Positions 1 through 64,000 of a DNA stretch of 64,000 bases are shown here, one piece after another. Position 1 is the first letter of the stretch. The number at the start of each line of letters is the position of its first letter. The stretch spans positions 930,001-994,000 of the forward strand of contig CM120646.1 of NCBI GenBank assembly GCA_051362555.1, written 5' to 3'. Both the position numbers and the translations under genes were made by a program. The notes below the pieces were generated by a model. It was not told where the DNA came from, did no database searches, and saw nothing but the letters and a program-made list of their open reading frames with translations. Origin of the DNA: Lingula anatina (Eukaryota; Animalia; Brachiopoda).

Positions 1-27
1 CTATGATATCAGGGAATACTCCAAACC

Positions 28-68
<41 letters not shown>

Positions 69-374
69 CCATTCAAATCCATCACGTAAATTATTTCAGG
101 AAATTAGGAAATAAAGACAACCATTTAGGTACAGTTTTCCAGAAGTACTAAAGACACGGCCACTGAAAGTGCGTCAGTTTCTTAATTAAAGCGTTAATCA
201 TTTCTTAAGTCAGCCTTTAATTATATAGAGAGGAAAGATAAAGGAAGTGTGGTTTTCTCAAACCATACCCTTTCAATATCCGCTCGATCTCCATAAAGGA
301 TATATGATCTGTATTTGACCACTCTATTCCTTTGTACTCAAAGTTACAAGAATATGAATATGCCATGCCTTTAA

Positions 375-655
375 GACATATTCAAGAGCGGACTTACTGA
401 TTTATGGACTAAATAAAGATGATCGCACTTAATAGCAAGACGCCTAATCTCCTAATGGTCTCCCCACCATCCACACGCGCCTTTAAACGGATTAAATCTG
501 GGCTCCGAGGTTTAATTGCTAGACCCCTGCAGGGACGGCTCGTGTGGAGGCGGGGAGACCAGCAGGGGATTAAGTCGCTATTGCTATTAAGTGGGTCGGC
601 CATATTTGATCCGCGGATCTGTTAGTCCGTGGATCAACGAGTTCTGAATGCGCTC
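375..655. mobile_element. Harbinger-like MITE, family B
   Basis: Flanked by TAA. Right TIR ttagtccg...ttctgaatgcgctc is shared with copies at 21853-22045, 29556-29724, 56605-56777 and a fragment near 54665. Confidence 0.7.
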
Positions 656-776
656 TAAGAATGTGAAAACTTGCCAATAAAAGATAGGTAGGGGACCTAT
701 GAAGACGAGCTCAGCAGCAGACATTGCGAGGCTGTATGTAATTGGCTAACGGAATCCAAAACGAGTACACGTTTTA

Positions 777-968
777 GGGACCGTTCACATGGAAAGTCTA
801 TTTTCTAAAAATCTATCTTCTATTCGCGGTATCTTGTGATCACGGTCTGTGCCCTGAATATCCCGCGGCCTAATTACTGGCAGCGTGAGCCAGTCTCTTC
901 CGTGATCACAAGATACCGCGAATATAAAATAGATTTTTAGAAAATAGACTTTTCATGTGAACGGTGCC
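777..968. mobile_element. PIF/Harbinger-like MITE, family A
   Basis: Long TIRs (gg.accgttcacatg.aaagtctattttctaaaaatct) and TTA TSD. Relatives at ~25850-26035, ~40136-40260 and 41581-41738. Confidence 0.8.
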
Positions 969-3952
969 TTAGATGTTGTCACCGTGACTGCCGATAGACA
1001 AATTGCAAAATAGAACCAATGGCTACGTTATAGGTGTAGAAATGAAAACGAGAACCCGCGAGAATTTACGTTGACCAAAATCGTTCCCAGGCCCTCTGGC
1101 GGTTGACCCTCAGAGTTGAATTATCCAAATAACAACGGGGTCTACTATTGTCTTCCAACAGTAAATCTGCAAATCAATCCACCAAATCAATCCACCAAAG
1201 AGCTGTTTTACATCGACATCACATCTAATTAGTTTTACGTTTGCTCCGCTGCTGATATAGTGTTGTGCAGTACCTGCCTTAACTGAACACTACGTTTGTT
1301 TACTAAATTAAAAGCTAAATCACGGTTTTAACAGCGGCGACAGTGTCTACTGCTACCCTCTACCAGGGTGGCAGATTATACAGGGTAAAATTCGCAAAGC
1401 CAGAGTTAGTAAAATGACCGTCTATTTATCTAAAAACATATCTATGAAAATCCCGTGAAAAGTCAATCTGTGGCCCTGGTACAGGGTAGCCTGTCGATGT
1501 GAGGGACCAACGCTGCCCATCGTAACCCCCCTTTCATTATCACTGTCGGGGGCTGCGCACTTGCGCGTAAGATGTAGAAAGCGCAAGCTATTAAAGTGTA
1601 AGTTTTTGTAATGGCTACACGGTACATGTAACAACAAATTCACCTCTGTTTCATCAACGGCATACACTTTTCATGTACTAATGTACCTTTCTTGTGTTTT
1701 CTTATTTAGACTGAGGGCGATTTGGGTTTCCCTTTGGTATATCCTCAGTTGACGGGCTGATTTGAGTACAGTCTGAAGTATTGATTCCACCGTCTAAGTT
1801 ACACGCAACTTTAATATCCGTTATAAATTATTTAGAACACAGTTATTGATAGTGTGTATTCTTTTCAAATTAAAAAAGATATCTCGAAATCTTTCAATCA
1901 TTGTCAGAAATGATAAGTGATATCAAGTGGAATCTTTCCGGAACAAATGCATTGCAGTTTATCTGGTGAAAAGCGGACATGCCTTGAATTGAGAATTATT
2001 AATGACGTCACCCGGCTGAGCATTTTGGTCATTTCTCTTTTATCGTAAGCGACCACAGTTATTTGTAAGCGAAAGAGATCTTGGACAAATGGGCGATCGT
2101 TTTCCATTAGAGCCAGGTACAATACTATGTATTGTCACTGGAACGGGGATACATTTTGTCGATCTAAGTTAAACCAGTCAAAGTGGCCAAGAAGGCGACA
2201 GTGAGACTAGCTTTGATTTTGATTCTGGAGAAAGAGGGAGATCCCAGTAAAGAGTACACCTATTAACTGGTAGGTACAATGTGCATGCAACAGTATTTGA
2301 GTATATGACCATAACTGACTCTGTATAGGTATCTTTTAAGATAAAAATCCAATTAATTAATTAATTAACCCTAGTGTTTGTTCTTCAGGGAGGTACCGGT
2401 AGTTAAAAAGGAGACGAATATACATGCCACGAACGAAGTCCAATATTGTAGTATCACACACACGTACGCACGTGGGCACACACGCGCGCGCGCTCGCTTA
2501 CGAAGCTATGGACCACTAAGTTTTTTCCACTTATGAACGAGATTTTAGGTTTAGGTCTCTCAAAAATGGTAAGAAAAAACGGCCAATAAGTGTAACAGCC
2601 AAGTCAGGATAACCGTTATCCTCGCGATAATAATTATAACCTATATGTCTGGATACGAGTTCCAATTAGTCGTGGTGTTAGTAATTGTAAAATATTGACA
2701 GGATGCGATTAAATACAAACACACGCAGTGAGAAATGTCGTTACTAGCAGCGACTGGCAAAAATATTTTATTGTTTTGGGTATGACATAACAGAATCACT
2801 GACACTTAATGTCAAGTGTACGCAGGGTTCTACTAGAGTGTTAACGCTGTTGAATGTCTTAAGAGCCTGAACACAAGTGTACAAGCTGTGAGTAAGTACC
2901 TTTGTAGTTGATTTCACGGAGCAAATATACCATCATACTTCTTGAGCGCCGAATACCGGCTGTGCAATATTAATATCTTGACTTGGGAAATGACGCTGAC
3001 ATTCTGAAAATGTCAAGCGTTCATCTGCTGTTCAGGTATGTTAAGTTGTGTCTCATGACCTGTCTGAAATCGTGAAAGTTTTGTCCCTGCGGAATGAAGT
3101 AGCCTTCACTGTGCCTTGGGCCTGTTGATGGCAAAGAAATGAATTCTCTTGGAAATTTCAGCAGTATGCCCTTTATCGGTAACGTGTACCCGATCCAAAG
3201 CCTGTTAAATCTCACGATCTTAAAAGGGCGATTTTACTTTAAATTTCCTATCTTTAACGTCACTAGTGAAAGCCACCATTTTCCTATCTTAATTAAGAGA
3301 GTGACTTAAACACTAGTTACTAAATAATATTGTATAGATAGAGTGCCGAAATTACACATTAAAATCGATGTACCACACCTGTACACTACTCTTTACCAGG
3401 CCACAAACAACACAAACTTTTTTCACGGATATGTTTCTGGTTAACTCATTCTACTGTTACAGAAAAGAGTACATAATTAATCTGCAGCCCTGGCAGAGTT
3501 TACACAGTTTGAAAGAAGGATAATGTTTATTGAAAATGGAATCGATTATTGTCACTGACATTTGATTCGTTACAAAGGTTCCTCTTCTCTCACATGAAAG
3601 CAACACAAAACCTGCGTGTAGGCCTACCTTTCACAAACACGAGAGGTCGCAAGAAAAAAAAGGGACGTCGTGAACTGGGTGACCTCTCCATGAATTCCTC
3701 CAATCACCACTTCTCGTGATGTCACACTAGAGCGAGAATTGGAAACCCAGTTGAAGTAATCCGAATATAGATCACGCTGATTGTCTTGAAGTCAAACTCT
3801 ACATTCAACAATTAACATACTTGAATGTTCAAAAGCTAACAAGAAAGCATTTGTTCAGTTACATGTAGCAAAGCGTTTTTTTAATTGCCTTCGAAGGTGG
3901 AGATAGCACGCAATAATAATAATAATAATGATAAAAATAATAATAATAATAA

Positions 3953-4015
<63 letters not shown>

Positions 4016-7000
4016 ATGGTAATGACAGTAAATAAACGAAAAAAAAAGAAAAAATATATAAATAGTGTTGTACAATATACTTTATAAAGAATATACAAGT
4101 AAACTGGGATCATTTGTGCATTTCTAATTAATCATTTGCGTTTTCTCATAACTTTACTTATAATAGTTAAATACTGATCTTAAGACCATATAAAATCACC
4201 AGCAAATCTTTTAAGGCCAACGCACAGAAAACAAAGGGGGAAGGGGGGGGGGGTCATTTTCATACACTATCTTACGTGTAGCCCTGACATCACACGTGTC
4301 TGGCGTGAGTTGTACCTTGTATTGAGCCCCCTGGGAATATTGTAGGAGTGGTTAATTAAAGAATTGCATGTTTATAATTAGATTACACTTTTTTTGAAGT
4401 CAATCTCGTCCTTTTTACCTCACAGTATGGTATATTTTGGTGCCCCACACGAGAATATAACCTGACGATTGTAGGCGCGCCAAAGAAAGCCCTAAGGGGT
4501 TAGTAAGGATTGGGAATTACGAGACAAACATACTTTTATTCTTGCTGCACTTAATGGCGCCATCCCATATACGCTTCTTCATTTCAATAAGGATATATTT
4601 AGGAATAAAAAATGTCCATCATTACATTTTCGAGGTGATCGCTGTACTGTAGATCGTAACAACGTCTTTGAAGGTTTTCCATCTTCTCAGACTGGTTGTT
4701 CATCTTTCATAAAGGTGAAATGAGGGGAGACAGTTGACATTTCTTGGAAAATTATTGTTTTGCAACGTGAACGTTCAACGCTCCTTGTGTGACTGTAACT
4801 ATCATCCTGCAAGATCACGTTTTTTTCAGCTTACTTGGCAAGCGGACTAATAGCCCGGGCATTCATCTAACACACAAGACAAATAACGCAATCTCGAAGC
4901 AGGGACAGTGTTTCTAACCATAAAAGAGTGCGCAGCGTGCGTTTTATTGGTTAACTCAGGTTATTTGGAAGAGATAAAAATTCTGACAACAAATATGTTT
5001 TTTGCTTCTTCTTCACATTTTACTTGTAAGCTTGAGGCTAAATGTAGCGTCACTTTCCTGACTAGATGTGGCATTACATTACCTACGTTTCCGTTCTAAT
5101 TATTTCCTCTCTACTGTAAATTAGGCTTGTGGTATATCTGGCAGACTTGTAGTAGGGCCTACGTTATTCTCCTTAATTAGAAGAAATGACATTTTGGATA
5201 ATCTCGCATTTTGTAAGCCTTAATAAAAATTGATTGGTTTCATTTAGGTCTCAACTAATTGTTTTTAGTGGTCGGCGACCAGTTGCTACAACTTATTTGC
5301 CAAGTGGTTTCCAAAAGAACGCCTGGTTATTATATAGTCACGCCGGTTTTTGGTGCATCATCGAAAAACCTGCAGGCGACCTAAAGAACAATTTGTGGTA
5401 TCCAACCGGTTGCTAATAGGTCGTTGATCGAACTGCAACTGGTATGCAACTGATCGTGCGGTTTTCCCTTTGTCTCTTTATCCCCAAGCGTTTACCACTT
5501 ACAATACAAAGTAATTAAATCGTGACAGGTCGTGCGCATCGTGTCCTTTTTCCTTTCTCATCCTTGGATACCAAGCACTGGATGGACGTTAAGTTGCATA
5601 AACTGAAACTTTTTATTAATGATTCTTTGACATTTGAAACGATATCTGACATTATTTATAGATAATTTTAATGGTTGAAAATACGATAATAGTTAAGAAT
5701 TATACATCCGTTTTTTTCTGCAAGAGGTTAGATTCCGGTGTCACTGTAGCTGTATGATGGTTTTTGTGATAGTTATACACTTTATTCACATTTTAGACTG
5801 TCAGCACATCTGCACATGATACATCTCTCCAGTGTGCTTTGATACTTCAAAATGTCAAATGCAATTGACATTCACTACTGTGCGGATAAATCCACACAAT
5901 TATCGCTGTCTCGCGTATATTCCCTTATTTGAACAGTTAATACAATACCCCAGTGATGAGCGTTTATTGATTTAACACTACGAAACAAAAAATACAAAAG
6001 CTAAATTGAAATTAAAGCCGCATTCTCCTTCCGATTGTGTAAGGTTCATAATGAATTGTGGTTACAAGCTTTACCTCAACGTGCGCGCTGTTTGATTAAA
6101 TCACGATATTGAAACGGGGAATAGATGTAAAGTATTCTTGGATTGGGGTTTGGGTGGAGTAGAAATTGAAAACGTTCGGTTGATCACTGGTAACATGACT
6201 AGCCCATTGAAGCACTCTAATACTTCCAGGGTTGAAGCCAAGGGATCGCGATAAATGACGGCGGTGATTATTGATTGACTTGGACAGTATTCGTTCGCAC
6301 GGATCACACACATACCATATCGCTAGGGCATTTAGGAAGTGTACGCGTTAAGTATGTAAAATATCTGGAGTCCACTGTGGCTTTCTTGATGTATTTAATT
6401 CCAGATTTGATTGGAAAAAACATGCCACAGTTTGCTTTATTATCGAATACTTAAAAACATTGGCTCTTAGGTTTTCGCATTGCCCAGGACAAATCAGTAA
6501 TTTAAACAGAATCGGAGACAATTTGTAACATTATCTACCCACCACTGTTGCATAGATTGCGTAGAAACTGTTGTGCATCCGTGAAACACACACTAGTCGG
6601 GGTAAGACTGGAGTGATACGTTACTATCGATAATCAGGGGAAATTACGTTATTCGTGGTTCTTGCGTGTCCCAGAATCCTTTACATTCTCAATACAAAAC
6701 AAATCACCGTAAGCAAAATTTAGAATGAATGCACTTACTTACCAATACACAATAGAAAAAAACACAGCTCAGCAGATTATGAAATACTGAATTCGTATGT
6801 TTCGGTAATAAAACAAAAGAAATGTTCAAAAAAATGTCCTTTATGCTGGGAATTCGAATTCCCGAGAGAAGCACAGAAGCCCTTTCTTCCATTATTAATA
6901 TTTGTGATAGATAACAATGAGAAAACCTTCAGGTTCGAGACATTAGTATCAACGTTAATAGGATTTACTTAGAGAGCTTCCCTTCAAGCTTTGATAAATA

Positions 7001-7791
7001 TTATCTTACTTGATAAAATACACCAGTTTGGCAGGCGATCAGTCCTAAGCTAGGCGTAAATTGTGTTAAAGATGCTTTCACCAAAAACACCTTGGGCGAT
7101 TAGCAATCCTCCTCGGATCTGTTTCCTATTTATGTATGAATTATAAATGAGAAAATACGACTACATTCGAGCAATCTAAAACAAATAAAAGCCTTTATTG
7201 GCCACTAAGTGTTTCAATGGGAATGAAGCCATGCATACGTGATCTGGATGATAACAGTGAGAATTTAAAGGCTATCAATGAGGGACAGGTGGCCAAAATT
7301 TTTATGGAAGAATAAAAATACTTTTCTGGTTTATTTTAAACAAATGTAGGCCTAGTGTTCAGTCCCTGCCTTACCCGTTCCCCCCACCCCTTTTTCCAGG
7401 AAAATTGCGACCTTTAGTTGAGAATCATCACAATTTCGCTACGAGGGTCCAAATTAAAGAAAGAGAATGTCATTTTGACCTGTATATATAGCGCTGCATT
7501 GCCAGATGTAACATGACGGAGAGTCCCATATGATAGAGAGTCCGCTTCCCATTCATTTGTACAGGTAAGCCTCGCTCTAGATTTTGACCCACTTAGGTCA
7601 GGCTAACCCTAACCATTATAAATAAATGGAGGGCGGATTTTACTGGTTCACGGACCCTCAGTTTCGTTACACCGGAATCTCAGAAATTCCTAGCGTGAGG
7701 CTGAGGCAATTTCTGTCGTGCAGAATTGAGGGCCGCGTGTGGAAATTGACGCAAAGTTCTGTCTGAGAAAAACCAGAAGGCACGCAGCACA

Positions 7792-8013
7792 TATATAAGA
7801 AGTTGGATCAGCGCTCAGGAATACGTTTATTTCTGAAGAAAGCTGAAGGGAGCAAGCACCTGTGGCGCGGAGATTTTTCCTTACGTTGAAACCGTCGTGA
7901 GCTGAAAGACAAGGGAGAGACTGTGAGATCAGGTATCAGTCCTTGCACATATTAAAGCAATGGACCATAGTTCCTCCATATCAAACGATGGTTGAATTTT
8001 CAGTTGTGTGAGT
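7792..8013 (+). promoter_or_regulatory. Candidate TATA promoter and non-coding first exon of the GPCR
   Basis: TATATAA at 7792, TGACGCA (CRE-like) at ~7748 and donor gtgagt at 8008, which could pair with the acceptor at 9967. Confidence 0.3.
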
Positions 8014-9588
8014 AACGAAATGTAATGTAGGCCTATTTGGCTTATGCTTTTTGAAACAAGTTCGCATAAATATTAAAAAAAGAACTTAAAAAGTGAAGGG
8101 GTAATTGACTCAAAGTGAGCCAAGTTTTCGGAGTGAACAACATGACTTTTCTGCACTGTGTGGATATTATATCCTCAGTATATCCGATAACTGCCATCAT
8201 GATACACCTGTCGTCGTACGGGTAATCGATATGTGGTTGACCACTTGAAGAACTAGCTCTTATACAGGTACACCTAATAAACTGGGGACATTTTAGCGTA
8301 TTCATGACAGGCGCAACGGAGGCGAGCGAGGCACGGCTTATGACGCAGTCTTGACAAGGATAGAGATAAAAGGCGGCAAATGAAGCGTGGGGGAACGAGG
8401 CTTTTTACCGACGTAAATAAGGTGGTCATAATTTGAATGGAGAAGTATTTGCATCTGGTCGTTTTAGCAGGTCTTCCTTTACATAAGCACTATTTAAACA
8501 GAACATTCAGTTAGGTCCGTGTCAAGCAACACACAGTCCTTCCATTGTAGAGCCACTTGGATGCGCTGTTTTAAAACTGAAAGTCCGGTGTCAAGAAACG
8601 TAGTTTCCGTGTAACAGAGAACCCGCCCTCCATTAGATCCAAAGGTAAGATATAGCGTGATTTATTGGGTGAATTTGTAGGGAGGAGACCTGTACAAATT
8701 AATAGGAACCGGTCCGGTGTGGCAGAAAAAGAAGTCCGCTGGGAACCGTAGTCCGTTCCCCAATACTTTGTACAGTTGAGATTCGTCACATATACTAACA
8801 CTAATTCTCCGACTCAATTTAACTTGCAATTACCATATAGGACCCCAGGCTTTCATTCCTAGGACTTCCATTCACGCCGACTAGGAATTCCTGTCGTACC
8901 GACAGTCACTATCACGGAGGACTCTCTGGTACCGGGTAACCGCCACACTTTTTCGTAACAGCGTCACACTTAAAATTTTACCGTAACCACTTGGAACTCA
9001 AAGACCGCAACCGGAAAGATCCATGAGAAGAAAGCTAAAGGCGAACAAAGGGTCCTGTTCCTTAAATAACTGAAGAAAAATACAGGAATATTAATCAACA
9101 CACAGAGAAAAATATGGGACGCAGCAAGGAACTGGACGCTGAAACTGGTACCATAAGTCGTTGAGGGTCGTATCGAGCATACAGACAGAGAGAGAAAAGC
9201 ACCTATGGCCTATTTTTCCTCCATTTTTGCTGAAACTTTAAATTAAATATCCTTAAAACTTGGAGAATAATTATCATACGTGATTAATATATACTGATAT
9301 ATTATACATCTATCAGTGTGTATAATTCGTTCTTAGAGTAGACCTAATAATCAAAATGGCAATGGCAATAAAAGAAAAAATCCAACTACAATTATATGAT
9401 TCTGTTTTGTAATAGAACCAGATAATAACAGCAAACAACCCTCAGAGACTTCAGTGATTTCATGTATTTTGAAAGTTATGCCAGGTACGATGGGCCTACA
9501 GTGCCTTGGGAAACCACAGAATTTAAATATTTTATGAAGTTTTAATTGTGACATTCACTTTGCAGCTGGTTAGTCTGTCCATTGTGAA

Positions 9589-9821
9589 CGCCAAGGAGGT
9601 TATGTTTTCACCCCTGTTTGTCTGTCTGTTTGTTTGTCTGTCTGTCATCAACATAACTCAAAAAGTAATGGACCGATTTTGATGAATTTTCAGGAACTGT
9701 CAGAAGTGGGCCAAGGAAGAGATGTTTAGTGTTGGTGGTGATCCAGATCAATAATCAATCAATAAAAATTAAAAATCGCTGCATTGGCGGAGGTCTGCGC
9801 TCTCGGAGTGCTTTTCTAGTT
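9589..9821 (+). mobile_element. Short HINE/DINE-like element
   Basis: cgccaaggaggttatgttttc start, (GTCT/GTTT)n microsatellite, ttggcggagg subTIR, small palindrome and ttctagtt end. A degenerate relative lies at ~53900-54110. Confidence 0.75.
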
Positions 9822-10088
9822 TATTGATGAATTTGACTTTATTTCAGAATCAAGTAACACTTCGTAAATTTATTGAAATATTTGCTGAGCATCGTTATGA
9901 CACAATTTCTATATTTATAAAGCTTTTTTCAATACAATGGCTAAATCAATTATTCTTTTACTTTTAGAAAAATGTTCAGAAAACTCAAGGTGCATCAGTT
10001 CCAACAATCGGAACGAAAACTTATAATTAGCGGCACCAAGTGATTACTGCGTAAAACTCTCAGGATCAACAAGACTCTGCTAGCAAAG

Positions 10089-11465
10089 ATGGCGGACATG
10101 CAAGAAAATCACACTGGAGTGGTCCACCTGATGGATCACGTGATGTCCCACAGCAACAACGATAACGACACGGACCAATACAAGCACTTCTACTTCATAG
10201 CGAGGCAAATCACGGGACTCTACGTGTTTCCAGTCCTGTGTACCTTTGGTATTATTGGGAGCATTCTAACCCTTGTGGTTCTCAGTCAAAAACCCATGAG
10301 GTCGTCAACAAACGTGTACCTCTCAGCCCTAGCCGTGTCAGATATGATTAAGTTAATCAATGACTTTCTGTACTTCATGACCGTCTTTCTGTACGTCACG
10401 TCGCCTGCCACGGGGCAAAAGATGTACGCCTATCTCTACCCGTTTTCACACTTCGTCTTTCAAATGTCTGTGTGTGTGTCTTCGTGGTTGCTGGTCTCCG
10501 TGGCTGTGGAGAGGTACGTGTTGGTGTGTCATGCCATGTGGGGTAAAACCATGTGTACCACGCAGAGAGCTACGGTGGTCAGTGTCGTCATTTACCTTGT
10601 CATGTCAGGAATCGCCATCCCATCCGCTCTCCGATATAAAACAGTCAAGGTGTTCGACAACTCCACGGGGATGTATCACTTAGACGTGGATCTTACGGAG
10701 TTGTGGAAAAATAAAGAATTTGTCACGGCGTACACGTGGATACAGAATCTGTTGCGCTCAGTGATACCGCTCTTTATTCTAGCCATCATGAACTTCCAAA
10801 TCATCCGCGCTATCAGAGCGACGCGGGCAAATAAGAAACGTTCTCAGCGGCACCGCATCACGGTGATGCTCCTCAGCGTAATTGTGCTGTTCTTGATGTG
10901 CGTCACTCCTGATGCAATCATGTCAACTGTGTTCGAGATCGGCTATCACGAGAACGAGAACTGCCTTGCCAAAGGGATACGTGAAATAACAGACACGTTG
11001 CTATGCGTCAACGCAGCTGTGAATATAATATTGTACAGTGCTTTCAATTCAAAATTTCGCAAATGTTTCTGCATTCTGTTCTGCAAGTGCTGCACGGATG
11101 AGAGAATGGACACGATGGTCAAGGAGGGCCTAAGCACCACGAACGTTCCGGCACGTTTGGCGGTGAACAGAGACGTACGTTACACGCGGTTGTTAGGAAC
11201 AAACGCCTCGTGCCCTGTATTCCTTAACGTGAGCTCTACTGCGACATTCCTTAAATGTGACTCACAAATAGCCCTGACGCCAATCAAGGAGGACTGGAAC
11301 GGGAACTGTGAGCAGAGGGGCACCACGGTGGTCCGGCCGGGACTGAGGAGGCACACGGTGGAACAGTTTCCGTGCACGGCATCCAGCGGCTCCGTGAACT
11401 CCCGGCGGGAATCCGGCTGTAGCAATGGGGTTGTGAAATTTTCAGTCGGTATAGAAGAAGAGTGA
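10089..11465 (+). CDS. Rhodopsin-like (class A) peptide GPCR, FMRFamide/sex-peptide-receptor-like; single coding exon
   Basis: 458-aa ORF with 7 hydrophobic helices, SSTNVYLSALAVSD (TM2), ERY after TM3, FLMCVTP (TM6), NAAVNIILY (TM7), helix 8 and a Cys-rich tail. Acceptor cttttag| at 9967 indicates an upstream non-coding exon. Confidence 0.93.
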   Translation: MADMQENHTGVVHLMDHVMSHSNNDNDTDQYKHFYFIARQITGLYVFPVLCTFGIIGSILTLVVLSQKPMRSSTNVYLSALAVSDMIKLINDFLYFMTVFLYVTSPATGQKMYAYLYPFSHFVFQMSVCVSSWLLVSVAVERYVLVCHAMWGKTMCTTQRATVVSVVIYLVMSGIAIPSALRYKTVKVFDNSTGMYHLDVDLTELWKNKEFVTAYTWIQNLLRSVIPLFILAIMNFQIIRAIRATRANKKRSQRHRITVMLLSVIVLFLMCVTPDAIMSTVFEIGYHENENCLAKGIREITDTLLCVNAAVNIILYSAFNSKFRKCFCILFCKCCTDERMDTMVKEGLSTTNVPARLAVNRDVRYTRLLGTNASCPVFLNVSSTATFLKCDSQIALTPIKEDWNGNCEQRGTTVVRPGLRRHTVEQFPCTASSGSVNSRRESGCSNGVVKFSVGIEEE

Positions 11466-12235
11466 TACTGTTACTGGGTCTAGAAAAACGATATTAAATG
11501 TGCGTGAGAAAATTAGAAGGGGCTTTGTTTTTAATGAAAAAAATGGAAAAGGTCAAGTATTGAGACAATTAATGATGAATGCATTGACATTCCACTGATC
11601 TGCAAGAATGGTGAACAAAAGTTGACTTGAGTCAACTTGGGGATTGCAGTTCTAATTTGGCCCAGTGAGAAAACTGGTTCTGCAACCAGGGGTTGGGCAA
11701 GTTTAAGGGTATCGAGGATGAAAGGTTTGCTGAACGAAGCGAGACAAAAATTCAACAGAAAACGAGGGCAATTTTCAATAACATTATACACAGGAATAGA
11801 GTTTTGTCTCGCTTAATTGTTGCACTGTCGTTTCGGCAGAGAGAAGGGGAATAGCGTCAGAGCTCAGGGAGCACACCTCGACCTTGACCTGCCATTGGTG
11901 ACCTTGACCTGCCATCGGTGAACAATCTGGTCTCGGTTGTATTGTTTTTCAGCACAAATAACTTATTTTCTACTAAAGTAAACACTAAAAGTGTTGGATT
12001 GGATGTTGCAATATTTTTGAAAGAATTGTTGATATATATTGTTTTGAATCTGTTTTTATTTAGACGCTAGTAAGAAAAGGGCGTCGGACAAAGCGCACAA
12101 GACTTTTCTTTGCTCAAATAAAAAGGTCCGATATGCCGTACACGTGAATATGTGATCTTCAACTCATTTTATAAATATTAGTTCAGCATTTGTGGGTACG
12201 TGGGATTTTAGAGTCTATTTAATGTTGTACAACAA

Positions 12236-12502
12236 CAGTGGCGGATTTAGGGGTGTCAGGGGGGTCCTGACCCCCGTCCTCCCTTCGATTTCTGAAAGAA
12301 ATCACACCAATGGTACCCTCATGAAATTATAGAATTTTGACTAGCTGAAACATAGTTTTAAACCGTACCAAATGGCACCGTTCGCCCTCTAAAAGAAAAA
12401 AATTTTTTCGGGGCTCCACGCCAAGGTAGGGGGGGGGGGGTAAGGGTTGGCTTTGCATCCGCAGACCCCCACCCCCTTCAAATAATCCTGGATCCACCCC
12501 TG
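12236..12502. mobile_element. CAG-terminated MITE with 5-bp TSD
   Basis: cagtggcggatttagg / cctggatccacccctg termini with AACAA on both flanks. Relative at 57970-58135. Confidence 0.72.
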
Positions 12503-13234
12503 AACAATACAGAGGTGGTTATTGAGTTCTATGAATTATGAGGGGCAAGAATCAATATTGTAATTTTTGCTTCATATTCCCTGGTACTTTCCTCAAAACC
12601 CTGCACCGAGTAGTCGTATCTTTTGTAATGCTTGAAAATAAACGGATCTTTCTCAAGTGATTGTTGTTATCCTGATCCACAACGTGGGTTTCGTATGCGT
12701 TTTCGTTTATTGAAAAATTGGACAAGGAAAAATCAAATCCATATTAGCCTGTTGAAATAAGCACACTTTCATTATAAAAAGAAGTAACCATTCAATGTAA
12801 TTTTTTTCAATTATCATAAAACTGGATAAAGAAATAGATAAAATTAAATGTATTACTCAAAAGATCAATATCTATATAATAATTTCTTCTCAAAGTATTA
12901 AAACGTAAAGAAATCTTAATGAATATTATGCTGGAAACGTGGACTAGTATATATATTAGCAATAGTTCAAGGTCGCTTAAATCTTTTAAAAAACCGCTGT
13001 ACTTTCAAATTGATCTACGACGACAATACACACTTTTGTTTAATAAAAGGTCATATTGAGCCTAAAGTTACATATGAAGCGAGCGTAGATTTCCTGTAAC
13101 GCATATAAACCATTGTTACTACTGAGTTTCTTATACAACTCAAATAAAGTCGACACGTCAAAGGAAAAACCAAATTTATCACTTGGCCAGCCAAAATATA
13201 ATTATAATATTGCACTTTCTTTGGATTAAACTTG

Positions 13235-13406
13235 CAGGCCCGTAGCCAGGGGGGGGGGGGTTCGGGGGGTTCGAAAGAACCGCCCCTTTTGTTGGGAAAA
13301 AGTCCACTCTGGGTAAAATTTGATCTATGTACATGAAGTTTTTATGGGAAAAGGTCCACTTTTTCAGAAAAAGAACCCCCTTTTTAAATTGCTGGCTACG
13401 GGCCTG
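13235..13406. mobile_element. CAG-terminated MITE
   Basis: Perfect 14-bp TIR caggcccgtagcca; flanks acttg/tcttg. Confidence 0.75.
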
Positions 13407-16342
13407 TCTTGACCTATTTATCTGCCCTTTCAATTTGTAAACTTTCGCCAATTAACAAACATTACTGCTGTCCGAGCAATTGAATGAATATTCATATGGG
13501 GGTTGGCGAAAACGACCGAGGGCTACGTTTAGCACAGAAAGAACACAACAAATATTCGTTCAGATATCATTTTCTGGAAGAATTAGATGAAACCTTTTTA
13601 TGTTTCTTAGAGATATACAATTTAAAACTAAATGATGGCATTTTGTTGGGTTAATTGGCGAATGTTTCACTTCAAATGTATCTTAAAACCTGTTTCTTTC
13701 TGGACTAACAAAACATTTGTTTATCTTTGTGCGTACTTCATTCTCATTAGAACTAAACGAGTGACGGGACACTTTTCTTGTATTGTTCTTGAGGAGCCAG
13801 GTGATCCAGCACATCTGATGCAACGCACATTTGCATAAGTGATAACTTTTTGGTTCAGGGCTACTCCCATTAGTTTGAACGTTTCATTTCATTCGGCCCA
13901 TTGTGTCCATAGGAAGAACACGCAGTATACCGAGTATTCTTTCTTTTTGGTCAGTTATTTCTAGTTTTGATTTGTTACTTAGAATTTATGGCTTAAGGAA
14001 TGGCAGAAATGGTGAGTTTTTTTAATACTGGTTATTGATTATTAGTGATTATTGAAATTAATAAGTTTTGTATAAGTTGATTTATGCATGGTAAATCACG
14101 GGAAGTGAGTGTATTCTTGTAGGCCTAATTTTTTCTCTTCTTTTTTAGTGTCCTGCGTGAAATAAAACCAAGATCCAGTAAACAACTTCCCTCAGCCTTT
14201 TCTTTGACTGTATAGTCCTCGCGTCGTACATGCTCTTTCCAATATGTTACGTGGATCCTAGGTTTATTTGAGCAGTTTTTGCCACGTTTGACAAACCAGA
14301 CCGTACTGTATCGCCATCTGGCGGGGAAAAGGAAAACAGTCGCCTCTGCTGCAATCGGAAGCATAAATTGTGGCTCAAGATTTGTAAATTTACAGGTATG
14401 AAGTGGACAGGTGATTTTATGTGAATGGAGACCGACGATGATATATACGACATGGAAGACTTGAGCTAAACAGTTTGCGGATGGCTAATGTTGCTAACTA
14501 TCGTGATGAGATTTTTAGGCGCACTCGTCACCTCCAGTCTGTGACTTACATGCGAATTATAAGGATATTGTCACCTTTCGCCCAAAACTCCTTAGTAACT
14601 GCCCTAATTATTTTTGGTAATAAACATTTACACATTTACACATGTCATCTTACGGGTGACACCATAATTGCGATTTTGGGGTAAAACTGAAAAAGCGATT
14701 TCTCAAATCTCTCTTTTACCGGAGCACCCACTATCACCGTTTAAACGTTGATTTAATGACACTATTTAGTACTCAAAAACCCTGCCGGCAATTTTTCTCA
14801 AAAGTTTTAGTTCAGATTTTATCGTTGATTAAGCAAATGAATACCTTTGTTCATTGAAAATCTGTAATTAGGTGCTCATAACTTCATTACAAACATTTTA
14901 AACAAAATATCGGCACGGGATTGTGGCCCAAACACTCGCGGTAAAGTCTGCCAATTTTCTTGATAAAATCTTGTTCAGGGATGTAGTTACGTCCCATACC
15001 GATTGCTATCTCACCTCAAAATAGATAGCTGTTAAATCGACGATTTAAGTTTCGAGTTGCCCATGCTTATACATCGCAACGAGATATATAAACGCTGATA
15101 TTCTATATGTTCGACGGTTTTTACTATTATAAATTGGCACAAAAAGATACGTAACTGAATTATAAGATGCATGAAAAACCTCATTTTCGGTATCTGGATG
15201 ACAATAAAGGGCTACAATACCCTTTCTAAACCAAATGTATTTGTTTCAACAAACTTAAAAATTATTTAATGTCCCTTCTCAATTTGACAAACACAAAACA
15301 GAGTAGATGAACTATTTATTAACAATTATACGTGTGGCTCTCAGCCCAAAATTCAAGACCACAACCCTCAACCATTTATCTATAGAGATATGGATGAACT
15401 CACAGTGCAAGGGTACGTATATAAACACTTAACAGATTGAATGTGCTTAATTTTCACAAATGTAATCTTAAGCACAGTAAACAAGCACTCGTTCAAACGC
15501 ATACATTTATATCCTTGCAAGCACCATAAAAATCCAGGACAAATATATACTGTCAGTTCGTTTTCGTTTAGCTTTTTTTTAATCCGTATAATTTGCACTT
15601 AATGCACTGATTAGTTTATCTGTGCATAACTATTGTTCATACTCCCCCTTTCAATATTATCGCTAAAATAATAAGGTGAGGCGTTTTTTATTCTCCTCAT
15701 CTTTACCCAATGTGTCTCTTGTTACATACTAGCATACATACTTACACATGAACTTAATTATTCTTCAGTATTTGTTAAAAAAATCCCTAAGGCTTAGATT
15801 TGAAGCCAAAACCTGACGTCAGACTTTGGGAGACGTGGCCCCGTTGTACAAGTGGAGATTGCAATCAAAAGGTTTCAGCAGGAGCCTGTGTGGCAAAGAT
15901 CTATTCATCTCAGCTGTATTCATACATTTCAGCTGTTTAACATAAAAAAAAAGTTCCAGGTTTAAGTTGCAGGCTGGGAAAGGGGGGAGAGTTATACCTA
16001 ACCCCCTATCATCCGGGTAAGAGGTGCTCCATACCCCCCCCCGACATTTTTGTGTTTTTTTTTGTCTCTTAATAATTACTTGTTAGTACTTGCTCATTTC
16101 CAATTCCTCCAGAAGTTACTTTTCCTTCAGTCAGCATCTAGATGGTGGTAAAAATAACTTCCTTGTAGGTCGCCAACATCACTCCCACCTCAAATCCATC
16201 AAACCTTTTTCTCAGCCTACGACCATATTAACGACTTCTATATATTCATCAAGTTCTATATATGGTAGACATATACATATAAATATCACAAATCAGATTA
16301 ATTATCAAAGTTACATTAGCATCTTAAACTATTAACACATTT

Positions 16343-17172
16343 AACTAGAGGATCAGAGAGGCGATACCGCCTCCTGGTATTGTACCACCAGCTGGAGTAA
16401 GCACATTCGTATGGGAAGGAAAAAGAAGGGGGAGGGGTTGACAAGCTGTATAAAATGCAGTAAACAAGGGTTATCATTTTACATAGATAATTTTTTTTTA
16501 AAATCAGGTGGGCAAAAGTAAAAGGTCAAATACAAGGATGTAGTATCATTGTGAATGTAGGATTTCCTCACTAACTGTGATGGAAACAATATTTGAAATT
16601 TTGTTTATATTTGGGTTAAACCGTGCTGCCTTTTATTCTGTAGTTGATATTGGCCTACATGGGCAACATCGTATATTCTTTATTTTTGTGCTTGTTTGTA
16701 TCATATATATTAATGAAAATTTAAAAATGGGTTGATGCAGCTGTTTTGACATTTAAAATAATTAGAATATCAAAACTGGGAGAGAAATTATAATTTAGGA
16801 AATTGAATCCACCCAAAAAGTGAAAAGCTTGTTTGGGTAGTGCTGAAAAAAAAAAGATAAACAACAAAATATAGTTGAATCTGCGTGATGCGCCAAAATC
16901 CTTGGCAACGAATGCCTTGACGACCAGGAAGAAAGGCATTGAAAGCCCTATTGACAAGCACAGTTTTTAGTTTTACTACAATAACAGCTGTTTTAGTGGT
17001 GAAATGCAGTATAATATATTTCCGTGTGTTGTTTAGAATGTATTTCTTGCGGAATTTTGAATCTCAAAGGAAGAGTTATTATTGCTTTAAATGTACACAT
17101 GTACAGCTGACCAAATGGGTACTAATGTCAAACTAATCATGCATTAAAGCAAGTATATCTATATATAACTGC

Positions 17173-17224
<52 letters not shown>

Positions 17225-18734
17225 GGCAATCAGTTGGCTTTTGTGGAAAAAAAACTGCCTATTCATGCATCTGTAGGGTGGGAAAATTTGCAAACTATAG
17301 TTCATGGTGAAAAATAGGTCAAAGGTCAATTTCAAAGTAAAAGTTTCCCAGTATATAACTTCCTATTCAAGATCAATAGCAACTATTGCCAGTTTTGGAG
17401 ATATAAGGGAGGGATTTTTTTTTAGTGCAGTTCATTATGAAAAGTAGGTCACAGATCAATTTGAAGGTCAGAGTTAGACTGCCAGTGAAAAGAAGGTCAA
17501 AGGCTAATTTCCAAGTTACAGTAAGACCCCATTTCCACAGATTATAAATCGATCTATCCCCATGGGGAGTCTCACTAGATTACTGTCAGCATAGCTGGCT
17601 TAAATGCCTGTCCTGCCTACTAAAAGCTGTAAGGGAATAATTAAATTCCGTGTGCGGTCGGCTAACTGCAGGGAGTTAGGTCGATCAAGTAAGATCGATC
17701 TTAATCTCTGGGAATGCGCTCTAAGATTGTCAGTATATCACTTCCTATTCAAGTTCAATGGTAACTATGGGTGTATCTCTGCTAGTTTTGATGATATAAT
17801 TAAGGACCAGAAAACTTGCAAAGTGAAGTTCATCATGAAAAGTAGGTCAAAGGTCAATATCAAGGTCACAGTTAGATTGCTAGTTAATGACTTTCTATTC
17901 AAATTCTATGGGCGTATCTCTGCTAATTTTGGGAGTGTTATTTCATTTTATGTTAACTACTGAATATTGCATTGTTGTACTATTTAATAAAGTGCAACTC
18001 CTAAACCGTATGGAAAATAAGAAAATGGACACCACCTCCAGTATTGTGCTTGACAAGCTGTACTAAATGCAAAAAACAAGACGTCTCTAGTGTAAACAGT
18101 TCCACAATTACAGAGTTTTTAGTTTTGGCATCAAATGACTGCTTCTCCGGTGAAAATGCACCGATTGACCCCAAACCCATGAAGATGAAGGGAGTCCCTA
18201 AATAGTAGTCCCCACTGTAATATGAAAGCTTAGGTCTGTGTAGTTTCTGAAAATTGGCACAAACAATTCTTTTTTTGCAGAAAATTCCCATTTTTAGAAA
18301 ATTTTGGCCTGTTTGACCTTGAAATAAAGGTCAAATGTCAAATCCAAGGGCATATTTGGAAACTCCATATATGACTTTTGGTCAGACCTCAATAGTAACT
18401 TTTTCCATAATTCCTTCAGTTTGGGAGATATTTAGCATCAAATTTTCAAAAATTTTGACAAGGGTGCATTTCAGTGAGCGTCACACCCAGACCAATGCAC
18501 TAACTGAGACAAAAATACCAGGGGGTTCAAGTTGAGATTATATGTGACCTAAATCCAAGAGATGGGGACACAGGTCCCTGCGGTCTAGGAGGAGAAGCGG
18601 TAACGGTGACTTGTTTCCGGCGCCCGACTGCGGAGCCGCAGGAGCCGGCGGAGCCGCAGGAGCCGGCGGAGCTGTACGAGACGGGCCGGGACTAAAACCA
18701 TGAGTACCGCCAGCGTATACGCTGGTGGTACTAA
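16343..18734 (-). mobile_element. Helentron-associated non-autonomous element (HINE), copy 1
   Basis: 5' subTIR/hairpin GTACCACCAGCGTATACGCTGGCGGTAC, GC-rich minisatellite, internal degenerate tandem repeats, 3' subTIR with palindrome GAGGCGGTATCGCCTC and a CTAGTT end. Homologous to 61839-63709. Confidence 0.8.
17525..17721. mobile_element. MITE family C nested in HINE copy 1
   Basis: TAA TSD; removing it restores the HINE repeat unit (acagtaagattgtcagtat). Confidence 0.75.
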
Positions 18735-20111
18735 TTAATCTGAAAAATCCTTACATATTATCTTCTTATCCATGATGAAATTAATGAGTATTAGGTTAAA
18801 CAATTAATAAAATATTCCAATTTTCATAACAGTTCTTCATTTAATATAAAAAGGCAGCTGAGCTAAGTACATTATAAAGAAAATGCATAGAGAAACTTGA
18901 TATTTATCTACTCGCATAAATATAATGACAATTATTTAAATTTCAGACATACATGCATAGAACATGCTTTTTAAGTAATGTCTTCAGCTTTAGAAGCTAA
19001 ATGTTTCACTTGACATAAAATCTAGACAGAGAACTTTTACAAAACAAAATAATTATTAAGACAGTATTTGATAACATTTGTTTTGATTCCACCAAATTTG
19101 CACAATTTTAGGAACATTTTTTCCTATTTTTGATATCTAATATCTACACACAATATTTTGAAGACAGATTCTCTAAAACTTTTGGAGACAAGATTTATAA
19201 AATAAATAAGCATAGCTGCTTAAGTGTACTCTATACCTATTCGTATATGTCCACAAGTCACTTTTTAATTTCTAAACATTCTGCAAAGCTCTTCCTCTTT
19301 CCAAAATTCAGACCTTGAAAATACTAAAACCCCTTACATTATTGACTCAGTACAGTGTGTGCTTTGTGAAACATAAAGAAGACAAATGGCGACCTAAATG
19401 AATCACAAATTTATGTAGAACACATTTATTGATTAAAATAAGAAAACATTCAATCAAGTGCAAGAATGGGTCCAGCAATTATTTGTGAGTGCATTAAAAT
19501 TGCTCTTTTTTGCCTGATGAAAATTTGGTGCAAAAAAAAAAAAAACTTAAGCCATAAACTATAACCTTAAACTTTACTATAATCTCAAGTCATAAACTAT
19601 AGAATATTGTAAACAGATAATATGTAAACTGAGGTCTGTGAACTACTGCTTTTCTTTCTGCTGAAAACATTTTATTTGATATGATAACACAGAATAATCT
19701 AATGCTAAAATAAATGATAAAAGAAAATGGTAGAGATATGCAATGGTACTGGAAAATAAATAAGTAAATAAATACATGTAACTGGTCTTTTTGAAGCACC
19801 TGAAGTTATCACTTAACTACAAAATAAATAAATAAATAAATAAATAAATGAACAGATGGAATTGATACCTCGTTTTCAAGCTTTTGATTTATGCAACCTT
19901 AACATGGTCAAAAATAAGATCGACTTATTGTGTATTAGTTTTTACTCCAGTATTTGTGACAGAGACTGCAAACTAACCTACCACCTTATATCATAAGTAG
20001 GGGTTCATTAAAAAATTAAGAAAATGCCACTGTCATACTATTTCATTTGCCAGACTTACAAAAGTCATCTTACACAAGTCATCTAACTGAAGTCATCTAA
20101 CAGAGGCCATC

Positions 20112-23100
20112 TCACATGAGCCCCACTGTCAGCTCAAATCTATCCACCACTGAGCTCCCTGTGAACGATGTGATCTTTGTCTGCGTCTCTTCCTCTACAG
20201 ACTCTAACAACGCTGGTGTGGACCCGTATCCCTCACTGTCTATACCATAACCGTATGGCTGGCGAAATATAGCCACTAGAGGGAGCTTGGGGCTGTCTGC
20301 TGAGCCATGACGAGCTGGTACCACAGTTGAGTACATGTTTGGAGAGAACTGGAAAATAAATTCACTTTTATCATCTTTGATGGATCTTCAATAAAGAAAA
20401 TGTACATAAGAAGTGAATTAATAATGTTTATGATATATAACCAGAAATTATCAAAAAAAGTTTCAAAATTGCTAAAACATTACGATGGACAAAACATATG
20501 GACCTCTAACTATAAATTCCCTGTTAGCTTGAAGATACTGCAGCAAGGATGACTGCCTCTAGTCCATATAAAAGTGGCAGGTAAGCTGACCCTCACAATT
20601 TATCAAGAGACCTGGCCCCCGTTTTACAAAAAAACTTAGGCCATGTTACCTGGCTAAGAACTTAATTACCAACGTAACATGGTCACATGTGCACATCTTA
20701 CCCTATCAGGACACAAGTTACAGCACCCTCATGAAAATCCTAATCAACTAATTGATTTATTTATTTATTTATTCAATTTTTGAGTGTGTGTGTATGTGTG
20801 TTAAATTGAGTCCTGGCCTATGAATGCCTCGACTTAAAATATCTTACCAATAAAATTTCAGACACGTTAACTCCGACAGGAACATCAACAGTCCATTGCA
20901 CAGCCTCAAATGAGCTCAGCGCCAGCACCACCTGCTTGCTAGAATTCCCCTCTCTGGTGATGTTCACCGTAATTCCCCTCATCTCCACACTGTTCTGCAT
21001 CTGGTGCAGTAGACTATTGCTCGTGTACGCCGCTAGGATGTGCACCTCGCGTGGACTGCTGGGCTGGAGGTTCAGACAGCTGTATACAGATTGGGTGGTT
21101 TTGAAGGTTGTTGTCGGGGGCGCTGCTACTCTAGACTGGTGAGGCAAGACATGACAACCTGGGATCTCAGCTAAAATAGTTCATTAATTCACTTTCATTA
21201 CTGCACTGGCTTTTATGAATAATAATCATAATAGTAATGATTATAATGATAATGATCATCATTTATTTATAAATATTTGAGTCGTTGTGCAATAAATGTT
21301 TTCTCAACTACCACAATATATCCATGTAAAGTCTGGCAGAGGTTTGAGTAGTCTGATTGCTTTTCTACCTGTATTTAAAAGATCTAAAAATTAACAAAAC
21401 TGCTAAGATTTGGACAAATGTCTCAGTCATGCTTCAATAAGACTTGGGGATTGACCTCAACTCTTGAATTGGCTGAAAGCATCTTGAGCGTAATCACAAA
21501 AACTGCTTCTTGGAGAATCTGATTTTTAAAACTGGCTATAACCAGATTAAAATGAAACTGCAATTAGAGATATGAAATCAACTTTTAGAAGCTATTTGAC
21601 AGCAGCTGCTTACGTAAACATGTGTAGGAATTGTACCCTTCCCCGTAGCATCTACAGTGACCTTTCACGCAGCAGGAGCCGTAGATAGCACCGCCCTCTG
21701 GTGTCTGGCACTGATTGGACGGACACTGGAATAGCCAGGATGTGGTCCCTGAAACGTATGATACTATGTACTGGAATGGCACATGACGGGATGTGATGAG
21801 ACATGACGTAGCTGTTGTAGTGCTAACACTCACTAATTCGGCAAAATGCTAAGAGTGTATTCAGAAGAGCAGACTAACAGATTGGCAGATCAAATATGGT
21901 GACCCACTAAAAAGCTGCTAATTTGTCTCTTAATTCTCGATTAGACACTGAATTTATTCCCTACGGGGATTTCTCAACAAACACTCAAGTGAGTCAGCCA
22001 TATTTTTATCTGCGGATCTGTTAGTCCGCTGTTCTGAATGAGCTCTAAAACTTCTTAAATTTGCTTTAAAAACTGGGTTCATTTCACTTGTTTTAGTCAA
22101 GTTGAAACCATTTGGAGAAGAAAGTGATGAATAAGTAGTGTTTTGGCTAAGCCCCAAAAATTGCTGAACTACCACAGTCAGCATTGCATAGGATAACATA
22201 CATAGTACTAAATCATAACACAAAGTAACATAAAATGACATAACATGATAGTAAAATTAGCATAGCATAGCATATTATAACAAAAAGTTGTTTAAAATGC
22301 AGAGTTCATGCAGTATATCAGTCAGTGTAATAGTCATCTACTGTATGTCAACCCTACATCAATAAAATATCTTTGATTCCTCAAAAATCAAAGGATTACA
22401 CATAATGCCTCATCTAACCCCAGGCTTAAGCCTCAACTTATTTTCTACAGCAAAGACCTCAGGCAACCTCCATTTCCTTCTACTACCAATTATATTGACA
22501 TTTTTTTCATGGAGAAAACAAATGAGCATAATGACAAGGCCATGCCCTAGTCCCATCATTTCCTGGGGGTTTATTCCCGCCTTACCATTTGACTGGTCTG
22601 GCGCCGTGTAATTTTCGTTGCAAATCACAGTTTGATCTGAAATGCATTCAATCAATAATTATTGTCATCAAATAAGCTCTGATGTCGAAATTCTAAGCTC
22701 CCAGTTTTTATTTTAGAATAGAAATTGAACCATTTGCAAAAATTGCTCTCTTTATTGTCTACTTTAATTTACTAGTGTACTAGTACTTTTATGTATGATG
22801 CCTGTGTTGAACTCAATGCTAAAACTCCTATCACAGGGTTTAAATGACCATTATCAATAAAATGAAGGGGAAACATCTTAAATAAAATTAAATTCTGTAC
22901 ATAAGATCATAAAATTCTTTAAACTTTTTTGTCTGAGAATGAGATGACAACACTTGGTGTTGGGAGTATCTGATTTGTATCTGCCATTAATACAAGTGTC
23001 CCAACTACCAAATTTATTATCAACTTCTGTGAAAGAAACATCAAAACTATACTTACTTCCAAAAAAATATTTTTCCTAAAATAAATAAAAAACAAAATTA

Positions 23101-24651
23101 TATTCAATTTGATAAATCAAGCAGTTAAATTGAAAAATACATGTCAATATCAGTTTTATTTGTTCCTTTTGATGGCATGACTCTGAGTAATAAAAAATTC
23201 AGGAAATAAACCTGAAAATAAATATTTGGCGTTTATTTGATGAACCAGAAATGCCAACAACAGTTATCCTATCACCACACAGTTATCATATCCACAGCAG
23301 ATCTTAATCCAGCCAACACCTAACACAAATCTCTCACAGTTTTATGCAAACACAACTGCCATGTACATCTTGAAATTATCAACACACTATTTTCATCTAT
23401 CATTTGGGATTGTTTGAAAAATTGTCCTGTGTTTGATGTTGATATAGCTTTCATTCAGAACGTGACAAATGATACTTTTCACGCCTTCCTCACTTCCAGA
23501 AATGAAGTTATTACGTACACAACAATCCTTCATGTTTCAATGTGCGCTACTTATGATATTGATCGCGCTGAAGCCACTTTTTAATGCATCCGATTCATGC
23601 ACTGTGACAATGAGCTATGACGTCAGCATTACCAGTGTTACTTATCTCTATAATCTGACAACAATATTTACAATAAAGTTTTTGATCACAGACTTGGATG
23701 TTATGACAGTGCTGAGGTAGAGAGATCAAACACAATGGGTGTAATCCCCCCCCCCTTCCCCCAACTGCCTCTGGTTGTTTAGGGAGTTAAACCTTGGAAC
23801 CAGTTAGTTTTACTGTCAAACTGAAAAATTTCTAGCTCTAACTTCCATTTTTTCAAATTGCATCACAAAAACCTTTTCTTCAGGGCAATTTACATGATAA
23901 ATACTGAATCAATTTTGACTAAGTAACGCTCAAAAGCCATATCGTGTACAAATATGATCACACATTCATTCCACTTTGGTGCTTCTTCACTTTATTTGAC
24001 AATTGCAAATTGTCCATCCTCCTAAGGCAGACCTCAAAAAACATCCAAAATACATTTATATATCTTCATTCAAACTACAAAGACTGGAAGTACTCATCAC
24101 CAATAAAATAACTGTACGAGTACTCATCAATGTTGAGCACAAGACAGTAGATTGGAGCGCCTATGAATGTAAATCACATGTAATGCCTAATAAAGCTATT
24201 CCAAACAAGAATCAATGTCCTATCATAAAAGACATATAATAGCCCCATTATTGATCACCTCCTTACAGTAAATATCTCCCTCTGCCAACAGTCGATGTCT
24301 AAGAAAAAGGGAAAAGTGCACCTGTCAAGTAGCCAAGATTTCTAATCACCTTAGCCTGCCCCTCTGAGCCTGTAGGAGTCAGGCAAGGTGCTCTTTGAGA
24401 TCTCCAGTATTGATTGGGTTTAATTCACATGTCGATTGCAATACGTGTGATTGTGTAGAAGAGGCAGGAGGGTAGAATGGGGGAGGGAGAGAGAGAGAAG
24501 GGGGGTTGGAGGGGGAGAGAAAAGGAGGGGAGAAGAAGGGAGGGGAAAAGAGAGAAATGGAGAGAGGGGGGAGAAACAGATGGAAAGAGAGAGAAAGATA
24601 AAGAGATAGAGGAAAGACGGCAGGGAGAGAGATAGAGGCAGAGAAGGGAAA

Positions 24652-24690
<39 letters not shown>

Positions 24691-26400
24691 ACAGGGGGAG
24701 GGGAGGACTGAAAATGCCAAAAATCCCTCTAAAATTTCCAGACATCTGACAGGTTAATTGTTGATGTGAAGATGTAGCAGTTGGTGGTAAAAGGGGTAGG
24801 GATGGAAAGAGAGAGACAGTGCTAAAAGTAGCATACTGGCATATGTACTTCTCTAACACCCTGCCCAAAAAAAAAATCCATTGCCCCCCTAACCAAAATC
24901 AAAGCTTATTTCATTCCCTTCTTTGCTTGCTCTGAGGATTTGACAACTACCTCTAAAAAAAGAACCAATCCTTAAAATTTAGCTAATATATCTGTTAAAC
25001 ATATTTAAAAATAAATAAATTGTGTTATTTGTGTATATTGACCACATTTACAAAGAGTCGCCATTAAATGTTTACCCACATATCACTATTGTCTAGCCTA
25101 ATAGTCTTTTTTCTTACAATGAGGTAAAAAGGAATTTCAGGAAACAATGCCTAAAAAAATTAATATATAAATAAAATAAAATAATAATAAAAACAACACA
25201 CTAACTTTCATAAAAAGAGCAACCAGGAATATACTACCAACACTTAAACTGCATATCTTTGAAACAAACTAATGCGGTTTGTAATCCCATAAGAATAAAT
25301 CGATCAATACGACATTAAAAAAGGATGCACATACTCTATCAAAGGCTTCATTGCAGCAACCAAGAGGCAGTAATCTAATCCCATTAGAACAACAGGAAAC
25401 TGAGCGCCAAGTTACATTAAGCCGTTGTTTTATTTAATCCGTGAACAATGAAGTCACTTTACGTGAGACGTTCACAGAATTTAGTGGCAGTAATTGTGTT
25501 TGCGACAAAGATTTGTGTTTAATGACCGTATGATCCAGAGAATGAAGAGTTAGAGATACACATAACGGAGATGAAAAGATAACTGACATCAAAATATCCA
25601 GGCCATTCATTTTGTGTAGTAAATGGTGGTTCATTTCTATGCCTACTGGAATCAAGCACAATTTTTCTTTGATATATTTTTTTGCGCATATTGATATTCT
25701 TTGTCGTGCTTAAAAATGGATCTGCTATGAGAAACAATAACACTATTTCAGTAATCCATGCTCCACTAAAAAGAATTCAAACCAAAACATATTGAACAAA
25801 ACCTATAAGTTAACAGGCAACCCCATCACAAATAATTTCCAGAGTAAGGCTCTATTTTCTAAATTCTATTTTCTATTCGCGGTATGTCTTATGATCACGG
25901 TCTGTGCCCTGAATATCCCGCAGCGTAATTACTGGCAGCGCGAGCCAGTTACTATAAGTTACTTTAAGTAACTGGCTCGCGCTGCCAGTTATTACGCCGC
26001 GGGATATTCAGGGCACAGACCATGATCATAAGATAGAGCAAGGAAAAAAACTTAAATTAACAATGAGCAAAATACCTAGATTAAGATGTCAGCATAACTT
26101 AAACTTACTACAACTTAAACAATATATCTGCTGATGGCTGCAACAGTCACATGCTAGTTCAGCCAAAGCAACCCACAATTTACAATGGAATAAAATTGTG
26201 CAGCATTCTTTAAGAAAAAAAATATATTAATTGTATTATCCAGATTGTGATGCTATTGTTTTTTTCCTCTTTGATGGGATATATGTACAGAGGAAGTGTT
26301 AAAAAAATGAAAAAAAAGCATGATGGGGAGGTGACATGACAATGGATGTCCCTTCAACAAATCACAGGATCTCCTCTCACACAATAAACAACAACAATAT

Positions 26401-26432
<32 letters not shown>

Positions 26433-26956
26433 AATAATCATTAATCAAGCATCAATGCAACTGAAAATTTATCAAATAAATTTAATTCATTGAATCAAAA
26501 ATTTTATAATGTGATCTTAAACAAATAAAATTAATTTTAAAAAAGGGAAAAAATCACTACAGTACTGTATTTAATATTTCCTTTTCTCACCTTTGTTCCT
26601 TGTGAGGTGTCTCTCCAAACAGCAAAATACATAACAACACAAACAACCCCTGCCAAAACTCCAGCAGCAATTATAACACCAACAATAGCATGACATATTT
26701 TTTCTTCCTTCGATAACTCGGAGGAGGATGAGTCCGTTTTAATACTCCATGTGTCCGCGAGCTGAAGGTCACTGGCCCCAAGGTCACCCGGAAGGTCAGA
26801 TATCGCCACCCCGTCCGCTTCTCGGTGGACACTGTTATCGTGATCCCGCATGTACGGATAGGGGTATTTTCTAGCACCGCCATTTTGAATGGGTTTGTAC
26901 ATTTCTTCCTCTCCCTGGTCTCCGTCTGTAAAACTCGGGTTGCTGTATTCCATCAT
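20112..26956 (-). CDS. Type II single-pass membrane protein (~360 aa): cytoplasmic tail, TM, EGF-like module, betaglycan/endoglin-orphan-like domain
   Basis: Exons (minus) 26956-26591, 21770-21614, 21170-20848, 20348-20112 are all GT-AG and phase-compatible (0,1,0), 1083 nt in total. TM AIVGVIIAAGVLAGVVCVVMYFAVW. EGF-like CPSNQC...CCVKGHCRCYGEGYNSYTCLP. The exon-2 acceptor is uncertain (alternative at 21748) and extra small exons are possible. Confidence 0.8.
21853..22045. mobile_element. MITE family B copy
   Basis: Inverted termini gagtgtattcagaa/ttctgaatgagctc; TAA TSD. Confidence 0.75.
24457..24707. repeat. ~250-nt almost purine-only low-complexity tract
   Basis: G/A-rich plus strand with G-runs and GA repeats, inside intron 1 of the type II membrane protein gene. 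Confidence 0.85.
25850..26035. mobile_element. MITE family A, internal palindromic portion
   Basis: gatcacggtctgtgccctgaatatcccgc...gcgggatattcagggcacagaccatgatc inverted repeat shared with 777-968. Confidence 0.7.
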
Positions 26957-29555
26957 GTTTGAGCAAGTTCTGGTTCAATCTGTAACATATCATAGAATAA
27001 GAAGTTATTATTACAATTATTACTCTAATTATATAGCAGTTTTTCTTGGTCTCTCCTTATTATCCAAAACATTCTGTTTAAAACCTACTCTAAAAATTGA
27101 AATAATAATCAATTCACTACAATCATGTAGTTTTTTTTCATATTACTGGTCTTTGTGTCAAAATCTAAATTGATGAACAAACAAATCAAGATTAATATTA
27201 ATGGTTAAACAAATAGCTCAGACATTAATGGAATCTCATTCATATAAAATGAACCTGCACAGCATAAACACTAATAAGGTATTAATGCATACAAATTTAT
27301 TCCATTTGACTAAAAAACATACAGGTATAACATACATGGAAAACAGACCTGACTTCCTAACATTCTTTTATACAAACCCAAACAGTTACTGTTGTCATCA
27401 GTCTGCTGTTCAACACACCAAGCTCACCTATTAACTCCTCATCACTTGCTAATGTGTCAGTGCATGCATAGTTCTACTTATATATATGTCAGGTCAGAGG
27501 TCAAATAATAGAATACGTCAAAGCTGTCTGGAAGGTTTTGTTTACTCACATTTACTATCAAAATGTTGAAGCCTAAAGCAACTGCACAATGCAATTTCAG
27601 ACATGTTAGTATATAAAGGCAACGTGTATATTTCAAAGTCCATCATCAAAACTGCTGTAGCAGTCATGTGCCCCTCAAAAAACAAAAAAAAAAAAGTTTT
27701 AACAGTGGCATTAAAATATTCAGTCACAGGGTGACAGTTTTATATCTATCCAGTTACACGCAATTTTCAGTTGCTATTCATTCCATGCCAAGTCCAATAC
27801 AGAGAAATAAGCTAGATGTGTTTTTCTGCCTATGACGAACTGACCTATCTCTGTAAGAAGACCCTGTTATATAAAAATAGCCAGGATGTTGAGATGGCAA
27901 TCTCTAAAAGTGTATCAATCCAGTTTAAAGTATCCCTCTAAGTTAAAAAGCCTTGCTGAGTGGTTTGGACCCTCAACACAGGACCTAAACACTGTGTGTA
28001 ATCAACAAATTCATCTTGGCTTCTTTACATTCACCTGCTTCATATCTATATATACCAATATAAACAGACACTTTGCTTGTGTTAGATATATTAAATTTGT
28101 GCCAAAAGCTGGCCATATTTTGCTTCCTCCTGCTTTAGAGAAAATTAATATTTTTTAACTGATATTTTTTTAATCGATAGGTGAAATGTTTGTTTTATTA
28201 ATCAAAACAAAAAATCAAGACAAAAATGGTGCAGCCATAATGTTAAACTGATGTAATAAAATATAAAAATCATCTCTGGATGTACTAGATTTAATGCCTC
28301 ATCACCTGAACAAATCATCTACCTCTGACATTTTAACAATTCACAAGTATTACCTGCAGATAGTCCTGCTGTGGAACTTCCTAATATTCTCAGAAATACA
28401 CATATTAAATGTTCCTACATGTACAATAAAACACAAATCAAAGAAATCAGCACTCGTTTCACAAAAAAAAATATATTTCACTGACCTTTGCCTGTAGAAG
28501 CGTCTAATGCTAAACGCCCAGGTTTTGTGGAGATGAGTATTTGCTTTTCATTATTCTGGACATAAACATCACAAACTACCCCGCTAACCAAGCACATCGC
28601 ACTGATGAAGTTCTACACACACTGTTTGCTCTACACGCTTGTTCCTGATTCATGAAGTGGCACTAGTATCCAATGAATTATATATGAAGCCATAATGATA
28701 GCTTTAATACCTCAGGTCAATATGAGATAGGGAAACCTAACCCCTGTTTTGTCCACCAAGAGGGTACCAGTCCATCCAACTCCGCCTGGACAATTGTGTC
28801 CAGATCAATTAAGTGGCTAATTATGGGAGTAACGAGGTGATAAATGAACCGCTGCATCATTGATGAGTATGTGGGGAAACAGGTGGATGGATAAAATACG
28901 GTAATGACTAATGAAGTTTAAACACTTAATTTTCACCAGTATTTCTCTCAAAAGGACTGCCACATAGTATTTTACTTCTCTGTGGCATTTTTCTGTCTGT
29001 AAGACTTTCTGAAAATTCTCCTACCAATGAATTTAATAATTAAAACTTTTACAGGGTTAGAAAGTGGTGCACCATTCATTTTTCTTTTTTTTTCATGGTT
29101 TATGAAAGTACAAACAAGTTTTCTTGAGGGGAAAAAGATTTTTCAGAGAGGAGGAAACACAGTGGAATGGGCCATTATGTTCTCTCTACAGACCCTTTAA
29201 GACCTCTAATTAGGTTACTAGTAACTTGTTGGACTGCTCTAAGGAACCTCACTGAAGCTCTGCCAGTGAAATCCCTGGTTAATGAGTCTGGATATATATA
29301 TGTACTAGTACTGAGGCACACACAGGATGCATATCTCCAGATCACTTCTAAAAACTTCTTTTTGGAACCATTATCAGTTACTCTCTGACCACAGCCTGGG
29401 TATGCTGGTAGTCTGTTACAACATTTACTGTTTCGCACCCTGTGAGATTTCATGTAATCAACGGGGAAAGCAATCCTGGCCAGATATATGTTTTGTATTC
29501 GTCAGTGGGGGGTGACTTCACGCGTAGATGTTGAGTAGCATACATTTCTGTCTAT

Positions 29556-29724
29556 GACCGCATTCAGAACAGTGGATTAACTGGTCCAAGGTCAAACACA
29601 TGGGCCCACTACAAAGCTTGCTGTCTAATCCGCTAATAGACACTGAACAGATATCCCGTGGGGAAGTATTCAAGTTGGTCGGCCATATTTGACCCTCGGA
29701 TAGTCCTTTATTCCAAATGCGTCC
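29556..29724. mobile_element. MITE family B copy
   Basis: gaccgcattcagaacagtgga start, degenerate right TIR, TAT on both flanks. Confidence 0.65.
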
Positions 29725-29863
29725 TATGCTACATACTGCATGTTAAGCAAGGCCTATAAGTCTTACTCCAGGTGCCTAGCTGAGTGATTACATTCAACCT
29801 CACAATTCTCCTCCTCTGCTGCTGAGCCAGCATTCTAAGGGGTGGATAGGGGCGGGGCAGTTA

Positions 29864-31654
29864 CAGAGCATCAGAGCATCAGAAGTTTATTGACTATCGC
29901 CCTACATCCGGGCATGATCAAATACAAATACAAGAAGTAATCCGCAGAGTGATTACCATATACAGTTTGATATACATTATATAATGTCTAGACTAAAGCA
30001 GGGAAAGTACATGTACTACTCAATAAAGATCAATATAGGGATAATTAAAAAAAAAAAAAAAAACTGATTCAACTAGAATAGGCTACACTAAACCTTATAT
30101 TAAACTAACTATTATTTAGGGGGATATGAAAACTGCATCATCAGTTAATCTAGGTTTTATTCAGCATGGATGCAATTTTCATATCCCTAGCTTTAAAACA
30201 ATCATAAAGAAAATTAGTTGTGCATTTTGCAATATCAAAATCATTACATTGCAGTACAGTAATAAAAAGGTCACTGATGGACTCAGGGGCTGCACTGCCC
30301 AGTATATCTTTAACCTGGTTAAGGAATATGGCTCTTAGTGGAGCATAAGAGGGGCATATCATCATAAAATGGAACTCATCTTCAACTGACCCCATGTTGC
30401 ACACCGTGCATAGCCTTTTCTCTATGGGTATTTTAGGATTCATGTGTCTCCCCTTTTCAATTGCCAAATTGTGGGCACTTATCCTGAATTTGCAAAGGAA
30501 TGTAGATTTGGGTTTGTGGATTAACTGTGTGTATATTTCTCTTTTAAAATCTTTTTTGAAGGTACTGTAGGTACGTAATTTTTTGCCCTCCGTGTTCAGG
30601 GATGCTAGGTGAGATTTAAAGGCCGAACTATAAGAGATTTGGATAAGCGGTTTTATTATGGAAGAGAGTGCGGTCATGGATATTTTAAAAGGGTCCTCCC
30701 AAATGTCAGGGCGTCCAATGAGCGCCAGTGTATTTTTAATGCCGGTTGACCAGGTTGAGGTGTTAAGTCTGTTTAAATTTTCATTTTCATGAAGTGCATG
30801 AGTAACTAAGGAGGTGGTGTCATGGTGCTTTTTATATTGGAGGCTGTGCCAGTATTTGAGGGCCAGTGTGTGGGCAGTGGTCAGTATTGGGAAGCTGCCC
30901 AGTTCTCCGCGGACAGCATGTGAGGGAGATTTTCGGTTAACGCCTAGGATAGTTTTGCAGGCCTTGAGATGTAAGGTTTCAATGGAAAGTTTGTCACAAA
31001 TTAGGAAGTAGCTGTCTTTACTTGAGTTTTTGACAAAGTATGGTGCCCAAACTTCAGAGCCATAGGTAAGAATGGGAGCTATGAGTGAGTCAAAAAGTTT
31101 CATGGAAATGGGCACTGGGCTGGTGAATAATTTATTGCGGATTTTGAAAAATGCTTTCCCCCCTTTTGATTTGAGTATTTCAAGGGATTTGGTGAAACTT
31201 CCGGATGGAGTAAAGACAAGTCCTAAATAGCAGTATTCACTACAGATTTCTAGAGGTATATCGCCAAACTTGAAAATTTGTTTCTGGATTTTGTGGCCAG
31301 ATTTATTGAATATCATGACTTTTGTTTTAGTGATGTTCACTAGTAGCTTCCATTTTTTGCAGTAGGCCTGAAGTTGATTTATTGCGGTTTGTAAACCTGC
31401 ACTGCTTTCCGACATAATTACTAGATCGTCTGCATATAATAGGCAATTTAATTTTTGATTATTCAGAGACACTGGGTCACATCTGTCGTTAAAAATTGAG
31501 GGCAGGTCACTTATGAAGAGATTAAAGAGGAGTGGACTGAGATTACAGCCTTGCTTAACACCAACAGAGGACGAGAGACTATTTGTTATGCTATTTCTGC
31601 ATTTGACGGCAAAACGCACAGATGAGTACATATTACGAAGGGTTCTTAGAAAGA
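29864..31654 (-). mobile_element. 5'-truncated non-LTR retrotransposon (RTE-X-like LINE)
   Basis: ORF 31631-30150 has RT motifs GVKQGCNLSPLLF, LLYADD and YLG, plus C-terminal FRISAHNLAIEKGR...CTVC...EDEFHF...C (CCHC). The 3' UTR ends in AATAAA (29891-29886) followed by a (TCTGATGC)n tail. Confidence 0.9.
30150..31631 (-). CDS. Reverse transcriptase C-terminal half plus CCHC zinc knuckle (LINE ORF2 fragment)
   Basis: 493-aa uninterrupted ORF with the YADD catalytic motif; endonuclease and N-terminal RT are missing. Confidence 0.88.
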   Translation of the reverse strand: MYSSVRFAVKCRNSITNSLSSSVGVKQGCNLSPLLFNLFISDLPSIFNDRCDPVSLNNQKLNCLLYADDLVIMSESSAGLQTAINQLQAYCKKWKLLVNITKTKVMIFNKSGHKIQKQIFKFGDIPLEICSEYCYLGLVFTPSGSFTKSLEILKSKGGKAFFKIRNKLFTSPVPISMKLFDSLIAPILTYGSEVWAPYFVKNSSKDSYFLICDKLSIETLHLKACKTILGVNRKSPSHAVRGELGSFPILTTAHTLALKYWHSLQYKKHHDTTSLVTHALHENENLNRLNTSTWSTGIKNTLALIGRPDIWEDPFKISMTALSSIIKPLIQISYSSAFKSHLASLNTEGKKLRTYSTFKKDFKREIYTQLIHKPKSTFLCKFRISAHNLAIEKGRHMNPKIPIEKRLCTVCNMGSVEDEFHFMMICPSYAPLRAIFLNQVKDILGSAAPESISDLFITVLQCNDFDIAKCTTNFLYDCFKARDMKIASMLNKT

Positions 31655-32221
31655 CTAGACATCTGAATTAGGTTTTTCCCCACAGGGAACTATACTAGTA
31701 CTAGTACTTAGATTCTGTATGCCATTTTGGAAGCCCTTAATGTAAGAGAGTAAACATCAGTTTGGTCTTTACAGTGAAAATATTTAACCTACGTCATCTC
31801 ACTTTCTGCTAATTATCTAGCACCTATAAAAATATCACACACATCACTTCAATATTTAACTATTCTTTCTTCCTACATTGTCCTATCTGTTTGCTATTTG
31901 TTTCATTTTAACAGTGTGTATCTCGCACCCCCTCCCATCTCTTTCCAGTTACAAGACCTCCAAAAATATTATGCAACAACTTGATAACACCATCAGGATG
32001 TTAAGTGCGTGTACACATGCATTTTTGGAGATCCTCACTCAGGTCTCGGCATCTCAGCACTGCGCAGCATCCAGGTGATCTATTATATATAAATACAGCA
32101 CTAAAAGGCTGTTAAATACCAGCAGTCTGTGTATTAAGACATGATGTATTGATTGAAAACAGTGGTTGGTGTGATTAGCTTTGAGATAGCACTCATAAGT
32201 TGCACATGTGAGATATTTCAC

Positions 32222-32331
<110 letters not shown>

Positions 32332-33008
32332 CTTAAAAAGACTGTCACTAAGTGCACTTATGTATTAATACTGAGAAATGGATCTTCCCTAGACATGTTT
32401 TTTCCTCCTCTGTCTAGTCATTCCAATGAATTACACCGGCCTTTGTTTTCTTGGAACACTGTGTATATTACATGACAATTGAAGTGAGTAAAAATTCAAT
32501 ACAAGTAACAAGGCATGGGAATAGACTGATGATAGCGAATCATTATCACTGGCTTGGGACTTATTAATTTATCCACTACTGGTGAACTGGCCAAGACTCC
32601 ATGGGCCAATTTCACAAGGATGGAAACACTTGTGTAGGTTGCCAATAAAATGATTCTCGAAATGCAGGAATCTTTTGTTTGCCAAGATATCAAAAATAGA
32701 AACCCACCTGAAAACTCGAGAGGAATCGATAATCAAAAATGTGTGAATGTCTGTTGTATTTGTAGAGACAGCAGCCACGGAGGACTTACAGCTTACGGTA
32801 TAAAAATTCAATAAGTATCAAATGATGTGTGCTTTAACCACACTTTTTGCATAGGTTTCAGTTCCATTGATCAATAAATGACAAAAAACTACCCTCCTAT
32901 AATCAATTCAATGGGCTATACTGCTGGTTTTTTTTTTACTAGAAAATGAGTTTGAAAATACTTTTTTCCGCTTGCAATCTATAGTCTACCTGTGCAACCA
33001 ATATCATA

Positions 33009-33254
33009 GGGAACATTCCTACAGAAATTCAGATCGATCTATCTCCGTGGGGTGACTCATTAAATTGCTATTAACTTGACCAGCTTAAATGTCTGTCACG
33101 TCTAGTAAAGCTGTTAAGGGATAATAATCTTTACCCTAGCAGTTTCAGTAGGCGTGACAGACATTTAAGACAGTTAAGTTGATAGCAATTTAGTGAGACT
33201 CCCCATGGAGATAGATCGATACAGATGGATCGATCTAGGCATGGGAAACCAGTC
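33009..33254. mobile_element. MITE family C copy
   Basis: agatcgatctatctcc/ggagatagatcgat inverted repeats; ATA TSD; homologous to 57379-57627. Confidence 0.75.
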
Positions 33255-34525
33255 ATAAACTTTGGGTTTTACATGATTTTTAAATTCATCAGCAAGGTTT
33301 CAAATAAACGTGACTCGGTAAAAGCATCCCAAAACAAACATTTGCACTACATGCTGTGGGTTGTAAGATGACAACCAAAACACATTTAAAATATAAACAT
33401 AGAAACATTTAAACATTAAAAAACGTAAATCACATTTTGCAGGCCACATTTTCCACACTGACCAACAACATTTACCTAACTACCAATGACTATTTACTTT
33501 TTTAATTTTTAACACTACACTTGTAGCAGATTCAGGGATGCAAGGGAGGGAGATTTGTTTATTCAGTCTCCAAAATTACCCTCTCTGGTTCCATATTAAG
33601 TTTATTAAAATTACAGTTAGGCATTTTTTTTAAAAGAAGCATAACGGCTACAGTCAATGAGTTTACCCCACGTATATCAACAAGTGAATCGATTCAAATG
33701 TCAGCATGTCTCTCTTTGTCTACACTTCCATATCAACAACTGGTAAAATTCTATTTAGCTACAGTTTGAATTCCTTTTGTTGGTGTTCTTTAAAACCAAA
33801 CTTGCACCGTGTTTTAAACCTATTATTTCGTCACACAGTCCCGACAACGACATCCGGCCGGACATCGCGTAAAACTTGTAACTTTTTTGTTTCAAATCTG
33901 AGTTTTATCACGGCTTTTCCTTTGTTCAGACACAAATGACCAATATCTAACATGATTACAATTGATCACATTTTCATATAATTTAAGAATACCACGAAGT
34001 TCTCACCTTTTAGGCACTTTGGAAACTTCAGAACAGAGATCTCTGAGATATTTGTATTGTCTTCGACTACTGTCCCATTTCGATGTCGAGTCAAGTCACT
34101 TCTTCAACGTTTGGAGGTCGAAAAAAATCGTCATTGAGATAATACGCCATCTATTGAGAGAAAATAAAACCACAGAGCGGAGGCGTGTACAGGGAAATTT
34201 CAATTGACTCTTCTTCGTGCTTTCGCTGAAAAGAATGTTTAATCTTTGATTTAACACTGAATCCAAACTCGGTTTGCACCTTGATGGGATGACTAATTTA
34301 AAAACCACGCAATAGGTCAACCTCAACGCGACATATATGCCTACATGTAGCTCACAAATAAATAAATAAATAAATAAATAAATAAAATTTTAAAAGATAA
34401 TGAAAGGAAAAGTTTTTTCATTACGATTTAGTTGAATTGCTATATATGTTAAGCGTTTCTTTATACAGATTTTGGAGAGAAAATGTGACGATCGTCTTAT
34501 CCAACAAAGAAGAAGTTTCTAGCTA

Positions 34526-34769
34526 GGGGAGACCGGGGCTATAGTTGGACTCCGGGGTAAGTTGGACCCCCTTAAATTAAGTCTCTTCAAAAAAGTTACT
34601 TTAAGATGCTAAATTATTTCAATTGGAGTCATTGCCGACGGTTTCTTAGCACTATTGGATACGGTAACTTTACAAAATGATGTGATCAATTATTTTACCC
34701 CATGGTTACTTTGTCATAAATTGATGGAGGGCCAACTTACCCTGGGGTCCATCTAGCCCCGGTCTCCCC
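34526..34769. mobile_element. Tc1/mariner-type MITE
   Basis: TIR ggggagaccggggcta..., preceded by TA; bipartite inverted repeats (ggggtaagttgg/ccaacttaccc). Confidence 0.7.
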
Positions 34770-37111
34770 AACACCCTGCCCTCGTTATTTCACTCACACG
34801 TTAGATTTATGAAATGATTACCCAACATACACTCGAGACAAAACTCTAAATGGTTTTGCCATATGCCAAAGGATATTGTGACAAAACATTTGTTATAAAT
34901 CATCTGAAACGGTTATAAGGCCTACGGTGACAAGTTTGTACGAAAAGGAATCGTAAGATAACATGCGAACCATATGTCAATTTTGGGTGAAAATGCTGAC
35001 CAAACGAAATAACAAATGTTTGAGGATATGACTTTTCCTTTACATCAATAATTTCAGAATATATCCCGATTGCGACGATTTTCTTTTGTTCAGTGTACTA
35101 GACCTTGTCTCAGACGAGAGAATTTAAGCACTGGTTAGCGTAAAGGGGTGCATTCACCATGAAATTATCCCGCTAGATGGTTCGAACTCACACCGCGTGG
35201 ACTCCAACTGACTGCAATCAGAAAATCAGGGTAAAATACAGAAAAGCTGATGGTTTTAACTAAATTAATCGAATACGTTGAAAACGAGAGAGAGAGAGAG
35301 AGACAGTCGATAAGTTCGAATCACTTAGTAGGACAGTTTCATTGTGATCGCAACCCTGGGCAACAATCTCTGAAATTAAGAGTGGTATTCGAAGAAGGAA
35401 AAAAGCTGGGGCATCAATGGTCATCTTCCTCTTTTGCTGAACACACATTTTGTTTGCATTGGCTGTTGGAGATTATAATTTATAATAAATCAATGATAAA
35501 CACGTTGAATATACGGTCAATATCTGCCAGGAAGTACTTTTATTTTTGCACTGTTCCTTGTGTACAAAGATAAAACTCTTTAGTGTTCTTTCATGAATTT
35601 CCCAATATCTAAAAGAGAAAGAAGGGGGGGGTCAAGCTTTTAGTCTTTTTTCTTTCTTATGTAGGCTATTAATGTTTTATCAGAGTTGTCCATTCTAGGT
35701 ATTATCTATCAGAGTCGTGGAACGTTGATCGAGAAGTATTTTTTTACTGCTGTTAACTCCCAACTATCCTTTACCAGGACCTGCAGACTGAGTTTCACTA
35801 GATATTAATATATCCAGGCTCACTCTATACACTTTTCTCTACTGTGTCCATATATGATGTCATCTCTCAGCTCACTTTTGGTGTAGAGCAACCCCCACCC
35901 CCCACCCCACCCCCACCCCACTCTTCGATCCGAGAACGAATGGTATTAGTATTACAGGGGTATATATCTTGTATGTGGGCATATCTCTGTTATTAGACGT
36001 GTAAATTTGTTTTAAAGTAGGCCTATAGACTTTCATATCTACTCAAGAGACCCTCACAGATTACAGACTCCTTTCCTTTTTCTACAACTAGAGCTACTTC
36101 TTCCGTCGATTGTTTTCCTGCTTCCAGCGTTAGTCAGATGAAGGCTTGCTGCAAGAAAAAAAAAACAGGTTTCTGAGCTAAACATTATTTATTTATTTCA
36201 TTCTATAAAAAACTGTGTACGCCTCATCAGCTATCTTCACTTTCCAATGTGTTTGTTTTTTTAGATATATTTTTAACTTTATCTTCTTTCTATATGTGTT
36301 TATTATTAATTAATTAGTTTATTTATTCATTCATTTATTTATTTATTGAAAAAGGATATGTAGAAAAGCAAAGTTTCTCACATGATTTTTTCTACCACCG
36401 CCACTATTTAAAGGTGCATTTCAAGAATTATTTTAAATCGACCAATAACGTTTATATTGATTGGTGTTTTGTCAGGGTCTCTATCATGAACTGATTAGTC
36501 CACACCCTGTTTGATCTTTGCGGTATCTGTATTATGTCAACTAGAGTGGTAGGCCTACGTATCACGGTATCACGCTCAAATATGGAGAAAAAAAACTACC
36601 CCTAACCAGGGCTACACATTGAATAGTCACCAAATATTCAAATATAAATCACTGGCAAACTTTGTACCTTTTCTCTTCTGTAAGCCAAAAAAATTCAATT
36701 TAATTACGTCCAAGTTTCATACAATTTCATTAATATGCGGTGGTGTTAAATCCAATAAATAACGAAAGAGGGTGAATAAAGACAGCAAAGATCGGGACAG
36801 GCCCAAGCGAATACCACGGCGCATGCGCATTCCTAGCACTCTTAGTATGTTTACCTGAACGACAGGTATCATGATGGAGATTTCAAAACCGCATCGACGT
36901 CATCAGAAGGCTATTTTTAGACGATGGGGAATGCCTTAAGTGGAACCGTATTTATGTTGCACAACGCATGCTTAATAGCAAAACAGAAACCAAGCGGGGT
37001 GGTTGAAACATCACAGAGAGTACTTGTAACTACTCCGGCACAAGCAGTTCATAGAATAAGATATTTTACCGGTCACAGAACACGATATTAAGTGACCTAC
37101 TGTAGAAGTCC

Positions 37112-37200
37112 ATGCCAAGTTTTGGTGCAAGATATGTTCTTCCAACAATAGCGCTACAACAGGTAAATACTAAATAGTCTCTCTCTCTTTCTCCGCTCTC

Positions 37201-37239
<39 letters not shown>

Positions 37240-38185
37240 GCTTGCATCTTGAATGTTCAGCGTTAGCTACTGTATAGAAAGGTGTCACGTTTTTAGTGTA
37301 CCAGCAGATCGTACATTAGTTTATCACGGCAGCAAAGTCCACACCCTCGATACAAATCTATTAATAGACCAAAAGTGCTGGAAAACCTATCAACCACGTG
37401 TCGTGTTAATAACAAAAATGAAGCTTTTTTTTAGAAGTACACAACTCGATACCATACTTTTTTCTGTGCTATGCATTACTTTTTTGTATGGAAATAAATA
37501 AAAATAGTGAGGGTTTTTTTCTATTACGCCCCTTGAGTGTGCTATATATGGGAGTAGGTATGCAGTGGGAGTAAACAGATTTCGCAATAGCTCAAGATAT
37601 ACAATAACAATAAAAGTTTTGCAGAATTAATGTGGCAATATTTTGTTGATTATTCAGGGTATATCGGGCTCCAGCAATATGTCCAGCAGAAGAGGCAGAG
37701 CAACTGGGAGACAAAATAGCCTTCCCACCTACCAACAGGCCTGCGCTCTGTTGAGAATCTCAAAGAAAAATGTTCCTGGAAGTGAGGAAGAAAATATCGA
37801 ACAAGATCTTTATCGGCAGATGAGTCATCTCCCCCGCCAGCAGCCGACAGCGCCATGTTTTACAGAGGACGAAGGCTGCACATCAGTGTCGTCTGCTGAA
37901 AGATGTTTGGAGCCATTGTCGTCTGCGAACCACATCCCTGGAAAGAAGCACAGACGAGTTAGATTTTTGAGAGCCCGCAGTCGAGACTTTACGGCTTCCA
38001 CGTCCTCGGAAAACCAACTTCTCTCAGAAGCATCCCCCGTTTTGCGTGACACGCCGAGCACAGGGCGCCCGCCGAAGAGAAAGGGACTTTTGAAAAGACT
38101 TCGCCCAAAGTATATTTTCAAAGTGTGTGGCGTTGTTTTTGGTGTTGTTCTTATTGGTGCTCTGTTGTTGGTATTCCTGGTATGA
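37112..38185 (+). CDS. Small tail-anchored membrane protein with LPxY, PTAP and RVxF motifs (paralog 1)
   Basis: Candidate exon 37112-37162 (MPSFGARYVLPTIALQQ|gtaaat) splices in frame to 37658-38185; an alternative start is ATG 37679. Disordered body, basic KRKGLLKRLRPK segment, C-terminal 20-aa hydrophobic helix, then stop. AATAAA at 38578 is followed by a GT-rich element. Confidence 0.7.
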
Positions 38186-38993
38186 CTATATGGACGGCGA
38201 TGGCGGACCTTCAGAAATTATATCGAAAAAGACTTTATCAGTTACATTTCAGAACAAATATATCTATTACTATTTAATTTTTCATTTGTAAGAGGAGTTA
38301 CGTAGTAATCATAGTTCAATATATATTAGGATTTTTCTTATTTTATCTTTATTTAAAAAGTTTTTTGGATATTTATAATGAGTGCCATTATTGTGCGAGA
38401 GAACAGCTGCTGGAACCATTTCACGAAGATCGAGTTTTTTATTCAAATTTTATTGAACAAGGAGTTTTCTTAAGCCAAAATGTTATGCGACAGTTTATTG
38501 TTTAAAGCAAGAAATGGTGCACTTGTTATCTGGTCAATCATATGCATAGCATTTATGTATTTGTTTTTACCTCTGTTAATAAACATATTTACTGTTTGTC
38601 CATTGTCCATCTTTCTGTAAGTTTTTAATGAAAGAATCTATTTAAATCATGGCAGTTATTTTCTACATCTCGAGACCACCCCAGGGGGGGGGGGGGGGGC
38701 GTAATGAAACGTGATCACAATGAAAGAAATAGAAAAATACCTAGAAAACGTTTTTTATTTTTTCATTTTTTAGATAAAGGACTTGAATCAATAAGAAGGA
38801 ATTGAAGAAAATATATGAAGAATGCATGCCAGGCGTACTTCGCACAAATAATTCACCCTGTGTACCTTTTACCCCTGCCTGACCTGAGGGGAATTCATTA
38901 AGTAGTTTTTCGGGGGAAAATCCTACACTTGCCACCTTAAATGCCAGTCGATCATTCATCTGTACAGTAAGCTTATCAAAGAAGACTGATTAA

Positions 38994-39218
38994 GACTGGG
39001 TTCCCATAGATTATCTATCCGGATCGACCTAACTCCTTGGGGGTTCACGCTAAATTATTGTCAGTTTCCGAGAGCCGAGCGCGCACAAAAGTTAATTACC
39101 CCCTTACAGCTTTTAGTAGGCGGGACAGACATTTAAACCTGTCAGGCTGACAACAATCTATAGCTAGTGAGACTCCCCAAGGGGATAGATCGATCTAAAA
39201 ATCTATGGGAATGCAGTC
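38994..39218. mobile_element. MITE family C copy abutting the stop codon of paralog 2
   Basis: gactgggttcccatag...ctatgggaatgcagtc with TAA TSD. A degenerate equivalent follows paralog 3 at ~43970-44116. Confidence 0.78.
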
Positions 39219-39628
39219 TAAGACGATCTCGATAATGACAACCATCCAGCCTGTCGCTCCGCCAGTCTTAACGGTCGGGAAATAAAACGCTTAAAATGAC
39301 TACGTTTTCGTTTTAAAGTAAAATTGTCAGGTGAGTCTACAAGATCACCAAAGTTCTCTGGAAATTCTGAGTCATTATTTCTGCTCCTCTCCCGGTCTTT
39401 TGGCGGCGATTTCTCGGAAGATTTTGGAAGGGGCGAAGGGCAGGCTCTTTCATATCGCAGATGATCTTGAAAATGACCAAAGTGTTTTAACCCGACATCG
39501 ACTTCATGATCCCTAGGCAGAGCTGACTGTAGCAGACGACAGTTAATACGCTGATCATAGCTTAGCGGCGGACTTTGTCTGCCTGAAATATTTGGGTGTG
39601 GCACGCTCATTTGGTTGACCACGGACAT
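39218..39628 (-). pseudogene. Degenerate inverted paralog (paralog 2) of the 43529 gene; motifs mutated and TM lost
   Basis: Same ttacag|AAA ATG start as the 43529 gene. Shares HPNISGR, NCRLL, GHFQD, RNNDSE and KRKR..FKR.ISRPLRL, but PPSY became PLSY and PSAP became QSAL, and indels after SRPLRL remove the TM. May still be expressed as a 136-aa soluble protein. Confidence 0.65.
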
Positions 39629-40660
39629 TTTCTGTAAAACGGAAAGATTTACATGACAAGTAAAAACGATGACAACCCACTTTCGTAGAACTGACACGTA
39701 AGTTGAGATGACGGGCGAAACGTAAAATGTTTTGTGGTGAAAAATGCCCATAATATACTTCATAGGCTATCTGATAAACTATTAACCTCCTTTTGTTGTA
39801 AGTTGTAAAATGGCCTCCACTGCAGTTCTCAAGTTTCATGGACAAGCACTATATAATGCCGGAATCCCGATACCTATCACTCAGGCACATGCATCCACGT
39901 GCACGTGCGCACGCGTTTATATACACCCACCCCCACCTCATCAACAACGAAAACAAACAACGATAATATTAAAGAGTTTTATCACTCTTTAGAAGGCTAT
40001 CTTTCTATTATTTGTTTTATCAAAGCTAACCTTTGATAAGTCAGTGGTGAAGTCCGCCAGTCGAATGCTGTTTTCTCCTCTTTCTAAAGCTGTATGTCAA
40101 CGATATGATCTTCTCGATATCACTTTGGTGATAAAGGCTCCGTTCACATGAAAAGTCTATTTTCTAAAAATCTATTTTCTATTCGCGGTATCTTGTGATC
40201 ACGGTCTGTGCCCTTAATACCCCGCGGCGTAATTACTGGCAGCGCGAGCCATGGCCAGTTACTTCCAAAGCTGTAATTAATTCTCGGCTGCGCTCGGAGT
40301 GATCACAAGCTGAGAAGACCCTGCTTATTGGAAAATTGCTGAAAATCAGGGGATTTTCTTTTCAGTTTGGAACATTTGGTAGTTTTTGTCTTTGAGAGAA
40401 AGAGAGTGACGGCGCTTTTGATGACAATTATAATTGTAAAGTTTTAATGAAAGAATACAATTATGACACAGGAAGCAGATTTTTTTGTAGCGATGACGAA
40501 AATAAAAACATAACAAGAAAACAAGTTTGAGTGTCGCACTTTGAATGAATTAAAAAGCATTGAGGAGACAGTAGAAGTATTCATATAAATTATGTGCGAA
40601 TAATCCCCCCTCTATGCCTTTAAGATTTTTTTCGTTTTTCAGCGTTTCTGGGCCGGACGA

Positions 40661-40713
<53 letters not shown>

Positions 40714-41580
40714 GCTGTTGGGGAAGGGGGCGATTATGCTAGAGCGTACGTACTCAACTGCAATCTCACCTAGCACACTGTTTGTGCGGGGGCAAAGTCT
40801 TGTTATCTTCTTGTTATTAGCAAGGAATTAGACGTGTTTTTAATCTTATTCTTTCTAATTCCTTGTTATCAGTGTCCTGGATGACAAGTGGCAAACAAAG
40901 CTTACTGTTATCTCCGGTGATGTGAGAGAGGTGGTTTTATTACATGGCAGAACAGATCGCGTGATTATGATCAATTACTCATGAAACTTTTTTTACCAAA
41001 AAATCCCACATTTATAAATGCCTCATCCCTTCAAGCCTAGTACACTACCGCCATAGACCAAAAAGTTGTACAACTTCTTGCATAGATATTGCACGCTAAT
41101 TGTGGTTTTGGTGGTGGTGGTGGTGGTGGTGGTGGGGGGGGGGGGGGGGGGGGGGAGGGGGGGGGGGCGAGTGTACGCCCCAGCGTCTGTTTTCAGCACT
41201 GTCAGTGTTTGTGTGGTCAATTCAGATAACCAACATAATTTCCACATAAAAATATCGAAATTTTCCAAATTGAACAAAAATCCCCTATTTTCTGTAAAAT
41301 GCTAATAAGCAGAGTCTTGCTGTGTCGCCCCTCCTTCTATTCTCCAGGACAACGGGGACATAAATTACACAAACAAAAACCACCCTAATTATCAGGCGCC
41401 TGGACAGAGTTATCAGTTATGTATATTTACATATGTCAGGCCTGATCTTTGTGAAAGCGGTAGCCTATTTCCAACCGTTTTAAATTTTCCTGAGTCATAA
41501 TTTAATTTCTTACAAGAGACAATCCAACGATAACGTGTTAAGACATTACATTGGTAACAATTTATTACATGCAGCTCAAA

Positions 41581-41738
41581 GGCTTCATTCACATGCAATG
41601 TCTATTTTCTAAATTCTATTTTTATTTCGCGCTATCTTATGATCACGGTCTGTGCCCTGAATATCCCGCCGCGTAATTAAGACATACCGCGAATAGAAAA
41701 TAGAATTTAGAAAATAGACATTGCATGTGAATGAAGCC
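41581..41738. mobile_element. MITE family A copy
   Basis: TIR ggcttcattcacatgcaatgtctattttctaaattctat and its reverse complement; AAA on both flanks. Confidence 0.78.
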
Positions 41739-42575
41739 AAAGTGTCAGGCGTCAGTAAAACTCCCTCTCTACTAATAAGTCGAGGTGTGGTGAAGGGGGG
41801 GGGGTGTAGAGGGGGGAGGGGGGATAGAATCCGCTCGTCTTTCTCGTTAGGCGTGCCTCCATTAAAACTACAGGTGGAAAAGGGCGCTTCCCGCGTCCAT
41901 GGACGCGCCCATTAAAACTATTTGACTTTTCTCAATTAGTTCTCATAGGCGCCTGTATCATTTTAATGAAGGCGTGTGCATGTTATGTTGAATTGGCTTT
42001 TACAGAAAAGCAGGGGCACACATACACACGAACTTCTCCTCTTAGAATATTTTGCAAGGGAAAACCACAGGAGAAATTAGACCCGTGATGTTTCATTAAA
42101 AATACCCGAGCCTCAACAGCATACAAGTAACGTCATGATATGCTCCTTTATAACTTACTGCTGAATATAATATGGTCTTCATAATGCATCTACACTGTCT
42201 CTTACGACTATTGGGTCTCTATAGGCCTACCGGTATCTTAAAGTGTCCATAAGTCTCATATCATGTGAAAGTAAAAAATGTAATAAATAATTCAATTCCT
42301 GCCTCGTATCACAAAATATGGATACGATTATTCTAAATAGATTATGCCTTTTATCCTCCCCAAATTTGAACGTCTTCGGATACACAGGTAAATTCCACGT
42401 CTTAAGAAGTTTCAAATTCCGCATCCGGGTCTCTGACGCGTCAAGGCCGGGGTATGTTTACAAATATTACCCACGTGCTTGGTTTTTCCCCAGTGACAGT
42501 TTCATTACAAATTAAAGAAATATACACACTTAAATTTTTTATGAGTAAAAGGAGGGAAACAATAACAGTCAGCTG

Positions 42576-42780
42576 TATAAAAGGACTTGAAGTTGGCTTG
42601 AGTCAGTCATTCTTCTATCTGCTGATCACTAAGAAATCTGAAGTTCACAGTAATACTGTTCTGCATGAAATCCCTAGGCAGAGACGCCAAGAAGACATAA
42701 CCATTGGCATTCATACTTAAGGAAGAAAGAAAAACACCATTCGACTTGCGGACGTCACTGTTGACTCGTAAAAGGTAAAA
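42576..42780 (+). promoter_or_regulatory. TATA/Inr core promoter and non-coding first exon of paralog 3
   Basis: TATAAAA at 42576, Inr TCAGT with its A at 42605 (29 nt downstream), donor AAG|gtaaaa at 42774/42775. The exon contains a short uORF (MKSLGRDAKKT*). Confidence 0.55.
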
Positions 42781-43528
42781 TATGATAAAAAAAAATTGAT
42801 GGTAGAATAACCTTATACAGAGTTTCATAACCCTTTAATGTTTTTTGTAGTTGTTATATTTGTTGCTGATGGTGGTGGTGTACATGTATGTGAGCGTGTG
42901 TGCATGTATTTGTATTAGTAGAGTATATCAATATGTCTTTACAATTCTGTAAAATTCGTAAGATATTCTGACAGAAATGTTGACAAAACTTGCTAATATA
43001 CCACAAAAGGCTAGGAGAACTATTTAACATCCATTCTCAAGAAGATAAAATGATACCCCAATAATGTCTATCGCTAATTGCTTTTTTAAAAAGCGGCAAA
43101 TAGACTATAGTGTCACGCCAGTAAGGTCCTTAAGTCAGCCTAAACGTATACTTTGAAAGTGAAAGAGAGCGATGAATCACGTTTTGCACCAGTTATCAAC
43201 AACATGGCCCATATAACAACTGTTCTCAGACTGACAATTACACACAAGTAGTTTTTTAAAAAGTTGTTTGCAAATGTTAAAAAAAAAGAATGAGTAGTAT
43301 AATGTAATGAACGTTACTTGGTAGCTGGATATACTTCTAATGTACTAGAGATCACTTTAAAATGTACTATAAAAGAGGATGATTACTCAATAGTTAATGA
43401 AATTATGGGAATTTTACCCATTTTTCACAAAAAAAAAAATGAATTAAAGTCTTAAATTCGCCCGACCATCAAAATGGACTATATCCTGTTTTACTAACTA
43501 TTTATTTCATTTTCATTTATTACAGAAA

Positions 43529-43966
43529 ATGTCCGCGTTCGACCAAATGAGCGAGCTACACCCAAATATTTCAGGCAGACGAAGCCCTCCGCCAAGCTAT
43601 GATGAGAGTTTTAACTGTCGTCTGCTTCCGTCAGCTCCGCCTGTGGAAGATGAAAGCGATGTCGGATTAGAACACACGGGCCATTTTCAAGATCGGCTGC
43701 AATACCAGAGAAGTTGCTATTCACCTTTGTCAGCATCTTCCAGTAATTCATCGTCAAAACATCGGGGAAGACACAGAAATAATGACTCAGAATCTTCAGA
43801 GAATGCTCTTTTGAATTCAAATAATTCAAATGAAAACTGTTCTTCAAAAAGAAAACGTGGTCTTTTCAAGCGAATTATTTCCCGGCCGTTAAGACTGATA
43901 CAGGCTGGGGGAGTGAGCACTGGCATTATTATCGCCGTCGTGGTCATATTAGTCATGGTTCTCTAA
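43529..43966 (+). CDS. Small tail-anchored membrane protein with PPSY and PSAP motifs (paralog 3)
   Basis: 145-aa ORF after a strong acceptor (tttcatttattacag| at 43525). PPSY at 43589, PSAP at 43628, basic KRKRGLFKRIISR segment, C-terminal TM GIIIAVVVILVMVL*. Confidence 0.75.
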   Translation: MSAFDQMSELHPNISGRRSPPPSYDESFNCRLLPSAPPVEDESDVGLEHTGHFQDRLQYQRSCYSPLSASSSNSSSKHRGRHRNNDSESSENALLNSNNSNENCSSKRKRGLFKRIISRPLRLIQAGGVSTGIIIAVVVILVMVL

Positions 43967-44729
43967 GAGACCATTCTCAGAAACTAATTAACTATCGTTA
44001 AGCAGCTTTAGCGGGCGTGCCAGACGTCTAAGCCGCTTGGGCTGAAAGCAATTTAGTGCGAAACCCCGTGGAGATGGACCGATCCCGTAAGATCGAACTA
44101 GGGATGTGAACCCAGTAAGATACCAACTGTTACATGTACAGTTACAAAAGACGGACTGGGCTTCCTTGGATAATCACTTCTATGCAATGAGAAAGTGACA
44201 ATAGGACAGTTTTTGCGCTTTAAACATTATCAGCAGGTCTGTGTCGGGGAATATTAAACTTTTTTCTTGATCTTCAGTTATTTAACAAACCGAAGCCAAT
44301 TTACCGCAGGTTGTATAAGGACCGAACCTGATGCTTCTATGTATTGTAGCCTTTGAATGAGCTTTAAATGTGCCAAATGTACATACATTGACAATCATCA
44401 CAATACAAAGAGCATTTCTACACTAGATATTCATAGCTATTTCTCTTTTTCCCTGCACATTTCTGTACGGTGAAAATTTTATGATAAAAAATGTCATCAT
44501 CAGTTAACCTCTGTTCAGCCGTCTGATAGACAGCACTTAACAGTAAAATGCATTCTGTGAACAAATCAGGAGACGCGATAACTTCGGCTAGTTAAGGTGA
44601 CTATTGCACGCCCGAGTCGGCGTAGAAGGGCAACCAACGTAAACAGACATACACGCCACAGATATACCTAACCTCAGAACGCTTTGACCCTGTTAGATTA
44701 TATTTAAACAACATTATGTTTTAGTGTGC

Positions 44730-46470
44730 ATGTGTAAATAGACGAATTTAATTTTGATTATCGAGCACTTTAAGTCCGGAGCGAGTGTTTGTACATAACG
44801 TGGATTTACTACATAACGATATATCCAAGCGGGTGCATGAAGTCATAAAAAATTTGTCAGGCAGCCAAGATTCTTGGAAGAATCAATATTATTGATTGAT
44901 CTGAGAAAGGGAATTTTTAGAAGCAATTGTTGACATGTTATTGTGTAGTCATAAGATGTTATCAAGGCCTTTATCTTCGAGGTTTATGTAAAACCAGACA
45001 ACAATCTTTGATCTCTTGGCTGAACTGTACATCGAATAGCCTGTTAAGTTTGTAAAATATGAGTAAAAATGTAGAAATCGCGCTGCTTACGTTCCTAAAT
45101 TGTCACTGAAATATATGTCATCATTTCAAATTTAAAATAATGATCACTATAACAATAAATTGAAAACTACAATTGTTATAATTTATTTGTGCCATTTTCC
45201 AAAATAAATATTTTGAATTGAGTATGGAGTATCGTTTCTTTCTCTCTCTCTCTCTCTCTCTCTCTTTTGGGGCATTAAAATGTATGTCTCACACAATGTC
45301 GATTATATCTAAGGGGAAATATAAAATAAAACCTTAGTGAAACAGCTTTGTAGGAACCTCTCTCACCCTTAAAAACGTTCGAATAAGCGAAATAAGACAA
45401 TGCCAAGCCATTTTCCCTCGTTGTTTTATATATATTCAAGTAAAATTATCGTTTTCTGTAACATGCTTGTGCCCCCCCCCCAAACCACCCCCTAGACGAG
45501 TGGTTAGTCCGCAAGTGAAAACCATATTTGAAGTAAAGGAAAATAGCAATGTCATAGGGCGCATTCCCAATATTTAACCATCGTTCTACGTAGATCGAGC
45601 CAACTCCGCAAGGGACTATCGCTGAATACAATCAGATTAGCACACCTCTTGTTTCTTATTATTAACAGTTTCCCTTTATTTTTTGGAGGCGTGTTAGCCT
45701 GATTGCATTCAGCGAAAGTCGGCGCGGAGGTGGATCGATCTACGTATAGAACGATGGTTGCATTGGGAATGAACCCTTGGTGTGCTAATAGACGTATTTT
45801 AATTGTAGAGCAATGTCTCAGTTTGGGTCGTGTGTTTGAACATTCCGGTGTTTACCACATAGCGAAATATCTAAGCGGGTGCATGAATCATAGGGAAAAT
45901 TTGTCAGGCAGCCAAAATTCTTGGAAGAATACACATTATTGATTGATTTTAGAGAGGGAAATCTTACTATAAACAATTGTGACTTCATCAGACGTTATCA
46001 AAATGACTTTATCTGCAAGATTTAAGGCTATAAATCAGACCACAAATGATGTCCACCAGAGTTCAAAATCGAACAATCGAATGATAAGATTATTCAAAAT
46101 GAGTAAATATATGTATTCATTTGACCCTATGCGTTTCTAAATAGCCACCATTGTATATGTAATCATTTAAAAATAACAATAATATATAGAAAAGTAAAAT
46201 AAAAAATATTTAAAATGTTATTGTGCCATTTTTCAAAATAAATATTTAAGCCAAGTATGAAGTGTTGTTTATCTCTAAATGTAGGTGGTAGGTTACACAT
46301 ATCTAAAAAAAATGTGAAAGAAACTCAATGGGCCACAAGCACCCCCCCCCCCCCAGGCTGCGAACCCCCAGAACCCTGAAAATAACATAGAAATAAAATA
46401 AAATAACTTTATAAGCGAAACAAAAGCCTAAACCATCCCCCTTCTTTGTGATCTGCACATTTTAGTAACT
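44730..46470. repeat. Diverged direct duplication (~700-bp homology, ~1.05-kb period)
   Basis: aagcgggtgcatgaa...aatttgtcaggcagccaa.attcttggaagaat and ttgtgccatttt..aaaataaatattt occur in both ~44730-45450 and ~45780-46470. Confidence 0.8.
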
Positions 46471-49400
46471 TAAACTCTCGTCTACTACGTTGTTAAAGAA
46501 ATTGTTTAAACCAAAATTTAGAAGAGCGGTGGTATTTGATTTAATGATAAATACTGCACCTCCAGTGGTTTTTAACCATTGTGTTGGAACATCCCGGAAA
46601 TGCCATGTAACTAACCCCGGTCAACTTAAACTGCAAAGTCATCAAAACATTCCAAAGGAATTTCTTAATGGCTATATGATGCCAGACTAAAGATGAAAGT
46701 TGTGTTATGAAATTTTTGATTATCACATTATCTTGCAATCCCGCGGGGGAGAATTAATTTCATCAAAAATTTCAAAATCTCAAACGTAACTTTGAAATAT
46801 AAGCACAGACGATCTAAAAGGAAGTTATGAAGTATCAAGACGAGACAAATTCATTGTTTTTGACAGGGAAAACCCAACGTTGAAAAGACACAAGTATAGA
46901 CAGTGGGGAATTTTCATTTCTCACAGTCAAATTTAGACCCAGGTGTATTTATAAAAGATCTTTGACAAGATTTCTTTTGTGTGAAAATATCTGACGTGAT
47001 AGATAATTGATAGCCTTCAGAATATGTTATTGTGTTGAAACGGGTTATTCCAGTAGAAGTGGTAACTTTATCTTGTGATCCGAGACCGCCATCTTGACAC
47101 ATTGACCCATTCTTTTATTACTTAACGTTGACACATAAAAAGTTCATGCGAAAAGGATTTTGGCTGGATGTCAGAAATAAAAAAAGATCAAACAAGGCGA
47201 AAAACGTAGCTAGCCGTCCATTCAATGACTAACGGGAAAATCCCACAAATTTCTGCTGATCTTTTACATTTGGAAGCGAAGTCTCGTCAACGCGTACAAT
47301 TCTAAAAATAAATGTTTGCCACTCATATCTGAAAACAGCTTCAAGGCTGAGTATGGTGGATTAATACTTCGAAGTACAAACTCACATGACTTCAGTGGCA
47401 ATAAGATAACCATACTGAGAACAATGTAGAGAATATCCGGGACGAGATGAGGTCAGACAAAAAACCCCTATATCATTATGTTCATCATAAATACACCAGT
47501 GGGGAATAATTTGAATAGAATATTATGCCGGGAGTAATGACATGGAGGACTGGGGTGAAGTCCGGACACATACATCTGCGACGTCAGAAAATGCCCTGAA
47601 TAATAGCGTCCCGTGGCCCAGTCATTACAAAAAACCGAAAGTCAGTTTGAACTTTTTAACCAAAAATTTAGTCCATTTTTACCCTTCCCAAGAATTAGTA
47701 GCTATCTTTTTAGATGAAATAGTTTTTTTTTAAGTAAGTGGAGTGGTACAGGTTTCACCGGGATCTGTAGACCAAATATCTGGCGTGAACAGTTAAATAC
47801 AATTTTTTGGCTTAAGACATTTTGTGAAACAGGCAGACGTTTTTAAAATCGTATTTTTAAAAATACAATACCAACAAGTACCCAGGAGTTAAAATTCATT
47901 TCTTCAAAAACTTTATTTATTCATAATGTTCACTCTATGGTACACAGTCACAGTATTGAGTATAATGTACTAATATATTGGAGTCATAGTTAACTTCCCT
48001 TAATTTTTTTTTTCATTTTCATGAGCATAATTATTTATTTATTGCAGACCCCTACATGGCTGAGACGTGTGTGTATCAGTTACCCACACTGCAATATACT
48101 GAATACTGCAGTACAAAGTACTGAACAAAAACATACTAAGTACAGAAAGGACTTTTCTCTATAAAATGTGGCTATAAAAACGATCAAACTACGTCTATCA
48201 AATCAACAGTGAATACGTCAGGAATTACTGAATATTGACCTTTGTATGAATACTTTTTGGATACTGCTAATAAATTGCTAGTACTGAGTACACATAAGCT
48301 GATATAGCAGTGTGGGTAACACGAACTACACTTTGTTTTTTTAAAAAAGCAGCTGAAGTTCCTTTTTTCATCTGGATCATATCCCTTCATCAACTTTCAC
48401 CACCACAAAAACGCTTTTGTCAGTTTTGTATCTTGGACACTATAACACAAAAATGCCCCTTAGCCCTTAACCCATAGAATCAAGACATGGAAAAAGATCT
48501 TCGAAACTTTATATGGGGGGAAACTCAGTCAAAACCAGCCATTTGAACTTCAGGGTTTTGTAGCCACTTCACATACATTTCGCTAATAAAATATCCATGC
48601 AGTACTCACAACTTACGAGACAAAACTGTGCAGACGAGAACGCATTACAGCACTTCGTGTTAACTTATCAAGAAACAAGAGATAGAATTGGGGGGGGGGG
48701 GGGGGGGGGGGGGGAGTAGGGCGGGGGCGTGGTCCAGCTTAACACACCTAGCGTGAATTACCTTTTAGGTCTTGCTGGAAGCACCATTTAGTAGACAAGA
48801 ACTTTCACAGCTGCACTGGCAGGGGTCGATCAATGTTTAAAATACTGTCACAGTTACTTTACTATAAAAAAAAAAACAGATATAACTGTCACTGATACCA
48901 GTGCCATACAAGGGATAATGATTACTGTAATAATAGCGGTCTCCCTGATAGGTGTAGTTATATGGGCACTGGCTTTTGTACATGGTAACATTAGAGCTTA
49001 CTGTGATGTCATCATGCACCATGTGACATCACTGTGTGCATTGTGATATCACAACATAAAATGTGATGTCATAACACACACAGTCAAGTCACAGTTAACA
49101 TTGTGGGATTAAGTAAATGGTGACATCGTATCTGCTTACCTAGACATCAGTCACATATTTCATAATACAATAGCAATGTGGTGTGACAATCAGATTTGAC
49201 GCAATTATATCTTACGGTAATACGACCCCAGATGTCCCTACGTTAACATGGGGCAAATAGATGGGCAAAAATTGTCTACAAAAATTCCTGAATATGTAGC
49301 AAAATAGTAGCTCTGCGTGTTAAGTGTCCTCCCCTTTTCTTTCCAGCAGGTCAAACTTGCTGTGGTAATTCACCCGTTGTGCGTGCAGTGTTAAGCAATT

Positions 49401-49578
49401 CATCCACAGAACTCTTCACTGCTGCAAATTAAAGGAAAGAACAAAAATTGTCCACCGAGAGCATTTCATTTTTTTCCTTGGCATGTAGTCATAACTGTTT
49501 TCTGACTGGCTAGGCAATGTCACCTGTTCTGAACTCAAGTCATACATAAAAACTGTCCATGTCTGCCGCTTTATTTAT

Positions 49579-58218
<8,640 letters not shown>

Positions 58219-59639
58219 ACAAATTCCGAGGTGGATTACAGGCAAGTAAAATTAAAAAAACAAGTGGAGTCTGTCTTGTGATGTATTCTAAAAATAGAAA
58301 ATAAATATCATGAAGATTTCAAATAAAAGTAGAAACTGTAACATGTTCAAATGGAGAGCTGAGCCTGATCTCCTGTTAGCCAAAATGCTAGCTAGACCAG
58401 TGATAGTGATTGCTCCTTTCTATTTGAAATGTGAACTACAATAAAACAAATCTTAACACTTAGAAGTTGTCTTGTGTGCTATATAAATAGATCCCCCCCC
58501 ACACACACACACATACTAAAAATACAATAATATTTGTTCAAGTCACATGATGTCAGTGAGGTGATGATCATATCAATTTCTTAAAAATACTGTAAAATAG
58601 GCCAGATGACATATGCAAGTTTACTGCATGTGTTAATAAACTGAAATAATAATAATAATAACCCCAATGAGTAATACTTAACTTTTTGTATGATGATGAC
58701 TCATAAAATACAATCAACAACAAAGACCTCCTTGTCTCAAAGAATTATCTGCATACCAAGGAGTTAAAATTTAACACTGTACAAAACTAGCCATGTGTTC
58801 TTTTAGCATCTTATCTACAAAGACGATTACGTTTTCATTAATATATATATATATCTTAAACTTTAAAGTTTAAGAGTCAGTTAATTGTTCTAAATGGGGA
58901 CCCTTTCAAGACAAACTGAAGATTATCTCACAATGCGTGTTTGAACAGTGTCTGAATCAAGGAACAAACTACACCATATTTCACCTCTACAAAATAAATG
59001 AAAACAGAAAACACAAATGATGATCTTTAAGAGTTACCAAGATGTGTGAAAACATTAGAGGTGGGAATAAACAATAATTCAATTTTGAACAAGCTTTGTG
59101 TTCAGTTATCCTGGAAGTTATAACTGACCAAAAAAATCATAACTAAAACCCATTCGCCTTTTGACAGGTATCTTACACTATAAGTCTGAAGTATGGAAAG
59201 TTGTCTTACACCTTCTCAAGACCAAAAACTAAATACTCGAAGACAGGGCAGTGAAATATGAAATTCTCTCTCAAACGACAAATGGTTCAAATCTACCCAC
59301 TTGTCAGCCGAAGTAGCTCACTATAGTGCCATTCACTGCAATTTTTAATCACAGTTTAGTACTCGAGATATATACCTTTATGATTAAACAAATAATATAT
59401 CTACTTGATTTAAAACATGTATGACTCCATTCAAATGGAGACAAAAACCTTTGAAACCAAGTGTGATTCGGCTTCAAATTTTAAGTAAATGAAAATTACA
59501 AAATCCACAAATCTTTGCCCAGAAACATCCTCTTAACTAAAGAAAATCTTCACGCTATTTGGTATATAGATACATAATCAAATAGTGACAATATTCACAT
59601 GTAAAATGCTAACAGATTTTACTTCGCACGTTTCCTCAC

Positions 59640-59725
59640 CTTTGTTGACGACAAACAGACAGAATTCTTGCGAAAACTGGGGCTTGTCTTGTGACGCAGT
59701 GCCATCTACCGGTCAAAAAATAAGC
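59640..59725. promoter_or_regulatory. Bidirectional promoter region shared by BZW (non-coding exon 1) and MRPL45
   Basis: Minus-strand donor AAG|gtgagg at 59640 can join the BZW acceptor at 58287. MRPL45 ATG is at 59726. TGACGCA and TGCCATCTACCGG motifs lie between. Confidence 0.55.
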
Positions 59726-61314
59726 ATGGCTGCTCGAATCTTAGCACGCTGTGCTCATAATACAGTCAAATTTAAACCTCAGGTAAGTGCCTTGCTAGTG
59801 TATTGCCTAGAAATCATAGGTTAGCAATACTACTTAGCTAATTCTAGTTTTACATTTGATACTCTACACACTGAAAAGTTGGCCTATGCATTCATTACTG
59901 GTTATAAGTGGCTGTCAGCCTCTTTAATAATTTCTTCAACCTGTGGTTTTTAAACGTAAAAACCACCGAAAATTTTTTCAAAATGCTTGTCCACATTATC
60001 GCAAAAAACTTACCAAAATCGGTAAAGTATTTTTAAACGAATTTAATAAAATCGCCTAAAATATATATCATTTATAATTTATTTATGTTTATATTTGATA
60101 ATTTTATCTGTATCAATTTTGGTAAATGTTAAGGTTGTTTCAATCCATAGAAATTTTCAGATATACTTAATATATTAGAAATATTTTTCTGCAGATTTTT
60201 TATGCTGGCTGTAAGTGTTCGCTGTCACCATCCAATACAATATGTGAGCCCAGTGTGTTAGGTGGGGCTGTTTTTGAACAATCTCGACTGCGGCACAACC
60301 GGTGGAACCACTTCAAATTTAGGAAACAGAGGAAAATGAAAAATGCTAAGGTGATTATAGTTTATCCAGGGGGTTCAGTAGTAAATAACTTATACAGATA
60401 GTTTGGTCTCATTCATTTCAAGATATATTCAAAGTTATCCACAAGTGTATATAAGTAAATGTTGGTCTGAACTGTTAAGCAGGTTTTTCATTGTCGTAAA
60501 AACAGCCGCCTTGTTTGACGTAATTTGAGGACTATAAATTTATCTGGAGTCAAAATAGATGGGCATTTGGTCTAAGATCCCATTAGTCTATGTAGATCAA
60601 TCCAACTCTGCGGGGACTCTTGCTGAGTGCAATCAGCTTAACTGAATAATCGACACACCTCCTGGCATTGAGAAGAGCAGGGCCCCGTAACTCTAAGGCA
60701 TTGCACATTGCGAATAGCGATATCACATAGAGGCTACAATGTTTTGTATGGGCCGAGCATGGACGAGTTATGGAATCAAACCGCTTGCGTTTAGTTGCAG
60801 TGTGCGATGCTTTCGGGTTACGGTGGCCAGGTGCTTATCCAAGTATTTTGGAAACAAGAGGAGGCATGGACTCTAAAATTGAAGAGAAGTTTTCAGGAAA
60901 TTGTCCCAAAAATGATTGTGCTTTAAAGCACTGTAAATGACATGTCAATTATGTTATTTTCTACCCTTAAGTATTTCTTTTTTGTTTTTGTTTCGGTCTG
61001 ACAGAATTTTCAAGCTTGTCAAATTGAATGCCTGACAGATTTTTTGGCCTTTCGTAAAGTCTGAGATTTGACCTATCTTTTAAAAACCATTTTGAAAATG
61101 CAGCTAAAGCATTTATATCATACACAGACTGGTGGGAGTTATTAACTAACCCTCCAGTCGTTAAATTTTTTTTTACAGTTTCCTGAAGAGAATGGTGAAA
61201 TAGACGATGATGGATTTCCCAGGACAGAAGAGCAAATTGAGAAAATGAAGGAAAGGGGAATTCCTCCACCTAAAGATTTTAATGAAATACCTCCATTTGA
61301 CCTTAGTAGCACTG
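59726..61314 (+). CDS. MRPL45: Mitochondrial ribosomal protein L45 (mL45), exons 1-3; gene incomplete in this window
   Basis: Exons 59726-59782 (MAARILARCAHNTVKFKPQ, presequence-like), 60195-60350 (...RLRHNRWNHFKFRKQRKMKNAK) and 61179-61314 (...EKMKERGIPPPKDFNEIPPFDLSST) are in phase. They match the remembered invertebrate mL45 pattern (HW.PEFKRLRK.K; MKERG..PP...E.PF.IS.TG). Confidence 0.8.
60681..60827. mobile_element. Harbinger-like MITE in an MRPL45 intron
   Basis: Imperfect TIR ggccccgtaactctaaggcattgcac / gtgcgatgctttcgggttacggtggc; CAG on both flanks. Confidence 0.6.
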
Positions 61315-61838
61315 GTGAGTTGTGAACATGTATGATTTAGTTTTCCACAACAAATTGAAACTATATGGATAAAAAAAGAAATTATCTACTACTTACGAGT
61401 CACTGTTTGACCATGCACTTGTATCCGATCATTTATATTATTTATGATAAAATAATTTATTTCTAAATGACTTGTCAGACCCTGAGACTGCTTTGTCTCC
61501 CTGTACAGAAGGAAATGTAGACGCCAGGCACATTAATTTAAAGGGATAACAACTGTTTCTTTTTGGCCAAAAAATGAATTTTCCTGGAGTAAACAACAAT
61601 TTTCCCATACTTACCAATGGTTTTTGAATCCATTTCTACATTCAAAGTCAGTTCCTGTTTTTTTTCTAAAAAGTTTTTTTTTTTTTTTTTGCAATAATCT
61701 CTTAAGAGATTATTACAGAGTATAGCCATCTATGGAGGTCACATGGTCCGATGGCAAGCACAGATTTCAGAATAATTGCTCTAACTACCAACTTTGTGGT
61801 AAAATATTATTGCCTATATATATTATATTTCTATTAGT

Positions 61839-63709
61839 TATTGTACCACCAGCGTAGGCGCTGGCGGTACACATGGTTTTAGTCCCGACCCGTATGTTCC
61901 GCCGGCTCCTGCGGCTCCGCCGCCAAGTCACCGTTACCGCTTCTCCTCCTAGACGGTAATGGCCTCCATACCCATCTCTTGGATTTAGGTCACCTATAAT
62001 CTCAACTCGTTCCACGTAAAATTTGGGCCTTGTCGGTATTGGGGTCTAGGTGTGGCACTCATTGCAATGCACCCTTGTCCAAAAATGGCAAAATTAAATG
62101 CTAATTATCTCCCCTACGGAAGGAATTATGGGAAAAATTTCTACAGACAGCTTTCCAAAAGTCATATGTGTAGATTTCAAATATGCCCTTGGATTTGACC
62201 TTTGACCTTTATTTCAAGGTCAAACGGGCCAAAATTTTCAAAAAAACAAAATTTTTGCCGAAAAAAAAATTATTTGCGGTCTTATTCAGACACCACACAG
62301 ACTTAACTAATAATATTAATGGAAAGTGTTACCCTTCAGGTCATCTTTCATCTCCGTGAATTTGGGGTCAATCGGTGCATTTTCACGGAATTAGCGGCCA
62401 TAAGATATCGAAGAACCGTTAATGCCAGACACCCATTCTTTTTTGCATTTTGTAGAGCATGTAAAGCCCAACACTGGAAGTGGTCTCCGTTTTTTTGTAT
62501 TCCATACGGTTTTCGAGTTACGCTGTATCAAAAAGTACATATTGGTGGTGAAAGCAAAATGTGCAGTACGGTAATGGATAATAAATTTTGAACTCCGGAA
62601 AAATAAAACATAAGGCTTGGCAAAGCAGACAACTTGTGGTCAAAAATGACATTATTTCATCAAATTTGAACATCTGGAACTTCAGAGCACCTCCCATTTC
62701 AAGAATTTTGACCAAAATGACCTTTTCTTTATTTTAATTAATTTTTTCTGTAGGAAATTTATGGCACATTATGGTAACTCCAAAATTATAACATTTAGTC
62801 CCTTATATCTCCAAAACTGGCAGAGATAGGTCCATAGTTACTATTGAAGTTGAATAGGAAGACATATACTGGCAATCTAAATGTGACCTTAAAATTGACC
62901 TTTGACCTACTTTTCACCATGAACTAAACTTTGCAAATTTTGCTTCCCTTTTATCTCCAAAACTGGCAGAGATAGGTTCATAGTCTCTATTGAAGTTGAA
63001 TAGGAAGTCATATACTGGCAATCTACATGTGACCTTAAAATTGACCTTTGACCTACTTTTCACCATGAACTGAACTTTGCAAAATTTGATTCCCTTTTAT
63101 CTCCAAAACTGGCAGAGATAGGTCCATAGTCTCTATTGAAGTTGAATAGGAAGACATATACTGGCAATCTAAAAGTGACCTTAAAATTGACCTTTGACCT
63201 ACTTTTCACCATGAACTGAACTTTGCATATTTTGCTTCCCCTTTATCTCCAAAACTGGCAGAGATAGGTCCATAGTTACTATTGAACGTGAATAGGAAGT
63301 CATATACTGGCAATCTAAGTGTGACCTTGAAATTGACCTTTGACTTACTTATTATCATGAACTGAACTCTGCTAATTTCTTTCTCTTTTAACTCCAAACC
63401 TGGCAGAGATAGGCCCATAGTTACTATTGAAGTTGAATAGGAAGTCATATACTGGCAATTTACTGTGACCTTGGAATTGACCTTTGACCTACCTTACGAT
63501 GAACTTAACTTTGATTGTACCATTTTTAGTAATATATATATTTTTTGCATATTTTGAAAATTCTTGTTGATTGCATTTTTACAGCTTGTCAAGCACAAGA
63601 CTGGTGGCTGTGTTCCTTATTTTGTATATGTGGGGGTCTATACGAATGCGCTTGCTCCAGCTGGTGGTACAATATTTGGAGGCGGTATCGCCTCTCTGAT
63701 CCTCTAGTT
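61839..63709 (+). mobile_element. HINE element copy 2, inside an MRPL45 intron
   Basis: Same termini as 16343-18734 in opposite orientation; contains a 146-bp tandem array. Confidence 0.82.
62800..63512 (+). repeat. ~4.9 copies of a 146-bp tandem repeat inside the HINE
   Basis: The motif atctccaaaactggcagagatagg recurs at 62807, 62953, 63099, 63245 and ~63390. Confidence 0.92.
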
Positions 63710-63869
63710 TACAATGTCTTTACTGTGAAATATAGATCTTGTATGAAGATTTGTTATCTATTTGTTTTTGTTTTGGTCTGTATTGTGAAAGATGTGACTC
63801 TAAAGTTTACTCTTAATATCGTATTACATAATAAAAATATGCCCCCTCCACTGATGAGCCTGCCTCTCC

Positions 63870-63938
<69 letters not shown>

Positions 63939-64000
63939 CCCCCATAGATCTTGCTGCTTTAGGGTTTTACATCTTCAAAGTTCTACCAAGACCTATGCAT

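Follow-up and report, generated by a model that had tools for sequence, protein, structure and literature searches.

The locus raises the question of whether a gene of the brachiopod Lingula anatina encodes, at the end of a membrane protein, a free copy of the orphan domain of betaglycan (TGFBR3) and endoglin and, if so, whether that copy serves TGF-beta signalling or something else. An earlier note had proposed a four-exon gene for a type II protein with an EGF-like module and one such domain, and had read it as a TGF-beta-family co-receptor or a relic of the ancestral form. In this paper, we use the term window for the whole 64-kb stretch of DNA that was analysed.

Gene structure and transcription

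The gene is spliced and expressed. Its coding sequence consists of six exons on the minus strand (Table 1) and specifies a protein of 376 aa, based on RNA joints, translation and comparison with RefSeq; the RefSeq protein XP_023930218.1 (P0050; Lingula anatina, unannotated) differs from this model at 3 residues. The RNA evidence comprises seven of nine raw-read runs labelled Lingula anatina, including X1, X2, X3 and X9. Four introns are seen as RNA joints (20348/20848, 21170/21614, 21747/22585 and 22636/23057), and each joint is supported by 13-65 reads in each of X1, X2 and X3 and by 3-11 in X9 (27, 19, 24 and 7 reads, respectively, for 22636/23057). The joint 21747/22585 is of the GT-AG type once it is read one base over, and the reads place the start of the Cys-rich exon at 21748, whereas the phase-compatible four-exon model needs 21770. 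That model has an open frame (360 aa) but is contradicted by the RNA joints. The spliced minus-strand gene was found as proposed, but the 19-nt and 51-nt exons had been missed, the start of the Cys-rich exon has moved, and the protein has 376 rather than 360 residues.

The joint from the transmembrane exon (26591) to the 19-nt exon is based on phase 0 and on XP_023930218.1 rather than on reads; a joint side length of 21 (19 + 2) fits it, weakly. An in-frame stop is located 21 nt 5' of the ATG, inside a putative exon whose acceptor AG ends at 26980. At the other end, the single domain closes the protein: reads continue beyond the stop at 20112 into the 3' flank, there is no further joint within 19000-24400, and P0002 and P0050 share the same last residue. 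The likely 3' UTR contains AATAAA/ATTAAA at 19676, 19430 and 19269.

Two candidate exons were rejected. One, near 24277-24330, has nearly zero depth and no joint, and the other, a further downstream exon reached through a cryptic GTGAGA donor at 20115, is without a joint within 19000-24400. None of the joints listed for 17300-24400 uses the 20115 donor, and neither tblastn nor scans for exons found an orphan-like exon downstream; this donor may still give rise to a minor form that is spliced farther out.

Table 1. Features of the Lingula gene, in positions of the window.
Feature	Positions	Strand	Evidence
Coding exon 1, Met1-Lys122	26591..26956	-	RefSeq model and open frame, rather than reads
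Transmembrane segment, ~residues 88-113	26618..26695	-	Hydropathy
Micro-exon, 19 nt, residues 123-129	23057..23075	-	Joint reads; AG/GT ends
51-nt exon, residues 129-146	22586..22636	-	Joints on both sides; phase 1-1
Cys-rich module exon, residues 146-191	21614..21748	-	Joints 21747/22585 and 21170/21614
First part of orphan-like domain, residues 191-298	20848..21170	-	Joints; phmmer; profile match to TGFBR3
Last coding exon, residues 299-376 and stop	20112..20348	-	Joint 20348/20848
Likely 3' UTR	19000..20111	-	Same-strand reads past the stop, at lower depth (~1-17 per bin)

Protein layout and topology

Exon 1 encodes an acidic N-terminal tail with the Tyr motifs YSNPSF (residues 4-9), YKPI and YPYM, together with the transmembrane segment. 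The hydropathy profile has only one 19-residue peak above 1.3 (Kyte-Doolittle maximum 2.91 at 90-91), and there is no N-terminal hydrophobic peak in the 376-aa protein. The 51-nt exon encodes a stalk with Cys134 and N-glycosylation sequons; only ~35 residues separate the transmembrane segment from the Cys-rich module, and the orphan-like domain is the end of the protein. All six sequons and all ten non-transmembrane Cys are C-terminal of the membrane segment and none is N-terminal, while the flanking K/R residues, three on each side, do not decide the topology. Type I features are lacking, in that the N-terminus has no hydrophobic peak and the in-frame stop precedes the ATG. The lone membrane segment and the one-sided sequons and Cys support a single-pass protein that is likely type II, with the sequence of parts given in the earlier note (a tail with YSNPSF, one membrane segment, and a C-terminal domain of ~180 aa ending at the stop). 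In this orientation, the tail would face the cytosol, and its Tyr motifs would recycle the protein by endocytosis.

The layout might alternatively be an artefact, with the transmembrane exon and the downstream exons in separate transcripts and the domain secreted. In favour of it are the full-length relatives, most of which either carry a hydrophobic stretch at the N-terminus or have no transmembrane segment, and a joint 26591/23075 that is taken from phase and RefSeq rather than from reads. We consider this very improbable: RefSeq makes the identical joint, the phases fit, the joint side length suits an upstream exon ending in AG, and a gastropod relative (P0025) also has a tail and a transmembrane segment at one end and the module at its C-terminus.

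The Cys-rich module

The module contains Cys154, 159, 171, 172, 177, 179 and 189, four of which (C172, C177, C179 and C189) are present in 13/13 full animal copies. It has a six-Cys consensus with C-x-C, a predicted beta-hairpin at 170-179, and a pLDDT of ~78-88 in the predicted model. A Cys-rich module is present where the earlier note placed an EGF-like one, but no family model backs the EGF label: there is no EGF or EB match in Pfam for the exon (E<=1), for P0050 and six relatives (E<=10), or for 48 hits (E<=0.01).

Sequence homology of the C-terminal domain

The first domain exon encodes the Cys196...Cys222 stretch, the EVH strand, a variable loop and the VVLALSSFEAVQW strand, and the last exon completes the domain with a helix (342-353) and the TSFTG strand, as assigned by DSSP on the model. 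A profile of the family of invertebrate relatives matches TGFBR3 among PDB sequences with E=3.9e-11, across the whole core of betaglycan OD1 (PDB 6MZN, 9B9F, 9FDY), and the next match is at 1.8. Other profile runs against the PDB sequences gave TGFBR3 at E=2.1e-7 (half domain) and 2.3e-9, with both subdomains matched, while the A3 profile was uninformative because the trypsin domains of its amphioxus rows dominated. The link requires the family profile or the model, since phmmer with the Lingula protein alone gave no TGFBR3 match; for endoglin, the family profile gave no sequence-level match.

The domain exon had 49 phmmer hits, two of which (P0001 and P0039) have no match to the domain profile and were removed as repeat artefacts. 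No protein was returned by word-index searches, whether the query was the exon or P0050 148-376; an alignment query returned seven. No Pfam or NCBIfam family is named for the domain, and P0050 matches no Pfam family at E<=10; newer Pfam/InterPro releases may include a TGFBR3 N-terminal entry.

The motif-by-motif likeness to TGFBR3 that had been proposed is real. The motifs are present in the window, and their human counterparts (CASRG...EVHVL, KSVVFLLNSPHPLVWHL and LLNWARKEYGAVTSFT) are found in PDB 7lbg_D, where they align with the family profile. The Lingula domain shares with betaglycan OD1 a Cys before the EVH strand, a conserved Trp, and one helix with the TSF strand after it. Among non-redundant animal-type copies covering each site, C196 is kept in 35/35 and C222 in 38/38. 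These two are separated by 26 residues in Lingula and by 23-30 in 15 copies, compared with 23 (C30-C53) and 25 (C182-C207) before the core in endoglin, according to PMC5464963. In the orphan fold, a conserved disulfide ties the hairpin of two strands to the core, and we regard Cys196-Cys222 as a putative disulfide of this kind.

Predicted fold

The model has pLDDT values mostly of 76-93 over residues 151-376, and comprises strands at 219-326, the helix, and strands at 359-373, which are predicted to make up a core of the parallel beta-helix-like type that contains one alpha helix. In Foldseek, the best 10 of 500 matches are all betaglycan or endoglin (E 3.6e-7 to 3.2e-4; next 0.27). VIA gave the predicted model Z values of 17.0, 12.6 and 11.4 with betaglycan/endoglin structures, and 3.8 for the next structure; betaglycan OD1 superposes with an rmsd of 2.7 over 157 residues (Z 17.0, 22% identity) and endoglin OR1/OR2 (PDB 5I04, 5HZW) with 2.5 over 125 residues (Z 11.4). 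Against five full betaglycan orphan chains (Z 16.2-17.2, rmsd 2.7-3.0, 152-158 residues), model residues 190-196 to 373-376 align to the whole span of the chains (30..359 in 6mzn). Because the VIA output names just the two end residues of each alignment, the disulfide and the skipped insert are deductions. The predicted fold would follow the path of betaglycan OD1, with an N-terminal Cys hairpin and then the core, without the OD2 insert. The ESM Atlas offered no usable feature match, only a poor model (pTM 0.20). Profile and structure searches alike bear out the proposed homology to the betaglycan/endoglin orphan domain.

The surroundings of the domain differ from those in the vertebrate proteins. 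Betaglycan has two intertwined orphan subdomains, a ZP module and type I topology, whereas the Lingula protein has one copy, no OD2 insert and likely type II topology, and its domain is preceded by the Cys-rich module; endoglin also has a ZP module. No ZP match was found in the Lingula protein or in the relatives scanned, and no second orphan-like copy in P0050 or, by tblastn, elsewhere in the window, so that the single copy without ZP stands as first described.

Relatives in animals and bacteria

Similar motifs had been noted in bacteria and other invertebrates, and matches do extend from sponges to bacteria. The Cys-rich module and the orphan-like domain form a shuffled unit in a sponge (Ephydatia KAL5481285.1), corals (Oculina KAL9963215.1), a gastropod (Gigantopelta XP_041368724.1), a sea cucumber (Holothuria KAJ8020054.1), an acorn worm (Ptychodera XP_070550008.1) and amphioxus (Branchiostoma XP_035673048.1). 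These unnamed proteins are ~24-34% identical to Lingula and have the same cysteines. They also share a phase-0 intron position, at the end of the first domain exon; a Val (GTN codon) directly follows this exon end in 25/26 exon-like fragments vs 0/9 spliced copies. The Gigantopelta protein is likewise type II and ends in the unit, whereas most invertebrate relatives look secreted or have 2-4 copies and other domains. The partner domains in relatives are of various extracellular types (Reeler, WAP, TARSH_C, Fz/Ig/trypsin, MORN, esterase-like); in Lingula, the unit stands alone.

Bacterial copies (Chondromyces crocatus WP_050434221.1 and the MAG loci L001 and L002) share with Lingula the core motifs and the core fold as predicted (Z 11.4, rmsd 2.2, 112 residues for one predicted model; next unrelated Z 4.2), but no Cys-rich module, and their N-terminal hairpin is not confidently modelled. 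In the tree, they form a separate group (100/100). Tandem copies within each animal protein cluster together, and Lingula is the most diverged of 14 animal copies, with the longest branch (1.8). The Lingula copy keeps all core residues and cysteines of the family, but some other family residues are missing (the Glu that follows Y239, and Tyr at 364). In the literature searched, which covers part of the betaglycan orphan-domain papers, there is no account of the Lingula locus or of free orphan domains in invertebrates or bacteria.

Possible functions

We give an even chance to the reading that this single-pass, likely type II protein, with its Cys-rich module and predicted orphan fold, is a surface capture receptor for a partner other than a TGF-beta ligand. 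The partner would be a matrix protein or a glycan, and its putative site would be the strand ends with the residues common to animal and bacterial copies (H234, Y239, S277-Y/F278-E279 and S359-F360-x-G362). From its long branch and missing family residues, the Lingula copy may have lost the family's putative binding site. In another reading, about half as probable, the domain would keep the fold without its binding site and would cap or space a surface glycoprotein as a structural part, or the protein would act within the secretory pathway: besides the divergence just described, Tyr-based sorting motifs can retain proteins in endosomes or the Golgi, and those of the tail could equally do so here. 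The intact reading frame, the clean splicing in several runs, and the retention of every core residue and cysteine argue against it.

We consider it unlikely that the protein is the proposed TGF-beta-family co-receptor, or a scavenger of such a ligand (BMP, activin, ADMP), acting through one orphan domain by analogy with endoglin OR1-BMP9. The predicted fold is that of OD1/OR1, the subdomain with the main ligand contact in both vertebrate proteins, the protein is membrane anchored, and BMP ligands and receptors are known in Lingula (PMC13121700). Counted from the EVH His, an Asn-Ser pair falls at the place of zebrafish betaglycan N245-S246, which may be chance. As described in PMC11865472, however, betaglycan binds through an arc to which both subdomains and the linker between them contribute (F49, L210, L213, F250). 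The lone Lingula domain has no such junction, and the binding loop is not kept: across the family, the corresponding loop differs in both length and sequence, and in Lingula it is ~6 residues longer and lacks a Phe at the position of F250, whichever register is used. The BMP9-binding residues of endoglin are Q270, I271, S278 and F282. The reversed topology and the absence of ZP from the Lingula protein and the relatives scanned also count against a co-receptor, as does the presence of the core in bacteria, which are not known to have a TGF-beta pathway. Slightly less probable still is an ancestral, undivided orphan unit that, as a brachiopod type II receptor, already captures a BMP/activin-type ligand through one domain. 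If this were true, growth-factor binding would predate the duplication and the ZP fusion, and a fold of bacterial age would have been recruited early in animals to TGF-beta signalling.

Origin of the vertebrate orphan region

PMC5464963 describes the orphan fold as new and without clear relatives, and proposes that an OR2 ancestor was duplicated and then circularly permuted. What is new here is a free domain that, in the predicted model, takes the OD1 path without the OD2 insert. The vertebrate domain was likely built from a single unit of the Lingula type. In the animal copies, the Cys hairpin precedes the core as it does in OD1, which favours tandem duplication with swapped hairpins, and the clustering of tandem copies within each animal protein indicates that such duplication occurred repeatedly. 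The models suggest, with somewhat better than even probability, that the vertebrate region would derive from such a tandem pair rather than from circular permutation of an OR2 ancestor. The idea of an ancestral form gains support, but the domain is no relic; it lives on as a module that has been shuffled widely.

The occurrence of single domains in bacteria and, among animals, in sponges, corals, molluscs, brachiopods and deuterostomes gives the orphan fold a pedigree, and this free single-domain family makes the model of duplication and circular permutation testable. The Cys-rich/orphan-like unit is an unannotated module that deserves a family model, and its members are small natural single-domain scaffolds for the question of how betaglycan and endoglin acquired different ligand sites.

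Homology of the C-terminal domain

The C-terminal domain of the Lingula protein is a true single-copy relative of the betaglycan/endoglin orphan domain, apparently unannotated, and we consider the homology practically certain. The motif likeness described in the earlier note is borne out at the profile level: against PDB sequences, a profile of 27 exon-sized relatives returned the four TGFBR3 entries (E=2.1e-7 to 2.4e-6; next 0.039), a 38-row profile returned TGFBR3 at 3.9e-11 to 5.3e-9 (next 1.8), with matches that start at the Cys or EVH strand of each of the two subdomain cores and run through its last strand, and a third returned it at 2.3e-9 to 2.7e-5 (next 0.078). Endoglin gave no sequence-level match to the profiles of relatives, and the Lingula protein as a single query gave no relevant match.

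The AlphaFold2 model (39-row alignment) has block pLDDT values of 76-93 over most of residues 151-376, with two loops at 55 and 59; residues 1-148 fall below 50, and there the alignment is wrong and the model meaningless. With this predicted model, the ten top Foldseek chains are all betaglycan or endoglin (E 3.6e-7 to 3.2e-4; next 0.27), and only three of 48,161 chains reach Z>=5 in VIA-align (next 3.8): 6mzn_A (Z 17.0, rmsd 2.7, 157 aligned), 7lbg_D (Z 12.6, rmsd 2.3, 129 aligned) and 5i04_A (Z 11.4, rmsd 2.5, 125 aligned). The domain from bacterial locus L001 retrieves the same three chains by VIA (Z 11.4, 11.1 and 10.0; next 4.2), and Foldseek gives it E values of just 1.2e-3 to 2.2e-2.

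Gene structure and protein anatomy

The gene is real and lies on the minus strand of the window; the four exons of the earlier note are corrected to six by RNA joints. Seven of the nine runs under the Lingula anatina label were mapped to the locus (X1 twice), and four joints with GT-AG ends were found: 20348/20848 (28, 23, 13 and 3 reads in X1, X2, X3 and X9, respectively), 21170/21614 (57, 65, 49 and 7), 21747/22585 (53, 28, 49 and 11) and 22636/23057 (27, 19, 24 and 7). X4 has a single one of these joints, with 2 reads, and X7 and X8 have 0-14 reads per joint. First mates lie on the plus strand in X1-X3, as expected of minus-strand RNA in most stranded libraries. Most reads are 90-99% identical to the window, so the sampled animals differ from its haplotype. 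The six-exon model encodes 376 residues with one stop and differs from XP_023930218.1 ("uncharacterized protein LOC106157584", Lingula anatina) at 3 residues; a second record, P0002 (129 aa), has the same C-terminus. The TM-exon joint lies outside the read-mapped stretches, and a split gene, with the TM exon and the downstream exons in different transcripts, is most improbable. Because same-strand reads extend beyond the stop to 19000, and none of the RNA joints in the mapped stretch involves the cryptic donor at 20115, the main product ends with the orphan-like domain.

Residues 1-87 are acidic (18 D/E, 8 K/R) and carry the motifs YSNPSF, YKPI and YPYM; the sole TM is residues 88-113. All six sequons and all ten non-TM cysteines are C-terminal of the TM, which points to a cytosolic N-terminus, and the charge flanking the TM is neutral on topology. 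The whole protein matched no Pfam family at E<=10, and in NCBIfam gave a TM-level match alone (0.054). In the relative P0048, Pfam Toxin_2 matches a copy of the Cys-rich module (residues 462-485) weakly, at a sub-threshold E=0.005; this hints at a small disulfide fold other than EGF for the module, which the earlier note called EGF-like.

Features of the protein and of the surrounding window
Feature	Position	Strand	Characteristics
Cys-rich module	residues 154-189		
Orphan-like domain	residues 190-376		
Rhodopsin-family GPCR, single exon	10044-11465	+	7tm_1 E=1.1e-28, Srw E=9.7e-19
Repeat-derived region	17300-18950		many partly fitting RNA reads, rearranged joints
505-aa ORF	30150-31667	-	YADD motif
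ORF with tail and hydrophobic end	37631-38185	+	resembles the 43448 ORF less closely (score 97)
ORF of paralogue pair	39218-39766	-	PPSY/PLSY motifs, basic stretch; hydrophobic end lost in frame
ORF of paralogue pair	43448-43966	+	PPSY/PLSY motifs, basic stretch; ends in hydrophobic run and stop, tail-anchored-like
Multi-exon gene	about 49986-55473	-	one exon with a W2 domain (E=4.5e-5); further exons found

Elsewhere in the window, the GPCR gene is convergent with the studied gene. The two paralogous ORFs align locally with a score of 381; neither they nor the weaker relative match Pfam, and the latter, with a GTATG at its end that could be a donor, may represent an initial exon. The multi-exon gene resembles BZW/5MP, and the YADD ORF is likely a LINE reverse-transcriptase fragment; the repeat-derived region is likely a dispersed transposon.

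The family of free orphan-like domains

The Lingula protein belongs to a broad, shuffled family. A phmmer search of 1.84 billion representatives with the 107-aa exon gave 49 matches at E<=1e-3, of which 47 fit the domain profile, a fit that is circular for the seed rows since the profile was built largely from these matches. Among 20 relatives looked up for source, the named animals are Lingula, Gigantopelta (gastropod), Holothuria, Ptychodera, Branchiostoma, Ephydatia (sponge), and Desmophyllum and Oculina (corals), and the named bacterium is Chondromyces (myxobacterium); many other relatives are metagenome fragments. With the Chondromyces protein as query, 159 candidate stretches of prokaryote genomes yielded two loci, both in MAGs with a GC content of 74-75%. 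In these (L001:3266-4393 and L002:2777-4441, both plus strand), Cys/Asp-rich repeats precede one C-terminal orphan-like domain.

The 108 copies reduce to 50 at under 70% identity (40 animal-type, 10 bacterial-type). The Cys-rich module directly precedes the domain in 13 of 13 full animal copies, and this unit occurs 1-4 times per protein beside Reeler, WAP, TARSH_C, Fz, Ig and trypsin domains. Directly after the Lingula exon end, 25 of 26 exon-like rows have Val, which a GT donor encodes when read in frame, versus 0 of 9 spliced copies, so the intron position is common to the family. In an unrooted tree of 23 cores, without betaglycan and endoglin, animal and bacterial-type rows separate at 100/100, tandem copies cluster within their own protein in five of six animal proteins (support 90 or more), and Lingula is a long branch (1.8).

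Layouts vary. P0059 (Ephydatia muelleri, KAL5481285.1) has a hydrophobic stretch at its N-terminus, a Reeler domain, two units in tandem and a TM at its C-terminus; this type I arrangement with two copies resembles that of betaglycan but has no ZP match. P0015 and P0054-P0058 (Branchiostoma) are serine proteases of mosaic build that combine one or two orphan-like units with Frizzled, Ig and trypsin domains.

Full-text searching, over the portion of the literature it reached, gave no description of free orphan domains outside vertebrates or of the LOC106157584 locus. The main text of a 2026 Lingula BMP-pathway paper does not mention betaglycan, endoglin, TGFBR3 or co-receptor; in three of its supplementary files the terms searched are likewise absent, and more tables may exist.

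Possible function

Animal and bacterial copies share H234, Y239, S277-Y/F278-E279 and S359-F360-x-G362; these residues lie within predicted core strands or at strand ends and, along with the extracellular domains that accompany the family, suggest an older, general binding role. To a Lingula protein that acts as a capture receptor for a partner other than TGF-beta we give an even chance. A degenerate domain or an intracellular role is rather unlikely.

The Lingula protein is outside the type III co-receptor family, and the earlier proposal of a co-receptor for a TGF-beta-family ligand is improbable. In betaglycan, TGF-beta is bound by an arc of OD1, OD2 and linker, and the mutations F49A, L210A, L213A and F250A abolish binding (PMC11865472); the single-domain Lingula protein lacks this junction, and the post-EVH loop, the main binding loop of betaglycan, differs from member to member of the family, with a longer version in Lingula. 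Binding by one domain is nevertheless not impossible, since endoglin OR1 alone binds BMP9 via its edge strand (PMC5464963).

Subdomain path and origin

PMC5464963 describes endoglin OR2 as inserted after the first two OR1 strands, with disulfides C30-C207 and C53-C182, and proposes that an OR2 ancestor was duplicated and then circularly permuted. Read as sequence, the endoglin region is twice a Cys with two strands followed by a Cys with a core. The Lingula model, from 190-196 to 373-376, spans five full betaglycan chains whole (30..359 in 6mzn) with only 152-158 residues aligned, so that, judging from the alignment end points, the domain would follow the OD1 path and skip OD2. Cys222 of the family aligns to the Cys preceding each betaglycan core; in 15 of 15 copies examined, another invariant Cys precedes Cys222 by 23-30 residues.

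With a free unit in the OD1 order, tandem duplication with swapped hairpins would be a simpler history of the orphan region than an OR2 ancestor and permutation. This is weakened by the bacterial copies, where the hairpin is modelled without confidence; further caveats are an additional Cys pair C-terminal of the last core in Chondromyces P0029 (WP_050434221.1) and the lack of secretion of an engineered OR1-only endoglin (PMC5464963). The main value of the Lingula orphan-like domain is evolutionary and structural.
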